Assembly (NCBI GenBank): GCA_003645805.1
Contig: QNCL01000001.1
Location: 1,582-65,581 of the forward strand
Reading direction: 5' to 3'
Length of the DNA: 64,000 nt
Origin: Candidatus Omnitrophota bacterium
GTDB taxonomy: Bacteria; Omnitrophota; 4484-213
How positions within the stretch are numbered: position 1 is the stretch's first letter; each line of letters begins with the position of its first letter. Below are positions 1 to 64,000 of the stretch, one piece after another. The notes under the pieces are model-generated. The model saw nothing but the letters and a program-made list of their open reading frames with translations. It was not told the DNA's origin and searched no databases. The position numbers and the translations under genes are program-made.

Positions 1-522
1 ATCAACCGCACGCAGGCAGTATTTAATATAGATAAACTAACCTGGATCAATGCTCAGCATATTAAGCAGTTAGAAGATGAAAGATTAGCAAGGTTGTGCC
101 TTCCTTTTCTTCAAAGAGAAAATCTGGCTTCGGAAGAAGACTTTGATTATCTTAAGAAAGTAGTTGCTCTGCTTAAAGGAAGAATAAAATATCTTTCTCA
201 GATTACAGAACTCTCTGCTTATTTTTTTCTTCCTGCCCATATAGAATATACTGAGGAATCAAGAGCAAGAATAAATAAGATAGGGAAGGATTTGTGGAGA
301 GAGTTAATAGAGAAGTTGGAGGAAATAGATAACTTTAGTCCTGATGAGATAGAACGTGTGTGTCGGCAGATAATTGCTTCCCGAGGACTTAAAGGGGCTG
401 ATCTCATCCATCCTTTAAGATCTGCTTTAACTAATATGTCTGTTGGTCCGGGTTTATTTGAACTAATGTCGGTTCTGGGCAAGAAGAAGACCATAGATAG
501 ATTAAAATGTATCATAGCCTAA
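1..522 (+). CDS. gltX: glutamyl-tRNA synthetase, C-terminal part (gene starts upstream of window)
   Basis: Frame 1 is open from position 1 (INRTQAVFNIDKLTWINAQHIK...) and ends in the GluRS-typical tail GLKGADLIHPLRSALTNMSVGPGLFELMSVLGKKKTIDRL; stop at 522. Confidence 0.8.
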   Translation: MNRTQAVFNIDKLTWINAQHIKQLEDERLARLCLPFLQRENLASEEDFDYLKKVVALLKGRIKYLSQITELSAYFFLPAHIEYTEESRARINKIGKDLWRELIEKLEEIDNFSPDEIERVCRQIIASRGLKGADLIHPLRSALTNMSVGPGLFELMSVLGKKKTIDRLKCIIA

Positions 523-1160
523 TGTGTTTTCTTGCCGGAGTAGTACTCTCTTGGGGAGGGTGTACAGGAAAGTGTTTCCCTTTTCTTTTTCCTTATATTA
601 TCTGCACAAAAAAAACTTCAAAGGAGGGAGTTAAAGTTTGGTTTTGGTTCTGGTGGGGAAAACTTTTTGCTTACCTTTTTCTTGGATTAGCCCTGGGTTT
701 AATTGGTGAAAAACTAATCTACGCCTCTTATCTTCGCCACACCTTTGTTCTGGGAGGGATAAGTATTGCCTTACTGGGAACTGCGCTCTTCTTTCGTAAA
801 CCAAACTTTTCTTGTAGATGTTCTATTTTTTCTTCCTATTTAGAGAGATTGTTGCTTAAAGGAGATAAAGGAGTGTTTATTGCCGGGTTTTTTCTTTCCC
901 TTTTTCCTTGTCTCCCTTTAATAGGCTTATTTTCTTATCTTGCTCTGGTAATAAGATACTGGTGGGAAGGACCGATTTATCTCTTCTTCTTTGCTCTGGG
1001 CAGTTTTTTCTCTCCGCTTTTTCTTCTATCTTTTTTTCTTCCTCATCTCTCCAAGCCTTTTTTAGCAAATCAGCGACTCTATCTAATATTTCAGCGGATA
1101 TGCGCTTTGATTATTTTTAGTTTAGGGATGAAGATAACCTTTGGAAGTATGGGCAGATGA
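507..1160 (+). CDS. polytopic membrane protein, CcdA/DsbD-family-like (cytochrome c biogenesis / thiol-disulfide transporter TM region)
   Basis: Very hydrophobic 217-aa ORF with several predicted TM helices. It has the motif LSLFPCLPLIGL, resembling the CcdA/DsbD 'SPCxLP' signature. Start codon is uncertain. Confidence 0.4.
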   Translation: MYHSLMCFLAGVVLSWGGCTGKCFPFLFPYIICTKKTSKEGVKVWFWFWWGKLFAYLFLGLALGLIGEKLIYASYLRHTFVLGGISIALLGTALFFRKPNFSCRCSIFSSYLERLLLKGDKGVFIAGFFLSLFPCLPLIGLFSYLALVIRYWWEGPIYLFFFALGSFFSPLFLLSFFLPHLSKPFLANQRLYLIFQRICALIIFSLGMKITFGSMGR

Positions 1161-1909
1161 GTCGTTTTTTTGTTTCTCCCCAAGACATTAAAGAAGGAGG
1201 AAAGGAGATAGTAATAAAGGGTAAGGAGAATCATCATTTATGCCGAGTAATGCGTTTAAGGAAAGGGGAGAGTGTGGTAGTATTTGATGGGACAGGGAAG
1301 GAGTATGAAGGAATTATTAAACAAATATCTCCCCAGAGCAGTGTAATAGAGGTTAAAAAGATTTGCCAGAGCACTGAAGAGGAAAGGACAAAGATAGCGT
1401 TAGCGCAAGCCATTCCCAAAAAGGCGAAGATGGCTGAAATCATAGATAAAACTACTCAATTAGGAGTTTCGGAGATCATTCCGATGATTACGGAAAGAAC
1501 AGTCTCCAGACCCAAAGATAGAAGTCTGGTATTAAAAAGATGGCAGAGGGTTGCTATTGAATCTTGTAAACAGTCAGGGAGGACCGAACTTCCTTATATT
1601 TATCAGATAATAGATTTTAAGGAAGCAGTCTCTCTTGCTGAACAATATGATATAGCCCTAATGCCTTGTTTGTTGGGCGAAAGAAGAAGTTTAAAGGAAC
1701 TATCTCTTGAAGGAGTAAGGAAGATTATTTTCTTTATTGGGCCTGAAGGAGGATTTACCCAAGATGAGATTGCCTTTGCCAAACAGAGGAAGGTAGTGCT
1801 TCTGGAAATGGGCAAAAGGGTATTAAGAACAGACACGGCAGCCATAGCGATGGTGGCTATACTCACCTATGCCACTTTAAGAAAGAGAGGTTTTGCAGAT
1901 ACCTATTAG
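1157..1909 (+). CDS. rsmE: 16S rRNA (uracil1498-N3)-methyltransferase RsmE
   Basis: N-terminus MSRFFVSP... with PUA-like region and C-terminal SPOUT-like region (GPEGGFT..E); 250 aa, typical RsmE length. Confidence 0.8.
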   Translation: MSRFFVSPQDIKEGGKEIVIKGKENHHLCRVMRLRKGESVVVFDGTGKEYEGIIKQISPQSSVIEVKKICQSTEEERTKIALAQAIPKKAKMAEIIDKTTQLGVSEIIPMITERTVSRPKDRSLVLKRWQRVAIESCKQSGRTELPYIYQIIDFKEAVSLAEQYDIALMPCLLGERRSLKELSLEGVRKIIFFIGPEGGFTQDEIAFAKQRKVVLLEMGKRVLRTDTAAIAMVAILTYATLRKRGFADTY

Positions 1910-1934
1910 CGATTCAGTGCGGATATTTTAACCA

Positions 1935-3218
1935 ATGACCATTACCTTTAAGACTCTTGGATGTAAAGTTAATCAATATGAAACCCAACTAATGCGTGAG
2001 CAATTCGCTTCCATAGGTTGGGAGGAAAAGAAGGAAGGGGGAGAGATTTATATAATAAATACCTGTTCGGTCACCTCTAATGCGGATAGAAAGTCAAGGC
2101 AGATGATAAATAGAGCCATTGCCCTAAAACCCAAACCATTGGTGGTAATTACCGGATGCGGAGTAAACAATAAGTTTAGTGGAGTTGAAAATATCCAGGG
2201 AGTAGACTTGAAGATAACCAATCAGCAGAAAGAGCACATCGTTCCTTTGCTAAAGAGTTTGCTGAAGCAAAGAGGGTTGGTTAAAGATTTAGTAGATCTT
2301 TCCTCCTCTCTTCCTTCAAGGATATCTTCTTCTGCCGGGCATAACCGTGTATTTATTAAGATTCAAGACGGTTGTGATAAACACTGTTCCTTCTGCATCA
2401 TTCCTTATCTGCGGGGGAGATCGCGTAGTCGGCAGTTAGAGGATGTCCTCAGAGAGATAGAGGAGGTGGTAGAGAAAGGAGCGAAGGAGATAGTGCTTTG
2501 TGGTGTGCAGTTAGGAAACTATGGAAGAGATATTGGAACAAGTTTGGCCAGACTGATAGAGAAAGTGGAGAGAATTAGGGGGCTGGAGAGATTTAGATTG
2601 AGTTCGTTAAATCCTGAGGAGATAGACGAGGAGATTATCTCTTTATTCAGAAACTCTGATAAATTGTGTTCCCATCTACATCTCTCTCTTCAAAGTGGAG
2701 ATAACAATTTATTAAGGATGATGAGACGAGCATATACCCAAGAAAGTTTCTTGTCTCTTCTGGAGAAGATAAGGAGGAAAGTGGATCCTTTATTCTCTTT
2801 CAGTACAGATGTAATGGTAGGCTTTCCTGGAGAAGGAGAAAAGGAGTTTTTAAACACCTTAAAGGTGATAAGAGAAGCAGAGTTTTTGCGCGTGCATATA
2901 TTCACTTATACTCCCCGCAAAGGCACTAAAGCAGCAGAGTTTTTGCATAAGGTCAATTTTCTGGAACTTAAAGAGAGAAGAAAAAGAGCGGAAAGGGTCG
3001 CGGAGGAGGTATCTTATCGCTATCGCCAGAGGTTCTTGAACAGAAAGGTGCAGGTGCTCACCGAGGGAAAGAGAGATAAGAGAGGTTATCTGAATGGCTA
3101 CACTCAACACTATATTCGCGTCTCTTTCTCGGGGGAAGATGTGTTGAAAAACAGAATAATTTCTGTTAAAATAAACAGGTTAGAGGGAGAAAAAACCTTG
3201 GGAGAGGTGGATGCGTAA
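1935..3218 (+). CDS. mtaB: radical-SAM methylthiotransferase, MiaB/MtaB family (MtaB-like)
   Basis: N-terminal TLGCKVNQYET motif, radical-SAM CxxxCxxC (CDKHCSFCIIP), C-terminal TRAM-like region; 427 aa. Confidence 0.8.
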   Translation: MTITFKTLGCKVNQYETQLMREQFASIGWEEKKEGGEIYIINTCSVTSNADRKSRQMINRAIALKPKPLVVITGCGVNNKFSGVENIQGVDLKITNQQKEHIVPLLKSLLKQRGLVKDLVDLSSSLPSRISSSAGHNRVFIKIQDGCDKHCSFCIIPYLRGRSRSRQLEDVLREIEEVVEKGAKEIVLCGVQLGNYGRDIGTSLARLIEKVERIRGLERFRLSSLNPEEIDEEIISLFRNSDKLCSHLHLSLQSGDNNLLRMMRRAYTQESFLSLLEKIRRKVDPLFSFSTDVMVGFPGEGEKEFLNTLKVIREAEFLRVHIFTYTPRKGTKAAEFLHKVNFLELKERRKRAERVAEEVSYRYRQRFLNRKVQVLTEGKRDKRGYLNGYTQHYIRVSFSGEDVLKNRIISVKINRLEGEKTLGEVDA

Positions 3219-4302
3219 ACGTGTTTTAATAATGTATATTACCCCTTACTCAGGTCATCACCAAGCCGCCCAAGCAATAGAGGCAGGGATAAAGAGAGTT
3301 CATCCTTCTGCAGAAATCCTGAACATAGACGCATTTAATTATACTAACCCTATATTAGAGAAGATAATCAGCAGGTCTTATATTCAGATAATCAAAAGAA
3401 AACCAGAGGTATGGGAATATCTGTATGACAACCCTGTGGTCTTTGAGAAAGTAAAGAAATGGCGTCAATTGGTGCACAGATTTAATTCTCCCAAACTGAG
3501 GCATTTATTAAATAATTTTAAGCCAGATACCATCATCTGCACCCAAGCCTTTCCTTGCGGAATGATTGCGGATTGTAAACCTAAAGACACAAAACTCATT
3601 GCTACTCTTACCGACTATATGCCTCATTCCTATTGGATAAATGAGAATGTAGACTTTTATGTAGTCTCTTCAGAGGAGAGTAAACAGAAATTGATGGAGG
3701 GAGGGGTGGAGGAGAGAAAAATAAAGGTTTTAGGTATTCCTGTCCATCCTAAGTTTCTGGAGGAGGTAAAAAAGGAGAAGGTATGTCAAGAACTAAATCT
3801 GGATTTTCATCTTCCTAATATTCTTATAATGGGAGGTGGACAAGGAATAGGACCCATAAAGACTATCATCTATCTGCTCGCCTATTTGGACCTTCCCTCC
3901 CAAATCTTAGCAGTTGCAGGAACAAATAGAAAATTGTGGAAGTGGTTAAAAAAGAAGGAAAGAGGTTATGGCAAGATAAGAGCGTTAGGGTATACAGATA
4001 ATATCCATGAACTGATGTCTATCTCTTGTTTACTAATTACAAAACCAGGAGGGATTACTACTTCAGAGGCAATGGTCAAAACTCTTCCTCTGATAATTGT
4101 TAGTCCCCTTCCTGGACAAGAGCGAAAGAACGCTCAGTTTCTTCTAAAAAGAGGGGTTGCTTTACAAGCCAGAAATAGTAAACAGGCAGCGGTGCTTGCC
4201 AAAAGACTACTTAGCAAAGCGAGGAGATTGGAGGAGATAAGAGAAAAGATGAGAGAGTTGAGAAAGCCTCGTGCTGCTCTTGAGATTGCCAACTTGATAT
4301 GA
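3211..4302 (+). CDS. glycosyltransferase family 28, MGDG-synthase/UgtP-like (diacylglycerol glycosyltransferase)
   Basis: N-terminus YITPYSGHHQAAQAIEAGIKR resembles the MGDG_synth N-domain; C-terminal GT-B half (PGGITTSEAM...). 363 aa. Confidence 0.6.
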   Translation: MRKRVLIMYITPYSGHHQAAQAIEAGIKRVHPSAEILNIDAFNYTNPILEKIISRSYIQIIKRKPEVWEYLYDNPVVFEKVKKWRQLVHRFNSPKLRHLLNNFKPDTIICTQAFPCGMIADCKPKDTKLIATLTDYMPHSYWINENVDFYVVSSEESKQKLMEGGVEERKIKVLGIPVHPKFLEEVKKEKVCQELNLDFHLPNILIMGGGQGIGPIKTIIYLLAYLDLPSQILAVAGTNRKLWKWLKKKERGYGKIRALGYTDNIHELMSISCLLITKPGGITTSEAMVKTLPLIIVSPLPGQERKNAQFLLKRGVALQARNSKQAAVLAKRLLSKARRLEEIREKMRELRKPRAALEIANLI

Positions 4303-5153
4303 CTACCGACCCTCCTTTTCTCGTTTACAAAATTTGCCAGAAGATAGTTCTTCATCTGCCCTTGAAAGTTAGTTATAAGATAGCCGACATACTCTCTGAC
4401 TTCTATCGTCTTTTTCGTCCCCGGGACTATAAGATTGTCCAGGAGAATTTGAGGATCATCTTTCCGGAAAAAAGCGCGAAGGAGATTATTGGTTATACGC
4501 GCCAGACATTCAGAAGTTTCGGTAGATATCTGGTAGACTTTCTATACTTTCCTAAAATAGACAAAGAGTATATCAAGAGAAATATCCAGGTTGAAGGAAT
4601 AGAGAATTTTGACTTCGCTTTTTCTCAAAAGAAAGGAGTAATTGGTATTACCGCTCATCTGGGGAGTTGGGAGACAGGAGGGATAATAGTCAGTGTATTA
4701 GGTTATCCCGTGAGTGCAATCGCTTTGGAGCATTCAAATAAGCAGGTTCAGAGATTTTTTGTTTCCCAGAGAGAGAAAAAAGGATTAAGGGTAATTTTCC
4801 CCAAAGATGCTTCTCGAGAAGTGCTCAAGGTTTTGCGCAGGAATGAAATGGTGGTTTTTTTAAATGATAAAGATTACTTTGGTACAGGAGTAGAAGCAGA
4901 GATCTTTGGAAGGAAGGTGGTTTTGCCTCGTGGGCCGGCAGTATTTGCGCTCAAGATGAAAACACCTATTGTCCCCGGGTTTACAATCAGAGAAGGGAAT
5001 AAACTCAAGGTTATCATTGAGAAACCACTTTCTTTCTCCCTTACCGGAGAAGAGAAAGAGGATATAAGAAGGATTACTCAACAGATAAGCAAGGTAATAG
5101 AGAGGTATGTTCGTTCCTATCCCGGACAATGGTTTTACTTTGAGCGTTTATGA
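4299..5153 (+). CDS. lipid A biosynthesis late acyltransferase (LpxL/HtrB family) or lysophospholipid acyltransferase
   Basis: 284 aa. Motif ITAHLGSWETGG (HxxxxE/D acyltransferase box of the LpxL family) and PRGPAVFALK region. Confidence 0.65.
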   Translation: MTTDPPFLVYKICQKIVLHLPLKVSYKIADILSDFYRLFRPRDYKIVQENLRIIFPEKSAKEIIGYTRQTFRSFGRYLVDFLYFPKIDKEYIKRNIQVEGIENFDFAFSQKKGVIGITAHLGSWETGGIIVSVLGYPVSAIALEHSNKQVQRFFVSQREKKGLRVIFPKDASREVLKVLRRNEMVVFLNDKDYFGTGVEAEIFGRKVVLPRGPAVFALKMKTPIVPGFTIREGNKLKVIIEKPLSFSLTGEEKEDIRRITQQISKVIERYVRSYPGQWFYFERL

Positions 5154-5824
5154 ACATTCCTATCCTTATCCCTGTTTACAATGAACAATCCACTATTGGA
5201 GAATTGGTGCGGAGATGCATAGCATATGCGAACAAGGTTTATGTAGTAGATGATGGTTCAGAGGATAGAAGTGGAGAGATTGCTCGGCGAGAGGGAGCAA
5301 TAGTTATTCGCCATAGAAGAAACAAGGGAAAAGGTGCAGCCTTGCGTAAAGGTTTGGAGAAGATTTTATGCGAGCAGATAGAAGCAGTAATTATGATGGA
5401 TGGAGATGGCCAGCATGACCCTTCGGAGATTCCCAGGTTTATTCAGAAGTTCAAGGAAGAGGGAGCGGATATAGTCTTGGGCAATAGAACAAACAGGAGA
5501 GTTATGCCTCTTATACGGCGATTGACCAATAAATTTATGTCTCTTGCCATCTCCTGGATGACCGGGCAGAATCTTCCTGATACCCAGTGCGGGTTTCGTC
5601 TGGTCAGAGATAGGGTATTAAGAGATATAGACCTGAAAGCCTGCAATTTTGAGATAGAATCAGAGATGCTTATAAAAGGAGCCCAGAAAGGATATAAGAT
5701 TGTCTCTGTGCCCATTTCTACTATTTATCATCAACAAAGAAGTAAAATCAAGCCTTTTATTGATACATATAGATTTCTAAAACTAATAGCTTCCCATATA
5801 AGGAAAGAGATGTTTTTTGTTTAA
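5150..5824 (+). CDS. glycosyltransferase family 2 (DPM1-like)
   Basis: N-terminal IPVYNEQSTIGELV...VYVVDDGSEDRS (GT2 DxD region) and MMDGDGQHDP. Confidence 0.75.
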   Translation: MNIPILIPVYNEQSTIGELVRRCIAYANKVYVVDDGSEDRSGEIARREGAIVIRHRRNKGKGAALRKGLEKILCEQIEAVIMMDGDGQHDPSEIPRFIQKFKEEGADIVLGNRTNRRVMPLIRRLTNKFMSLAISWMTGQNLPDTQCGFRLVRDRVLRDIDLKACNFEIESEMLIKGAQKGYKIVSVPISTIYHQQRSKIKPFIDTYRFLKLIASHIRKEMFFV

Positions 5825-6488
5825 AATAGGCAAAGGCAAAATGGAGGAGGTTGAGGATTGGAAGGAAAGATGTCAGAGGATGGTAGAAGAACAGTTGATC
5901 CCGCGAGGAATTATCAACAGACGGGTTATCTCTGCCTTCTTAAGAGTCCCTCGTCATCGCTTTGTTCCTTCTGAGTTTATTAACTCTGCCTACGCAGATT
6001 ATCCTCTTCCTATTGGGGAGGAGCAAACCATCTCTCAACCTTATATAGTGGCTTTAATGACCCAAGTGCTTGATTTAAGAGAAAGAGAGAAGGTTTTAGA
6101 AATAGGGACAGGTTCTGGTTATCAGGCGGCTATTTTAGCAGAGATGAACTGTTGTGTGTATTCTATAGAGAGATCAAGAGTGTTGGCAAAACGAGCAGAG
6201 GAGGTGCTCAAGCAATTGGGTTATACAGTAAAAATAAAGGTAGGAGATGGAACGCGCGGATGGAAAGAGTTTTCTCCTTTTTCCAAGATAGTGGTCACTG
6301 CTTCTGCTCCTTATGTTCCCCCTTCTTTATTAACTCAATTAGAGGAAGGAGGTTTGATGGTGATCCCGGTAGGGAATAAAGTAGTGCAGACCCTTACCTT
6401 GATTCGAAAAGAAAAGAACAGAGTAAAGACAGAAAGTTTGTGTGGATGCCGTTTTGTTCCCTTAATAGGGGAAGAGGGTTGGAAATAA
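5817..6488 (+). CDS. pcm: protein-L-isoaspartate O-methyltransferase
   Basis: VPRHRFVP, QTISQPYIVALM and SAM-binding VLEIGTGSGYQAAILA motifs. Start may be the internal Met at about 5841. Confidence 0.85.
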   Translation: MFKIGKGKMEEVEDWKERCQRMVEEQLIPRGIINRRVISAFLRVPRHRFVPSEFINSAYADYPLPIGEEQTISQPYIVALMTQVLDLREREKVLEIGTGSGYQAAILAEMNCCVYSIERSRVLAKRAEEVLKQLGYTVKIKVGDGTRGWKEFSPFSKIVVTASAPYVPPSLLTQLEEGGLMVIPVGNKVVQTLTLIRKEKNRVKTESLCGCRFVPLIGEEGWK

Positions 6489-6534
6489 ATTGGAGAAAAA
6501 AAGAAAAGGGAGTTGATTTTGGTGAGGAGGAAAA

Positions 6535-7725
6535 ATGCATCCTGCAACAGCAAACAGGTTAAAGCGACTTCCACCTTATTTGTTTACGGTGGTAGATGAA
6601 TTAAGAGAAAAGGCTATGGAGAGAGGAATAGATGTTATTGATCTGAGTATGGGCAGTCCTGATCAACCTCCTCCTCCTGAGGCAGTAGAGGAACTCTATC
6701 GGGCAGCCAAGCAAGAAGGGAATCAACGCTATTCTCGAGAAGATGGAAAGATAGAGAAGAAGTTAAAAGAGGTTATTGCCAGGTGGTATGCAGGGCGTTT
6801 TGGAGTAGAACTGGATCCGAAGACAGAAGTCTTGCCTCTTATAGGTTCTAAAGAAGGAATTGCTCATCTTTCTTTGACTTTTTTAAATAATGATGATATT
6901 GCTCTTGTTCCTTCTCCGGCTTACCCTGTGCATTTTAATGGAGCAATTATGGCGGGAGGGATTCTCTATAACCTTCCTCTTAGAGAGGAGAAGGGGTATA
7001 AGCCAGAGTTGAAAAAGTTGGATAAGAGTATCGTGCGAATGGCTAAACTTCTCTTTTTAAGTTATCCTCACAATCCTACTACTGCCGTAGTAGACATCAA
7101 TTTCTTTAAGGAAGTAGTAGATTGGGCAAAAGGGAAGGAAATAATCATAGGTAACGACTTGGCTTATTCAGATATTGTTTTTGATGGTTATAAAGCCCCT
7201 TCGCTTCTGCAGGTGAAAGGAGCAAAAGATTTTTGTGTAGAGTTTCATACTCTTTCCAAGTCTTATAATATGCCTGGATGGCGCATTGGTTTTTGTGTAG
7301 GCAATAGAGAGATTCTATCTGCTCTGAAGAAGACCAAGAGTTATATAGACTTTGGGCTATTTCGGGCTATTCAAGCCGCGGCAATAAAGGTTCTCTCAGG
7401 AGACCAGAGTTGTGTGAAAAGGACTGTAGAGATCTATAGAAAGAGAAGAGACTTATTTGTGAAAGGGTTAAAGGAAATGGGATGGGAAGTGGAAAAGCCC
7501 AAGGCTACTTTCTATATCTGGGCGCGCATCCCTTTAAAATACTCCGCTCTTACCTCTATGGAATTCACCCAACTCCTGATAGAGGAAGCAGGGATTGCTG
7601 TTGCTCCGGGGACAGGATTTGGTGAGTATGGAGAAGGATTTATTCGCTTTGCTTTGGTAGAGAATGAACAGAGATTAATAGTAGCGCTAGAGAGAATCAG
7701 GAAAATATTGGAGATAGAAGGATAG
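6535..7725 (+). CDS. class I/II PLP-dependent aminotransferase (aspartate/LL-DAP aminotransferase-like)
   Basis: RLPPYLF N-terminal motif and PLP-lysine region SKSYNMPGWRIGF; 396 aa. Confidence 0.8.
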   Translation: MHPATANRLKRLPPYLFTVVDELREKAMERGIDVIDLSMGSPDQPPPPEAVEELYRAAKQEGNQRYSREDGKIEKKLKEVIARWYAGRFGVELDPKTEVLPLIGSKEGIAHLSLTFLNNDDIALVPSPAYPVHFNGAIMAGGILYNLPLREEKGYKPELKKLDKSIVRMAKLLFLSYPHNPTTAVVDINFFKEVVDWAKGKEIIIGNDLAYSDIVFDGYKAPSLLQVKGAKDFCVEFHTLSKSYNMPGWRIGFCVGNREILSALKKTKSYIDFGLFRAIQAAAIKVLSGDQSCVKRTVEIYRKRRDLFVKGLKEMGWEVEKPKATFYIWARIPLKYSALTSMEFTQLLIEEAGIAVAPGTGFGEYGEGFIRFALVENEQRLIVALERIRKILEIEG

Positions 7726-7786
7726 AAAGCATTGATCACAAATTTTGAAAAAGGTTTTTATATATGGGGAGGGAATTTATTCTACA

Positions 7787-8506
7787 ATGGCTTGCTTTAT
7801 AGGCACTTCAGGCTGGTATTATCCTCATTGGATAGAGCGATTTTATCCTCAGGAGATTCTCAAAAAAGACCTTCTTGCTTATTTCTCCTCGCATTTCTCT
7901 ACTGTAGAGTTAAACAATAGTTTTTACCATCTACCGCGTAAAGAGAATTTTGAAAACTGGTATAGGAAAACTCCCAGAGGCTTTGTTTTTAGCGTAAAAG
8001 CAAGTCGCACAATTACCCACTATAAGAGATTGGTAGATACAGAGGAATCCCTAAACCTGTTTTTAGAAAGGGTTCTTTATCTGAAAGAGAAGTTAGGACC
8101 CATCCTTTACCAATTACCTCCCTCCTTAGAGAAAGATATAGATCTGCTCAAACATTTTCTTTTTTCTCTTCCTACCCACCTACGGCAGACTATTGAATTT
8201 CGTCATTCCTCCTGGCTGGATGAAGAGGTCTTTACTCTTCTGCAGAGGTTCAACATTGCCTATTGCATTATCAGTATGGGAAACTTTCCTGTATGTTTGA
8301 GGGCAAGCGCAGATTTTGTGTATATAAGGATGCATGGAGCAGTGCGCACTATCTCCTACTCGGAAAGGGAATTAAAAGAATGGGCAGGGTATATAAAGAA
8401 GTTTTTAAAAGAAGGGAAGGATGTCTATGTATACTTCAATAATGACTATCAAGGTTATGCGGTAGAGAATGCAAAAACACTCAAAGAGTTATTAGAGGGA
8501 AGATGA
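7787..8506 (+). CDS. DUF72 family protein (YecE-like)
   Basis: IGTSGWYYPHW...FYP motif at N-terminus. ATG at 7787 chosen over the upstream alternative start at 7745. Confidence 0.7.
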   Translation: MACFIGTSGWYYPHWIERFYPQEILKKDLLAYFSSHFSTVELNNSFYHLPRKENFENWYRKTPRGFVFSVKASRTITHYKRLVDTEESLNLFLERVLYLKEKLGPILYQLPPSLEKDIDLLKHFLFSLPTHLRQTIEFRHSSWLDEEVFTLLQRFNIAYCIISMGNFPVCLRASADFVYIRMHGAVRTISYSERELKEWAGYIKKFLKEGKDVYVYFNNDYQGYAVENAKTLKELLEGR

Positions 8507-9573
8507 GTAGAGAAAGGAAAGTAAAAGAGATAATAGTTTACCTGTTGATGTTATCCTTCTTTCTAACATATAATCTCGCTTTTTATTCAAAAGCGAAAGA
8601 TAAAAAAACTGCTCCTCTATCCAGATCTTTCCAGGAAGAGGTATGGAGAGAAAGGTTCAATAAGAAAATGATAGAAGACGAGAGCGTGCGTCAGAAGGCT
8701 TTGATATTAAGTTCTTTATTCCTTCTATTTCTGCTATTAGGAAGCATCTCTTTGATAAACTTTTGTCGGCTGAATTTAGGCAGAAGGAAACCGATAGAGA
8801 GATTTGGCGAGAGGAAGACAGTGGGTTGGGAAGTAGGAGATGTGCTGAAGGTAATAGTGCTCGTTCTTTTCTCTGTTTCTCTAATTCGCCTACTATTCTT
8901 TTTTGTTTTTACCGTTCTTGCTCTCACTCTCTCTCCGAGTGTAAGAATGATACTGAGTTCTCTTATTATAGACACTTTGCTTATCTTTTTTGTGATTTAT
9001 TTTGTGCTCAAGAAATACAGACAGAATCTTACTTCCTTGGGAATAGAAGCAGGAAATCTTCTAAGGAAGATAAAACTGGGGATAAGTGCCTATATTACCA
9101 TTACTCCTGTTCTTTTCATTCTGCTTCTTATCTTAAACATCTGGATAGAGCGCTTTGACTATCATCCTCCTCTACATCCTCTGATGAGTTTAATCTTTAA
9201 GGAAGAAAGAGGAGTTGTTCTGCTTTTCCTCCTTCTTTTAGGCACAGTGATGGGACCAATTGCCGAGGAAATATTCTTTCGCGGATTTGCCTATCCAGCA
9301 ATTAAGAAAAGGGTGGGAGTGTATCCCTCTATATTCTTTACTTCTTTCTTCTTTGCTCTCCTGCATCAGAGTTTATTTGCCTTTCTCCCTGTCCTCTTTT
9401 TGGGAATAGTATTGGCGTATATCTATGAGAAAAGTAATTCTTTAATTCCTTGTATCACCCTGCATATCCTTCATAATTCTTTGATGATAGCAGGGGTGCT
9501 GTTTATTAAAGAGGTGAGTAATGAATATGCTTCTATTTGTTTTTCTTTTGGCCATCTTTGCTTCTCTTCATGA
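8503..9573 (+). CDS. CPBP-family intramembrane glutamic endopeptidase (CAAX protease / Abi-like)
   Basis: Multi-TM protein with the three CPBP motifs: EEIFFRGF (EExxxR), FFFALLHQ (FxxxH) and HILHNS (HxxxN). Confidence 0.7.
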   Translation: MSRERKVKEIIVYLLMLSFFLTYNLAFYSKAKDKKTAPLSRSFQEEVWRERFNKKMIEDESVRQKALILSSLFLLFLLLGSISLINFCRLNLGRRKPIERFGERKTVGWEVGDVLKVIVLVLFSVSLIRLLFFFVFTVLALTLSPSVRMILSSLIIDTLLIFFVIYFVLKKYRQNLTSLGIEAGNLLRKIKLGISAYITITPVLFILLLILNIWIERFDYHPPLHPLMSLIFKEERGVVLLFLLLLGTVMGPIAEEIFFRGFAYPAIKKRVGVYPSIFFTSFFFALLHQSLFAFLPVLFLGIVLAYIYEKSNSLIPCITLHILHNSLMIAGVLFIKEVSNEYASICFSFGHLCFSS

Positions 9574-10123
9574 GTATGCCCATGGCTGGGTAGCCTATAA
9601 GTTAGGAGATCCGACTGCTAAGTATGCGGGAAGGCTTACTTTAAACCCTCTGGCACATATAGACCCGATGATGAGTATCTTTCTCCCTCTAATTTTGCTC
9701 TGGATTACAAATGGAGCATTTGCTTTTGCTGCGGCTAAACCTGTGCCAGTGAACTTTAACAATCTGAGAAATCCCCGGCGAGATATGCTCTGGGTAGGTA
9801 TTGCTGGGCCTGGAAGCAATTTTCTTTCTGCCTTTGCTCTTTCTCTCCTGCTAAAGTTTTTCCCTCTGGGGCTACTTAAGCCTCTTCTGGAGATAGGAAT
9901 TTTTGTAAACATAATCTTGGCAGTATTTAATCTTATCCCCATTCCCCCTTTGGATGGCTCAAGGGTGGTTATGGGGCTTCTTCCGCGAGAGTATGCTTAC
10001 TCCTATGCCCGATTAGAACCTTATGGCTTCTTCATTCTGATAGGATTAATGTTTATGGGATTTTTGCGGGTAGTTTTTCCTGTAATAATAATCATCTCTC
10101 GCTGGTTGGGAGCAGGAATTTAG
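9521..10123 (+). CDS. site-2 protease family zinc metalloprotease (peptidase M50)
   Basis: HEYAHG (HExxH) in first TM segment and the LNPLAHIDP / PLDGSRV motifs typical of small M50 proteases. Overlaps the previous gene by about 50 nt. Confidence 0.7.
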   Translation: MNMLLFVFLLAIFASLHEYAHGWVAYKLGDPTAKYAGRLTLNPLAHIDPMMSIFLPLILLWITNGAFAFAAAKPVPVNFNNLRNPRRDMLWVGIAGPGSNFLSAFALSLLLKFFPLGLLKPLLEIGIFVNIILAVFNLIPIPPLDGSRVVMGLLPREYAYSYARLEPYGFFILIGLMFMGFLRVVFPVIIIISRWLGAGI

Positions 10124-10146
10124 AAAAGGAATTTAGAAAAGGTATA

Positions 10147-11079
10147 ATGAAACTTGCTCAGATTGGGGAAATAGAGGTAATTAGGAGACTTACTCAGCAT
10201 CTTAAAGGAAATGGAGAAGTCATCCGAGGAGTGGGAGATGATGCTGCTGTTCTTGCTTATTCAGCCAGGGAGTATCTTTTGTTTAGCACAGATATGCTTA
10301 TAGGGGGCGTGCATTTTCCTTCCCTTGCAGACTTGAGAGCAAAAAGAGAGCAGAGGAGTGCCTTCTACAATGTGGGATGGAAGGCGTTAGCCTGTAGTAT
10401 TAGCGATATCATCGCTATGGGGGGAATCCCTCAGCATTGTCTTATCTCTTTAGGATTAAGGGCAGATATGGACTATTCTCTCCTCAAACAGTTATATACA
10501 GGAATAGAAGAGATTGCTTCTCACTATAGGATAAACATTGTGGGAGGGGATGTGGTGGAGAGCGAAGAGATGGTAGTAAATATTGCTTTGCTGGGAAGGG
10601 TAAAAAAGGAGAATCTTGTTCTTCGCTCAGGAGCAAAAGTAGGAGATAGGATTCTACTCAGCGGAGAGTTGCGGAGGAAGGAAAAACACAGGGAACTTCC
10701 TCCGTTAGATAAAGTCCAGACTTTAATCAAGAGGTTTAATATCCATTCTATGATCGATATCTCCGATGGCTTAATCTTAGACCTATCTCGGATTATAAAA
10801 GAAAGCAAGAAGGGAGCAAAGATTTATTTAGAAAAGATTCCCATATCTCCTTCCAGAAATAGAAGAAAGGATCTGCTTAGAGAAGCACTCTATGGAGGTG
10901 AAGAGTTTGAATTGCTGTTCACCACCGATAAGGACTCGGCAGAGAGGATAGTTCAGGAGAGTCTGGGATACATTATTGGAGAGATTAACGGAAAGAAAGG
11001 AGTGATAGAATCTTCGCAAGGAAAAAGGATAGAGATAGATGGTTATCAACATTTTAAGGACAATCACCCATTCACCTGA
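10147..11079 (+). CDS. thiL: thiamine-monophosphate kinase
   Basis: GEIEVIRRL...GVGDDAAVL...STDMLIGGVHF AIR-synthase-like N-domain typical of ThiL. Confidence 0.85.
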   Translation: MKLAQIGEIEVIRRLTQHLKGNGEVIRGVGDDAAVLAYSAREYLLFSTDMLIGGVHFPSLADLRAKREQRSAFYNVGWKALACSISDIIAMGGIPQHCLISLGLRADMDYSLLKQLYTGIEEIASHYRINIVGGDVVESEEMVVNIALLGRVKKENLVLRSGAKVGDRILLSGELRRKEKHRELPPLDKVQTLIKRFNIHSMIDISDGLILDLSRIIKESKKGAKIYLEKIPISPSRNRRKDLLREALYGGEEFELLFTTDKDSAERIVQESLGYIIGEINGKKGVIESSQGKRIEIDGYQHFKDNHPFT

Positions 11080-11482
11080 AGAGACAAAGGGTTTAGGAGA
11101 GAAACTTGCAGAGAGATTGAGAGAAGGAGATATCGTTGCCCTCCTTGGAGAATTGGGTTCAGGAAAGACCACCATAATTCAAGGGATAGTCAAGGGTCTG
11201 GGGGGTCCCGCTCAGTCTGTAAGTAGCCCTTCTTTTGTAATTCTCAAGCAATATAAAGGAAGGTTTCTCATCTATCATTTTGATCTCTACCGTATAAAAG
11301 ACTTTAGCGAACTAATAGAGGTGGGATATCCGGATTTTTTTTACACAAAAGGAGTGGTATTGATTGAGTGGGCAGAGAAGGTAGAGGAGCATCTTAAAGA
11401 ATATATGAAGATAAAAATGGAGTATATAAGCCCGCAGGAGCGCAGGATCGAGGTATCTATGGTGAAGAAGAAAACAGATTGA
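11039..11482 (+). CDS. tsaE: tRNA t6A37 biosynthesis ATPase TsaE (YjeE)
   Basis: Walker A GELGSGKTT; 147 aa; adjacent to tsaB. Confidence 0.85.
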   Translation: MVINILRTITHSPEETKGLGEKLAERLREGDIVALLGELGSGKTTIIQGIVKGLGGPAQSVSSPSFVILKQYKGRFLIYHFDLYRIKDFSELIEVGYPDFFYTKGVVLIEWAEKVEEHLKEYMKIKMEYISPQERRIEVSMVKKKTD

Positions 11483-11563
11483 GGGTAAACCACAAGTAAG
11501 AAGAGCCTTCTTCAATCCTTTGTTAAAACTTCCTTTCAATCTTCTTAGGTATATCAAGACTTT

Positions 11564-12292
11564 ATGTCAAAAAGGTTAAACAAAGAAATAATTCTGCTTG
11601 CTTTCTCTACTTCCAGTAAGAGGTTAAGTGTTGCTTTAACTAAAGGAGAGAAGGTAGTTAAAGAGATAAATCAATCTGCAGGATTGCTTCATTCTCAGAA
11701 GCTCTTACCTGCCATAGCCACTATTCTTTCCTCTCTCTGTTTATCCATAGAAGATATAGAGGCTTTTGCCATAGATATTGGTCCCGGTTCTTTTACAGGT
11801 CTGCGTATTGGGCTGGCAACCTTAAAAGGCTTGGTCTTTGGCAGGAAGAAGAAGGTAATAGCAGTTTCTTCCTTGGAGGTATTAGCCAGGAAAACAGCAG
11901 AACATTTTCTTTCCTTTTCTCTGCCTTCTTGCTCTCTCTTTCCAATTATTGATGCTAAGCAGGAGAAAGTTTATACAGCAATTTATACTGCAAAAAAGAA
12001 GGAAAACAAGATAGTCCTGAAGAGAGAGACAGGGTATCAGGTGCTTAATATAAGGGAGTTATTAAGGAGAATAAAAAAAAGAAAACAGGTTGTGTTTACT
12101 GGAGACGGAATAGAGAGGTATCAAGACATTATTTTATCAGAGAAGAAAGAGATTAGGTTTGCAGAGCACCGTTTCTGGTTTCCTTATGCCTCCGTAATTT
12201 CTGAGATTGCCTTAAAGAAGTTGAAAAGAGGGGAAGTGGAGGATATAGAGCGATTGAGTCCAATGTATCTAATCCCTTCTCCATTTGCATAA
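11564..12292 (+). CDS. tsaB: tRNA t6A37 biosynthesis protein TsaB (YeaZ)
   Basis: ASKH-fold N-terminus, FAIDIGPGSFTGLRIGLATLKG motif. Confidence 0.8.
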   Translation: MSKRLNKEIILLAFSTSSKRLSVALTKGEKVVKEINQSAGLLHSQKLLPAIATILSSLCLSIEDIEAFAIDIGPGSFTGLRIGLATLKGLVFGRKKKVIAVSSLEVLARKTAEHFLSFSLPSCSLFPIIDAKQEKVYTAIYTAKKKENKIVLKRETGYQVLNIRELLRRIKKRKQVVFTGDGIERYQDIILSEKKEIRFAEHRFWFPYASVISEIALKKLKRGEVEDIERLSPMYLIPSPFA

Positions 12293-12304
12293 TAACATAA
12301 TAAA

Positions 12305-13465
12305 ATGAATAATAGAAAAGAGCACCATTTTGAACACAAACACAGTTGGGTGGAAATAGATCTCTCGGCCTTAGCCCACAACCTCTTTCAGATAAGAAAA
12401 AGAATAGAGAGGATTACTTTTTCTGAAAAGAGAAAGGTAGGGATATTAGCGGTGGTCAAAGATAATGCTTATGGACATGGATTGGAAGAGGTTGCTCGTT
12501 TGCTCAGCAGGGAAGGGGTTGAGTATCTGGCGGTCTCCAGCATAGAAGAGGGGAAAAAGCTAAGGGACGCAGGAGTAAAGATTCCCATTCTGAACTTAGG
12601 AAGCGTCTATTCGTTAGAGGAGATTGAGGAAGGAGTGAAATATGGAATCACCCAGACAGTTTTTAGTAGAGAGGTGATAGAGTTATTAAACAGAGAAGCA
12701 ATAAAAAAGCAGAAGAAGGTAAAGGTGCATCTTAAGATCGATACAGGAATGGGGAGATTGGGGATTTTGCTTCCCGAAGCAGAGGATTTAGCCGAACAGA
12801 TATCTTCTCTGAGCGCATTGACCTTAGAGGGTGTATTCACTCATCTTCCTCATCCTATAGAGAAAGAGTTTACCCTTGAACAACTCAGGTGCTTCAGGTC
12901 TTTTCTGGAGAGATTAAAAAAGAAAGGGATTTTTCCTGTCTATCAGCATACCGCTAACAGTCTTGCTTTCCTTTCTTTTTCTCAGAGTTGGTTCAATCTT
13001 ATCCGCCCAGGACTAATCCTCTATGGAATCTATCCCCACATCTGTTTAGAGAAAGAGATAGATTTGCAACCTATACTCTCTTGGAAGACCAGAGTTGTGT
13101 ATGTGAAAGATATCCCCAAGGGTTGGAGTGTAGGTTATGAAAGGAGTTATATAGCCAAGAGCAAGGAGAGGATAGCGATATTGTCCGCAGGATATAGTGA
13201 TGGTTATCCCTATGCACTCTCCAACAAAGCGCGGGTGCTGATAAAAGGCAAATTTTTCCCCCTAATAGGAAAGGTTTGTATGGACCAGATTATTGTGCGG
13301 GTAGATGAAAGGGTAAAGGTGAAGGATGAGGTAGTGTTGATAGGAAGACAAGGAGATAAGCGAATAAGCGCAGAAGAGTTAGCCGAAAAAGCAGGTAGTA
13401 TCCCCTATGAGATAGTCTGCAGACTTACCCACCTACCTCATATCTTCAAAGAAGGTAATGATTGA
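12305..13465 (+). CDS. alr: alanine racemase
   Basis: PLP-lysine motif AVVKDNAYGHG; 386 aa. Confidence 0.85.
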   Translation: MNNRKEHHFEHKHSWVEIDLSALAHNLFQIRKRIERITFSEKRKVGILAVVKDNAYGHGLEEVARLLSREGVEYLAVSSIEEGKKLRDAGVKIPILNLGSVYSLEEIEEGVKYGITQTVFSREVIELLNREAIKKQKKVKVHLKIDTGMGRLGILLPEAEDLAEQISSLSALTLEGVFTHLPHPIEKEFTLEQLRCFRSFLERLKKKGIFPVYQHTANSLAFLSFSQSWFNLIRPGLILYGIYPHICLEKEIDLQPILSWKTRVVYVKDIPKGWSVGYERSYIAKSKERIAILSAGYSDGYPYALSNKARVLIKGKFFPLIGKVCMDQIIVRVDERVKVKDEVVLIGRQGDKRISAEELAEKAGSIPYEIVCRLTHLPHIFKEGND

Positions 13466-13532
13466 CAACAGAAAAGAGAGAGAGTAAAATAGAATAATCT
13501 ATTTAAGGAGAGAAACGCAGATAGGTGTATTA

Positions 13533-15203
13533 ATGAAGAAATTAAAAGGGGCGCAGATCTTGGTAGAGACATTGAAGAGAGAAGGGGTGGAGTACATCTT
13601 TGGACATCCAGGAGGAGCAGTCCTGCCTATCTTTGATGCGCTTTATCAATCTCCTCTGAGATTTATTCTCACCCGCCATGAGCAAGGAGCAGCACATGCC
13701 GCAGATGGATATGCACGCGCTACTGGAAAAGTAGGGGTATGCATTGCTACTTCAGGACCAGGGGCTACAAATCTGGTTACGGGAATTGCCACCGCTAATA
13801 TGGATTCTGTGCCGATGGTCATCTTTACTGGTCAGGTAAAGAGGAAGTTGATAGGAAATGATGCATTTCAGGAAGCGGATGTGACAGGGATTACCCGCCC
13901 CATTACCAAACATAGTTATCTGGTGAAGAAAACAGAGGATTTAGCACGGATAATCAGGGAGGCGTTCTATATTGCCTCCACAGGTAGACCCGGACCAGTG
14001 CTTGTAGATTTACCCGTGGATGTAAGTATGGAAGAGACGGAGTATGTTTACCCCGAGAAGGTTTCTCTGCGTGGTTATAAACCAACCTATTTTGGCCATC
14101 CCGGGCAGATAAAGAAAGCCTGTAGATTAATCAAGGAAGCGAAAAAGCCCATTATCTATGCAGGAGGAGGAGTTATTATCTCCGGGGCTATGGAGGAACT
14201 TAAGAAATTGGTGGAGAAGACATCTATTCCTGTTACTACTACATTATTAGGTTTAGGAAGTTTTCCCGAAACTCATCCTCTTTCTCTGAAGATGTTAGGG
14301 ATGCACGGCACGGTTTATGCAAACTACGCAATAATGAACTCTGACCTGATTATCGCTATTGGTGCTCGCTTTGATGACCGTGTTACCGGGGATGTGGAGA
14401 AATTTGCTCCCCAAGCAAAGATAATTCACATTGATATTGACCCTACAGCAATCAGCAAGAACATTCCTGTAGATGTTCCTATTGTAGGAGATGCAAAGAA
14501 TGTTCTAAAAGAACTGAACAGGATTGTGGAGAAACCAGAGATTGATTCTTGGTTAGAACAGGTAAGGGAATGGAAGAGAAAAAATCCCTTGCGCTATGAA
14601 AAAACAGGAGGCTTGAAGCCTCAGTATATAGTAGAGGAGATATATAACCTGACTAAAGGAGAGGCGATAATTGTCACAGAAGTAGGACAAAATCAGATGT
14701 GGGCAGCACAATTTTATAATTACACCCGAGCCCGCACATTCCTTTCCAGTGGAGGACTGGGAACAATGGGATATGGACTGCCTGCGGCTATTGGAGCGCA
14801 AATTGGCTGTCCGGATAAAATAGTATTTGATATTGCTGGCGATGGCTCTATACAGATGAATATTCAAGAGTTAATCACTGCGGTCTTGAATAAATTGCCC
14901 ATCAAGGTTGTTATCTTAGATAATGGTTATCTGGGAATGGTCAGGCAATGGCAGGAGTTATTCTATCAGCGTAGATACTCCCATACTCGTCTTATCAACC
15001 CAGATTTTGTAAAATTAGCCGAGGCTTATGGAGCAGTAGGACTAAGAGTAGGAAAGAAAGAAGAGGTGGTGCCGGCTTTGGAGAAGGCTTTGGCAGAGAA
15101 GGTGAAGCCAGTAGTGATAGATTTTATGATTGAGCAAGAAGAGAATGTTTTTCCAATGGTGCCTGCAGGGGAGGCTATAGATCGAATGATAGAGATGGCT
15201 TGA
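13533..15203 (+). CDS. ilvB: acetolactate synthase large subunit
   Basis: N-terminus [32 protein letters not shown], ThDP motif [16 protein letters not shown]...GDGSIQMN; 556 aa. Confidence 0.9.
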
Positions 15204-15227
15204 GATAGAGAGATAAACCGAGACAGA

Positions 15228-15301
15228 GGCGCGATGGCCGAGGAGTTAGGCAGCGGTCTGCAAAACCGCACACATCGGTGCAAATCCGATTCGCGCCTCC
15301 A
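15228..15301 (+). tRNA. tRNA-Cys (anticodon GCA)
   Basis: Manual cloverleaf. Acceptor GGCGCGA/TCGCGCC. D-stem GCC/GGC. Anticodon stem GCGGT/ACCGC with loop CTGCAAA. T-stem ATCGG/CCGAT. U73 discriminator (a Cys identity element). CCA encoded. Confidence 0.8.
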
Positions 15302-15348
15302 AATGTTTCTTTTAATCTCTATAATCTGGAGAGAGAAACAAAAAACTT

Positions 15349-15438
15349 GCCGGGATGGCGGAATTTGGTAGACGCCTGGGACTTAAAATCCCATGTCCTT
15401 TTTAGGACGTGTCGGTTCGAGTCCGACTCCCGGCACCA
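15349..15438 (+). tRNA. tRNA-Leu (anticodon TAA), type II with long variable arm
   Basis: Acceptor GCCGGGA/TCCCGGC. Anticodon stem TGGGA/TCCCA with loop CTTAAAA. Long variable arm. T-arm GTCGG-TTCGAGT-CCGAC. A73, CCA encoded. Confidence 0.8.
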
Positions 15439-15472
15439 GCGAGGCATCCAAGGATATTTTTGAATTACAGAA

Positions 15473-16684
15473 ATGAAGATAAAAAATCTTTTCCTTGCCT
15501 GTGTAGGTTATCTTTTTCTTTTTTTTCTGCTTTTTCCTTCGTCTGTATATGCCCAGAAGCATAAACATATCTCTTTGCTCTTCTTTTACTCCTCAGGATG
15601 CGGGCATTGTCTTAAGGTAAAGAATAGATTGCTTCCGGAGATAGAGAGGAAGTATAAGGGATTGGTGGAGGTAGAATATCTGGAGATAGGAAAAAGGGAG
15701 AATTACGAACTTCTGCTTGAGTTAGAGAAGAGGTATAATATAAAGCAAAAAGGAACTCCCACAATATTTGTAGAAGAGTTTGCTTTGGTGGGAGAGAAAG
15801 AGATAAAAAAGAACCTTGAGCAAGTTATTCAAAGGGTGCTCACTGAAAAAAGTGGAGAAGAAGTATTCAGAATTCCGAAGAATTTTTCCAAAAGCAAAGA
15901 GGTTTTATCCGGAGATAAAAAAGAAAAAAGCGATCTTATTGTTGAGCATTTCAAATCCTTCTCGGTATTTACAGTAATTACTGCTGGTTTAATTGATGGG
16001 ATAAATCCGTGTGCATTTACCGTTATTGTTTTCTTTATTTCTTTCCTGACCTTAAGAGGATATAAAAAAAGAGAGGTAAAATGGGTAGGCTTTTCCTTCC
16101 TGATTGCGGTCTTTCTTACCTATTTAGCCTTAGGTTTGGGGATATTTAAGTTCTTCCAGAGACTGCGGATATTTTACTTTCTCTCCCAGATCCTGTATTA
16201 TGCTACTGCAGGATTAGCATTTCTTCTCTCTGGACTGGCAATTTATGATTACCGAGAATATAAAAAGACAGGAAATACGGCTCATCTTAAACTTCAACTT
16301 CCTTTCTTCATAAAGAGTTTGACCCATCAGGTAATCAGAGAAGGAATGAAAAGAAAAACAGAAAAGGTTTTTAAGATAGCCATAGTTAGTTTTATCATTG
16401 GATTTCTGATCTCTCTATTAGAAGCGGTCTGTACCGGGCAGGTTTATCTACCCACTATTGTTCTGGTGAGCAAACTACCCGAGTTGAGAAATAGAGCCTT
16501 TTTCTATTTAGTACTCTATAATCTAATGTTTATCCTTCCTTTGCTGGCTATTTTTCTCTTGGCTTATAAAGGATTTAGTTCGGAGCAATTTGCTCGTTTT
16601 GCCTCTTCGCACCTGGGTAAAGTAAAACTCCTGATGGCTACACTCTTCTTAGTCCTGGGTATAGCCTTACTTATCCTTCACTGA
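15473..16684 (+). CDS. thioredoxin-like domain fused to CcdA/DsbD-type transmembrane thiol-disulfide transporter
   Basis: Signal peptide. N-terminal thioredoxin-like domain with CGHC (CxxC). C-terminal polytopic domain with the CcdA-like motif DGINPCAF and a second TM cysteine (LEAVCTG). Confidence 0.6.
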   Translation: MKIKNLFLACVGYLFLFFLLFPSSVYAQKHKHISLLFFYSSGCGHCLKVKNRLLPEIERKYKGLVEVEYLEIGKRENYELLLELEKRYNIKQKGTPTIFVEEFALVGEKEIKKNLEQVIQRVLTEKSGEEVFRIPKNFSKSKEVLSGDKKEKSDLIVEHFKSFSVFTVITAGLIDGINPCAFTVIVFFISFLTLRGYKKREVKWVGFSFLIAVFLTYLALGLGIFKFFQRLRIFYFLSQILYYATAGLAFLLSGLAIYDYREYKKTGNTAHLKLQLPFFIKSLTHQVIREGMKRKTEKVFKIAIVSFIIGFLISLLEAVCTGQVYLPTIVLVSKLPELRNRAFFYLVLYNLMFILPLLAIFLLAYKGFSSEQFARFASSHLGKVKLLMATLFLVLGIALLILH

Positions 16685-16700
16685 TAAGAAAAAAAGAAAG

Positions 16701-18191
16701 ATGAAAAGAATCCTGTTACTCAGTTCGTTTTTATTTTTTCTTCTTTCTTCTATTGCTTATGCAGAATTTAAACCTGTAGAAATAGATCTGTTTGTGATGA
16801 GTCAATGCCCCTTTGCTGTCCAAGTAGAGAATACCTTTCTTCAGATAAAAGAGCAAATGAAAAAAAACCTAAATATCAATCTTTATTTTATTGCCCAAGA
16901 GCAAGAGGGGAAGTTTAAGAGCCTGCACGGAAAGAAAGAGGTAGAGGAGGATATGCGACAGTTAATCATTCATAAATACTTCCCCAGGAGATTCTTTCGC
17001 TATCTAAGAAGCAGAAACACGGATTATCGAGGGCAAGACTGGCAGAAGCATGCTATCTTTGCTGGACTGAACCCTCAAAAGATAGAATATCTGGTGAAAA
17101 AAGAGGGTAGAGAATTGCTGAGAGAGAATATCAAAAGAGCACAGAAACTGCATATCTTCTCCTCTCCTACCATCTTTATCAATGGAGAAAGATATGAAGG
17201 TTCATATTCGCTTCCCTCTTTGATTATTGCTATTCGTGAAAAACTCTCCGAGCAAGAAAAACGCTCTTTTCCTTGGAAAAACCTTCCTCGTTGTTTTTCC
17301 GATGAGGATTGCCATAAGAAAGGAAAGAGAGGGAGATGTCTATCTGCGGGCACATCAGGAGCGCGTTGCGTATTCAGTCCCCTCTCTCCTGTCACTCTCA
17401 CTATCTTAAGCAATAAAGATTTTGACTCTCGTGTAATAGAGGAGTGGAGGAGAGTAGTTCCTTCCTTGAGAGTCAAAAAACTCTCTTATAACTCCCAGGA
17501 AGGAAAGGAGGTTTTGAAAGAACTTGGCCTTGATGTTTTGCCTGTTTATATCCTGAGCAAGTCTGTGGAAGAGTTAGATAACTTTCAGTTTTATAAAGCC
17601 CGGGGACTGCTTATCCAGAAAGGGGAAAAGTATATTCTCAATCCTCAATCAGTAGAAATAAACTACTATCCTTATCGAAAAAGAAAGAAAAAGAATCTAA
17701 AACTCTTTGTAATGAGCAAATGCCCTTTTGGGATAGAGGCAGAGAACGAGATTCTTCCTTTGGCAAGAAAGAGGAAGGTGGAGGTAGAGATTTATTATAT
17801 TGCTTCTTACAATAAACAAAGGAAGGAGTGGGAAAGTTTGCACGGAACAGCAGAGGCAGAGGAGGATATGAGGCAGTTATGTATAAAGAAGTATTTTCCC
17901 GAGAAATACTTTGACTATATCCTACTTAGAAACAAGAATGTTCATAGTTCCCTCTGGGAGAAGGTTGCGCGGAAGGTGGGAATTGATGATGAAAAGATCA
18001 GAGAATGTCAATATAATCAGGGAGAGGAACTTTTGAGAAAAAATAGCAAGTTCTCTGAAGAGTTAAGAATAAATGCAAGTCCTACTATCCTCTGGGAAAA
18101 CACCAGAAGGTTTAACAACTTGAAAGAGTTTAAGGATAATGTAGAGATGTTTAAGGATATAAGGGTGAAATACCCGGGAAGATGTAGATGA
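16701..18191 (+). CDS. secreted protein with two tandem thioredoxin-fold-like repeats (monothiol CPF[AG] motif)
   Basis: Signal peptide. Clear internal duplication: LFVMSQCPFAVQVEN...SLHGKKEVEEDMRQLIIHKYFP versus LFVMSKCPFGIEAEN...SLHGTAEAEEDMRQLCIKKYFP. A 4-Cys linker lies between the repeats. Confidence 0.5.
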   Translation: MKRILLLSSFLFFLLSSIAYAEFKPVEIDLFVMSQCPFAVQVENTFLQIKEQMKKNLNINLYFIAQEQEGKFKSLHGKKEVEEDMRQLIIHKYFPRRFFRYLRSRNTDYRGQDWQKHAIFAGLNPQKIEYLVKKEGRELLRENIKRAQKLHIFSSPTIFINGERYEGSYSLPSLIIAIREKLSEQEKRSFPWKNLPRCFSDEDCHKKGKRGRCLSAGTSGARCVFSPLSPVTLTILSNKDFDSRVIEEWRRVVPSLRVKKLSYNSQEGKEVLKELGLDVLPVYILSKSVEELDNFQFYKARGLLIQKGEKYILNPQSVEINYYPYRKRKKKNLKLFVMSKCPFGIEAENEILPLARKRKVEVEIYYIASYNKQRKEWESLHGTAEAEEDMRQLCIKKYFPEKYFDYILLRNKNVHSSLWEKVARKVGIDDEKIRECQYNQGEELLRKNSKFSEELRINASPTILWENTRRFNNLKEFKDNVEMFKDIRVKYPGRCR

Positions 18192-18289
18192 GAGGAGAAA
18201 AGATGCGAATAAGGATTTCAGTTCTCGTGTTATCGTTATCTCTAATCCCTTTTTTTCTTACAAAGATATGCAAAGGAGAGGAGGTAAAA

Positions 18290-18805
18290 ATGGGAGAGAA
18301 GAAGGTATTAATGGTTATTGCCCAGAAAGACTTTCGCGATGAGGAATATAAGTATCCAAGGGAGATTCTGGAGGAAGGAGGAATTAAAGTAGTTGTCGCT
18401 TCTTCTAAGTTAGGAACAGCCTATGGTAGTTATGGGCTCACTGCTAATGTAGATCTTCTTTTGGATGAGGTAAATCCCCAAGAATATGAAGCGATTATCT
18501 TTGTGGGAGGAATGGGCTCAAGCGAGTACTTTGATAATCCAAAGGCTCATTTTCTCGCTCAGGAATTATTCAAGAAGGGGAAATTGGTATGTGCTATCTG
18601 CATTGCTCCTAATACCTTGGCTCAAGCAGGTATCTTAAAAGGGAAAAAAGCAACTGCTTATCCTTCGGTAAAAGAAGAGATGGTAAAACAGGGTGCTATC
18701 TTTACCGGCAAAGATGTGGAAGTAGATGGAAATATTATCACTGCTAACGGACCACACGCAGCAAAGGATTTTGGAAAAATAATCTTGGAGAAACTGCAAA
18801 AGTAG
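18290..18805 (+). CDS. DJ-1/PfpI family protein
   Basis: KKVLMV... with the conserved nucleophile-elbow Cys (LVCAICIAP). ATG at 18290 has a strong RBS (AGGAGAGGAGG). The ORF could extend to 18188 (GTG/ATG), which would add a hydrophobic N-terminus. Confidence 0.75.
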   Translation: MGEKKVLMVIAQKDFRDEEYKYPREILEEGGIKVVVASSKLGTAYGSYGLTANVDLLLDEVNPQEYEAIIFVGGMGSSEYFDNPKAHFLAQELFKKGKLVCAICIAPNTLAQAGILKGKKATAYPSVKEEMVKQGAIFTGKDVEVDGNIITANGPHAAKDFGKIILEKLQK

Positions 18806-18810
18806 AAAAG

Positions 18811-19365
18811 ATGATTCTGCCCAATCAGTTTAGAGCAGGAATGGTAATCAGATACGAGGATCAACTTTACTCTATCTTAGAATTTCAGCACATTAAGCCT
18901 GGAAAGGGAGGAGCGTTTGTGCGCACAAAACTTAAGAATTTGAGCACAGGGGCAATCGTGGAAAAGACATTGCGTCCCGAAGAGAAGGTGGAGGAGATAT
19001 TTGTAGAGGAGAAGAAAATGCGCTATCTCTACTGCGACGGGAGATACCACTTTATAGATGAGCAGACTCTTGAAGAAGTGGAGTTGTCCGGAGAACAATT
19101 AAAAGATATAAAAGACCTGCTTTTGGAGGGTAGTCTTGTATCCATCTCTTTTCATAACAAACAGGTTTTACAGATTCGCCTCCCAAATTTTGTAGAACTT
19201 CAGGTGACAGAAACCGAACCCTCCGCTAAAGGGGATACCGCCCAAAGAAGTTATAAAAAAGCAAAGGTAGAAACAGGAGCGGTAATCCAGGTCCCTCTGT
19301 TTATTAAAAAAGGGGATAAGATAAAGATTGATACTCGAGATAAAACCTATGTTTCTCGTGTATAA
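18811..19365 (+). CDS. efp: elongation factor P
   Basis: KPGKGGAFVRTKLKNL loop motif; 184 aa. Confidence 0.9.
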   Translation: MILPNQFRAGMVIRYEDQLYSILEFQHIKPGKGGAFVRTKLKNLSTGAIVEKTLRPEEKVEEIFVEEKKMRYLYCDGRYHFIDEQTLEEVELSGEQLKDIKDLLLEGSLVSISFHNKQVLQIRLPNFVELQVTETEPSAKGDTAQRSYKKAKVETGAVIQVPLFIKKGDKIKIDTRDKTYVSRV

Positions 19366-19377
19366 GCAGGAGGAAGG

Positions 19378-19803
19378 ATGAATCTAAAGCAGATTAAAGA
19401 GTTAATAGAGTTGATGAATAAAAATAAGTTAGAGGAAATAGAGTTTGCAAAAGGAGATTTGAGAATTTGTCTGAGGAAGAAAGGAAAAAAAGTAATCCAA
19501 GAAATCTCCGATAAGAAAAAGAGGGAGAAAGAAGAAAAAGAAGAATTAGAGAAAGAAAAATTGGTAGAGATAAAGTCTCCTATTGTAGGAACCTTCTATC
19601 GCGCTTCTTCTCCTGATGCAGAGCCTTTCGTAGAGGTAGGAGATGAGATAGAAAAGGAGCAAACAGTTTGTATTATTGAAGCAATGAAGGTAATGAACGA
19701 AATCAAGTCAGAAGTAAAAGGAAAGGTAGAGAAGATATTGGTAAATAATGGAGAGGCGGTAGAGTTTGATCAACCTTTATTTTTGCTCAGAGTAACTGAG
19801 TGA
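19378..19803 (+). CDS. accB: acetyl-CoA carboxylase biotin carboxyl carrier protein
   Basis: Biotinylation motif EAMKVMNEI; K/E-rich linker; directly upstream of accC. Confidence 0.85.
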
Positions 19804-19804
19804 A

Positions 19805-21166
19805 GTGTTTGTAGACAAAATGTTTGACAAGATTCTTATTGCCAATCGTGGAGAGATTGCTCTGAGAATAGTTCGAGCATGTAAAGAGCTGGGGATTAAG
19901 ACAGTTGTTGTTTACTCTAAAGTAGATAGAGAAAGTTTGGCTGTTCGGCTTGCTGATGAAGCAGTATGCATTGGCCCTGCTCCAAGTGGAAGTAGTTATC
20001 TGAATATCCCGGCAATAATTAGTGCCGCAGAGATTACCGATGTAGATGCTCTCCATCCAGGCTATGGTTTCTTGGCTGAGAATGCTCATTTTGCAGAGAT
20101 ATGCGAGTCCTGCCGGATCAAATTTATTGGACCTAGTGTAGATAATCTCAGGTTAATGGGAAACAAAGCCCTGGCGCGGGAAACAGTTCAGAAATTAGGA
20201 ATACCCACTATTCCGGGAAGTAAGTCCATAATCAAAGATAAACAGGAGGCTTTAGAGGTAGTAAAGAAGATCGGATATCCAGTGATCATTAAATCTGCAG
20301 GAGGGGGAGGAGGGAAAGGAATGCGCATAGCCCACAATGAGATTAGCCTTCTAAATTCCATTGATACTGCGCAGGCAGAGGCAGAAGCAAGTTTTGGTAG
20401 TCCCGATGTGTATATTGAGAAGTATATCCAGAGACCGCGTCATATAGAATTTCAGATACTTGCTGATAACTATGGCAACATCATCCATTTAGGAGAGAGA
20501 GACTGCACCATTCAGAGAAGGCATCAAAAATTGATTGAGGAAGCCCCTTCCTTGAGGGTGGATAAGGAATTGCGTGAGAAGATGGGTAGAGCAGCAGTGA
20601 AATGCGCTAAGAGTATAGGGTATAAAGGAGCAGGAACAGTAGAGTTTCTATTAGATGAGCAAGGAAATTATTATTTTATAGAGATGAACACGCGTATTCA
20701 GGTAGAGCATCCTATTACAGAGATGGTTAGCGGAATAGATTTACTGAAGGAACAAATTAGAATCGCCGCGGGAGAAAGATTGAGATATCAACAAAAGGAT
20801 ATAGAGATCAAGGGTTGGGCAATAGAGTGTAGAATTAATGCAGAAGATTGGGAAAAGGACTTCTCCCCTTCTCCGGGAAGAATCGAGAAATGGATTATTC
20901 CAGGGGGGCGGGGAGTAAGGGTGGACACAGCAGTTTATCCGGGATGTGTAATTCCTCCTTATTATGATTCGCTAATCGCTAAGTTAATTACTTACGGCAA
21001 AACGCGCGAGGAAGCTATCCTGATTATGCGCCGCGCATTAGAAGAGTTTGTTATTGATCCTATAAAAACCACTCTTCCCTTGTATAAAGAAATCTTTGCC
21101 AGTGAGGCTTTCTGGGAAGGAAAATTCCATACCCAGATTATTGAAGAACTTTTGCAGGAAAAGTAG
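19805..21166 (+). CDS. accC: acetyl-CoA carboxylase biotin carboxylase subunit
   Basis: [18 protein letters not shown]-terminus, ATP-grasp motifs; 453 aa. Confidence 0.9.
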
Positions 21167-21222
21167 GCTTTGTTCAAAACAGAGGGTTTGAAAAGGAATT
21201 TTTGATAAATCAGGAGGCGAAA

Positions 21223-22215
21223 ATGGCCAAGATATACTATGACAAAGATGCGGATCTTGCTATTCTGAAAGGGAAGAAGATAGGAATAATTGGATATGGA
21301 ATTCAAGGGCGTGCTCAGGCATTAAATCTGCGGGATAGCGGGTTAGAGGTTTTAGTAAGTAATCGCCCAGGAAGTGCTAATTACCAGAAGGCAATAGAAG
21401 ATGGCTTTCAACCTCTACCTGCAGAGGAAGTCGCTAAGAAATGCGACCTCATCCAAATTCTTACTCAAGACCACCTTCAGCCAGAGGTGTATAAAGAGTG
21501 TGTAGAGAAGCATCTTAGTGAGGGAAAAACCTTGATGTTCTCCCACGGATTTAATATCCACTTTCATCAGATCGTTCCTCCTAAGAATGTAGATGTAGTA
21601 ATGGTTGCTCCCAAGGGCCCGGGAGGATTGCTGCGCCAGATGTATCTGGAGAAGAAAGGAGTTCCTTGCTTATTAGCAGTATTTCAAGAATACACAGGAA
21701 AAGCCCTTCAGGTAGGGTTAGCCTATGCCAAAGGAATTGGAGGAACACGCGCAGGAGTAATTGAGACTACTTTTCGCGAGGAAACAGAAACAGATCTCTT
21801 TGGAGAGCAGGTAGTTCTTTGTGGAGGGGTAAGCGAACTGATAAAAGCCGCCTTCGAAACCTTGATAAATGCAGGGTATCAACCGGAGATTGCTTATTTT
21901 GAATGCTTACATGAACTTAAACTAATCACCGATATAATTTATGAGAGCGGAATTCAAGGGATGCGCAAGAGGGTGAGCGATACCGCAGAGTATGGAGATC
22001 TGACGCGCGGAAAGAGGATAATTACCGAGGAAACCAGAAAGGAGATGCGAAGGATTTTGAGCGAGATTCAAAAAGGGGAATTTGCTAAGGAGTGGATTTT
22101 GGAGAATAAAGCCGGTCGTCCTATCTTCAATGCTCTTTCCCGACGCGAAGAGAACCACCCTATCGAAATAATCGGTAAAAAACTGCGAGGGATGATGGAT
22201 TGGATCAAGAAGTAG
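21223..22215 (+). CDS. ilvC: ketol-acid reductoisomerase
   Basis: [12 protein letters not shown]...[24 protein letters not shown] at 21223 preceded by AGGAGG; the tool's 21202 start is likely a TTG extension. Confidence 0.9.
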
Positions 22216-23586
22216 ATGATAAAAGAGTTATCCAGAAAAATGGCTAAAAATTCTGTTTTTGTCTGTCAGGGATGTGGCTACCAATCACCTAAATGGTTGG
22301 GAAGGTGTCCAGATTGTGGTCAGTGGAATACCCTTTGCGAGGAGTCACCTTTCTCTCCTCCCAGTTCCTCTCTGAGTTCTTCTTTCCCAAAAAATTGGTC
22401 AGAGATAGTCAAAGAGACTGATAAAAGCTTGCGTTTCTCTTCAGGAATGGAGGAATTTGATAGGTTATTGGGGGGAGGGATTGTAAAGGGTTCAGTAGTG
22501 CTTATAGGCGGAGAGCCGGGAATAGGAAAATCTACCTTACTTCTTCAGATTTGTAAATCCTTATCGGAGAAACAGAAGATACTTTATGTAAGTGGAGAGG
22601 AATCGATAGCGCAGATTAAACTACGCGGGGAGAGGTTAGATATTCTGAATCCTAAGGAACTATTTATAGTTGGGGAGACAAACCTGAGTATACTTCTTGA
22701 GCACATTCATAACCTCCGTCCGGAGATACTCATTATCGATTCTGTACAAACCCTTTACAAGCAAGATTTATCTTCTGCTCCCGGAAGCATCTCTCAGGTG
22801 AAAGAGTGCACTGCAGATCTCACCCTTTTGGCTAAAAAGCAGAATATCTCTATCTTTCTGATAGGACAGGTTACCAAAGAGGGTTCTCTGGCAGGTCCCC
22901 GCGTGCTGGAGCACATTGTGGATGTAGTGCTTTATTTTGAAGGAGATAAATATCATAACTATCGCCTCTTGCGAGCGGTAAAAAACAGATTCGGCTCTAC
23001 CAATGAAATTGCCCTTTTTGAGATGTCCGAGAAGGGATTGCTTCCTGTCTCCAACCCCTCTTATTTTTTTCTTGAAGAAAAGAAAGAGAGGAACCCGGGC
23101 TCGGCAGTGGTTTGCACCTCGGAAGGTACGCGCCCACTATTGGTAGAGATCCAAGCCCTGGTAGCCTCTACGCATTTTGGCCTTCCTACTCGAAAAACCA
23201 GTGGAATAGATTATAACCGCTTTCTACTCATCTTGGCTATCTTAGAGAAAAAAGTAGGCTTGCGATTAGAAATGCAGGATGTGTTTATAAATGTGGTAGG
23301 AGGGATTAAAGTGGTAGAGCCAGCGGTAGATTTAGGGATTGCTTTAGCCATTGTTTCCAGTTTTAAAGAGATATGCACCCATAAAGGGTATGTATTTATT
23401 GGAGAACTGGGATTAGGAGGAGAAGTGCGCTCTGTTTCCCAATTATCTCTGAGAGTAAAGGAGGCAGAGAGATTAGGATTTAGTTGTTGTGTAGTTCCGG
23501 CAAATAGCAATTTACCACCACAAAAGGTAAAGACCCTTAAAGTAAGGAACATAAAGGAAGCAATAGAGTGGGGTCTGGAGAGTTAG
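22216..23586 (+). CDS. radA: DNA repair protein RadA (Sms)
   Basis: N-terminal zinc finger CQGCGYQSPKWLGRCPDCGQW, Walker A GEPGIGKST, C-terminal Lon-like domain. Confidence 0.9.
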   Translation: MIKELSRKMAKNSVFVCQGCGYQSPKWLGRCPDCGQWNTLCEESPFSPPSSSLSSSFPKNWSEIVKETDKSLRFSSGMEEFDRLLGGGIVKGSVVLIGGEPGIGKSTLLLQICKSLSEKQKILYVSGEESIAQIKLRGERLDILNPKELFIVGETNLSILLEHIHNLRPEILIIDSVQTLYKQDLSSAPGSISQVKECTADLTLLAKKQNISIFLIGQVTKEGSLAGPRVLEHIVDVVLYFEGDKYHNYRLLRAVKNRFGSTNEIALFEMSEKGLLPVSNPSYFFLEEKKERNPGSAVVCTSEGTRPLLVEIQALVASTHFGLPTRKTSGIDYNRFLLILAILEKKVGLRLEMQDVFINVVGGIKVVEPAVDLGIALAIVSSFKEICTHKGYVFIGELGLGGEVRSVSQLSLRVKEAERLGFSCCVVPANSNLPPQKVKTLKVRNIKEAIEWGLES

Positions 23587-23631
23587 ATGGAGAGCAAAAA
23601 GTAGAGTTAGGTTAAACGAAAAAGTGAATAA

Positions 23632-24333
23632 ATGCGAGTGTTGGGAATAGTTCCTTCTGCAGGAAAAGGGAAGAGGATAGGAGGGGATAAACCTTACCTG
23701 TTGATCAAAGATAAGCCTGTTTTGGCGCATACCTTAATCAGTCTCGAATCTCTTCCTTTCCTGAGCAGAATTATTCTGGTAGTAGAAAAGTCAAGGATTA
23801 GATTTTGTGAACAGGAGATTATTAAGAGGTATGGTTTGAAAAAACCTTATGAGGTGATAGAAGGTGGAAAAGAGAGATTTGATTCTGTATACAGAGGACT
23901 TACAAGAATAGGAAAGGAGGAGATGGTGTTTATCCATGACGGTGTTCGTCCCCTGCTGAGCGCAGAGATAGGAGAGAAACTCCTACGGGCAGGGAGGATT
24001 TATAAAGCAGCAACCATAGGTTTCCCTTGCTCGGAGACAGTAAAGGAGATAAAGAAAGGGATGTTTGTTAAGAAGACTTTGGAGAGAAAGAGGATTTATC
24101 TAATTCAAACTCCGCAAGTTTTTCAGCGAGATTTGCTTATCCAGGCGTATAAAGAGGCAAGAAAGAGAGGAAAGAAAGCGAATGATGATGCAGAATTGGT
24201 AGAGCAAATAGGTCATCCGGTAAAGGTGATAAGAGGGGAGTATAGGAATATCAAGATTACCTATCCTGAAGATTTGATATTTGCTCAGGAGATGCTTAGC
24301 AGAAGAAGGATGGTCTTAACAGAAGAGCAATGA
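23632..24333 (+). CDS. ispD: 2-C-methyl-D-erythritol 4-phosphate cytidylyltransferase
   Basis: GIVPSAGKGKR N-terminal motif; precedes ispF. Confidence 0.85.
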   Translation: MRVLGIVPSAGKGKRIGGDKPYLLIKDKPVLAHTLISLESLPFLSRIILVVEKSRIRFCEQEIIKRYGLKKPYEVIEGGKERFDSVYRGLTRIGKEEMVFIHDGVRPLLSAEIGEKLLRAGRIYKAATIGFPCSETVKEIKKGMFVKKTLERKRIYLIQTPQVFQRDLLIQAYKEARKRGKKANDDAELVEQIGHPVKVIRGEYRNIKITYPEDLIFAQEMLSRRRMVLTEEQ

Positions 24334-24824
24334 GCATAGAAGGAAGTATACGCATCGGTTTTGGTTATGATATTCATCCTCTCCGAAGAGGAAGAAAGTT
24401 GATTTTGGCAGGAGTAGAGATTCCTTCTGAACTGGGATTAGAAGGACACTCCGATGCTGATGTGCTTGTCCATTCCATTTGTGACGCACTTTTAGGAAGC
24501 GGAGGATTGGCAGACATTGGAGAGCATTTTCCTAATAGCGATGAAAGGTTAAAAGGGGTTAGTAGTCTATCTCTACTGAAGAAAGTAAGGGAGATGATAG
24601 AAAAGGAAGGTTGGAGCATAGAGAATATAGATAGCAGTATAATCACCGAAAAACCCAATCTTTCTCCTTTTAAGGAAAGGATGCGAGAGAATATCGCGCG
24701 AGTTCTCCGACTCTCTTTATCCTGTGTAAACATCAAAGCAGGTAGCAATGAAGGTCTGGGAGCAATTGGAAAAGGAGAAGGAATCTGCGCTTATGCAGTA
24801 GTTTTGATAAGAAGAAAAAGATGA
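24330..24824 (+). CDS. ispF: 2-C-methyl-D-erythritol 2,4-cyclodiphosphate synthase
   Basis: [12 protein letters not shown]...[19 protein letters not shown] motifs. Confidence 0.9.
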
Positions 24825-25555
24825 TTATCTCTATTATCCTCTCTTATCTATTTGTTGCTTTTTTCTTATTGGTGGTTGTTGCTTTTCTTCTCATCAATCT
24901 CTTTTTCAAAGAGGATATTGAAGTGGTCTTTGAACGCGACCCTGCAGCCCGTTCGCGCCTTGAGGTTATTCTTACTTATCCAGGACTACATGCTATCGTT
25001 CTATATCGTCTTGCTCACTATCTTTACAGAAAGAATGTTCCTCTCTTGCCTCGCTTTATCTCTCACTTAAGCCGATTCCTTACCGGGATAGAGATTCATC
25101 CCGCGGCTCGGATTGGAAAAAGGTTTTTTATTGACCATGGAATGGGAATAGTTATTGGGGAGACAACCGTAATCGGAGACAATGTTAGTTTGTATCAAGG
25201 AGTGACCTTGGGAGGCACAGGAAAAGAGAAAGGGAAAAGGCATCCTACAATTGGCAACAATGTGGTTGTCTCGGCAGGAGCAAAGATCTTGGGCAACATT
25301 ACTATCGGTGACAATGTCAATATAGGGGCAAATGCTGTAGTAATAAGATCTGTTCCTTCTAACTGCACTGTGGTAGGGGTTCCTGGAAGAATGGCTAAGA
25401 AAGAAGGGAAGCGAATACCCGGAATAAACTTAGACCACACCAATCTTCCTGATCCATTAACAGAAAGATTGGAAAGATTGCAGCGAGAGATTGATCTGGT
25501 AGAGAAACATTTAGAGGAGTGGAAGGAGAAGGAAAAGGAGAAAAAGGGAGGTTAA
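24821..25555 (+). CDS. cysE: serine O-acetyltransferase
   Basis: ERDPAARS..., hexapeptide repeats (GDNV.., [13 protein letters not shown]); an N-terminal TM-like segment is present. Confidence 0.85.
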
Positions 25556-25621
25556 AAGCAAAAAGGCTTCAAACGAAGGGAATTTCACCCCTTTTTGAGC
25601 CTCTGTTTATACCTTTGGTTT

Positions 25622-27025
25622 ATGCTTTATCTCTATAACACTTTTTCTCGGCAAAAGGAGAGATTTGTGCCTCTTAAACAGGGAGAGGTAAGGATATACA
25701 CCTGTGGTCCCACAGTCTATGACTATGCCCATATAGGAAATTTTCGCGCCTATATCTTTGCCGACCTTCTCAGGCGTTATCTTAAATACAAAGGATATAA
25801 AGTCTTTCAGGTAATGAATATCACCGATGTAGATGATAAAACAATTAAAGGAGCGAGGGAAAAGAAAGTTGACCTGAAGGTGTTTACTCAGAGATATATT
25901 CAGGCGTTCTTTGAGGACATAAAGACCTTGAATATTGAGAAAGTAGAGGTATATCCCCGAGCGACCGAGCATATCAAAGAGATGGTGGAATTGATAAAGG
26001 TGCTGTTAGAGAAAGGGTTTGCCTATAAGAAAGGAGATTCAATATACTTTAGAATCTGCAAATTCAACAGATATGGCAAACTTTCCCGTATGCCTATAAC
26101 TACTACCAGGAGAGAGATAAGAGAAGAAGATAGAGATGAGTATGCCAAAGAGAATCCTTGCGATTTTGTGCTGTGGAAAGCGAAAAAAGAAGCAGAGCCT
26201 TTCTGGAAGACAGAGATAGGAGAAGGGAGGCCAGGGTGGCATATTGAGTGCTCGGCAATGGCAATGAAGTACTTAGGAGAGAGTTTTGATATCCATACGG
26301 GTGGAGAGGATAACATTTTTCCTCACCATGAGAACGAAATTGCCCAAAGTGAGTGTGCCACCGGAAAGAGGTTTGTTCGCTATTGGTTGCACTGTAAATT
26401 TTTATTGGTAAATAATGAAAAAATGGCAAAGTCTAAAGGAAACTTTTATACCTTACGGGATCTCTTAAATAAAGGTTACAACCCTCTGGCAATAAGATTT
26501 CTCCTTTTATCTGTCCACTATCGACATACCTTAAACTTCACCGAAAATGCTCTAAGGCAAGCAGAGGAGACATTGAAAAGGCTAAACGACTTCTGTTTTA
26601 ATATCGGGGATTATAAAGCCCGCCTCTGCCCATCCTTTAGAAAAGATAGTTTTCTGCAGAGGATAAAGAGAGCAAAAGAAGAGTTTGAGCAGGCAATGGA
26701 TGATGACTTGAATATTTCTTCCGCCTTATCTGCTCTGTTTACTCTCATCAGGGAGGTGAATACCTTAATGAGCAAAGGAGAGATAGGAAGAGAGGAGGTG
26801 GAAGAAGTAGAGGGATGGCTGAGAAAGGTTAATCAGATCTTGGGGGTGCTGAGATTTGAGCAAGCAGAGATTGGTAAAGAGGAGAGAGAGTTGATCAAAC
26901 AAAGAGAAGAAGCGCGAAAAAGAAGAGATTTTGTTTTAGCAGATAGAATAAGAGAAGAACTAAAGAAAAGAGGGATTATTGTAGAGGATACAAGAGAAGG
27001 GGAGCGTTGGAAGAAAAACTCTTGA
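25622..27025 (+). CDS. cysS: cysteinyl-tRNA synthetase
   Basis: HIGN class-I motif (YDYAHIGNFR) and KMAKSKGN (KMSKS). ATG at 25622 (MLYLYNTFSRQKE) is chosen as the start; the tool's 25595 is an upstream extension. Confidence 0.9.
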   Translation: MLYLYNTFSRQKERFVPLKQGEVRIYTCGPTVYDYAHIGNFRAYIFADLLRRYLKYKGYKVFQVMNITDVDDKTIKGAREKKVDLKVFTQRYIQAFFEDIKTLNIEKVEVYPRATEHIKEMVELIKVLLEKGFAYKKGDSIYFRICKFNRYGKLSRMPITTTRREIREEDRDEYAKENPCDFVLWKAKKEAEPFWKTEIGEGRPGWHIECSAMAMKYLGESFDIHTGGEDNIFPHHENEIAQSECATGKRFVRYWLHCKFLLVNNEKMAKSKGNFYTLRDLLNKGYNPLAIRFLLLSVHYRHTLNFTENALRQAEETLKRLNDFCFNIGDYKARLCPSFRKDSFLQRIKRAKEEFEQAMDDDLNISSALSALFTLIREVNTLMSKGEIGREEVEEVEGWLRKVNQILGVLRFEQAEIGKEERELIKQREEARKRRDFVLADRIREELKKRGIIVEDTREGERWKKNS

Positions 27026-27049
27026 CAAAGAGAAAAAGGTGTGTATAAT
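27022..27049 (+). promoter_or_regulatory. sigma70-type promoter for tRNA-Met (TTGACA, 16-nt spacer, TATAAT)
   Basis: Perfect -35 TTGACA at 27022-27027 and perfect -10 TATAAT at 27044-27049, 13 nt upstream of the tRNA 5' end. Confidence 0.6.
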
Positions 27050-27062
27050 AGTATATTGCTGA

Positions 27063-27137
27063 TGCGGGGTGGAGCAGTGGTAGCTCGTTAGGCCCATAAC
27101 CTAAAGGTCAGAGGTTCGAATCCTCTCCCCGCTACCA
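27063..27137 (+). tRNA. tRNA-Met (anticodon CAT); possibly initiator (1:72 U·U mismatch) or tRNA-Ile2
   Basis: Acceptor TGCGGGG/CCCCGCT. D-arm GAGC-AGTGGTA-GCTC. Anticodon stem TTAGG/CCTAA with loop CCCATAA. T-arm AGAGG-TTCGAAT-CCTCT. A73, CCA. Confidence 0.75.
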
Positions 27138-27174
27138 AAAGTAGATAATCCTTCCAATTCTCCCGCCTGATAAA

Positions 27175-30100
27175 GTGCTTCACGCACATTTTGCTCATCT
27201 GCACATTCATAGTCAATATAGCCTCCTTGATGGTATGTGTAAGCTCCCAGACTTAATCAAAAGGAGTATAGAGTTAAGATTTCCTGCTCTGGCTATCACT
27301 GATCATGGAAATATGTTTGGGGCTATTGAATTCTATCAGGAGGCAATGAAGCAAGGGATAAAGCCAATTATTGGCTATGAAGCATATCTTGCTCCTGAGA
27401 GCAGATTTAGCAGAGACCCTGAGGAAGAGAAGAGGGGACGGGCGCACCTTACTTTGCTGGTAAAGAATATGCAGGGATATAAGAACTTGGTTAAATTAGC
27501 CACCTCTGCCTATCTGGAAGGTTTTTATTACAAACCGCGTATAGACAAAGAGATCTTAAGCCAGTACTCTGAGGGTTTAATCGCCTTAAGTGGTTGCTTG
27601 AAAGGAGAGGTTGCTCGCTATATCTTGGAAAACAAAGTAGATAAAGCAAAGAAGGTAATCGGGGAGTATCAGGATATATTTGGTAAGGATAATTTCTATT
27701 TAGAGATTCAGGATCAGTTTCTTCCCGAACAGAAAAAGGTAAACAAAGCACTTGTTAAGATAAGCAAAGAACTGGATATAGAACTGGTGGCTACCAATGA
27801 TGTGCATTACTTACACAAAGCAGATAGTTATAGCCATGAAATTCTCCTCTGTATTCAGACACAAACTACCTTAAACGACCCTAAGCGGATGCGTTTTTCC
27901 ACCAATGAGTTTTATCTAAAGAGTGAAGAGGAGATGAAATACCTCTTCTCTGAGATTCCTGAAGCCTTAACCAATACCCTTAAGATTGTAAACAGATGCA
28001 ATTTAGAATTTGATTTTACCAAGAGATATATGCCTACCTTTCCCCTTCCCGAGGGAAAAACAGATAAGGAGTATCTTCGCGAACTCTGTGAGCAGAGGTT
28101 AAAAGAGAGGTTTAAAGAGGTAGATGAGAGGGTTATTCAAAGGATGGAGAAGGAACTTAAAGTAATCAATGAATGTGGATATGCATCTTATCTACTCATT
28201 GTGCAAGATTTTATCAACTTTGCCAAAAGAAATAATATTGCGGTTGGCCCGGGAAGAGGATCAGTAGCAGGGAGCCTGGTTGCTTATATCTTGGGCATCA
28301 CAGATATCAATCCTTTAAAGTACAACCTTCTCTTTGAGAGATTTTTGAATTATGAGCGAATATCAATGCCCGATATTGACATTGACTTCTGCTATCAACG
28401 GCGCGATGAGGTAATTGATTATGTTACCCGGAAGTATGGAAAAGAGAATGTTTCTCAGATAATCACCTTTGGTACAATGGCTGCGCATGGAGTAATTCGT
28501 GATGTGGGAAGAGTGTTAGGGATGCCTTATGCAGAAGTGGACAGAATTGCCAAGTTGGTGCCTTTGAGTTTGAATATTACTATTGAGGAAGCGCTTTATC
28601 AGGAACCGCGCCTGAAAGAACTTTACGAGCAAGACAAGAATGTGAGACATCTAATAGATGTCTCCAAGGGCTTGGAGGGATTGGTGCGTCATGCTTCTAC
28701 CCATGCTGCTGGGATTGTGATCTCCAGAGAGCAGTTAAGCAATATCGTTCCTTTGTTCAAAAGCCCGGATGGAAAAATAGCCACGCAGTATTCTATGCTT
28801 TCCTTGGAGAAGGTAGGGTTGCTCAAGATGGATTTCTTAGGTCTACGCACCTTGACGGTGATCAGTAAGACTATAGAAAACATAAAGAAATTTCTGCACA
28901 AAGAGATAGAGATTGAGAAGATTCCTTTTGAGGACAAAAAGACTTACCAGCTCCTTTCGCGAGCAAAGTCTATTGGGGTGTTTCAGTTGGAGAGTGAAGG
29001 GATGCGTGATCTGCTCAGGAGAATTGAACCGCAGAATTTTGAGGATATCATTGCCATCCTTGCTCTACATCGCCCAGGTCCGTTGGGAAGCGGAATGATT
29101 GATGAGTTTATAAAAAGAAAACATAATCCCCGCCTGATTAAATATGACCATCCTCAATTGGAATCTATCTTAAAAGAAACCTACGGGATTATTCTTTATC
29201 AGGAGCAGATAATGCAGATTGTGCATAAACTGGCAGGATTTAGTTTAACCCAAGCAGATTTGCTCAGAAGAGCAATAAGTAAGAAGATTCCCGAGGTTAT
29301 CGAGCAACAAAAAGAGGCTTTTATTAAAGGGTGTGAGAAGAATGGGGTTAGAAGGAATATAGCCGAGAAAGTCTTTAATCTCATTGAATACTTTGCGGGA
29401 TATGGCTTTAATAAAAGCCATAGCACCGCTTATGCCTTTATCTCCTATCGCACCGCCTATTTGAAGGCAAACTATCCAGTGCAATTTATGGCCGCTTTAC
29501 TTACCAGTGAAGAAGAAAATACAGATAAGGTGGCTGAGTATGTGGGAGAGTGCAGAAAGATGAGGATAAAAGTTTTACCTCCCGACATTCAGCACTCCTT
29601 TGCAGAATTTACCGTAGAGAAAGGAGGAATAAGATATGGATTGTTAGCCATAAAGAATGTAGGAAGAGGAGCGATTGAGTCCATCGTCAAAGCCAGAGAG
29701 AAAGGAAAGTTTAAGTCTTTAGAGGATTTCTGTCAGCGTGTAGACTTGAGACTGGTGAACAAAAAGGTAATTGAAAGTTTGATAAAGTGTGGAGCACTCG
29801 ATTGCTTTTCCCTTCCTCGTGCCCAGTTAATCGTGAATTTAGAAAGCGCTCTGCAAAGAGCAAGTTGTCTACAAAAAGACAGAGCAAAAGGGCAATTATC
29901 CTTCTTTGATCAACTTTCCCCCTCTTCTGGGCAAACTAACAAGAAGCAGAAGGAGAGGGTGGAGATAAGGGAGTGGCCGCATAATCAACTATTAGCGTTT
30001 GAGAAAGAACTTTTGGGCTTCTACTTCTCTGGACATCCTTTGGCAAGATATGAGCAGATGCTAAAGCGTTATTCTATCTCTCTAACTCAGTTAAATAGAT

Positions 30101-30642
30101 ATACTGAGAATGAAGCGATTCTGTTAGGAGGAATTATCTCCAAGATTAAGCAAATCAATACCAAACGAGGAGAAAAGATGGCTTTTATTAGTCTGGAAAC
30201 CTCAGAAGGAGAAGTAGAGGTAATCCTTTTTCCTAAGATATTTAATAAAGCCCTTGGCTATGTCAAGATAGACAATCCTGTCTTTGTATATGGAAGGATA
30301 ACGGTAAAGGACAATGAGCATAAGGTAATTGCAGAGGAGATAACCCCCCTTCATCAGGTCTATCAGAAATATACCTCAGCCCTCTCTTTGAGGTTGGAGG
30401 CAGATGCAGATAGTTTTCTTCTTGAGCAGGTTAAGCAGATTCTTTCTGCTCATCGAGGGAATGTACCTGTCTACCTGACCTTTCTCTCTCCCAAAGGGAG
30501 ATGGACGATCAATTCCTCTTTGACTATCCAACCTAAAGAGGAACTCTTTTTGGAACTTGAGCAACTCTTGGGAGAAGAGAGAGTAAGGGTGGAAACAAAA
30601 TTGGGAGTAAAAAATGCAAAAGGGATTAAGAGAAGTGGATAA
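27175..30642 (+). CDS. dnaE: DNA polymerase III alpha subunit
   Basis: PHP-domain N-terminus [15 protein letters not shown], 1155 aa, polymerase core and OB-fold regions. Confidence 0.9.
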
Positions 30643-31873
30643 GGAGATCTTTGAGGCAATTGAGGAGGAGAAAAAAAGACAGGAGAGGAATATAGAGTTG
30701 ATTGCCTCAGAGAACTTTGTAAGTCGGGCGGTATTGGAAGCCCAAGGTTCGGTGCTCACAAATAAATACGCTGAGGGCTATCCGGGAAGAAGATGGTATG
30801 GAGGGTGTCAATTTGTAGATGTGGCTGAGGCTTTAGCCATTGAGCGAGCAAAAATTTTGTTTAACGCAGAGTATGTAAATGTTCAACCTCATTCAGGGGC
30901 ACAAGCAAATATGGCTGTCTATTTTGCGATTCTGAATCCGGGAGATAAACTCTTGGCGATGAGTTTAGCCCATGGAGGTCATCTTACCCATGGCCATAGC
31001 CTTAACTACTCCGGTAAATACTTCCAGATTATTCCCTATGGAGTGAGCAAGGAAAATGAGAGGATTGATTATGAAGAGTTAGAGAAGTTGGCGATAAAGA
31101 ACAAGCCCAAAATGATTTTAGTGGGAGCCTCTGCCTATCCCCGCATAATTGACTTTAAAAGGGTAAGACAAATTGCGGATAAGGTGGGCGCTTTTATGAT
31201 GGCTGATGTAGCCCATATTGCGGGATTGATAGTAGCAGGAATTCACCCCAATCCTGTGCCTTATGCAGATTTTGTTACTACCACTACCCACAAGACCCTG
31301 CGAGGCCCGCGCGGAGGAATGATTTTGGCACGCAAGGAGTTTGCTAAGAAAATTGACAGTGCAGTGTTTCCCGGAATTCAAGGAGGGCCTTTGATGCATA
31401 TCATTGCTGCCAAAGCGGTTGCTTTTAAAGAGGCTTTGAGTGAGGAGTTCAAGGAATATCAAAAGCAGATTGTAAAGAATGCACAAACTCTGGCTGAAGA
31501 ATTGAAAGAACGGGGTTATCGTATTGTTTCCGGAGGGACAGATAATCATCTCTTATTAGTGGATGTATTCACCAGTCGAGGGATAACCGGAAAAGAGGCA
31601 ACCGAAGCCCTGGATAAAGCAAGGATTACTGTAAACAAAAACCTGATTCCTTTTGACCGCCAGAGTGCATTTTTAGCCAGCGGAATTCGCATAGGCACGC
31701 CCGCAGTAACTACAAGAGGAATGAAAGAAAGAGAGATGCGCGAGATTGCTCGCTTGATAGACTGCGTGCTCAGCAATATCAAGGATGAACAAGTAATCCT
31801 TCGCACAAGAAAAAAGGTGGAGGAGTTGATAGAGGATTTTCCCTTGTATAAACAGAGAAATATGGTAAAATAA
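30614..31873 (+). CDS. glyA: serine hydroxymethyltransferase
   Basis: [30 protein letters not shown]... and PLP-lysine region [14 protein letters not shown]. Confidence 0.9.
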
Positions 31874-31922
31874 TATGTCCGTTTAATTAGAAACTTTTCC
31901 TTTTGTTTTTATTTAAAGGGTT

Positions 31923-32375
31923 ATGCGTCCGGACTGGGATGAGTACTTTTTGAGTTTGGTAAAGATGGTGGCTACCCGCTCTACCTGTCGCCGGCGGCAA
32001 GTAGGAGCGCTTTTGGTTAAAGATAAACGGATAATTGCCAGCGGATATAACGGAGCACCTTCAGGAATGGCTCATTGTCTGGACATAGGTTGTTTGCGGG
32101 ATCAATTAGCCATCCCTTCAGGAGAACGGCAGGAACTCTGTCGCGGTCTCCATGCAGAGATGAATGTGGTTATCCAAGCGGCTATTTATGGAATAAGCAC
32201 AAAGGGTTCTACCCTTTACTGCACAAACTATCCCTGTATCCTGTGCGCTAAGATACTTATCCAGGCAGGAATAAAAAGGATAGTTTATATTGCCGATTAC
32301 CCTGATCAGGAGGCAAAAACCTTGCTGGAGAAAGCGGGAATTAAGGTAGAGCAAGCCTTTAAGGAGAGAAACTGA
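31923..32375 (+). CDS. dCMP deaminase (cytidine/deoxycytidylate deaminase family)
   Basis: Zinc-binding HAE...PCxxC motifs ([12 protein letters not shown]; PCILCAKIL); 150 aa. Confidence 0.8.
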
Positions 32376-32378
32376 GGG

Positions 32379-33383
32379 ATGAAAAAGGTTGTTTTAAGTG
32401 GAGTTGCTCCTACAGGGACACTAACCATAGGTAATTATCTGGGAGCATTGAAAAACTGGAAAGAGATGCAAAAAGACTATGATTGTCTGTTTATGATAGT
32501 GGATATGCACGCTATCACAGTGCGTCAAGATCCCTCCAGTTTATATAATCGTTGCATTTCTTTTGCTACCCAATACCTTGCTTGTGGAATAGACCCTCAA
32601 GAGAGCACAATATTTATCCAATCCTCTGTGAGTGCTCATTCAGAGTTAGCCTGGATCTTAAGTTGTTTCACCCACCTCGGGGAGCTAAACAGAATGACCC
32701 AATTCAAAAGCAAAGCAAAAAGATACTCAAGCAATATCAATGCGGGTCTTTATACCTATCCTGTGCTGATGGCTGCAGATATCCTGCTTTATCAAACAGA
32801 TATTGTGCCTATTGGAGAGGATCAGAAACAGCATCTGGAGTTAACCAGAGATATTGCCCAGAGGTTTAATAATCTCTATGGAGAGGTCTTTAAACTCCCT
32901 GAGCCTTATATCTCCCAGATGGGAGCGAGGATAATGAGTTTGCTTGATCCTACACGCAAGATGGATAAATCTGATTCTAATCCCAATAACTACATTGCTT
33001 TATTAGATGAGCCCGATGTGGTTCGAAAGAAGATTAGACACGCCGTTACCGATTCCGGTTCAGAAATAAGAGTGGATGAGAGAAAACCGGGAATAAGTAA
33101 TCTTCTCACCATCTACTCTTGTTTATCTGAGCAGCCTGTGAGCAAACTGGAGGAGAGGTTTGCAGAAAAGGGTTATGCGTCTTTTAAAGAAGAATTGGCT
33201 GAACTAATCATTCAAACTCTTAAACCCATTCAGAAAGAATACAGGAGACTAATGGATAATAGAGACTATGTAATCGACCTTCTGCAAGAAGGAGCAAAAA
33301 AAGCAAGGACAAGAGCGGAGAGGACGCTGAGGGAGGTAAAGAAAAGAATAGGTTTTCTTTATCTAACTCAGGATCAACAATGA
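32379..33383 (+). CDS. trpS: tryptophanyl-tRNA synthetase
   Basis: VLSGVAPTGTLTIGNYLGA N-terminus, KMDKSD (KMSKS-like); 334 aa. Confidence 0.9.
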   Translation: MKKVVLSGVAPTGTLTIGNYLGALKNWKEMQKDYDCLFMIVDMHAITVRQDPSSLYNRCISFATQYLACGIDPQESTIFIQSSVSAHSELAWILSCFTHLGELNRMTQFKSKAKRYSSNINAGLYTYPVLMAADILLYQTDIVPIGEDQKQHLELTRDIAQRFNNLYGEVFKLPEPYISQMGARIMSLLDPTRKMDKSDSNPNNYIALLDEPDVVRKKIRHAVTDSGSEIRVDERKPGISNLLTIYSCLSEQPVSKLEERFAEKGYASFKEELAELIIQTLKPIQKEYRRLMDNRDYVIDLLQEGAKKARTRAERTLREVKKRIGFLYLTQDQQ

Positions 33384-34150
33384 CCCAGAGCCTCTGGAGA
33401 ATAGAGGTAGAGAAGTTTCAGGGAGATCCATATAGATTTTTGGAAGAGGCAAAAGAAGAGAGGATAGATCTTTGCAATTTCTCTCTCACTCAGATAATTA
33501 ATCAATATATCCATTGGCTCTCTAACTTTGAGGGAAGTATAGATATTGCCGCTGATTTCCTCCTTCTTTCTTGTTCGCTTATCTTCTTAAAATCTTCCCT
33601 TCTTCTTCCTTCATCCAAATTGGAAAAGGAGGAGGGTGAGGAGAAGGAGCGGAAAGGGGCGCTTGAAGGGAATACAGAACTCTATCAGGAGTTCAAACAA
33701 CTTGCTCAAGAATTAAAAACAAAAGAGAGGGAAAGAACTCTTCTCTTTACTCGTCCCAGATTTAAAGAGAATGGTGTTTATCCTGCAGAAGAAAGAAAAG
33801 AAAAAAAGGGAAATATAGAGACGCTAATTCATCTCTTTACTCAACTTTCCTCTTCTCTTTTCTCATCTCCAGTCAAGATTGTCAGGGAGAGATGGAGTGT
33901 AAAAGAGAAGATAAAGCAGATTTTAGAATGGCTGGGAAGAGAATCCTGTATCTGTCTTAAGAAACTTTTTTCTTCTGCGGAGCATAAATTAGAGATAATT
34001 GCTTTCTTTCTGGCTACTTTAGAACTTATAAGGGCAAATAAGATAAGTGTAAGACAAGAGGAATTATTCGGAGAGGTCTATCTTATCAGAAAACAACCTG
34101 AGGAGCTGATGGAATGGGATGGAGAAGGAGGAGATAAAGAGGATAATTGA
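33380..34150 (+). CDS. scpA: segregation and condensation protein A
   Basis: ScpA-like N-terminus (IDLCNFSLTQIINQYIHWL...IDIAADFLLLSCSLIFLKSSLLLP); immediately upstream of scpB. Confidence 0.65.
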   Translation: MTQSLWRIEVEKFQGDPYRFLEEAKEERIDLCNFSLTQIINQYIHWLSNFEGSIDIAADFLLLSCSLIFLKSSLLLPSSKLEKEEGEEKERKGALEGNTELYQEFKQLAQELKTKERERTLLFTRPRFKENGVYPAEERKEKKGNIETLIHLFTQLSSSLFSSPVKIVRERWSVKEKIKQILEWLGRESCICLKKLFSSAEHKLEIIAFFLATLELIRANKISVRQEELFGEVYLIRKQPEELMEWDGEGGDKEDN

Positions 34151-34661
34151 GGCAGTTCTGTTTGCCAGCGACAGGCCTCTATCCTCTGAGGAGTTGAGCA
34201 AGGCGTTGAATATAGAAAATAAATTTACAAAGGAGTTAATTAAGGAGTTAAAAGAAGAATACAGAAAGGAAAACAGGAGTTTTCAGATTATAGAGATTGC
34301 CCAGGGCTTTCAAGTTTGCACTTTACCCATCTATGCGTCCTGGATAAAAAAGGTTTTAAGAAGAGAGAAAGAAGAAAAACTTTCGCTTCCTGCTCTGGAA
34401 ACCCTATCTATAATTGCCTATCGTCAGCCAGTAACCCGTGCGGAGATTGAAGCAATAAGAGGAGTGGATGTAGGGGGAATACTGAAGTATCTTCTGGAGA
34501 GAGGGCTGATTAAGACTGCAGGAAGAAAAGATAGTTTAGGAAAACCAATACTTTATCGTACCACTTCTTATTTCCTTCAATACTTTGGTCTAAGTTCCCT
34601 AACAGACTTACCTCAACCTTCGGGAAAGATAAGAAAAAAGGAGAAAGATGAAGCAAACTGA
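34119..34661 (+). CDS. scpB: segregation and condensation protein B
   Basis: Tandem winged-helix motifs IIEAVLFASDRPLS... and PALETLSIIAYRQPVTRAEIEAIRGVD. Confidence 0.8.
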   Translation: MEKEEIKRIIEAVLFASDRPLSSEELSKALNIENKFTKELIKELKEEYRKENRSFQIIEIAQGFQVCTLPIYASWIKKVLRREKEEKLSLPALETLSIIAYRQPVTRAEIEAIRGVDVGGILKYLLERGLIKTAGRKDSLGKPILYRTTSYFLQYFGLSSLTDLPQPSGKIRKKEKDEAN

Positions 34662-35727
34662 GAAGGTTCGGTCTTTACGGGAGAAAATTGACAAAATAGA
34701 TGCAGAGATTGTAAAACTCCTTAACCAACGCACTCGAATGGCTCTTAAGATAGGAGAGATAAAGAATAAAGAGGGCACATCGGTATACTCTCCCGAAAGG
34801 GAGGAGGAGATCTATCAAAGGATAGTAAGGCTAAACAAAGGACCTCTTCGCTCCCAGAGTATAAAGGCTATCTATCGCGAGATTATGTCCAGCACCCTCT
34901 CTCTTCAGAAAGAGGTGAGCATTGCTTATTTAGGTCCTCCGGCAACCTTCACTCACCTTGCTGCTTTGAAGAAGTTTGGCAGTTCAGTGAACTATCTCCC
35001 CTGTGCAAATATTGAGGGTGTATTCAAGGTGGTGGAGAAGGGAGAAGCAACCTATGGAGTAGTGCCCATTGAGAACTCTATAGAGGGAGCAGTAAGTCAT
35101 ACTTTGGATATGTTTATCGATTTCGATCTAAAGATATGCTCGGAGATTTTTCTGGAGATCTCCCATAGCCTCCTTTCTAACTTTCCTCTGGAGAAGATTA
35201 AAAAGATCTATTCCAATCCGCAAGTATTTGCTCAATGCCGTTCCTGGTTGAATAGAAACCTACCTGCCGCCGAAATGATAGAGGTATCCAGCACTGCCAA
35301 AGCTGCGCAAGTTGCTTCTTCCGAGAGATATGCAGGAGCGATTGCTAATGTTCTCTCTGCTCAGATCTATCACCTGAAGGTAATAAAAGAAGATATCCAG
35401 GATAACCTTCACAATATAACCCGTTTCCTGGTAATCGGGAAGAATAATGTCCCCGAGACAGGAAATGATAAAACCTCTCTCCTCTTCTCTATAAAAGACA
35501 GAGTAGGAGCGCTTTATGAGATGCTCTTGCCCTTCAAGAAGGAAGGCATCAATCTTACCAAGATAGAATCTCGCCCTTCTAAAACAAGGGCTTGGGATTA
35601 CTATTTCTTTCTGGATTTAGAAGGGCATTGTGAACAGAAAAAAGTAAAGAAAGTGCTTAAGGAACTGGAGAACAGGTGCATCTTCTTAAAGGTCTTGGGT
35701 GCTTATCCAAAAGGAGAAGAAAACTGA
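34648..35727 (+). CDS. pheA: bifunctional chorismate mutase / prephenate dehydratase
   Basis: N-terminal CM domain (LREKIDKIDAEIVKLLNQRTRMALKIGEIK), PDT domain (IAYLGPPATFTH), C-terminal ACT domain. Confidence 0.85.
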   Translation: MKQTEKVRSLREKIDKIDAEIVKLLNQRTRMALKIGEIKNKEGTSVYSPEREEEIYQRIVRLNKGPLRSQSIKAIYREIMSSTLSLQKEVSIAYLGPPATFTHLAALKKFGSSVNYLPCANIEGVFKVVEKGEATYGVVPIENSIEGAVSHTLDMFIDFDLKICSEIFLEISHSLLSNFPLEKIKKIYSNPQVFAQCRSWLNRNLPAAEMIEVSSTAKAAQVASSERYAGAIANVLSAQIYHLKVIKEDIQDNLHNITRFLVIGKNNVPETGNDKTSLLFSIKDRVGALYEMLLPFKKEGINLTKIESRPSKTRAWDYYFFLDLEGHCEQKKVKKVLKELENRCIFLKVLGAYPKGEEN

Positions 35728-35737
35728 GGAGGAGAAT

Positions 35738-36241
35738 ATGCAAAGGCGTGAGTTGGAGCAGGTAATGAGGCATACAATCTCAGTGCTGGTAGAGAATAAA
35801 CCAGGGGTGCTTGCGCGTATCGCCGGTCTCTTCTCCGCTCGGGGGTTTAATATTGACAGCCTTACCGTAGGAAGAACAGAGGATCCTACCATCTCCGAGA
35901 TGACTGTGGTAGCAGAAGGAGATGACCGCGTCCTTGAGCAGATCAGCAAACAGTTATATAAACTTATTGATGTGATAAAAGTAGAGGACTTGACCAAGAC
36001 AGGGGTAGAGTTTGTGGAACGAGAGTTGGTTCTGGTAAAAGTAGAACTTCGCGAGGGAAAAGAGGAGTTTTTGCATCTGGTTAAAGAGATGGAGGCGAAG
36101 ATACTCTATGAAAAAGGGGAGAATATGTTGATAGAGATAGTAGGAGAGGAGAAGCATATAGAGGAATGCCTGAAGAAGATGGAAAGATTCGATATCCAGC
36201 GAATATTTCGCACCGGAAAGATTGCTATGAAGACAGGATAA
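35738..36241 (+). CDS. ilvH: acetolactate synthase small (regulatory) subunit
   Basis: HTISVLVENKPGVLARIAGLFSARGFNIDSLTVG ACT-domain motif. ATG at 35738 with RBS GAGGAGGA. Confidence 0.8.
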   Translation: MQRRELEQVMRHTISVLVENKPGVLARIAGLFSARGFNIDSLTVGRTEDPTISEMTVVAEGDDRVLEQISKQLYKLIDVIKVEDLTKTGVEFVERELVLVKVELREGKEEFLHLVKEMEAKILYEKGENMLIEIVGEEKHIEECLKKMERFDIQRIFRTGKIAMKTG

Positions 36242-36262
36242 ACTTTTTTGATGGGGTGAGAA

Positions 36263-38278
36263 ATGGAAAAACGAAATATTGTTTTACTCTCTCATTCTGG
36301 AGCAGGAAAGACCTCACTGGCAGAAGCAATGCTTTTTGATAGCAAAGAGATCTCGCGGTTGGGAAAGGTAGAAACAGGAGATACAGTAAGCGACTATACT
36401 CCGGAGGAGATAGAAAGAAGGATGTCCCTGAACCTCTCTTTGCTTCACTGCCATTGGAAGAATAAGAAAATAAACATTTTAGATACTCCCGGATATGCAG
36501 ACTTTATTGGAGAGATAATCTCGGGGTTGGTAGCGGCAGATGCAGGAGTCTTGATTGTTGACGCCAGTGCAGGAATTGAGGTGGGAACAGAGCGGGCATA
36601 CCAACTTCTTAACGACTACCGCCTTCCCTTCTTTATCTTTGTAAATAAACTGGATAAAGAAGGAGCAGATTTCTTAAAGACTGTAAAGGTCATCCAAGAT
36701 CGATTTGGGAAGGGATGCTTTCCTGTGCACTATCCGATAAATAGAGGAGGGGAGATAAGGCGGGTAATCTCGGTGCTTCAGGAAGAAGAAGAGAATTTAG
36801 AGGAGACAGAAAGAGAAAAAGTAGAGGAATTTAGAAAAAAAGCCATAGAGATGATTGCCGAGGTAGATGACTATCTTCTGGAGAGGTATCTGGAGGAAGA
36901 GACTTTTTCCCATAATCAGATAATGCAAGGATTGCAAAAAGGTTTCGCGGAAAGGAAACTAACCCCTATCCTGTGTGGTTCTGCTTTAAGAAATATAGGT
37001 ATAGATTCTCTTCTGGAGATGCTCTCGGAAGTCTCTCCTTCTCCTCCCTCTTCTTACAAGGGAGTTAATCCTGAGAGCAAGCAAGAAGAGGAAAGAAAAG
37101 CAGATAGCCACAGCCCCTTCAGCGCCCTGGTATTCAAAACTATCTCCGACCCCTATGTGGGGCAACTAAGTTTGTTCAAGGTTTTCTCAGGAGAACTTGC
37201 CTCCAATACAGAGTTTTACAACTCCAGCAAAGGCACAAAGGAGCGGATTAGTCAGATCCTTTTCCTGCAAGGGAAAGAGCAAAAGCCCACTTCTAAAGTA
37301 GAAGCAGGAGATATAGCGGCAGTAGCGAAGTTGAAGAACACAGAGACAGGAGATAGTATATGTGAAGAGAAAAATCCTATTCTCTTCTCCCGCATCGATT
37401 TTCCTCAACCCCTTCTTTCTCTTGCTCTAAAGCCTAAGTCTAACAAAGATGAAGCGAAGATTTCCGAAGCACTGGTAAAACTTCATAAGGAAACTCCTAC
37501 CTTTCACATTTCTCGGGATGAGCAGACAAAGGAACTTCTTATCTCAGGAATGGGGAACTTGTGTTTGGAAATTGCCATTGCTCGTCTGAAGAGAGAGTTT
37601 AAGTTGGAAGTAGAGGTAGGTGAGCCAAAGATTGCTTATAAGGAAACGATTACTCGGAGCGCAGAGGTGCAAGGTAAATATAAACGCCAAACAGGAGGGC
37701 ATGGGCAATATGGAGATGTTTGGTTGAGATTGGAACCTTTGGAGAGAGGAAAGGGTTTTGAGTTTGTAAACAAGATTGTGGGGGGAGTGGTTCCCCGGCA
37801 GTATATTCCCGCAGTAGAGAAGGGAATAAAGCAGGCAATGAGTGAGGGAGTGCTTGCCGGTTATCCTCTGGTAGACATAAAAGCGACCCTCTATGATGGC
37901 TCCTATCACTCTGTAGATTCCTCTGATCTGGCTTTTCAGATTGCCGCCGCTATGGCTTTAAGAAAGGGTGCTCTGGAAGCAAAACCTGTGTTGTTAGAAC
38001 CTATTGTAGAGGTGGAGGTAGATGCTCCGGAAGAGTATATGGGAGATATTAACAGCGGGCTGAGTTCCAAACGAGGAAGAATCGTAGGAATGGAAGGAAG
38101 AAAGATAAAGGCTCTTGTGCCTTTAAGTGAGATGACCCATTATACCACCGACTTGAAATCGATCACTGGAGGAAGAGGTTCTTTTTCAATGAAGTTTTCC
38201 CATTATGAGATTGTCCCTCAAAAGATAGCGGAGAAGATAATTGCGCAGAAGAGGGTTGATAATGAGAAAGAGAAATAG
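36263..38278 (+). CDS. elongation factor G paralog (translational GTPase, EF-G family) with non-canonical switch II
   Basis: G1 SHSGAGKT, G3 DTPGYADF (canonical DTPGHVDF), G4 NKLD. EF-G domain II-V architecture; 671 aa. Confidence 0.75.
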   Translation: MEKRNIVLLSHSGAGKTSLAEAMLFDSKEISRLGKVETGDTVSDYTPEEIERRMSLNLSLLHCHWKNKKINILDTPGYADFIGEIISGLVAADAGVLIVDASAGIEVGTERAYQLLNDYRLPFFIFVNKLDKEGADFLKTVKVIQDRFGKGCFPVHYPINRGGEIRRVISVLQEEEENLEETEREKVEEFRKKAIEMIAEVDDYLLERYLEEETFSHNQIMQGLQKGFAERKLTPILCGSALRNIGIDSLLEMLSEVSPSPPSSYKGVNPESKQEEERKADSHSPFSALVFKTISDPYVGQLSLFKVFSGELASNTEFYNSSKGTKERISQILFLQGKEQKPTSKVEAGDIAAVAKLKNTETGDSICEEKNPILFSRIDFPQPLLSLALKPKSNKDEAKISEALVKLHKETPTFHISRDEQTKELLISGMGNLCLEIAIARLKREFKLEVEVGEPKIAYKETITRSAEVQGKYKRQTGGHGQYGDVWLRLEPLERGKGFEFVNKIVGGVVPRQYIPAVEKGIKQAMSEGVLAGYPLVDIKATLYDGSYHSVDSSDLAFQIAAAMALRKGALEAKPVLLEPIVEVEVDAPEEYMGDINSGLSSKRGRIVGMEGRKIKALVPLSEMTHYTTDLKSITGGRGSFSMKFSHYEIVPQKIAEKIIAQKRVDNEKEK

Positions 38279-38429
38279 GTCGCAAATAATCTTGGAGGCG
38301 GCCATTATCTTCTGTGTAATAATCGTGTTTTTTATGCTCATTTTCTATACCGTTGTTCATCCTCTAAATAAGATGATGGTAAGCGAATATCAGGGATATA
38401 TGAGCGAGCGTATTGCAGTAAGTGAGTGA
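38262..38429 (+). CDS. small membrane protein, possible Flp/TadE-like pseudopilin
   Basis: 55-62 aa. Basic N-terminus then QIILEAAIIFCVIIVFFMLIF hydrophobic segment, resembling TadE/Flp N-terminal domains. Immediately upstream of two Tad-like genes. Confidence 0.3.
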   Translation: MRKRNRSQIILEAAIIFCVIIVFFMLIFYTVVHPLNKMMVSEYQGYMSERIAVSE

Positions 38430-39439
38430 AGATGAAGTCTTGGGGACAGATTAGCATCTTTCTCATCTCTCTCTTAGCAGTTTTACTTGCCTTTATGGGA
38501 GGGATGATTAGATTAGGGAATAAATCCCTGGAGTATTTGCGTGCCCAAAATGCTGCAGATGCAGCAGCGCTGGCAGGAGTTGCTTGTTTGGCTCGAGGGC
38601 TGAATAGTATGGCAATGCTTACTGCGGCTAAAGTAGAGAAGGATACAGGGGAAAGTCTTATCTATCCTTTTAACTACACCAGTTATCTCACCACTCCCCC
38701 TACTCCTGTGTATATATCTCTTCAGCCAATATCGGGGTTAGCAAGTGAATATGAACAGAAAAAACTCTTTTTTAACCCTTTACCTGCCTCTCCCGAGGTT
38801 ATCAACGAAGGAGAGAGTAAAGCAAGAATGGCTGAGCAATTAGATGAGAAGAAGGTAAGGGAGATAGTTATCGAGCACTTGAAACTTATCAGGGGAGCAA
38901 TAGATAAAACCCAAAGAGAATATGTAGATATAGATACAGAAGTGAGAGAGGTAAGTAAAAGATGCGCCTTAGAAAATGGCTATGAGATAAAAGAGGTATC
39001 TCCGGGGGGAGGGGATATTGCCCAATGGCAACCTACCTGGGAAGATAAAGATATAGTTATAGAGTATAACTATTGGAGGGAATATAGAAGCAAAACGGTA
39101 AACACCAGCTGCAAAAAACCCCGATGTGCTCAGCTCTGTAGTCCCTGTGGTTTCACTGCCCGCGCTTGCTGTGGAGAAGACTGTGATCCTCGGCGCTATA
39201 CCTGCTATTGTAAAAGGTGCTGGAAAAGGACACAAACCTCATACTCTTACTCTTTACCTTTCTGGACTCAAGGGAGTTTGCACTCTACCGAGGTCAATGT
39301 GAGTATCTCCTTGGCTAATAAAGAAGAAAGAAGAGCAACAGGGGCTCTAACCAATATCTGCTCTGGCGCACATCCTCCTTCTACCTGTGGACAACTCTTT
39401 CCTCCACAACCCCATTTTGAGGTGCATCTAAAGGAGTGA
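38426..39439 (+). CDS. TadG/TadE-like pilus-assembly (pseudopilin) protein with Cys-rich C-terminal region
   Basis: N-terminal TM helix followed by LRAQNAADAAALAGVACLA, matching the Tad (TadE/G-like) N-terminal signature. The C-terminal about 110 aa contain about 15 Cys (CKKPRCAQLCSPCGFTARACCGEDCDPRRYTCYCKRCWK). Confidence 0.55.
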   Translation: MKMKSWGQISIFLISLLAVLLAFMGGMIRLGNKSLEYLRAQNAADAAALAGVACLARGLNSMAMLTAAKVEKDTGESLIYPFNYTSYLTTPPTPVYISLQPISGLASEYEQKKLFFNPLPASPEVINEGESKARMAEQLDEKKVREIVIEHLKLIRGAIDKTQREYVDIDTEVREVSKRCALENGYEIKEVSPGGGDIAQWQPTWEDKDIVIEYNYWREYRSKTVNTSCKKPRCAQLCSPCGFTARACCGEDCDPRRYTCYCKRCWKRTQTSYSYSLPFWTQGSLHSTEVNVSISLANKEERRATGALTNICSGAHPPSTCGQLFPPQPHFEVHLKE

Positions 39440-39457
39440 GAAGATAGAAAGATAGAG

Positions 39458-40057
39458 ATGATCCCTTTTAACTCTAAAAAATTTTCTCTTGAGTATGCTC
39501 AAGCAAGTTTTGAATTTGCCATCTTCTTCCCGCTGTTTGTGTTTATGATTATTCTTATTATCCAATTCGGCAAGATTCTTCTCCTTAAACAAAGGGTAGA
39601 GATGTCCGCATTTCGGGCTGCACTTTATGCGGCAAAACCGGCTAACTTAGGAGCAAGCGAGGAAGAGATAAGAAAGGAGATACTTAGATTCTTCCCCCCG
39701 GATGAACAGAGTTCAGTAGTAATAGAAAACCTTCACCGGGAGATTAAACAGACCGCGCAAGGAGAGACTATAGATTATGCAGAACTCAGCGTGCGTGCAC
39801 AAACAAGACTGTTTTCCGGAATACCCTTCTCTCCTATCTGGGAAAAAGTAGAGCAAAGAAGCAGAAAAAGAGTAGAGATGATAGTCGAGAGGATAAAAGA
39901 AGCGATAGATAATGGAGAGATAAAGGATAGTTTAGCGATAAGAGATACTTTACAGAAGTTAGAATCTTGCTGTGATAGTTATGCTCAGGGAATCTATACC
40001 GCTTGTGCTTTCCACAAGATTATCTACGACCCCCGTGTGCCATTTAGCCGAGAGTAA
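39458..40057 (+). CDS. TadE-like protein
   Basis: N-terminus ASFEFAIFFPLFVFMIILIIQFGKILLLKQRVEMSAFRAALYAA matches the TadE N-terminal domain pattern (VEFAL..P.L). Confidence 0.55.
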   Translation: MIPFNSKKFSLEYAQASFEFAIFFPLFVFMIILIIQFGKILLLKQRVEMSAFRAALYAAKPANLGASEEEIRKEILRFFPPDEQSSVVIENLHREIKQTAQGETIDYAELSVRAQTRLFSGIPFSPIWEKVEQRSRKRVEMIVERIKEAIDNGEIKDSLAIRDTLQKLESCCDSYAQGIYTACAFHKIIYDPRVPFSRE

Positions 40058-40083
40058 GGGATTCCTAATAAAAAAGGAGAGCA

Positions 40084-41055
40084 ATGTTGGATAAAGAGAT
40101 CATCTCGCAGGCTCAGGAAGTTTTGCAAACCGAAGGGGAATCAATCTTAAGATTAATTCCTCGCTTAGGGAAGAACTTTATTCAGGCAATAGAACTCCTC
40201 TATCAGTGCAAGGGTAGAGTAATAATCATTGGTATGGGAAAACCTGGGATAATCGCCAAAAAGATCTCGGCTACCCTGGCTTCTACAGGGACTCCCAGTT
40301 TCTTCCTTCATCCTGCTGAGGCTGCACATGGAGATTTGGGAATGGTAACAGAGAGGGATATAGTGGTCATTTTATCCAACAGTGGAGAAACAGAAGAGAT
40401 AATTAAGATCTTGCCCTCTATAAAGAGAATAGGATCGAAGATAGTTGCTCTTACAGGGAAAGTAAACTCTACTTTAGCCAGAAATAGCGATGTGGTCTTG
40501 GATACCAGTGTAGAAAAGGAGGCATGCAAGTTGGGTTTGGCTCCTACCTCCAGCACCACTGCAATGCTGGCAATGGGAGATGCCCTTGCGGTGGTCCTTT
40601 TTCAGAAAAAGGGTTTCAGAAAAGAAGACTACGCATTTTTCCACCCAGGGGGTATTTTAGGAAAGAGACTACTTTTGCGGGTAAAAGACATAATGCGCAC
40701 CGGAAAAGCAAACCCTCTGGTAAGGGAGAATGAGATAGTAAGAAATGTTCTGCTAAGGATAACTCAAGCCCGTGCAGGAGCAGCAGTAGTAGTAGATGCT
40801 TATGGAAAGTTGGTGGGTATATTTACTGATGGAGACTTGAGACGGCATTTAGAGAAAGATGTACATCTTCTTAAAAGAAAAGTAAGCGAAGTAATGAGCA
40901 GAAAACCTGTAGTAGTAGATAAAGAGAGATTGGTAGTGGAGTGTGTAAAGATATTCGAGGAGAAGAAGATAGATGAGATTCCAGTAGTAGATGAGAATAA
41001 TATAGTAATCGGATTGTTGGATGTTCAGGATGTGTTAAAGTCAGGAGTGGTATAG
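40084..41055 (+). CDS. kdsD: arabinose-5-phosphate isomerase (SIS + tandem CBS)
   Basis: SIS motif GRVIIIGMGKPGIIAKKISATLASTGTPSFFLHPAEAAHGDLGMV plus C-terminal CBS pair. Confidence 0.85.
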   Translation: MLDKEIISQAQEVLQTEGESILRLIPRLGKNFIQAIELLYQCKGRVIIIGMGKPGIIAKKISATLASTGTPSFFLHPAEAAHGDLGMVTERDIVVILSNSGETEEIIKILPSIKRIGSKIVALTGKVNSTLARNSDVVLDTSVEKEACKLGLAPTSSTTAMLAMGDALAVVLFQKKGFRKEDYAFFHPGGILGKRLLLRVKDIMRTGKANPLVRENEIVRNVLLRITQARAGAAVVVDAYGKLVGIFTDGDLRRHLEKDVHLLKRKVSEVMSRKPVVVDKERLVVECVKIFEEKKIDEIPVVDENNIVIGLLDVQDVLKSGVV

Positions 41056-41072
41056 ATAATCCCTCAGTTTAC

Positions 41073-41627
41073 TTGCCGAGAGAGATGGAAGAGAGGTTGG
41101 TAGAAAAATTCAAAAGGGTTAAACTTCTTCTCTTAGATGTAGATGGAGTGCTCACAGAAGGGAGAATAATGTTTTTGGGAAACATAGAGGAAATAAAGTG
41201 CTTTGATGTATATGATGGATTAGGGGTGGTGTTGCTGAAAAGGGCAGGGATTAAAACTATAATCATTACTGCCAAAAAGTCATCAGCGGTAAGAAAAAGG
41301 GCAAAGGAGATGGAGATAGAGGAGGTATATCAAGGAGTGCAGAATAAACTAAAAGTTTATCAAAAGATTCTCAAAAAACACAAGGTTCTTCCTGAGGAGA
41401 TAGGTTTTATAGGAGATGAGATAATAGATCTACCGGTATTGGAAAAGGTAGGTTTAAGCATTGCTGTGCCCAACGCAGTTGAGGAAGTAAAGCAAAAGGT
41501 AGACTATATTACCCATAAAGAAGGAGGAAGAGGGGCGGTGCGCGAGGTTTGTGAAATAATCTTAAAAACTCAAGGAAAATGGGAAGGGGCAATAAAGCGA
41601 TTTCTTAACCTTGAGAATTCTCATTAG
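41073..41627 (+). CDS. kdsC: 3-deoxy-D-manno-octulosonate 8-phosphate phosphatase (HAD, YrbI family)
   Basis: LLLDVDGVLTEG HAD motif I; 184 aa; follows kdsD. Confidence 0.8.
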   Translation: MPREMEERLVEKFKRVKLLLLDVDGVLTEGRIMFLGNIEEIKCFDVYDGLGVVLLKRAGIKTIIITAKKSSAVRKRAKEMEIEEVYQGVQNKLKVYQKILKKHKVLPEEIGFIGDEIIDLPVLEKVGLSIAVPNAVEEVKQKVDYITHKEGGRGAVREVCEIILKTQGKWEGAIKRFLNLENSH

Positions 41628-41629
41628 AG

Positions 41630-42190
41630 ATGCAAGCGGAGAAAGGAGGAAAGATAGTGATAGGAGTCACCGGAGGATTCTGTGCAGGAAAAACTACAGT
41701 ATGCAACATCTTCAAGGAGTTAGACAAGGATATAGAGGTAATAGATGCTGACGAGATTGCCCATAAACTCTTAAAGATACCCGATCCTGAGCAAAGGAAA
41801 AAGATGGCTGAGGAGATATTTGCCGATGAGGGCAGGATAAGAAGATGGGAAAGCACTCTCCATCCTCTGATAATAGAGGAGATAAAAAAAAGGATAGAAG
41901 GAAGCAGGGCAAGGTTAATCCTTGTCGATGCTCCTCTTCTGATAGAAACAGGGACAGATAAACTTGTAGATAAGATAATTGTGGTAAGGGCATCCTTGGA
42001 TACCCAACTTTCTCGCTCCCAGAGCAGGGGTTTTTCTTCGCAGGATGCCCTAAGGAGGATAAAGCGTCAACTCCCTTTATCCGAGAAAATGAAGAAAGCA
42101 GATTATTTAATAGAGAATGATAAAGAGATAGAGGAAACAAGGAAGCAAGTAGAAGAAGTATGGAGGAGGATTGTACAATGCCTGAAGTAA
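41630..42190 (+). CDS. coaE: dephospho-CoA kinase
   Basis: P-loop [13 protein letters not shown] and IDADEIAH motif; 186 aa. Confidence 0.85.
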
Positions 42191-43455
42191 TGAATATTGC
42201 CGAACTGAAACGCAAGAATATGAGCGAGTTAAACAAAATCGCTCGTGAGTTAGGGATTGAAGGAATAAGCGGTTTGCGGAAACAAGACCTTATCTTTCGC
42301 ATCCTGCAAACTCAGACAGAAAAGAATGGTTTGATATTCGGAGAAGGCGTGCTGGAGACCTTACAAGATGGCTTTGGTTTCCTAAGAAGCCCTAATTACA
42401 ACTATCTCCCCTGTCCGGATGACATCTATATCTCTCCTTCTCAGATTAGAAAGTTCAACTTATGCAAAGGGGATACGGTAAGTGGACAGATTCGTCCTCC
42501 TAAGGAAGGAGAGAAATACTTTGCGCTTCTGAAGATAGAAGCAGTGAACTTTGAGAATCCTGAGGCGACAAAGAATAAGGTGCTCTTTGATAACCTCACT
42601 CCCATCTACCCAAATGAAAGGTATATATTGGAGACTACTCCGGATGAAATCTCTATGCGCGTAATGGATCTTATCACCCCTGTAGGAAAAGGGCAAAGGG
42701 GTTTGATTGTTGCTCCTCCTTACAGTGGAAAAACTATCCTGCTCCAGAAGTTTGCCAATAGTATCACCAAGAATTACCCTGATGTATTCTTGATTATCTT
42801 ACTCATTGATGAGCGTCCAGAGGAGGTTACAGATATGCAAGAGTCGGTAAAAGCAGAGGTCATCAGTTCTACATTTGATGAATCTGCAGAAAGGCATATT
42901 CAGGTAGCAGAGATGGTTCTGGAGAAGGCAAAAAGGTTGGTGGAGTATAAGAAGGATGTAGTGATCCTCTTAGATAGCATTACCCGTCTGGCCAGAGCCT
43001 ATAATGCAGTAATGCCTCATAGCGGCAAGATTCTATCCGGAGGGTTAGACGCAGAGGCATTACAGAAACCCAAAAGGTTCTTTGGGGCTGCCCGGAATGT
43101 AAAGGAGGGAGGAAGTTTGACTATCATTGCTACCGCTTTGGTGGATACAGGAAGCAGAATGGATGATGTTATCTTTGAAGAGTTCAAAGGCACGGGAAAT
43201 ATGGAACTCCAGTTAGACCGTAACCTCTTCCAACGCCGTATCTATCCCGCTATTGATATAAAGCGCTCTAATACCCGTCATGAGGAGTTGCTCGTAAGCC
43301 CTGAAGAATTGTCAAAAATCTGGTTATTGAGAAAGATGCTTCAGGAGGTAAGCAGTGTAGAAGCAATGGAGTTGTTGATAGAAAGATTAAAAAAGACAAA
43401 GAATAATAAAGAGTTTTTAGCAACAATAAGAAATGTTTCTCGGGAGGAGTTATGA
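42190..43455 (+). CDS. rho: transcription termination factor Rho
   Basis: N-terminus [42 protein letters not shown]-binding OB and RecA-like ATPase domains. ATG overlaps the coaE stop (TAATG); the tool's start at 42160 is an upstream extension. Confidence 0.9.
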
Positions 43456-43652
43456 AGAAAAACATCCATCCACCGTATTATGAAACTACAATTACCTGTG
43501 CCTGTGGAGAAGTAATTCATACACGCTCTACGCGAAAGAACCTGCATGTGGAGATTTGTTCCAAGTGTCATCCTTTCTTTACAGGTAAAGAGAAACTGGT
43601 AGATTCTATGGGGAGAGTGGAAAGGTTTAGAAAGAAATACGAGAAGAAGTAA
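43452..43652 (+). CDS. rpmE: 50S ribosomal protein L31
   Basis: [11 protein letters not shown]...CxCG...[10 protein letters not shown] zinc-ribbon L31 signature; 66 aa. Confidence 0.9.
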
Positions 43653-43663
43653 AGTTCTCTTGA

Positions 43664-43691
43664 TTTGCCCTTTCCGAATAAGGAAAGCAAA
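43664..43691 (+). terminator. putative intrinsic terminator downstream of rpmE
   Basis: Imperfect hairpin TTTGCcCTTTCC-GAATAA-GGAAAGCAAA followed by a T-rich stretch (TAGGTTCTTTTAT). Confidence 0.4.
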
Positions 43692-43705
43692 TAGGTTCTT
43701 TTATA

Positions 43706-44179
43706 ATGCGAGTATTGGGAATTGATCCGGGAACAATTACTACCGGGTTTGGAATAGTAGAGAATAAAAAAGGGGAATTGCAGGTATGTGAGTATGGACT
43801 GATCAAAACCAAGAAAAAATCTGCTCCGGGAGAGAGATTAAACTATATCCATCAGGAAGTGAGCAAGATAATCGGAAGGAGCAAATTGGATATAATGGTT
43901 ATAGAGGATATATTTCTGCATAAAAATTTCCGTTCGGCGGTAAGGATTGGAGAAGCAAGATGTTCAGCAATATTAGCCGCTCTAAAGCAGGGACTTAAGA
44001 TCATAGAGTATCTGCCCACAGAGATAAAGCAGGCAGTAGTGGGTAATGGAAGGGCTTCCAAGATACAGGTGCAGAGTATGGTAAAAAGGCTTCTTCATCT
44101 TCCCGTGTCTCCTCCTGCAGATGCTGCAGATGCTTTAGCAGCGGCTATCTGCCACTGTTATAGACAGAAATATGCTTGA
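43706..44179 (+). CDS. ruvC: Holliday junction resolvase RuvC
   Basis: MRVLGIDPGTITTGFGIV N-terminus (RNase H fold catalytic Asp). Confidence 0.9.
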   Translation: MRVLGIDPGTITTGFGIVENKKGELQVCEYGLIKTKKKSAPGERLNYIHQEVSKIIGRSKLDIMVIEDIFLHKNFRSAVRIGEARCSAILAALKQGLKIIEYLPTEIKQAVVGNGRASKIQVQSMVKRLLHLPVSPPADAADALAAAICHCYRQKYA

Positions 44180-44762
44180 GTATATCCAGGGAATATTGAG
44201 AGTAAAGAAAGGGGAGTATATAGTGGTGGATGTAGGGGGAATTGGTTATAGGATTAGTGTTCCTCTCTCTGTGCTGGAAAGAATAGGAGAGTTGGAAAAG
44301 GAGGTGAGATTATTCATCTATCCTTATCTTTCTCTCTCAGGCAAGAGCGCAAGTATCAAACTCTATGGATTCCTTAGTTCAGAGGAAAAAGAGTTGTTTA
44401 TCTCACTTCTCTCTATCTCAGGAATCGGACCGCGCATAGCCCTGGCTATCCTCTCCGGAAGCTCAGCAGATGATCTGCAGAAGGCAATTGCTAAGGGTAA
44501 TTATCAGATACTCAGTCGTATTCCTGGAATTGGAAAGAAGACTGCTCAACGCATAATCCTTGAATTGAAGGAAAAGGTAGAGTTGCCCAAACTGGAAGAA
44601 GAGGAAGATATAGAAAGAGATGCTGTCTCTGCTCTGGTTTCTTTAGGGTATAAAAAACAGAGAGCGCAAGAGATGGTAAGCAAGGTGTTGAGGAAACAAT
44701 CATCAGAGGAAATAGAATTAGAAAAGATTATTCGTGAAGCCCTATGCCAGTGCGTCCAATAA
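44172..44762 (+). CDS. ruvA: Holliday junction branch migration protein RuvA
   Basis: MLEYIQGIL...[12 protein letters not shown] domain, HhH motifs (GIGPRIA; [10 protein letters not shown]). Confidence 0.85.
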
Positions 44763-45769
44763 CCCCATTAAAAGAAAACGAGGATACAGAGTATGAGAAT
44801 ATCCTCCGCCCTTCCTCCTGGAAATACTTTGTGGGGCAGGAGAGATTGAAGAAGAACCTCAGAATCTTTATTCAAGCAGCAAAGCAAAGAAATGAGTGTT
44901 TAGACCATCTCTTGTTTTTTGGACCTCCCGGATTAGGAAAAACTACCTTGGCTTATATTGTTGCTAAAGAAATGGGGGTGCAAATAAAAGTTTCCTCAGG
45001 GACGATATTAGAGCGCCCTGGAGATTTAGCCGGTTTGCTTACTAATCTAAAGCGAGGGGAGGTGTTATTTATTGATGAGATTCACCGCCTTCCGCGAGTA
45101 GTAGAGGAGTATCTCTACTCGGCAATGGAAGACTATTCTCTGGATATCATCCTGGATAAAGGACCTAATGCTCGTTCTGTTAAACTCCGCCTTGCTCCCT
45201 TTACCTTGATAGGAGCCACTACTCGCAGTGGTCTTCTCACCTCTCCTTTAAGATCACGCTTTGGGGTGATTAGCCGACTGGATTATTATTCTCCTTCAGA
45301 GTTATGCGAGATCATCCTTAACTCCAGCAGACTTCTGAATCTGGATATCGATCGCGAAGGGGCAGAGGAGATCGCTTTGCGCTCCAGAGGGACTCCCCGC
45401 ATTGCTAATCGTTTGCTCCGAAGAATAAGAGACTATGCCCAAGTAGAGGGGAAGGGAAAGGTTAGCAAAGAGATTGCGGAAAGGGCTCTGGAGATGCTGG
45501 AGGTAGATAAACTTGGCTTGGACGAAATGGACAAGAGGATTCTGGAGACAATTATCAGCAAATTTAATGGTGGCCCTGTAGGAATAAGCACTATTGCAGT
45601 AGCAGTGGGTGAGGAGGAGGATACTCTTGAGGAGATCTATGAGCCCTATCTTATTCAGGAGGGTTTTCTTCAGCGCACTCCTCAAGGGCGGATTGCTACA
45701 GAGAAGGCATATAAACATTTCGGTTTTTCCTTTATGGGAAATCGCCAAAGAAGAATAAAATGGGATTAG
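44744..45769 (+). CDS. ruvB: Holliday junction ATP-dependent helicase RuvB
   Basis: Walker [12 protein letters not shown], sensor motifs, C-terminal winged helix. Confidence 0.9.
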
Positions 45770-45978
45770 AGTTGATAGGAAGATTTATGATTCTATCAGG
45801 GATAATCTTGCTTCTTCTGGGAGGAATATTTATAATGGCAAAGAATATTCCTTTTATAGGACATCTACCCGGAGATATCCTTATCCGAAAGGAAAACTTC
45901 TCCTTTTATTTTCCCTTGACTACCTGTATTCTCCTCAGCCTGCTCTTTTCTTTAATCTTCTGGCTCTTTCACCGATGA
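45760..45978 (+). CDS. DUF2905-like small membrane protein
   Basis: 72 aa, two TM segments, [18 protein letters not shown] motif typical of DUF2905. Confidence 0.55.
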
Positions 45979-47129
45979 ATCTTTTTCTTACTCTACTGGT
46001 TTTTATTATTACCTGTTTCTCCTCTATATCTCCTGCTTACGGCTTAGCCACTCCTCCTCTGGAGCAAAGGTATTTTATTCGCGTGGCTATATTAAAAGAA
46101 GCAAAAGAGTTCACTCTCTCGGTAAAAGGAAGATTTGAGATATGCGCTCCTTATACTGACCAGGTACTGCAGGAGAGCCAAGGTCTGCATAAAGCCAAGG
46201 TAGTGCCTATCCCTGCAGGAATAAAGATTAATAAATATCCCTTTAAGATTTGCGCAATAAAGATTAAACCTAAAAGAGAAGCGGCTATCTTCTTAAATAG
46301 ATATCGTCTGCGAGGTAATCTGGAGATTATTCGTCAGAAGAATGGAAGATTATTGGCTATTAATGAAGTAGATATTGAGGACTATCTGTGTGGAGTTTTG
46401 CGCGCCGAGGTTTCTCCTCACTGGCCTATGGAGGTTTTGAAAGCCCAAGCGGTAGCCGCTCGCACTTTTGCTCTCTATCAGGCTCTGGCAAACAAGGACA
46501 AAGACTATGCGCTAGATAACACCATCTATTCTCAACTATATGGAGGAGTAAGACAGGAAACCTGGCGCACAAGGCGAGCAGTTTATCAAACAAAAGGAGA
46601 GGTATTGAAGTATAAAGGAAAACTCTTTCCTGCCTTCTTTCATGCTATCTGTGGAGGACATACAGAGGATGCAAGTAAACTCTGGAAGATAGACATTCCT
46701 CCTTTGAAAGGAGTGAATTGTCCGTTTTGTTTCCGTTCCCCTTATTATCATTGGAGAGCCAGAATTCCTTTAGAGAGGATAAGAGAAAGATTAAATAAAG
46801 AAGGATACAAGATAGAAAAGATTCTTTCTCTCTCCTGTCTAGGGTATGATGAAAGTGGACGAGTGGAAAGGATAGAGATAAGGACAAAGAAAAGAGAAGT
46901 AGAGATACCCGCAAACAGGTTTCGTTTACTTATCGGGTCAAATTTGATTCGGAGCACAAATTTTAGAGTTAAAACAAGAGGAGATAAAGTAATATTTGAA
47001 GGGATCGGCTGGGGGCATGGGGTAGGTCTCTGTCAGTGGGGAGCATATTTTATGGCAAAAAGAGGATTTGATTACCATCAAATTTTAGAGTATTATTATC
47101 CCCAGGCGAAGATCGTTAGGCTATACTAA
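45975..47129 (+). CDS. SpoIID/LytB domain protein (peptidoglycan lytic enzyme-like)
   Basis: Signal peptide; SpoIID-like core (EVDIEDYLCGVLRAEV...EVLKAQAVAARTFALYQ). Confidence 0.7.
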   Translation: MNLFLTLLVFIITCFSSISPAYGLATPPLEQRYFIRVAILKEAKEFTLSVKGRFEICAPYTDQVLQESQGLHKAKVVPIPAGIKINKYPFKICAIKIKPKREAAIFLNRYRLRGNLEIIRQKNGRLLAINEVDIEDYLCGVLRAEVSPHWPMEVLKAQAVAARTFALYQALANKDKDYALDNTIYSQLYGGVRQETWRTRRAVYQTKGEVLKYKGKLFPAFFHAICGGHTEDASKLWKIDIPPLKGVNCPFCFRSPYYHWRARIPLERIRERLNKEGYKIEKILSLSCLGYDESGRVERIEIRTKKREVEIPANRFRLLIGSNLIRSTNFRVKTRGDKVIFEGIGWGHGVGLCQWGAYFMAKRGFDYHQILEYYYPQAKIVRLY

Positions 47130-47156
47130 GAAGCCAAAAATAGGCAAGGAGGAACA

Positions 47157-47447
47157 ATGTTTGTATCTATAATGCAAATTTCTGGTAGAGAAAACCTATT
47201 TGTGAGTATGCTTCCTCTGTTTTTGATATTTGCTATCTTTTATTTCCTGCTTATCCTTCCTCAACAGAGAATGAGAAAGGAGCATCAAATAATGCTTTCC
47301 AAACTCTCCAAAGGAGATAGAGTAATTACTAATGGGGGTATTTATGCCACGGTAATAGAGGTTAAGGGGAATATCGTGGTGTTGAAGATCAGCGAAAATA
47401 CAAAGATAGAGATTCAGAAAGAAGCAATAGCGCAGAAACTGAAATAA
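47157..47447 (+). CDS. yajC: preprotein translocase subunit YajC
   Basis: Single TM, QQRMRKEHQ...LSKGDRVITNGGIYATVIEV motif. Confidence 0.8.
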   Translation: MFVSIMQISGRENLFVSMLPLFLIFAIFYFLLILPQQRMRKEHQIMLSKLSKGDRVITNGGIYATVIEVKGNIVVLKISENTKIEIQKEAIAQKLK

Positions 47448-47459
47448 GAGATCTTTAAG

Positions 47460-51411
<3,952 letters not shown>

Positions 51412-51422
<11 letters not shown>

Positions 51423-52068
51423 ACGGAAAGAGAGAGGAAAGTTTATTACCTTTGAGGGAACAGAGGGAAGTGGCAAATCTACCCAGATACAGCTAAGCAT
51501 AGAGTTTTTGCAAAGCAAAGGTTTCTCTGTGGTGTTTACCCATGAACCCGGGGGAACAAGGATTGGAGAGAGAATAAGAGATATTTTATTAAAGAAAGAG
51601 TATAAGGAAATGGATGATTACTGCGAGACATTTCTTTTCTTTGCTTCGCGCGCCCAGTTGATAAAGGAGGTAATAAACCCTGCACTTAGTGAGGGCAAGA
51701 TAGTGCTCTGCGACCGTTTTTTGGATGCTACTATCTGCTATCAGGGCTATGGAAATGGAATAGATATTGAGTTTATACACCAGATGAGCCGCTTTATAGA
51801 TATTAAGCCCGATTTAACCATTCTTCTGGATATAGAACCAGAGGAAGGGTTGAAGAGATTAAGGGAAAAGGACAGAATAGAAGAGAGAGACCTGGGTTAT
51901 TATCAAAGAGTGAGAAGAGGGTATCTGGAGTTGGCTAAAAGAGAACCGAGAAGGATAAAGGTAATAAAAGTGGAGGGAGTAGAGAAGACAAGAAAGAGGA
52001 TAGAAGAAACACTGAGGGAGTTTCTGCTTCTTCCCAGAGAAGATGAAAAGGGTGATAGAGGGGTTTAA
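51412..52068 (+). CDS. tmk: thymidylate kinase
   Basis: P-loop FEGTEGSGKSTQ and DRF motif (CDRF). Confidence 0.9.
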
Positions 52069-52876
52069 GGAAGCAATAAGAAAGAATAGGGTAGGGCACA
52101 GCTATCTGTTTGTAGGAGGAAACGAAGAGGCGAGAAAAATAGGAATAAAGTTTGCGCAAATGCTTAATTGCGAACAAAAAGAAGGAGAGATATGTGGTTC
52201 TTGTTATTCCTGCCAGAAACTCGATGCTCTCACCCATCCTGACTTAGAGATAATTAGCGTAGATGAGTTTCGGGAGGAAAACAAAGAGAATAGAAGATCC
52301 GATTCGCTAAAGATAGAGCAGATAAGAAAACTAAAAACCTGGATATCCTTGAAGCCTTATTGTGCAAGATATAAGATAGGTTTTATTCTGGATGCCCAGT
52401 TGCTTACCGAAGAGGCGTCCAATGCTTTATTAAAGACCTTGGAGGAGCCTCCTATTCATTCTTTGCTCATTATCTTTGCAGATTCTACTTACTCTCTTGT
52501 TCCCACTATAGTCTCTCGCTGTCAGATAATAAGATTTCCTGCAGGACAAGTAAAGACCGAGGATATACACTCTGCGCTCACTCTTCTCCAGGATAAAGAG
52601 GCTTTACTGAGCAAGTCAAGGTTAGAATGGAAGGAGATATTACACACAGGGCTTCGGTGGTGGAGGGACATTCTCATCTTCAAACTCTGTGCAGAGAGCA
52701 AGGTTCTGTTTAACAAAGAAAAGATAGAACTAATCAGGAAAGAAAGCGAGAGATATTCCTTGGAACAGGTAAAAAGGAAGATGGAGGTTCTGGAGAAGAG
52801 TTATAACCTTATAAATCGCAATCTTAATCCTAAGATAGTGTTTGCAAATATGCTCGAGGGCTTAAAAGATGTTTGA
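52043..52876 (+). CDS. holB: DNA polymerase III delta' subunit
   Basis: Degenerate P-loop region, zinc module CGSCYSCQK, follows tmk as in many genomes. Confidence 0.75.
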   Translation: MKRVIEGFKEAIRKNRVGHSYLFVGGNEEARKIGIKFAQMLNCEQKEGEICGSCYSCQKLDALTHPDLEIISVDEFREENKENRRSDSLKIEQIRKLKTWISLKPYCARYKIGFILDAQLLTEEASNALLKTLEEPPIHSLLIIFADSTYSLVPTIVSRCQIIRFPAGQVKTEDIHSALTLLQDKEALLSKSRLEWKEILHTGLRWWRDILIFKLCAESKVLFNKEKIELIRKESERYSLEQVKRKMEVLEKSYNLINRNLNPKIVFANMLEGLKDV

Positions 52877-53558
52877 AGTGGTGGAGGTAAAGGTCAGAGA
52901 AGGAGGAGGAATCTTCTATTACAGTACCAATGGTCTTAATCTAAATGTAGGAGATTGTGTAATTATCGAAGCAGAGCGAGGAATAGACTACGGAGAGGTA
53001 ATCTCTCCTCGAGAGGTTATATTAGATAGTGAAGTAGAGCATCCTTTGCGTCGTGTCATTCGCAAAGCCACTCGTGAGGATATAGAGAAAATCAAAAAGA
53101 ATAAGGAAGAGGCGAAAAAAGCGTTTGGAATTTGTTTAAAGAAGATAGATAAGCATAAGTTAGAGATGAAGTTAATTCAAGCAGAGTATTCCTTTGATAG
53201 AAGCAAGATAATCTTCTACTTTACCGCAAAAGGAAGGATAGATTTCAGGAAGTTGGTAAGAGATTTGGCTACTATATTCAAGATAAGAATAGAGATGAGG
53301 CAAATCGGGGTGCGTGATGAGGCAAAGTTGCGGGGAGGATTTGGACCTTGCGGTTTGCCTCTTTGCTGTACTACATTCCTGAAGGAGTTCAGTAGCGTGA
53401 CTCTCCAGATGGCCAGAAATCAAAATCTCCCTTTAAATCCTAATAAGATATCGGGGTTATGTGGGAGACTGATGTGTTGCCTAACCTATGAACACTCTGA
53501 TTATGCTAATGAAAAGGAGAAGAGAAAAGAAAAAAAGAAAGAGGAGGGAAAGGAATGA
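52869..53558 (+). CDS. ricT: PSP1 domain protein (RicT/YaaT-like)
   Basis: GDCVIIEAERGIDYGEV PSP1 core and Cys cluster (CGLPLCCTTFL...CGRLMCCL); gene order tmk-holB-yaaT is conserved. Confidence 0.7.
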   Translation: MFEVVEVKVREGGGIFYYSTNGLNLNVGDCVIIEAERGIDYGEVISPREVILDSEVEHPLRRVIRKATREDIEKIKKNKEEAKKAFGICLKKIDKHKLEMKLIQAEYSFDRSKIIFYFTAKGRIDFRKLVRDLATIFKIRIEMRQIGVRDEAKLRGGFGPCGLPLCCTTFLKEFSSVTLQMARNQNLPLNPNKISGLCGRLMCCLTYEHSDYANEKEKRKEKKKEEGKE

Positions 53559-55039
53559 AGTTTTATATTACTACTCCTTTATATTATATAAATGCTGAAC
53601 CCCACATTGGTCATTCTTACACCAATATCGCTGCTGATTGTTTAGCCCGATATATGCGTCAACTCTATGGTGAGGAGAGTGTATATTTACTTACAGGCAC
53701 TGATGAGCATGGACAGAAGATAAAGAAAGCGGCTCAGCAAGCAGGCAAGGATCCCAAGGAGTTTGCGGATACAGTGGTAGAGCAATTTAAACACCTGTGG
53801 AAGGTGTTAGATATCTCCTATAACGATTTTATTCGCACTACTGAGCAAAGGCATATCAATACAGTAAAGCGGGTGCTGGAGATTCTATATAGAAAAGGAG
53901 ACATCTATTTAGCCAAATATGAGGGATGGTATTGCACACCCTGCGAGACCTTCTGGCCAAGTTCGCAGGTAAGTAAAGAACAATGTCCTGATTGTCAAAG
54001 ACCTGTGGAGAGGGTGAAAGAAAAAAATTACTTCTTTAGGCTGTCCAAATATCAAGATTGGTTAATCAACCATATTCACACCCATCCTTGTTTTATCCGC
54101 CCTTCTGTGCGTTCCCGGGAAATCCTGAGTTTCCTCCAACAACCCCTTACTGACCTGTGTATCTCTCGTCCACGCGAGCGTTTAAGTTGGGGAATAGAAC
54201 TTCCTTTTGATTCTTCCTATGTAACATATGTATGGTTTGATGCCTTGATTAACTATATTAGTGCAGTAGGAACATTTGATAGTCAAGACAGATATCATTC
54301 TCGCTGGTGGCCTGCAGACTTGCATCTGGTAGGGAAAGATATTCTCAGACAGCACGCAATATACTGGCCTATTATGCTCTATGCTCTGGGTATAGAGCCT
54401 CCGAAGACAATCTTTGCCCATGGCTGGTGGTTGATGGGCAAAGACAAGATGTCCAAATCCCGCGGGAATATCATCTCTCCTTATACAATAGTGGAGAGGT
54501 TTGGAGTGGATGTATATCGATACTTTCTGCTTAAGGATGTTCCTTTTGGCCAGGATGGACACTTCTCAGAGGAAGCAGTGATTAAGAGGTTTAATAGTGA
54601 CCTAGCCAATGACCTGGGAAACTTAGTGCATCGCACTCTCTCAATGATAGAAAAGTATCTGGAAGGAAAGCCTCCAAAGGAAAGAGAGTGCAGGGACAGA
54701 GAAGAAACGGAAATAGAGAGGAAAATAGAGAACCTTCCTTCCCAGATTAGAAACTCTCTCTCTGCAGAGAACGATTTTAATTTTGCCTTTGCGCTTGAGC
54801 AGATATGGGAGTTGGTAAATATGGCTAATAAGTTTATTGAGGAAACAAAACCCTGGATTTTGCTCAAGGAGAAGAAAACAGAGAAACTGGAAAGATTCCT
54901 CTTTCTTTTATTAAAGGCGATAAAAAAGATAGCGGAATCCTTGCAAGCGTTTATGCCTCAGACTGCCAGAGTGATTTTAGAGCATTTAGAGAAGGAAGAG
55001 ATAAAAAAGGGGAAGGCTTTATTTCCGAGGATAAGATGA
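53555..55039 (+). CDS. metG: methionyl-tRNA synthetase (short form)
   Basis: HIGH (EPHIGHSY), zinc knuckle CTPCETF...CPDCQ, KMSKSRGN. Confidence 0.9.
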   Translation: MKFYITTPLYYINAEPHIGHSYTNIAADCLARYMRQLYGEESVYLLTGTDEHGQKIKKAAQQAGKDPKEFADTVVEQFKHLWKVLDISYNDFIRTTEQRHINTVKRVLEILYRKGDIYLAKYEGWYCTPCETFWPSSQVSKEQCPDCQRPVERVKEKNYFFRLSKYQDWLINHIHTHPCFIRPSVRSREILSFLQQPLTDLCISRPRERLSWGIELPFDSSYVTYVWFDALINYISAVGTFDSQDRYHSRWWPADLHLVGKDILRQHAIYWPIMLYALGIEPPKTIFAHGWWLMGKDKMSKSRGNIISPYTIVERFGVDVYRYFLLKDVPFGQDGHFSEEAVIKRFNSDLANDLGNLVHRTLSMIEKYLEGKPPKERECRDREETEIERKIENLPSQIRNSLSAENDFNFAFALEQIWELVNMANKFIEETKPWILLKEKKTEKLERFLFLLLKAIKKIAESLQAFMPQTARVILEHLEKEEIKKGKALFPRIR

Positions 55040-55815
55040 TATTTGATACCCATACCCATCTGCACTTCTCTGATTATGATGAAGACAGAGAAGAGGTGAT
55101 AGAAAGAGCGAGAAAGGAAGGAGTTGGGGCATTGATAGAGGTGGGAGTAGATTTAGAGGATAGTAGAAAAGCAATAGAGTTAGCCCAAAGATATGAATTT
55201 ATATATACTGCAATAGGCGTTCACCCTCATTATGCCGATAAGGCAGAGATTGAGAAATTTGAGGCTTTGGCTGAAGAGAAGAAGGTAGTGGCTATTGGTG
55301 AGGTAGGGATAGATTACTTCCGTAGCCCTGTTCCTAAATCTGTGCAGCAGAGGGTATTTCGCCAATTCATTCGCTTAGCCAAAAAACATAACCTTCCTGT
55401 GATTGTGCATAGTCGTTCCGAGGAGAAGGAAGGCAAGGGAGCAAAAAACGCTTATCTGGATGCCCTCAAGATCTTAAAGGAAGAGAAGGTAGAGAAGGGA
55501 GTGTTTCATTGCTTCTGTGCAGATAGAGAGGTGGCAAAAGAGGTACTGGAAACGGGATTCTTTCTCTCTTTCACCGGAAATCTCACCTATCCCAATGCTC
55601 AAACAATAAGAGATACCCTCAAATTTACTCCTCTGGAGAGGATGCTTCTGGAGACCGATTGCCCTTTTCTTCCTCCTCAGGAGAAGAGAGGAAAAAGGAA
55701 TGAACCCGCTTATCTAAGATATGTCCTCTATAGATTAGCAGAGATAAAAGAAATTTCTTTAGCAGATATAGAGAAGATAACTACAAGAAATGCTCAAAGA
55801 TTGTTCGGTGTTTGA
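55036..55815 (+). CDS. tatD: TatD family deoxyribonuclease/hydrolase
   Basis: MIFDTHTHLHF metal-binding motif; 259 aa; directly after metG. Confidence 0.85.
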   Translation: MIFDTHTHLHFSDYDEDREEVIERARKEGVGALIEVGVDLEDSRKAIELAQRYEFIYTAIGVHPHYADKAEIEKFEALAEEKKVVAIGEVGIDYFRSPVPKSVQQRVFRQFIRLAKKHNLPVIVHSRSEEKEGKGAKNAYLDALKILKEEKVEKGVFHCFCADREVAKEVLETGFFLSFTGNLTYPNAQTIRDTLKFTPLERMLLETDCPFLPPQEKRGKRNEPAYLRYVLYRLAEIKEISLADIEKITTRNAQRLFGV

Positions 55816-57512
55816 ACTCCCGCAGGAGGTCTTCTCTTTTTGAAATGGATTTCAGAGAAACCCTTTTGTCTTTAGTAGAAAAGGTAGTGAAAGAAAACTT
55901 CTCGGTGCAGGTTTCTATCTCCCTACAGAAGCCCCCCAAGAAGGAGTTTGGAGATTTCTCTACAAATATAGCGATGCAAATTGCTTCCCTTAGAAAAGAA
56001 GAGCCTCAGGAGGTAGGTAGAGAGATTATCCACAAACTAAAGCAGAGAATAAGAGAAGATGAGCAGATAAAAGATAAGGTCAAGGAGATAAAACTTGCCC
56101 CTCCCGGATTTATCAATTTCTTTCTTCATCAAGATTCGCTCTTGGATGTCTTAGAGGAGATTAAGCGAGAAGGGAAAGATTATGGAAGTTCAAAAGCAAA
56201 AAAGGGAAAGAAGATAAATATTGAGTTTGTAAGCGCAAACCCTACCGGACCTCTTACCATTGCTCATGGAAGACAGGCTGCCTTTGGAGATGCTCTGGCA
56301 AATATCTTAAAAGAGCAAGGATATGAGGTGTTCCGAGAGTATTATGTAAACGATGAAGGAACCCAGATAGATTTGTTGGGAGAGTCTGTGCGGGCTTGCT
56401 ATCTTCACCTTTTAGGAGAGAAGGCAAGTTTTTCAGAAGAAGGGTATAAAGGAGATTATATCAAGGCAATTGCTCAACAGATTTTTGCTCAAGAAGGAAA
56501 AAGTAAGAAGGAAGAGGATAAGGATTTCTTTGCGCGGTTTGCTTTAGATTCTATTTTGCAAGAGATAAAAGATGACCTGAAAAGGTTTGGAGTAAATTTT
56601 GATCTCTACTTCAGCCAAAGGAGTTTAACCAGAGAGAAGATAGAAAAAGCAATAGAGACTCTGGATAAAAAAGGGTACATTCTCCGTAAAGAAGGAGCGA
56701 TCTTCTTTAAATCCAAAGAATTTGGAGATGATAAAGACCGTGTTCTGGTAAGGAGTGATGGAAGGATTACCTACTTCGGTTGGGATATTGCTTATCATCA
56801 AGATAAATACTCCCGGGGATTTGCTAAACTTATCAATCTCTGGGGTCCTGACCATCACGGTTATCTGAAGCGATTGAAAGGAGCGATTGAAGCCCTTGGT
56901 TATCCTAAAGAAACTCTTTCCATTATTATTGTCCAGTTAGTAAGTTTGTATCGCGGAAAGGATAAAATACCCATCTCCACACGGGCAGGAAAGTTCATCA
57001 CTCTCCGTCAGGTGATAGAGGAAATTGGTAAGGATGCAACACGCTTTTTCTTTCTCAGTCGGCGGAGTGACTCCCATCTTGATTTTGATCTGCAATTGGC
57101 AAAGAAAAAAAGTTTAGAAAATCCTGTTTACTATATCCAATATGCCTATGCACGCATTTGCAATATCTTAGAGTTTGCAAAGAAGGAGTATAAACAGATA
57201 AACATTTCTTCCATTTCCCTTAAAGATAAGGAATCCTCTCTCCTAAACAAAAAAGAAGAGATAGAACTGATAAAAAAACTTTCTGAGTTTCCCTCTATAT
57301 TATCCCTATGTGCCCAAAAACTGGAAGTGCATCCCCTTACTACTTACCTCTATGAACTCTCTTCCTTACTTCACAGTTTCTACAACCAACATCGGGTGGT
57401 TACAGAAAATAGAGAGATTACCTATGCGCGCTTGCTCCTGGTCTATTGCACAAAACTGGTGATAGAGAAAGGATTGGGAGTGCTGGGAATCTCTGCTCCT
57501 ACCAGGATGTGA
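55812..57512 (+). CDS. argS: arginyl-tRNA synthetase
   Basis: HIGH-equivalent SANPTGPLTIAHGR and the C-terminal anticodon-binding DALR domain expected for ArgRS; 566 aa. Confidence 0.9.
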   Translation: MNSRRRSSLFEMDFRETLLSLVEKVVKENFSVQVSISLQKPPKKEFGDFSTNIAMQIASLRKEEPQEVGREIIHKLKQRIREDEQIKDKVKEIKLAPPGFINFFLHQDSLLDVLEEIKREGKDYGSSKAKKGKKINIEFVSANPTGPLTIAHGRQAAFGDALANILKEQGYEVFREYYVNDEGTQIDLLGESVRACYLHLLGEKASFSEEGYKGDYIKAIAQQIFAQEGKSKKEEDKDFFARFALDSILQEIKDDLKRFGVNFDLYFSQRSLTREKIEKAIETLDKKGYILRKEGAIFFKSKEFGDDKDRVLVRSDGRITYFGWDIAYHQDKYSRGFAKLINLWGPDHHGYLKRLKGAIEALGYPKETLSIIIVQLVSLYRGKDKIPISTRAGKFITLRQVIEEIGKDATRFFFLSRRSDSHLDFDLQLAKKKSLENPVYYIQYAYARICNILEFAKKEYKQINISSISLKDKESSLLNKKEEIELIKKLSEFPSILSLCAQKLEVHPLTTYLYELSSLLHSFYNQHRVVTENREITYARLLLVYCTKLVIEKGLGVLGISAPTRM

Positions 57513-57524
57513 AAAATAAAAAAT

Positions 57525-57543
57525 ATTCTCCCTCCGGGAGAAT
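57525..57543. terminator. perfect 8-bp GC-rich hairpin (ATTCTCCC-TCC-GGGAGAAT) after argS
   Basis: Inverted repeat seen directly. Flanked by an A-run upstream and A-run downstream on the + strand, so the U-tract would be on the - strand. Function uncertain. Confidence 0.3.
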
Positions 57544-57614
57544 AAAAAGATAACATCTATTATTGGAAGCATAAGAAGCCTTATCCAGAATGCGGTAAGC
57601 GTTGGAAATGGAAT

Positions 57615-58016
57615 ATGGAACTTATAATTTCTCCTTGGAAAAATAAATTCATTGAAGTTGTAAGTAAAACAAAAAGAGAGCTGTTTATTTCTTCTCCCTT
57701 TATAGATGTAGACGCAGTGAAACTGCTTTCAAATTTAATTCAGAAAAGAAGTTCAATAGAGTTGTTCCTTATCACAAATTTAACAACGCACACTATAGTG
57801 AATAAAATTACTGATCCCCAGGCATTAATAGAATTGTATAAACAATTTAATAAGGTTAAAATCTCAAGCCTTGGAAGATTGCATGCAAAGGTGTATTTGA
57901 TAGATAGCGAGTTCGGAATAATCACTTCAGCAAATCTTACAATTGGCGGTTTAGTTAATAACTTCGAATATGGAGTCTTAATAAGCAATAGAAGTGTTAT
58001 CCGGAGCGTAAAATAG
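57615..58016 (+). CDS. phospholipase D-like (single HKD motif) nuclease-family protein
   Basis: HKD motif GRLHAKVYLIDSEFGIITSANLT (HxK..D......GSxN pattern); 133 aa. AT-rich codon usage unlike the neighbours. Confidence 0.65.
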   Translation: MELIISPWKNKFIEVVSKTKRELFISSPFIDVDAVKLLSNLIQKRSSIELFLITNLTTHTIVNKITDPQALIELYKQFNKVKISSLGRLHAKVYLIDSEFGIITSANLTIGGLVNNFEYGVLISNRSVIRSVK

Positions 58017-58091
58017 GTAACCATCAATAAGAAAAACTACGAATTCTTTTAATTTTGAATTACTAAAAATAGGATAAAAGGAGGAGGAACC

Positions 58092-58376
58092 ATGAGAAAG
58101 GACCATGAGAAAAGGAGAAAAAACACCAATGCAATCTTCTCTAAGACAATTCTTGACTTATTAAAAGAGCGAGGGCCCTTAAGCACAGAACAAATTCATC
58201 CCTTGATTCAAGCAATACATCCCGATATTTGCGATGATAGTATTGATAGAGTGATTGATGGCCAGCATTTTGGCAAGAAATGGAAACATTTAGTTAGAGG
58301 TGCTCAGCAATCTTTGAAAAGGAGAGGATTAATATTCTTAAAGAATAATAAATGGCATCTCGTAGGCAACAACTAA
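58092..58376 (+). CDS. Mrr-N-like winged-helix protein (restriction-system-type DNA-binding domain)
   Basis: 94 aa; ...HFGKKWKHLVRGAQQSLKRRGLIFLKNNKWHLVGN resembles the Mrr N-terminal winged-helix domain. RBS AGGAGGAGG before the ATG. Confidence 0.45.
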   Translation: MRKDHEKRRKNTNAIFSKTILDLLKERGPLSTEQIHPLIQAIHPDICDDSIDRVIDGQHFGKKWKHLVRGAQQSLKRRGLIFLKNNKWHLVGNN

Positions 58377-58500
58377 AAATCATAAAGAGAAAAACCTAAT
58401 GAGCAAAAACATCCTTTAGAAAAAACTCTCGCAAAGTAAGATTTCTATTTTGCAAAAAACCTGACATTTTTATTTTGGATTAACAAAACAAGTACAAAAA

Positions 58501-58529
58501 TTGACATCCTGGGGAGAAAATGTTATACT
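58501..58529 (+). promoter_or_regulatory. sigma70-type promoter upstream of leuA (TTGACA, 17-nt spacer, TATACT)
   Basis: TTGACA at 58501-58506, TATACT at 58524-58529, 35 nt upstream of the leuA ATG. Confidence 0.5.
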
Positions 58530-58564
58530 ATTCCCTTAGTGAAATTAAAGAAAGGTAAGGAGAG

Positions 58565-60091
58565 ATGAGAAGAATTTTGATATTTGATACTACATTAAGA
58601 GATGGAGAGCAGTCTCCGGGAGCAAGTCTAACCCCTGAGCAGAAATTAATTATTGCAGAACACCTGGAAAGGCTTAATGTGGATATAATTGAGGCGGGTT
58701 ATCCTGCTTCCTCTCCCGGTGAGATAGAAGCCATAAAAGAGATAAGTAAGCATATCAAAAAGCCCATAATTGCTGCTTTAGCGCGCACGCTTAAAACAGA
58801 TATAGATGCTTGCCTAAAGTCTTTAGAGAAGACAAGAAGAGCGCGCATACATATCTTCTGTGCAACCTCAGAGATTCATCTGAAATACAAACTAAAGAAA
58901 GCAAAGAAAGAGATATTAAAACTCACTGCGGAAAGTATAAGGTATGCCAAGCAGTTTATAGAAGATATTGAATTCTCTCCTGAGGATGCTACACGGACAG
59001 AATTTGATTTTTTGGTTGAGGTAGTTAAACTGGCTATAGAGGCAGGAGCCACAACCATCAACATTCCTGATACTGTAGGATGCAGTTTTCCTTCCCAGTT
59101 TGGCAGGTTAATCTCTAACCTTCGAGAGTCTGTAAACCTCTCAGATGTGCATCTAAGCGTCCACTGCCATAATGATCTCGGGATGGCAGTGGCTAATTCT
59201 CTGACCGCTATCGAGAAGGGAGCAGATCAGGTAGAGTGCACCATCAATGGCATTGGAGAACGAGCAGGGAATGCCTCTTTAGAGGAGATTGTGATGAATA
59301 TAAAACTGCATCCTGAAATCTTCAAGGGAGAAACGAGGATAAAGACCGAGGAGTTGTATAAAATCAGTCGACTGGTGAGCCATTTAACAGGCATCCCTGT
59401 TCAACCTAATAAGGCAATTGTAGGAAGTAATGCCTTTGCTCACGAAGCAGGCATTCATCAAGATGGAATACTGAAAAAAAGAACTACTTATGAGATAATT
59501 AACCCTACAGATGTAGGAGTAAAAGAAACGCGTTTGGTTCTGGGAAAACACTCGGGCAGACACGCCTTAGAGGAGCATTTGAAAAAGATGGGTTATCACC
59601 TCAGAAAAGAAGAGTTGGAAAATCTGTTCTTGAAGTTTAAGGAGATCGCCGATAAGAAGAAAGAGATCTTTGATGAGGATCTGGAGATTCTTCTTGAAGA
59701 GATCAAAGGCAGAGTTCCGCAGGTCTATAAACTGGATTATATTCATATCACCAGCGGAAATACTACTGTTCCTACAGCAACAGTAAGGTTAAAAAAAGGC
59801 AAGCAACTCCTTCAAGATTCTGCTTGTGGAGATGGCCCTGTAGATGCTTGCTATAAAGCAATAGAGAGAATTACAGGGGTAAGAGGCAAATTGCTAAATT
59901 ATTCTCTCCAAGCAATTACCTCAGGAAAGGACGCTGTAGGAGAGGTAAGTATCAAGGTAAAGTTTAAGGATAGGATAATCACCGCCCGAGGAGCAAGCAC
60001 GGATATCGTTGAAGGAAGTGCTAAGGCTTATTTAGAGGCGGTGAACAAGATGATTTACAAACTTAAAGAGAAAGGGAAATCCTCGCCTTAG
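58565..60091 (+). CDS. leuA: 2-isopropylmalate synthase / (R)-citramalate synthase family
   Basis: ILIFDTTLRDGEQSPGASLT N-terminus, HxH metal site (HCHNDLGMAVANSL), C-terminal LeuA-dimer regulatory domain; 508 aa. Confidence 0.8.
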   Translation: MRRILIFDTTLRDGEQSPGASLTPEQKLIIAEHLERLNVDIIEAGYPASSPGEIEAIKEISKHIKKPIIAALARTLKTDIDACLKSLEKTRRARIHIFCATSEIHLKYKLKKAKKEILKLTAESIRYAKQFIEDIEFSPEDATRTEFDFLVEVVKLAIEAGATTINIPDTVGCSFPSQFGRLISNLRESVNLSDVHLSVHCHNDLGMAVANSLTAIEKGADQVECTINGIGERAGNASLEEIVMNIKLHPEIFKGETRIKTEELYKISRLVSHLTGIPVQPNKAIVGSNAFAHEAGIHQDGILKKRTTYEIINPTDVGVKETRLVLGKHSGRHALEEHLKKMGYHLRKEELENLFLKFKEIADKKKEIFDEDLEILLEEIKGRVPQVYKLDYIHITSGNTTVPTATVRLKKGKQLLQDSACGDGPVDACYKAIERITGVRGKLLNYSLQAITSGKDAVGEVSIKVKFKDRIITARGASTDIVEGSAKAYLEAVNKMIYKLKEKGKSSP

Positions 60092-60105
60092 TTTTTTGGA
60101 GTAGA

Positions 60106-60957
60106 TTGTCTAAGTTTGAGATGCTCACCTCCAAAACAAAGATATATGGGCTCTTAGGCTATCCAGTGAAACATAGCCTTTCTCCTCTAATCCATAACTC
60201 TGCCTTTACATATTTAGGAATAGATGCTTGCTATCTCTGCTTCGAGACCCTACCTGAGTATATAAAAGAAGCCATTGAAGGAATAAGGGCACTGAAGATT
60301 GAAGGAGTAAATTTAACCATTCCCCATAAAGAAAGGTGTCTTGCTTATTTAGATGAGATAGAGCCTTTGGCAAAAGAGATCGGGGCAGTAAACACCATTG
60401 TAAGGGAAGGAGAGAGGTTAGTTGGATATAATACAGATGCCCAAGGATTCTTAAGAGCCTTGCAAGAGTTAAACTTTGATGCAAAAGAGAAGACCATCTT
60501 TCTTCTGGGAGCAGGGGGAGCAGGAAAAGCAGTAGGGATAACTCTGGCAAAGGCAGGAGCAAAGTGTATCTTTATTGTAGACAAAGAAAGAAAAAAAGCA
60601 GAAGAATTAGAGGAAAGAATAAAAAGGCTCAGTCCTTCTACGAGAGTAGAGGTGAGTTCGGTAGAAGAGAAAGAGAAGATTCTTAACGCAAATCTTTTAG
60701 TAAATGCCACTCCCTTGGGAATGAATCCCCAAGACCCTTTACCAGTATCTCCTGATAGTCTATCTCCCTCTGTGTGGGTATTTGATCTTATCTATTCTCC
60801 CCCGGAGACCAAACTTCTCCATTTAGCCCGCAAGAGAGGAATAAAAGCAGAGAATGGATTGGGAATGTTAATTCACCAGGCAGGGCTCTCCTTCCAGTTA
60901 TGGACAGGAAAACAAGCACCTTTACAGGTAATGAGAGAAAGCATCAATAAAAAATGA
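60106..60957 (+). CDS. aroE: shikimate dehydrogenase
   Basis: YGLLGYPVKHSLSPLIHNSAF N-terminus and GAGGAGKA NADP motif. Confidence 0.85.
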   Translation: MSKFEMLTSKTKIYGLLGYPVKHSLSPLIHNSAFTYLGIDACYLCFETLPEYIKEAIEGIRALKIEGVNLTIPHKERCLAYLDEIEPLAKEIGAVNTIVREGERLVGYNTDAQGFLRALQELNFDAKEKTIFLLGAGGAGKAVGITLAKAGAKCIFIVDKERKKAEELEERIKRLSPSTRVEVSSVEEKEKILNANLLVNATPLGMNPQDPLPVSPDSLSPSVWVFDLIYSPPETKLLHLARKRGIKAENGLGMLIHQAGLSFQLWTGKQAPLQVMRESINKK

Positions 60958-62591
60958 ACTCTTTGCTTATTGCTGTAGGCTCTCTAATCATCTTCGCGCT
61001 GGCTTATCGCTTCTATGGCAATAGACTCAGTAGGCTTTGGGAAGTAAACCCCAACAACAGAACTCCTGCACACAGAAAAAACGATGGAGTAGATTTTGTT
61101 CCTGCCCGCCACTGGTCAATTTTGTTTGGACATCATTTCTCTTCCATCGCAGGAGCAGGTCCGATTATCGGACCGGTGATTGCCTGCGCCCTTTTTGGCT
61201 GGTTTCCTGCCCTGCTTTGGATTATATTAGGCTCTATTTTTCTAGGAGGGGTGCATGATTTCTCGGCTTTGATGGCTTCATTGAGAGAGGAAGGAGGTTC
61301 CATTGCTCAGATTTCCAAAACCACCCTTGGGTATGCGGTAAAGATAGTGTTTGCCATCTTTCTCTTTCTTAGCCTTGTTTTGGTAATTGCTGTATTTGCT
61401 GCGGTGGGAGGAAAAACATTAGCAGTTGAACCTCGAGTAGTTCTGCCTACCTTTGGCTTGATTTTGGTTGCTTTTTTGATAGGGATTATGCTCTATCGCT
61501 GGCATATCAATCAGGTAGTTTGCACCTTACTGGGAGTAACCCTGCTCTTCACTTTAATTCTCCTTGGGTATTATTTTCCTATAACGATAGGACCAAAAGC
61601 CCAGACTATCTGGACGATAGTGCTTTTAGTCTATGCCTTTATTGCCTCTGTGCTCCCTGTGAATCTACTTCTTCAACCTCGTGATTACCTGGCTACTTTT
61701 ATCCTCTTTTTTGGCTTATTTTTTGGGTATTTAGGAATCCTGCTTACCCATCCTAGTATGCATACCCCTGCCTTCCTCTCCTGGAGTTCTGAAAAGGGAA
61801 ATCTCTGGCCTATGCTTTTTGTTCTAATTGCTTGTGGAGCACTTTCGGGTTTTCATTCCTTGATAGCCTCCGGCACTACCTCCAAGCAGTTATCTAATGA
61901 GAAGGAGGCTCAAAGAATTGCTTATGGAGGAATGCTATTGGAAGGAGTACTTGCAGTGCTCGCTTTGATTGCAGTATGTGCAGGACTCTACTGGAATAAT
62001 CCCTCTTACTCCTCATTAATCTATCCACAATTGATTAAAGAGAAGGGCTGGATTGTTGCCTTTGGGAAGGGCTATGCAGAGATTACCAAACCTCTATTTG
62101 GAGGATTGGGAGTGTTGATTGCTGTTACTACCCTTAAAACATTTGTAATGACTACCTTAGACTCTGCTACGCGTATCTGTCGGTATATCGGAGAAGAACT
62201 CCTTCAGGAAACAAAAATATCCTGCAATCGCTATATAGTCTCTTTTCTAATAATTCTTCTGGCTACCTACTTAGCCTTAGGAAACTGGCGTTTGCTCTGG
62301 CCAGCCTTTGGTGCTTCTAACCAGTTGGTAGCCGCCTTGGTGCTTCTGGTAATTACTCTTTATCTAAAAAAGAGAAGAAGAAAGGTAATCTTTACCTTGC
62401 TTCCTTCAGGATTTATTTTTCTCACTACTTTATATGCACTTATCTATCAGGGGGGAGAATTCTTTAGAAATCGGGATTACCTCCTATTTAGTATAGACCT
62501 CCTCCTGTTTGTTCTTGCTTTGTTTGTTCTGGGAAGAGGATTAAAGATGTTAATTTCTACTAAAGAGAAGGAGGGGAGAGCAGATGCCTGA
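60954..62591 (+). CDS. cstA: carbon starvation protein CstA family transporter
   Basis: N-terminus YRFYGNRLSRLW, HHFSSIAGAGPIIGPV motif, polytopic; 545 aa. Confidence 0.85.
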   Translation: MNSLLIAVGSLIIFALAYRFYGNRLSRLWEVNPNNRTPAHRKNDGVDFVPARHWSILFGHHFSSIAGAGPIIGPVIACALFGWFPALLWIILGSIFLGGVHDFSALMASLREEGGSIAQISKTTLGYAVKIVFAIFLFLSLVLVIAVFAAVGGKTLAVEPRVVLPTFGLILVAFLIGIMLYRWHINQVVCTLLGVTLLFTLILLGYYFPITIGPKAQTIWTIVLLVYAFIASVLPVNLLLQPRDYLATFILFFGLFFGYLGILLTHPSMHTPAFLSWSSEKGNLWPMLFVLIACGALSGFHSLIASGTTSKQLSNEKEAQRIAYGGMLLEGVLAVLALIAVCAGLYWNNPSYSSLIYPQLIKEKGWIVAFGKGYAEITKPLFGGLGVLIAVTTLKTFVMTTLDSATRICRYIGEELLQETKISCNRYIVSFLIILLATYLALGNWRLLWPAFGASNQLVAALVLLVITLYLKKRRRKVIFTLLPSGFIFLTTLYALIYQGGEFFRNRDYLLFSIDLLLFVLALFVLGRGLKMLISTKEKEGRADA

Positions 62592-62868
62592 GGAGAAAGA
62601 AACGCAAAAGGAAAGCACGCAAATGAACTTTGCTCTGTTCATCTCCAGTCTGGGAATGCAGGCATTGATGCATTTAGGAGAAGTAGTTAATCCCTTAACC
62701 AACAAGAAAGAGACAGATTTGAAACAGGCAAAGCAGACTATCGACATTCTGGAAATCTTAGAGAAAAAGACAAAAGGGAATCTGGATAAAAAAGAGGAAC
62801 AGATATTAAGGGATATCTTATATGAAACAAGAATGAAATATATAGAGAAAGCAGGACAGCAAAAATAA
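62584..62868 (+). CDS. DUF1844-like small protein
   Basis: FALFISSLGMQALMHLGEVVNP...TIDILEILEKKTKGNL pattern recalled from the DUF1844 family; 94 aa. Confidence 0.45.
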   Translation: MPEEKETQKESTQMNFALFISSLGMQALMHLGEVVNPLTNKKETDLKQAKQTIDILEILEKKTKGNLDKKEEQILRDILYETRMKYIEKAGQQK

Positions 62869-62911
62869 AGATATTTATTGCCCTTGCTCAGTCAAAGCAC
62901 TCTGTAAAACG

Positions 62912-64000
62912 ATGTTGACTCGCCAAGAATTAGAAGAAAGAGAGGAAAAATTGCTCGCGCCCTACGCGGCAAAGAGCAAGAGGACAAAGGGGCGTATTCA
63001 TCCCGAGGAAGAGCACCCTTTTCGCTCAGTCTATCAACGGGATAGAGATCGTATAATCCACTCCAATGCCTTTCGTAAATTGGAGTATAAAACTCAGGTG
63101 TTCCTTAACCATGAAGGGGACTATTACCGCACTCGCCTTACTCACACCCTTGAAGTTGCTCAAATTGCCGTTTCCATTGCGCGCACCCTTCGTCTAAACG
63201 AGGATCTGACAGAAGCAATCGCCTTAGCCCATGACATCGGGCATACTCCTTTTGGGCATGCAGGAGAGGAGGTTCTGCGAGAGTTGATGAAGGACTTTGG
63301 GGGCTTTGAGCATAACCAGCAAGGTTTGCGTGTGGTAGATCTTTTAGAGGAGAGATACCCTAACTTCAAAGGGCTAAATCTCACCTATGAAACACGCGAA
63401 GGAATTGCTAAACACAAAAGTTTTTTTGACCAGAAAGATATGAGAAATAAAGAGTTTGAACACTATCAGCCCTCTTTGGAAGCACAGGTGGTAGATTTAG
63501 CCGATGAGATTGCTTATGATAGCCATGATTTAGATGATGGAATCACTGCTGGGCTTATCAACGAAGAACAACTGCTTGATGTGGAGATCTGGAAGGAGGT
63601 TTATAAACCCTTGAGCAGGAAAGGGTTGAGCAGAGAGATGCTAAAATATCAAGCAGTAAGGTCGCTAATCAACCTAAGCACTATAGATCTGATAAAGGAG
63701 TCGGAAAAGAGGTTGGAGAGTATTGGAAGTTTGGAGGAGGTAAGAAAAAGCAAGCATAGGCTAATCTCCTTCAGCAAAGAAATGAGCGAGAAGCGAAAGG
63801 AACTTAAGAATTTCTTATCTAAGAATCTCTACTCCCATTATCGAGTAATGCGAATGATGATCAAAGCCCAGCGATTTATTAAACAACTCTTTCTGATATA
63901 CTCAGAGAAACCCCAACAACTCCCTCTCTCTTGCCAGGAGAAGATTGGTGAACAAGGACTGGAAAGGACAATTTGTGATTATATTGCTGGAATGACAGAC
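62912..64000 (+). CDS. dgt: dGTP triphosphohydrolase-like HD-domain protein (5' part; runs off window)
   Basis: Open frame from ATG 62912 to the window end: RSVYQRDRDRIIHSNAFRKLEYKTQVF...HTLEVAQIA...ALAHDIGHTPFGH (HD motif). Confidence 0.8.
   Translation, partial: MLTRQELEEREEKLLAPYAAKSKRTKGRIHPEEEHPFRSVYQRDRDRIIHSNAFRKLEYKTQVFLNHEGDYYRTRLTHTLEVAQIAVSIARTLRLNEDLTEAIALAHDIGHTPFGHAGEEVLRELMKDFGGFEHNQQGLRVVDLLEERYPNFKGLNLTYETREGIAKHKSFFDQKDMRNKEFEHYQPSLEAQVVDLADEIAYDSHDLDDGITAGLINEEQLLDVEIWKEVYKPLSRKGLSREMLKYQAVRSLINLSTIDLIKESEKRLESIGSLEEVRKSKHRLISFSKEMSEKRKELKNFLSKNLYSHYRVMRMMIKAQRFIKQLFLIYSEKPQQLPLSCQEKIGEQGLERTICDYIAGMTD

Follow-up and report, generated by a model that had tools for sequence, protein, structure and literature searches.

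A cassette of three prepilin-like genes

Three consecutive genes on the plus strand lie between an EF-G gene and the kdsDC genes in the window, i.e. the whole 64-kb stretch of DNA that was analysed, which comes from a MAG of an uncultured Candidatus Omnitrophota. ORF1 (38262-38429) encodes 55 aa, ORF2 ends at 39439 and encodes 337 aa from a GTG at 38426 or 335 aa from the ATG at 38432, the start used in public assemblies, and ORF3 (39458-40057) encodes a TadE-like pseudopilin of 199 aa. All three are real, conserved genes; chance reading frames were rejected, since homologues in other assemblies, at 41-53% identity, retain all three genes in the same order. Each protein has one hydrophobic segment, at the N-terminus, and the N-termini are 78-89% identical across the family compared with 40-50% for the bodies. 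The neighbouring EF-G and KdsD, compared between the same pairs of genomes, are 71-74% identical.

Prepilins of type IV filaments are recognised by a short basic leader, a small residue at -1 (usually Gly), Glu at +5 and a hydrophobic helix of about 20 aa. ORF1 and ORF3 and all their homologues have a short basic leader, G, A or S at -1, Gln at +1, Glu at +5 and the hydrophobic helix, and both proteins thus carry a putative class III signal peptide. In a six-frame scan of the window, the motif followed by a strongly hydrophobic segment was N-terminal in ORF1 and ORF3 only; a third match was an internal helix of CstA. The -1 residue in the window copies is Ser (ORF1) and Ala (ORF3), while the canonical residue is Gly.

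The start of ORF1 overlaps the EF-G stop by 17 nt, and the ENA, Logan and JGI assemblies all call the gene with a length of 55 aa. Seven relatives carry it at 60-71% identity, every copy directly downstream of EF-G. The basic leader of 7 aa (MRKRNRS) is followed by the putative cleavage site between Ser and Gln, Glu at +5, a hydrophobic helix of about 25 aa (peak 19-residue hydropathy 3.18, at residue 9) and a short polar tail. The motif reads S↓QIILEAAIIF in the window (arrow, putative cleavage) and G↓QIVLE[AS]AIIF in homologues, among which A↓QIIIE also occurs; in one population variant (L022) ORF1 is without leader and cleavage motif. No Tad, TadE, Flp (PF04964) or other pilin model in Pfam and NCBIfam matched ORF1 at E<=1, the homologue in L007 likewise had no pilin-family match in these collections, and the sole HMM match was to the class III signal peptide model TIGR04205 (12.8 bits). 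ORF1 is Flp-like in size and layout only, a resemblance at the level of motif.

ORF2 matches PF13400 (Tad) with 34.9 bits (E 1.9e-8, model positions 1-45 of 47), above the gathering threshold of 22.3 bits, and the same domain is precomputed on every ORF2 homologue. The matching segment, residues 7-52 (38444..38581, plus strand), comprises the transmembrane helix and the motif RxQNAADAAALAG. The score of ORF2 against TIGR03816, the Rv3654c family of TadE-like proteins, is 32.1 bits (E 1e-7) and below the cut-off of 50.95, and ORF2 is therefore not a member of that family. The protein has a single N-terminal hydrophobic anchor, which reads G↓QISIF and lacks Glu at +5; the large body behind it is lineage-specific. 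RxQNAADAAAL also occurs in a canonical tad locus from an actinobacterium (L014, with the order flp-cpaB-tadA-tadB-tadC-tadE-tadG), namely in the TadG-like gene at its end, which likewise has no Glu at +5. Residues 7-66 are 89% identical across the family, while the six full-length homologues are 41-48% identical. Full-length matches came from 3 clusters only (50% identity) among 1.84 billion (1.84e9) representatives, and 429 further representative clusters match the ORF2 profile at positions ~10-75 only.

ORF3 is identical to RKY39972.1, which is annotated as hypothetical. It matches PF07811 (TadE) over residues 15-55 with 26.5 bits (E 7.3e-6; gathering threshold 22.9 bits), and this domain is present in all five ORF3 homologues; against TIGR03816 it scores 11.8 bits, below the cut-off of 50.95. 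A leader of 14 aa precedes A↓QASFEFAIFFPLF, with Glu at +5 and Phe at +6, and the site reads A↓QASFEF in the window as against G↓QATLEF in homologues. An invariant Cys pair, C171 and C183, lies near the C-terminus. A confident model predicts a helix of about 50 residues packed on a beta-sheet, which may correspond to the type IV pilin fold (a long N-terminal alpha-helix against an antiparallel beta-sheet).

Two of the three proteins, ORF2 and ORF3, thus belong to the Tad/TadE families by curated HMM thresholds. The original prediction had described three consecutive Tad-type N-termini and proposed searches with Tad, TadE and Flp models. Its reading frames and quoted sequences are correct and these searches uphold it for ORF2 (PF13400) and ORF3 (PF07811), while for ORF1 they gave no match (E<=1) and left the motif resemblance only; the label TadE/TadG-like has accordingly to be replaced for this 55-aa protein by Flp-like mini-pilin without a family match. 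The PF13400 and PF07811 models span little beyond the hydrophobic N-terminus and are therefore uninformative on the bodies of ORF2 and ORF3, for which no Pfam family and no solved structure was matched. The ORF2 body had neither a Pfam match nor a PDB sequence match, and the AF2 model of ORF2 (pLDDT 38.8) is unusable. Across the cassette homologues the N-terminal motifs, the Cys residues and the C-terminal motifs GQlFPPQ and CAFHKIxYDP are invariant.

ORF2 has a Cys-rich module at residues 229-265 (39110..39220, plus strand), with 10 Cys in 38 aa. The Cys background in the window proteins is 1.1%, giving a binomial P of about 1e-11. Seven of the Cys are invariant in the alignment of homologues (C229, C234, C238, C241, C260, C262 and C265). 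The module has many basic residues, and its two CxxC knuckles, C-S-P-C and C-K-R-C, are separated by about 20 residues. All ORF2 homologues have 9-12 Cys in the tail. The Cys cluster first noticed in this tail is therefore real, while the count of about 15 in about 110 aa was too high; residues 229-337 have 12 and the entire protein has 14. The Cys-rich module, the putative head, is lineage-specific. The window also encodes disulfide machinery, in the form of DsbD_2 and DsbA/thioredoxin-like proteins.

Conserved synteny and the search for Tad machinery

The position of the cassette is as originally described. The EF-G gene (36263-38278, plus strand; NF009381 904 bits, TIGR00484 685.6 bits with a cut-off of 659.4) lies directly upstream of ORF1, and kdsD (SIS+CBS) and kdsC (Hydrolase_3) lie directly downstream of ORF3 at 40084-41627 on the same strand, with a gap of 26 nt between ORF3 and kdsD. 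The order ilvN, EF-G, cassette, kdsD, kdsC, coaE, rho is conserved. The linkage of EF-G with ORF1 is kept in all lineages examined and that of ORF3 with kdsD is conserved too. The trio is thus no oddity of one genome, as the word orphan had suggested, but part of a vertically conserved EF-G/kdsD syntenic block in at least five Omnitrophota lineages. Since the cassette occupies the same site in at least four lineages other than this one, it has been inherited there and is not the end of a tad locus. A terminator scan revealed no plus-strand terminator-like site between EF-G and kdsC. Nearly all genes of the window are on one strand and tightly packed, and adjacency is therefore of little functional weight. 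In other lineages toxin-antitoxin modules are inserted between the cassette genes, and that they are tolerated argues against the tight translational coupling of a fixed operon.

In Tad systems the pseudopilins are linked to CpaF/TadA, TadB/C, RcpA and TadV, and such linkage was not found for the cassette. Annotation of every ORF of at least 110 aa in the window revealed no CpaF/TadA, TadB/C, secretin or A24 peptidase, in agreement with the absence of tadA/cpaF, tadB/C, secretin and prepilin peptidase genes within 64 kb noted before. The same machinery genes were not found between positions 1 and 78,310 of the source contig, which is 82,145 bp long. The search for a tad locus just outside the window covered 5.7 kb on the upstream side and 8.6 kb on the downstream side and found none. 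In six other loci (L007, L015, L017, L021, L022 and L023) the cassette likewise has no machinery of Tad or other type IV filaments beside it. The cassette is detached from Tad machinery, both at the locus and along 78 kb of the contig. Not all Omnitrophota have Tad systems; TadBC/RcpA are encoded in 74/116 Velamenicoccia species and at lower frequency in other classes, where T4aP genes are common, and V. archaeovorus expresses a complete Tad system (PMC10066038).

A possible tip cassette and its alternatives

We favour, with a probability of roughly 0.6, the reading that the trio is a stand-alone minor-pilin tip cassette of the Tad class (type IVc filament), served by machinery encoded elsewhere. 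The evidence thus favours what was proposed at the outset, namely that the pseudopilins serve an apparatus from another locus or form a tip complex, and the scattered kilLMN clusters of Myxococcus are a direct precedent (PMC12075869). All three proteins would insert in the inner membrane via the single N-terminal hydrophobic helix with the body outside. A prepilin peptidase from another locus would cut the basic leaders of ORF1 and ORF3 after G, A or S, leaving the N-terminal Gln and Glu +5, while the TadG-like ORF2, without Glu +5, may be left unprocessed or be processed differently. The three N-terminal helices could then bundle into a complex that primes polymerisation of a major Flp pilin by a Tad machine (CpaF/TadA, TadB/C, RcpA), which we infer to exist at a separate locus, and the primed complex would end at the filament tip. 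The large, fast-evolving ORF2 body would form the exposed head, with the Cys-rich module stabilised by disulfides or zinc, and may mediate attachment to a surface or to a host or prey cell.

Some observations count against a tip cassette. Tad machinery was found neither on 78 kb nor beside the cassette in five or more lineages, ORF1 matches no Flp/pilin model, ORF2 lacks Glu +5 and the -1 residues are Ser and Ala. There are two large pilin-like subunits only, while canonical sets have three (E, F, G). The tight packing with EF-G and kdsDC could also mean co-expression with housekeeping genes, which would be unusual for pilus genes.

Prepilin peptidases are promiscuous, and the layout of G, A or S at -1 with Glu at +5 is common to all type IV filament classes. 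The pilin-like proteins may thus serve another type IV filament machine (type IVa pilus, T2SS-like or competence-like) and not Tad, which we regard as unlikely. With no machinery linked to the cassette the filament class is unreadable from its context, and the commonness of T4aP and rarity of Tad in non-Velamenicoccia Omnitrophota favour such a machine (PMC10066038). The families matched are nevertheless of the Tad class only (PF13400 and PF07811, with TIGR03816 below threshold), and the N_methyl/T2SS-type prepilin motif (G↓FTLIE) is absent. The Glu+5-Phe+6 of ORF3 and the RxQNAADAAAL of ORF2, shared with the canonical L014, are Tad-family signatures, and the ORF1 mature size of 48 aa is typical of Flp and not of T4a pilins. 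Another view dispenses with the filament: TadE/TadG-like anchors would hold a membrane-anchored envelope complex, co-transcribed with EF-G and with kdsD and kdsC of the KDO pathway, which would take part in building the envelope or serve as a Cys/metal-binding module fixed at the surface or in the periplasm. The linkage with EF-G and kdsDC, strict in five or more lineages and with overlaps or gaps of at most 26 nt, the lack of a plus-strand terminator-like site, machinery that is never adjacent and the missing Glu +5 of ORF2 all point in this direction, and TadG-type proteins are thought to stay membrane-anchored. PF13400-type relatives in Planctomycetes (L009-L012) are also without a nearby CpaF-type Walker A signature. 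We still consider an envelope complex improbable, as the full prepilin-type leader with Glu+5 is strongly conserved in ORF1 and ORF3, conservation falls off steeply between N-terminus and body, as is typical for pilins that assemble, and adjacency carries weak functional weight, with toxin-antitoxin insertions in other lineages.

The trio could also be what is left, in decay and with no current function, of a tad locus that was lost. This would fit the contig without machinery and the L022 copy of ORF1 without leader and cleavage motif, but all three ORFs are intact in lineages diverged to 41-53% identity and the Cys, N-terminal and C-terminal motifs are invariant. This conservation already largely refutes a remnant, which we regard as very improbable. 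Rather doubtful, too, is the idea that the cassette, instead of being an accessory of a conventional Tad pilus, forms a clade-specific module at the surface or in the envelope of ultra-small Omnitrophota that is independent of machinery and co-expressed with EF-G and the KDO genes. A new Cys-rich domain, stabilised by zinc or disulfides, would then be displayed by the TadG-like subunit and form the structure with which the cell contacts its host or interacts with metals or redox partners. As a variant of this idea, the trio would be the sole remaining pilin set of a type IV filament machine that is minimal and has gone unrecognised.

Few candidate devices for host contact have been proposed in the Omnitrophota, abundant and uncultured nanobacteria with an inferred predatory or parasitic way of life, and Tad pili are one of them. 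If the tip-cassette reading is true, this conserved, fast-evolving cassette, whose Cys-rich head is unique, would be a concrete candidate for the host-recognition determinant of one Omnitrophota clade, and a useful marker for co-occurrence and expression studies. No new principle would be involved, as detached minor-pilin cassettes and variable TadG heads have both already been described.

Comparison with known systems

The cassette has no sequence similarity with the GspH-I-J-K complex of T2SS or the T4aP minor-pilin/PilY1 priming complexes, which belong to a different filament class with a different leader motif family, and structural similarity is too weak to discriminate. With the Mycobacterium tuberculosis triad Rv3656c-Rv3654c (TIGR03816) it has in common a very small Flp-like protein and two TadE-type proteins, the ORF2 N-terminus matching this family sub-threshold only (32.1 vs 50.95 bits), but the mycobacterial genes follow tadABC and encode small proteins without a Cys-rich body. 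The PF07811 and PF13400 N-terminal domains are shared with canonical tad loci (Aggregatibacter actinomycetemcomitans flp-tad-rcp, Pseudomonas aeruginosa and L014), ORF3 having the Glu+5-Phe+6 of canonical TadE and ORF2 the RxQNAADAAAL without Glu +5 of the L014 TadG-like gene. Canonical tad genes of this kind lie directly downstream of tadABCD, whereas the cassette has EF-G and kdsD as its neighbours in all the lineages examined, has no TadF-like third member and encodes bodies unrelated to anything beyond a small Omnitrophota clade.

The Kil Tad-like system of Myxococcus xanthus has the TadE/F/G-like "Tip" minor pilins KilL/M/N and the Flp-like KilK/KilO; its cassettes are small, several lie away from the machinery clusters, one has a 59-aa Flp-like protein, and the large TadG-like subunit has a unique C-terminal domain with no known homologue (PMC12075869). 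Studies of Myxococcus indicate that the specificity of contact-dependent killing lies with the TadE/F/G-type tip complex and not with the fibre. Tip cassettes of the Kil type are defined by TadE/F/G-like proteins that associate via their alpha1 helices into a heteromeric complex required for pilus priming. In Kil the tip is a trimer composed of L, M and N, while the present cassette has one TadE-like protein, one TadG-like protein and a mini-pilin, and the Cys-rich module of ORF2 is not described for KilN. By gene composition, the cassette may nevertheless be likened to Kil in combining TadE-like, TadG-like and Flp-like genes detached from the machinery, and Myxococcus is a predator, as Omnitrophota are inferred to be predators or parasites.

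Gene organisation and Tad-type features of the cassette

The three consecutive reading frames at 38262-40057 described in the original prediction are present, together with every sequence string quoted for them, and all are on the + strand. ORF1 (38262-38429, 55 aa) has a start that overlaps the stop of an EF-G gene by 17 nt. ORF2 ends at 39439 and begins either at a GTG at 38426 (337 aa, the version numbered here) or at an ATG at 38432 (335 aa, the start called in the public assemblies), i.e. at the ORF1 stop or 3 nt past it. ORF3 (39458-40057, 199 aa) is separated by 18 nt from ORF2 and by 26 nt from kdsD. The public assemblies also place starts elsewhere for the genes at 16701, 507 and 15473. 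A promoter and terminator scan, which gave counts not above shuffled expectation and is informative only on the absence of terminators inside the block, found no + strand terminator-like site between EF-G and kdsC. The more than 60 real genes in the window (1-64000) are essentially all on the + strand and the GC skew is positive in all 1-kb bins but one; with such near-single-strand gene content, adjacency and an operon-like appearance say little about functional linkage in this genome. The window corresponds to positions 5720-69719 of the 82,145-bp ENA metagenome contig ERZ27227318 k141_185367, the trio is also found on Logan, JGI and ENA contigs, and NCBI lists a protein with the identical sequence of ORF3 as RKY39972.1 ('MAG: hypothetical protein DRP75_00225 [Candidatus Omnitrophota bacterium]').

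All three genes had been described as TadE/TadG-like, with HMM searches proposed as a check. For ORF2 and ORF3 the description stands, as residues 7-52 of ORF2 score 34.9 bits against Pfam PF13400 'Tad' (threshold 22.3) and residues 15-55 of ORF3 score 26.5 bits against PF07811 'TadE' (threshold 22.9), but ORF1, which matched no pilin family in Pfam or NCBIfam, is not TadE/TadG-like. Two of the three cassette proteins are thus Tad-family by curated test. The sole NCBIfam match of ORF2, to TIGR03816 (the Rv3654c family), is below the cut-off (32 versus 50.95 bits). Past their N-terminal domains, ORF2 and ORF3 match no Pfam family at E<=0.1, and PDB sequences searched with both family profiles gave nothing below E 0.1.

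Each cassette protein has a single strongly hydrophobic segment, which is N-terminal. The putative cleavage site of ORF1 (MRKRNRS/QIILEAAIIF, the slash marking the cleavage) has Glu at +5 and recurs in its homologues (MLGNKG/QIVLESAIIF, ...NKG/QIVLEAAIIF and ...NNKA/QIIIESAIIF), while that of ORF3 (...EYA/QASFEFAIFFPLF; homologues ...G/QATLEFAIFFPLF) has Glu at +5 and Phe at +6, a combination of TadE flavour. Both proteins thus have the layout of the class III signal peptides of type IV filament prepilins: the basic leader is short, the residue at -1 is small, and Gln and Glu occupy +1 and +5. Across all six frames of the window, a [GAS]xxxxE motif that precedes a strongly hydrophobic 16-mer has only three occurrences, one each in ORF1, ORF3 and an internal helix of CstA. 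The putative site of ORF2 (...WG/QISIFL; homologues ...NG/QIVIFL) is without Glu at +5. The same is true of the TadG-like protein encoded by the terminal gene of a canonical actinobacterial tad locus (order flp-cpaB-tadA-tadB-tadC-tadE-tadG-like), which was retrieved as an N-terminal relative and has the motif RxQNAADAAAL in common with ORF2.

Cysteine-rich tail of ORF2 and predicted fold of ORF3

The cysteine-rich C-terminal tail of ORF2 is real, but the count of about 15 given for it was too high: ORF2 contains 14 Cys, 12 of which are in residues 229-337, with 10 of these within 38 residues (CKKPRCAQLCSPCGFTARACCGEDCDPRRYTCYCKRCW). Against a background of 1.1% Cys in 23 other window proteins, the binomial probability of this cluster is P ~1e-11. 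Every member of the ORF2 family has 9-12 tail Cys, and the alignment of the six members is invariant at C54, C229, C234, C238, C241, C260, C262 and C265. Among these are two CxxC knuckles, both invariant (C-x-P-C and C-K-[KR]-C) and about 20 residues apart, an arrangement that could belong equally to a zinc-ribbon-like site or to a disulfide knot. The AF2 model of ORF2, built from six sequences, has a pLDDT of 38.8 and is too poor for a fold search.

Also encoded in the window are a DsbD_2 membrane protein (507-1160) and two adjacent thioredoxin/DsbA/GILT-like proteins (15473-16684 and 16701-18191), the 403-aa one having only sub-threshold thioredoxin matches. The presence of these genes indicates that extracytoplasmic disulfide chemistry is available to the organism, and it is possible that they form a system that could serve the Cys-rich tail.

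The AF2 model of ORF3 is confident (pLDDT 84, pTM 0.76), with a helix at residues 11-59 and then a sheet of 4 or 5 strands in which residues 124-170 make up a helical insert, and the C-terminal region has an invariant Cys pair (C171/C183). Foldseek against the PDB gave nothing at E<=0.001, and the predicted fold is compatible with the general pilin layout.

Genomic context and distribution

The window was annotated for every ORF of at least 110 aa, by Pfam scans or from the precomputed Pfam matches of the source contig. The annotated genes are all housekeeping (tRNA synthetases, ilvBNC, accBC, ispDF, dnaE, scpAB, pheA, rho, ruvCAB, eno and similar), and CpaF/TadA, TadB/C, a secretin, TadZ and an A24 peptidase are absent from this set, as the original prediction had stated for the 64 kb for all of these but TadZ. 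A regular expression for the Walker-A motif of CpaF-type ATPases matched only thymidylate kinase in the window. The same machinery genes are absent from the 5.7 kb upstream of the window (to the contig start) and from the 8.6 kb downstream, and the last 3.8 kb of the contig, outside the annotated range, are too short for a tad locus. The possibility that the cassette is the end of a complete tad locus just beyond the window, raised by the first reading itself, is ruled out by this annotation of the flanks.

In other Omnitrophota assemblies the cassette is found at the same site, with cassette proteins 41-53% identical and EF-G and KdsD 71-74% identical. L007 (GCA_021158625.1) has the order ilvN, EF-G, ORF1, DUF2281+PemK, ORF2, ORF3, kdsD, kdsC, coaE, rho, rpmE, ruvCAB, and L023 (GCA_030640885.1) has EF-G, ORF1, DUF2281 with a PemK remnant, ORF2, ORF3. 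L015 (DAOWKH01) runs from ilvN through EF-G and ORF1 to ORF2 at the contig end, L021 and L022 include ilvB, ilvN, EF-G, ORF1 and, at the contig end, a toxin-antitoxin remnant, and L017 runs from HicB+HicA through ORF3, kdsD, kdsC and coaE to rho and onwards. Tad machinery is absent beside the cassette in all six. Since the position is kept across these diverged assemblies, the cassette has been inherited in this clade within a block of core genes and is not a recent island. Its GC content (0.415-0.432) is unremarkable, and this together with the synteny kept across lineages rules out a mobile island, while conservation rules out chance ORFs.

The EF-G gene (36263-38278) scores 904 bits with NF009381, passes TIGR00484 (685.6 versus 659.4) and fails the EF-G2 model (607.7 versus 890); it does not adjoin rpsL/rpsG, and its links to ilvN upstream and ORF1 downstream are kept across lineages. 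Other lineages have toxin-antitoxin modules inside the cassette: ORF1 and ORF2 are separated by DUF2281+PemK, either complete or as a remnant, in L007 (3025-3535), L023 (2863-3179) and the last ~400 nt of L021/L022, and HicB+HicA lies immediately upstream of the ORF3 homologue in L017 (1-503). The lineage of the window has no such module. The contigs of three independent assemblies end at the junction of ORF1 and ORF2, L015 at ORF2 residue 57 and L021 and L022 ~200-250 nt past ORF1, which suggests strain-level variation or a repeated element, through polymorphic toxin-antitoxin insertion or a variable ORF2 body. The ORF1 variant of L022 (44 aa, MFAQN/IIFCIII...) is without leader and cleavage motif. 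Elsewhere in the window, the GC content falls to 0.36 at 57001-59000, between argS and leuA/cimA, where a PLD-like/NgoFVII-type nuclease-domain protein (133 aa, ORF 57615-58016) and a downstream unannotated 94-aa ORF are found; this stretch may be a small inserted element.

The cassette family has a very narrow range. Among 5.8 billion proteins, a word-indexed search gave full-length relatives for ORF1 (seven), ORF2 (six) and ORF3 (five), and exhaustive profile searching of 1.84 billion representatives with HMMER gave three full-length clusters (E<1e-130), a further 429 clusters aligning only to ORF2 profile positions ~10-75, the generic Tad N-terminus. Scanning of JGI metagenome contigs with the ORF3 family gave two short contigs only. 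A contig scan with the ORF2 family alignment, which used the generic Tad motifs QNAADAAA and GQIVIFL as patterns, gave L015 as the only Omnitrophota locus among the matches listed, the others being N-terminus-only relatives from other phyla. GCA_021158625, JAGGUG, DRP75, TadE and TadG are all absent from the supplement of Seymour et al. Identity among family members is 78-89% at the N-termini and 40-50% in the bodies, a gradient that is expected if the N-terminal helices pack in a filament core and the heads are exposed.

Interpretation and comparison with known systems

The best-supported reading of our data is a detached Tad-class minor-pilin cassette, in which ORF1 would be a Flp-like mini-pilin, ORF3 a TadE-like pseudopilin and ORF2 a large TadG-like subunit that would expose its lineage-specific, Cys-rich body as a head. 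The proteins would be processed and form a complex at a filament tip with a role in adhesion, served by Tad machinery in this genome. The pseudopilin set or tip complex originally proposed is partly supported: a detached Tad-class set is favoured, but ORF1 is not TadE/TadG-like.

The proteins could instead serve another class of filament, a T4aP or T2SS-like machinery, since T4aP are common in the phylum and the gene context is silent on filament class; the family matches and motifs of the cassette are, however, all Tad-type. Its strict linkage to EF-G and kdsDC speaks for another possible reading, a non-filament envelope complex built on Tad-like anchors and functionally tied to these neighbours, but nearly all genes of the 64 kb are tightly packed on one strand, other lineages tolerate toxin-antitoxin modules within the cassette, and ORF1 and ORF3 retain the complete prepilin layout. 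That the cassette is a relic of a lost locus is contradicted by its conservation.

The detached Tad-class cassette gains plausibility from studies in Omnitrophota and Myxococcus. Of 116 Velamenicoccia species, 74 have TadBC/RcpA genes, which are rarer in other Omnitrophota classes, and V. archaeovorus expresses a complete Tad system during predation on Methanosaeta (PMC10066038). The genome of Myxococcus has four dispersed kilLMN (TadE/F/G-like) clusters, one with the 59-aa Flp-like KilO; each set makes a tip complex, which primes the Tad pilus of the Kil system, the large KilN has a C-terminal domain without known homologue, and the authors propose that TadEFG generally make such tips (PMC12075869). 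The cassette described here resembles kilLMN in what it encodes and in being detached, but only two of its subunits are large. It is clade-restricted and belongs to a kind already known, Tad-type cassettes of minor pilins or tip proteins in which the TadG head varies. It is useful as a candidate for the host-contact determinant in Omnitrophota, but not conceptually new.

Follow-up and report, generated by a model that had tools for sequence, protein, structure and literature searches.

A putative laterally acquired PLD-winged helix nuclease gene disrupted within its linker in a Candidatus Omnitrophota bacterium

Nucleotides 57608-58376 of the window (the whole 64-kb stretch of Omnitrophota DNA analysed here) probably represent a single laterally acquired defence-type nuclease gene of PLD-linker-winged helix (PLD-wH) architecture that has been inactivated by damage confined to its linker. 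The family is recently recognised and biochemically uncharacterised, and the window copy is a decayed member of it. A sequence-only reading had seen in the AT-rich region between argS and leuA a possible minimal module of two genes, one for a nuclease and one for DNA recognition. We suggest that this "two-gene islet" is instead the two same-frame ends of one ancestral gene, between which remnants of the linker are still readable (Table 1); the fallback offered by that reading, a decayed restriction gene, is the description that fits. The two "hypothetical proteins" DRP75_00330 and DRP75_00335 are better annotated as one disrupted PLD-wH nuclease gene.

Table 1. Features of the argS-leuA interval and its neighbours (window coordinates)
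Feature	Position	Strand	Basis or remark
argS	55812-57512		5' neighbour of the AT-rich region
Post-argS spacer	57513-57614	+	starts after the argS stop codon
ORF1, 133 aa, complete PLD/HKD catalytic domain of the putative ancestral fusion gene	57615-58016	+	PLDc_2
Remnant of the inter-domain helical linker	58017-58091	+	tblastn, blastn, alignment A5
ORF2, 94 aa, predicted C-terminal winged-helix DNA-binding domain of the putative ancestral fusion	58092-58376	+	homologues, model
AT-rich spacer with predicted leuA promoter	58377-58564	+	29% GC
leuA	58565-60091		3' neighbour of the AT-rich region

Results

Composition and origin of the locus

The GC content of 57513-58564 is 0.325 against a mean of 0.411 (sd 0.020) for all 1052-nt windows in the 64 kb (z = -4.3), making it the kilobase of lowest GC; only 0.16% of the sliding windows are equally GC-poor, and the lowest ones all overlap it. 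GC3 is 0.29 for ORF1, 0.37 for ORF2, and 0.36-0.43 for the flanking genes. Among intact relatives, the gene is richer in AT than its flanks or host in 69 of 70 loci. A copy from Elusimicrobia shares 90.8% nucleotide and 91% amino acid identity with ORF1 and is closer than an Omnitrophota copy (L026), which matches the window copy at ~77% nucleotide identity over a 174-nt winged-helix stretch only and has no detectable DNA match to it in the PLD region. On the strength of the GC anomaly, the 69 AT-richer loci, and the closer Elusimicrobia copy, the window gene is likely to be of lateral origin, in agreement with the suggestion made from its AT-rich look. A metagenome scan returned one relative of ArgS (44% identity, not syntenic), and an exact-protein look-up for the argS-leuA neighbourhood returned the same strain only.

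The two halves

ORF1 carries LHAKVYLIDSEFGIITSANLT, an exact HxKx4Dx6(T)SxN motif with the catalytic residues H90-A-K92-VYLI-D97-SEFGII-T-S-A-N107. Its match to Pfam PLDc_2 (46.3 bits, cut-off 27, E = 4.6e-12) upholds the original assignment of the 133-aa product as a single-HKD PLD nuclease, and its match to Pfam RE_NgoFVII (23.7 bits) lies 0.1 under the 23.8 cut-off. In the composite tblastn alignment, ORF1 spans roughly residues 4-125 of the intact proteins and runs a few residues into the next helix, and its stop codon, TAG (58014-58016), stands in place of a conserved GAG, the E of "KED" (alignment A5). Read by eye against the invariant list of alignment A4, the PLD-domain invariants are all kept. 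The PLD fold of the catalytic domain is supported by the full-length model of an intact relative (pLDDT 89.5, pTM 0.84), which a fold search places nearest to NucT, SauUSI, BfiI, Zucchini, Nuc, and NgoAVII (E = 1e-7 to 1e-5).

We found 42 homologues of ORF2 (46-76% identity), of which the longer start in the linker or the PLD tail, and longer homologues span both ORF1 and ORF2. By the same reading against the A4 list, ORF2 keeps its own invariants except T204 and also lacks the nearly invariant Y215. It had been described as an Mrr-N-like winged helix of 94 aa. The fold is supported by the AF2 model (pLDDT 81.6), whose fold matches are winged helices, and the likeness to Mrr_N (PF14338) by remote homology; ORF2 itself is below the Mrr_N threshold and has no match at E<=1. 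Among members of the family, 21 of 90 match Mrr_N at E<=0.1 (best E = 1.2e-4), all below the Pfam gathering score, and eight members scanned singly score 13.6-19 bits against a gathering threshold of 29.5 bits. We describe the DNA-binding domain of ORF2 as a predicted winged-helix fold, Mrr-N-like by remote homology below threshold.

Damage to the linker

ORF1 and ORF2 share a reading frame, and the composite full-length homologue aligns to both in one tblastn HSP (57618-58361, E = 4e-93), with gaps of 43 query residues, an insertion of 11 residues, and three in-frame stops. Alignment A5 shows four lesions, all within the linker: a nonsense codon, a ~131-nt deletion with its junction at 58020/58021, the deletion of 1 nt after 58064, and a 33-nt insertion at about 58095-58127 with a tandem repeat (ccatgagaaagga/ccatgagaaaagga). 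What is left of the linker can still be aligned, 58020-58084 matching positions 5961-6026 of the relative L011 at 79% (blastn), and its frame-shifted stretch reads TAA (58050-52) and TGA (58056-58). The ancestral linker codons "..KNRIKGG" (58065-58085) now double as the SD-like AAAGGAGGAGG. According to the same alignment, the ATG and the first ~12 codons of ORF2 derive from the 33-nt insertion; this new ATG follows GGAGGAGG and lies 4-7 nt after GGAGG.

An assembly artefact is not the source of the split, because two independent assemblies (ENA and Logan) each give products of 133 and 94 aa. No lesion falls in the ~650 nt coding for both domains, all being in the ~200-nt linker, and the dN/dS of both domain-coding parts is 0.08-0.18 (ORF1, 0.108 against L001; ORF2, 0.08-0.16 against intact relatives). 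Both domain-coding parts are clean, which means that the break happened recently or that the halves remain in use.

The intact family

Intact relatives encode one protein of ~285 aa, in which residues 1-127 form the N-terminal single-HKD PLD domain, residues 128-198 a helical linker, and residues 205-283 the C-terminal winged helix. PLDc_2 is matched by all 90 diverse relatives examined and RE_NgoFVII by 60 of them at E<=0.1; some members are labelled "NgoFVII family restriction endonuclease" by NCBI annotators. The sequence-only reading had asked whether the pair recurs as neighbours in other genomes, but the norm is the fused form, which is intact in 72 of the 79 evaluable genome loci (ORFs of 282-376 codons). 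The idea that all copies are broken, a homing-endonuclease-like decay, was rejected on the same genome scan; the impression arose because fragment-seeded searches gave only short proteins. Copies broken at other positions do occur (L002-5, L006-7, L015, L049, L050, L085, and L089), and in L008, L019, L022, and L045 the C-terminal part alone is kept.

The PLD-wH architecture, for which 27 members were listed in 2024 (Helbrecht et al. 2024, Front Microbiol 15:1286822; PMC11037411), is in fact widespread. The fused form dominates 340 clusters at 50% identity and 888 clusters at 90% (the profile for the representative search had 162 positions, the PLD columns having dropped out), and the family is spread over 313 species genomes of bacteria and archaea, among them Omnitrophota, Chloroflexota, Planctomycetota, Acidobacteriota, Thermoplasmatota, ANME-1, Altiarchaeales, and others. 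The gene has been exchanged between bacteria and archaea. Searches of phage, viral-contig, and plasmid collections returned no family member, only distant PLD-only matches on plasmids.

Neighbouring genes

Intact relatives stand alone or in small cassettes with an amino-MTase fragment, two small proteins, or an HNH nuclease; at about 40 of the 85 loci, about half, there is no partner gene. An N6_N4_Mtase ORF lies directly upstream in 26 of the 85 relatives, including the 91%-identical Elusimicrobia locus. These upstream ORFs match the Pfam profile (E = 7e-31) over positions 1-188 of 221 and PADLOC MTase_II (E = 1e-64) over positions 9-216 of 336. AdoMet motif I is absent from all 26 and was found in no frame within 4 kb. 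The PLD-wH gene beside such an ORF is usually intact, and the nuclease is therefore independent of that methylase. The window contains no methyltransferase, as had been noted at the outset.

The two small proteins, S92 and T130/T177, follow the PLD-wH gene in the cassettes, and S92 is translationally coupled to the nuclease gene. We considered whether S92 could be the C-terminal half that the methyltransferase lacks and rejected this, as S92 contains no glycine-rich motif and shows no similarity. A PDB sequence search with S92, T177, and the fusion gave nothing significant. To the eye, T177 may carry a PD-(D/E)xK-like "D..DFK" motif.

The spacers

Homology to the cassettes of relatives ends at 58363, and blastn found none beyond it; no remnants of S92 or T177 were found in 58377-58564, and the partner HMMs have no match in the window. 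An apparent S92 remnant at 58352 ("ATGGCATCT") was rejected because it is an overlapping reading of the conserved winged-helix KWHL codons; homology stops at 58363. On the other side, 57513-57607 (GC 0.347) has no DNA homology with the cassette of any relative (blastn). The post-argS spacer contains a 9-bp, GC-containing hairpin at 57524-57544, and the + strand of 57513-57614 lacks a promoter-like site for ORF1. The spacers gave no Rfam match, and the idea that they hold an RNA element or leader was rejected. The leuA promoter is predicted at 58501-58529 (TTGACA-17-TATACT with an extended-10 TG).

Discussion

Comparison with known systems

Among described enzymes, the nearest are the PLD-wH fusion endonucleases, represented by Aba4572I and CbaI, to which we liken the family by published description only. 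These two were published as toxic to E. coli and as candidate type IV enzymes; PLD-wH proteins, none of which was purified, were proposed to be stand-alone, modification-dependent restriction enzymes, with a winged helix defined by similarity to the DpnI 6mA reader (PMC11037411). Like Aba4572I and CbaI, the intact relatives are single chains with an N-terminal PLD domain and a C-terminal winged helix, and they occur in Chloroflexi/Anaerolineae MAGs, from which a good share of our loci come. Around Aba4572I, the paper reports an amino-MTase, the PLD-wH gene, and two hypothetical proteins, in agreement with the order MTase fragment, PLD-wH, S92, T130/T177 seen here. Unlike Aba4572I and CbaI, the window copy is two ORFs separated by three in-frame stops, and unlike the published PLD-wH proteins, the recurrent C-terminal Pfam signal here is Mrr_N only. 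The DpnI chain in the PDB gave no sequence match with profiles A2 (E up to 10) or A4 (E up to 1) and is absent from the best 50-60 fold matches; the general winged-helix fold is common to both. A link to CbaI through a neighbouring Leu-tRNA ligase was rejected, since the large downstream Chloroflexi ORFs encode a cNMP-binding protein, PheT, and an unknown protein.

The type IIS enzymes R.BfiI and R.NgoAVII (fold matches 2c1l, E = 3e-6, and 4rct, E = 1e-5) are built like the family: the single-HKD PLD domain comes first, and a linker connects it to a distinct DNA-recognition domain at the C-terminus. For them as for the family, the expected working form is a dimer whose subunits share a single active site. 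The recognition domain of R.BfiI and R.NgoAVII is B3-like, whereas that of the family is a winged helix, and they have working methyltransferases, whereas methylase ORFs here are absent or lack the AdoMet motif. Mrr (type IV, PF14338) resembles the family as a methylase-less restriction protein in which a winged-helix module is joined to a nuclease; in Mrr, however, the winged helix is N-terminal and the nuclease PD-(D/E)xK-like, whereas here the winged helix is C-terminal and the nuclease is of PLD type. The best structural match of the catalytic domain is Nuc/NucT (6ehi, E = 1.6e-7; 1byr, E = 5e-6), which is like ORF1 in size and motif. Nuc and NucT cleave non-specifically outside the cytoplasm and are not known to carry a DNA-recognition domain; ORF1 resembles such stand-alone enzymes because it has lost its own DNA-recognition domain.

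Proposed function and its probable loss

By analogy with the biochemistry of Nuc and BfiI, two PLD domains of the intact protein would dimerise to form one metal-independent active site and cleave through a covalent phospho-histidine intermediate, while the two winged helices, held by the linkers, would choose the DNA. About half of the intact copies stand alone and the adjacent MTase ORFs lack the AdoMet motif; for these reasons we infer that the family is less likely to be a classical type II enzyme protected by a methylase than a self-sufficient defence nuclease that depends on modification (type IV-like) or limits itself in some other way. In the window genome, the tether between cutter and reader is gone and the second half of the post-PLD helix is deleted, with loss of the conserved Y141, G145, and N146; any partner genes would have been lost or never have arrived. 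What remains here is most likely a restriction-type gene that is dead or dying.

Alternative explanations

Some of the evidence runs against inactivation. The lesions lie only in the linker, which is ~23% of the gene, and none in the domains, a distribution with a chance of ~0.003 if the four are independent (our own estimate); the halves are free of stops and keep the family invariants apart from T204 in ORF2; an ATG has been created after GGAGG; ORF2 alone is confidently predicted to fold; and dN/dS is low (0.11 against the closest relative). ORF1 and ORF2 might then be kept by selection and separately translated, their products re-associating non-covalently or serving different functions, such as DNA-binding regulation by the winged helix. 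We regard this as rather unlikely. The lesions are not independent, as a single messy deletion could explain several of them, and the low dN/dS is mostly history from before the break. There is no promoter-like site upstream of ORF1, which also lacks the second half of the conserved post-PLD helix, and an untethered, Nuc-like nuclease in the cytoplasm is expected to be harmful or useless. Other broken copies differ in the place of the break, which points to decay and not to a recurring design. Linker-only lesions, the new ATG, kept invariants, and the low dN/dS fit a very recent break equally well but leave room for a functional split.

Descent from a classical type II/IIS restriction-modification cassette of BfiI/NgoFVII type, in which loss of the methylase forced inactivation of the restriction gene, would account for the methyltransferase ORFs upstream of 26 relatives, the NgoFVII labels, the 60 RE_NgoFVII matches, and the presence of BfiI and NgoAVII among the best fold matches. 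We nevertheless consider it very unlikely: every adjacent methylase ORF ends before motif I with the nuclease usually intact beside it, the methylase is missing at about 40 loci, the winged helix is not the B3-like domain of BfiI and NgoAVII, and no methylase remnant is detectable in the window. Least probable, to the point of being barely credible, is a stray DISARM DrmC or a part of another multi-gene defence system that uses a PLD protein. The PLD domain of DrmC is similar in sequence to ORF1, whose best PADLOC and NCBIfam matches are DrmC profiles (E = 6e-17 and 1.4e-14), but the NCBIfam match scores 54.2 bits under a cut-off of 133. In a PADLOC scan of the 61 window ORFs, DrmA, B, D, E, and M were all without a match, the DrmC-type matches all coming from one ORF, and no DISARM genes were found next to relatives. 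To our knowledge, the description of DrmC includes no winged helix, and all members of the family here carry one. The DISARM lead of the sequence-only reading thus reduces to generic PLD similarity.

A further proposal, which we think unlikely, is that the PLD-wH nuclease is the core of an undescribed small defence cassette with the MTase-derived protein and the conserved proteins S92 and T177, of which the window copy would be a natural version with nuclease and reader as separate subunits. The MTase-derived protein, under purifying selection, would in that cassette possibly be a base-flipping DNA reader or a nuclease inhibitor and not an enzyme. With decay of a single fused gene as our preferred account of the window copy, the recurrent pairing of its intact relatives with conserved MTase ORFs that lack motif I bears on whether such nucleases read or avoid methylated DNA.

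A broken gene between argS and leuA

The stretch between argS and leuA (57513-58564, 1052 nt) has a GC content of 32.5% against a mean of 41.1% (sd 2.0, z = -4.3) across the 64 kb in windows of equal length, and is the GC minimum of the entire window; GC3 of ORF1 is 0.29 compared to 0.36-0.43 in neighbouring genes. The same pair, ORF1 (the PLD ORF) and ORF2 (the winged-helix ORF), is found in two independent assemblies of the source organism, a Candidatus Omnitrophota MAG. The AT-rich, two-ORF islet of the sequence-only reading is therefore real, as is its HKD/PLD nuclease: ORF1 has the exact HxKx4Dx6TSxN motif and exceeds the Pfam PLDc_2 threshold (46.3 bits). ORF2 has no match in Pfam, PADLOC or NCBIfam.

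That reading is borne out in part. Of the two interpretations it offered, a minimal two-gene module and, as a fallback, a decayed restriction gene, we adopt the second: the feature is a restriction-type gene in decay and not a new module of two genes. ORF1 and ORF2 are in frame with each other. In P0047 and P0054, two longer proteins homologous to ORF1, the sequence runs beyond the ORF1 stop, via a linker of ~60 residues, into that of ORF2, and longer homologues of ORF2 (P0018, P0011, P0004) start within the PLD-domain tail or the linker. A composite full-length protein gives a single same-frame tblastn HSP against the window (57618-58361, E 4e-93), with gaps of 43 query residues in total, an 11-residue insertion and three in-frame stops. 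DNA-level homology to relatives is confined to 57608-58363, and the linker remnant (58020-58084) is 79% identical to the locus L011 of a relative. Judged from these alignments, the two ORFs are one broken gene, and the lesions can be placed base by base (table). The ORF2 ATG directly follows the ancestral KGG codons, which are now Shine-Dalgarno-like: AAAGGAGGAGG.

Coordinates of the features in the window and at the loci of relatives (prefix L)
Feature	Position	Strand	Remark
TatD	55036-55815		housekeeping
argS	55812-57512		upstream flank of islet
ORF1	57615-58016	+	133 aa; DRP75_00330
GAG→TAG nonsense lesion	58014-16	+	E of conserved 'KED'
Deletion, ~131 nt	junction 58020/58021
Short frame-shifted remnant	between ~131-nt and 1-nt deletions		reads TAA and TGA by chance
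1-nt deletion	after 58064		restores frame; '..KNRIKGG' still readable
ORF2	58092-58376	+	94 aa; DRP75_00335
33-nt insertion	about 58095-58127		13/14-nt tandem repeat; source of ORF2 ATG
leuA	58565-60091		downstream flank of islet
MTase ORFs	L016:4710-5432, L012:4750-5394, L015:4698-5339, L026:4528-5172		upstream of PLD-wH gene; 22 further loci
S92	L011:6261-6539, L026:6234-6509, L002:6775-7050, L006:6840-7130
T130/T177	L026:6512-7045, L022:6542-7072, L012:6536-6928
HNH_2 nuclease	L039:4798-5370, L053:6425-7030, L088:6392-7243		downstream, in family's more distant branch; 13 other loci
Zinc-ribbon ORF, 61 aa	L026:5211-5396		CxxC...CxxC; between MTase fragment and PLD-wH gene
Zinc-ribbon ORF, 59 aa	L026:7084-7263		CxxC...CxxC; after T177, downstream end of cassette
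591-aa ORF	L008:3971-5746, L019:3962-5737
thrS	L090:3943-5868		islet neighbour
pheT	L029:6240-8681		islet neighbour
Other islet neighbours			L006 nusB/secA; L002 archease/AIR-synthase-like; L026 radC/rpmE-prfA

The window copy lacks the tether and some of the helix that follows the PLD domain. Loss of function is its simplest reading and, we think, a probable one. A functional split, with ORF1 and ORF2 kept as separate proteins, would account for the confinement of every lesion to the linker, the creation of a start codon with a Shine-Dalgarno sequence for ORF2, and the state of the invariant residues: read against the family list, ORF1 keeps all those of the PLD domain and ORF2 all but T204 and the nearly invariant Y215. 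Also in its favour, dN/dS comes to 0.11 when ORF1 is compared with its nearest relative (dS 0.37), and lies at 0.08-0.18 when either half is compared with intact relatives. All of this is equally expected of a very recent break, and the linker lesions need not have arisen independently. Among the other disrupted copies, frameshifts and deletions at different positions break L002-5, L006-7, L015, L049, L050, L085 and L089, and the PLD part is lost outright in L008, L019, L022 and L045; this is the pattern of decay, and we regard a functional split as unlikely.

The intact family

The intact relatives are single-chain nucleases with a PLD domain, a helical linker and a winged helix (PLD-wH). The model of one of them, P0209 (59-sequence alignment, pLDDT 89.5, pTM 0.84), has the PLD domain at 1-127, helices at 128-144, 150-170 and 178-198, and the winged helix at 205-283; the solved structures that it matches best are NucT, SauUSI, BfiI, Zucchini, Nuc and NgoAVII. 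All 90 diverse members match PLDc_2, and the catalytic motif of the family is intact; 60 of the 90 match RE_NgoFVII. Mrr_N is matched by 21, never reaching the cut-off (best E 1.2e-4), and no other DNA-binding family recurs among the 90, so the label ‘Mrr-N-like winged helix’ was reasonable as a statement of remote homology.

In a scan of one genome per species, the C-terminal domain is present in 313 genomes, all of them MAGs. Among the best 80 loci, 72 of the 79 that could be evaluated have one uninterrupted frame of 282-376 codons over the whole composite. An exhaustive profile search gave 340 clusters at 50% identity; in most the protein is 280-300 aa long, and residues ~125-285 form the linker and C-terminal domain. 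A word-seeded search with an intact member gave 888 clusters at 90% identity. The source names are only ‘phospholipase D-like domain-containing protein’, ‘NgoFVII family restriction endonuclease’ and ‘HKD family nuclease’. Hosts include Omnitrophota, Chloroflexota, Planctomycetota, Acidobacteriota, Nitrospirota, Thermoplasmatota, ANME-1 and Altiarchaeales.

The gene is laterally mobile. In 69 of 70 loci its AT content exceeds that of the flanks (mean difference 10 points), and ORF1 of the window shares 91% identity with an Elusimicrobia copy. L026, from another Omnitrophota genome, shares ~77% nucleotide identity with the window over a 174-nt wH stretch alone, with no detectable DNA match in the PLD region. 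On sequence grounds, the AT-richness and the Elusimicrobia-like ORF1 despite the distant L026 copy are marks of a horizontally moving gene. The family has no match in 50,697 phage records or in IMG/VR; plasmids gave distant PLD-only matches and nothing closer, and no vehicle for the gene was found.

Gene neighbourhoods

We surveyed 85 loci with HMMs built from neighbour clusters. Copies are typically small islets amid housekeeping genes. An N6_N4 amino-methyltransferase (MTase) ORF lies immediately upstream on the same strand in 26 loci; S92, an ORF of ~92 aa, occurs in 19, followed in 14 by T130/T177 (130-177 aa), and an HNH_2 nuclease lies downstream in 16. About 40 loci have none of these partners, nor does the window; the gene thus occurs on its own. 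S92 shares 3-15 nt with the 3' end of the nuclease gene, stop codon included, which points to translational coupling. S92 and T177 are both conserved, T177 with 62 invariant positions in seven sequences; sequence searches of Pfam, PADLOC, NCBIfam and the PDB matched neither. The HNH_2 partner resembles a phosphorothioate-DNA-binding restriction endonuclease family, scoring below that family's cut-off, and one of the 16 copies includes MTaX1, a ‘methylase-associated’ domain that has been put forward as a possible discriminator of modified DNA (PMC10853773).

None of the 26 methylase ORFs reaches AdoMet-binding motif I, and no such motif turned up in any frame within 4 kb. The ORFs cover 1-188 of 221 positions of the Pfam profile and 9-216 of 336 of the PADLOC profile (E 1e-64); that of L016 ends '…EGDVVLD|YWRDKYAI*'. 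The four longest fragments (L012, L015, L016, L026) appear to be under purifying selection and not ordinary pseudogenes, because 9-23% of non-synonymous sites differ (pN 0.09-0.23) against saturated synonymous sites. The nuclease gene beside them is usually intact, which argues against reliance on that methylase for host protection. The methylase ORFs might encode a reader or regulator descended from a methylase; alternatively, the cassette might have inserted repeatedly into genes for methylases. This partner, the breadth of the family and its inter-domain transfer may repay further work.

An aminoacyl-tRNA synthetase adjoins several copies (argS in the window, thrS, pheT), and a Leu-tRNA ligase is reported in the literature beside the PLD-wH enzyme CbaI; over about 180 neighbour slots this is near chance expectation and so probably coincidence. 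At L008 and L019, a 591-aa ORF is followed ~250 nt downstream by the surviving wH part only (89 aa, 82% identity). The L008 ORF has a ScoMcrA_N domain (type IV restriction-related), and RadC and a UvrD/PD-(D/E)xK helicase-nuclease nearby give the look of a defence island.

Mechanism and relation to known systems

The closest described kind is the class of PLD-wH fusion endonucleases (Helbrecht et al. 2024, PMC11037411), and the published Aba4572I neighbourhood of amino-MTase, PLD-wH and two hypothetical proteins matches the cassette of the relatives here. On architecture and neighbourhood, our family may plausibly belong to this class; its winged helix has no detectable likeness to DpnI. The window adds a further, disrupted example to an already described kind. 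In that study, PLD-wH constructs were toxic in E. coli, both being less so in uninduced Dam- cells, CbaI showed typical ‘restriction’ of a Dam+ host, and purification failed for every construct (PMC11037411).

By analogy with Nuc and BfiI, PLD dimerisation would create a single active site, and cleavage would be metal-independent through a phospho-histidine intermediate. A stand-alone fusion of winged helix and nuclease would be tolerated only if its target DNA, most simply modified DNA, were absent from the host, which would make it a type IV-like restriction enzyme; on genomic context and the work of Helbrecht et al. 2024, we give this assignment an even chance. BfiI and NgoAVII share the logic of PLD plus reader but differ in having a B3-like reader and real methylases. 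The likeness to DISARM DrmC does not extend beyond the PLD domain: with PADLOC on all window ORFs, ORF1's own match is the sole Drm hit, and nothing else of a defence system that would employ a PLD subunit is present in the window.

PADLOC also gave single strong matches to mad3 (E 1e-60), mad2 (3e-19) and mad8 (4e-11), components of a methylation-associated defence system, as well as to dCTPase, SMC-like ATPases and QatD, the last probably the housekeeping TatD. The 60 non-overlapping ORFs with 100 aa or more at window positions 1-62588 are without exception on the + strand, a co-directional run of unusual length, and GC skew is positive almost throughout the profiled 50-64 kb part.
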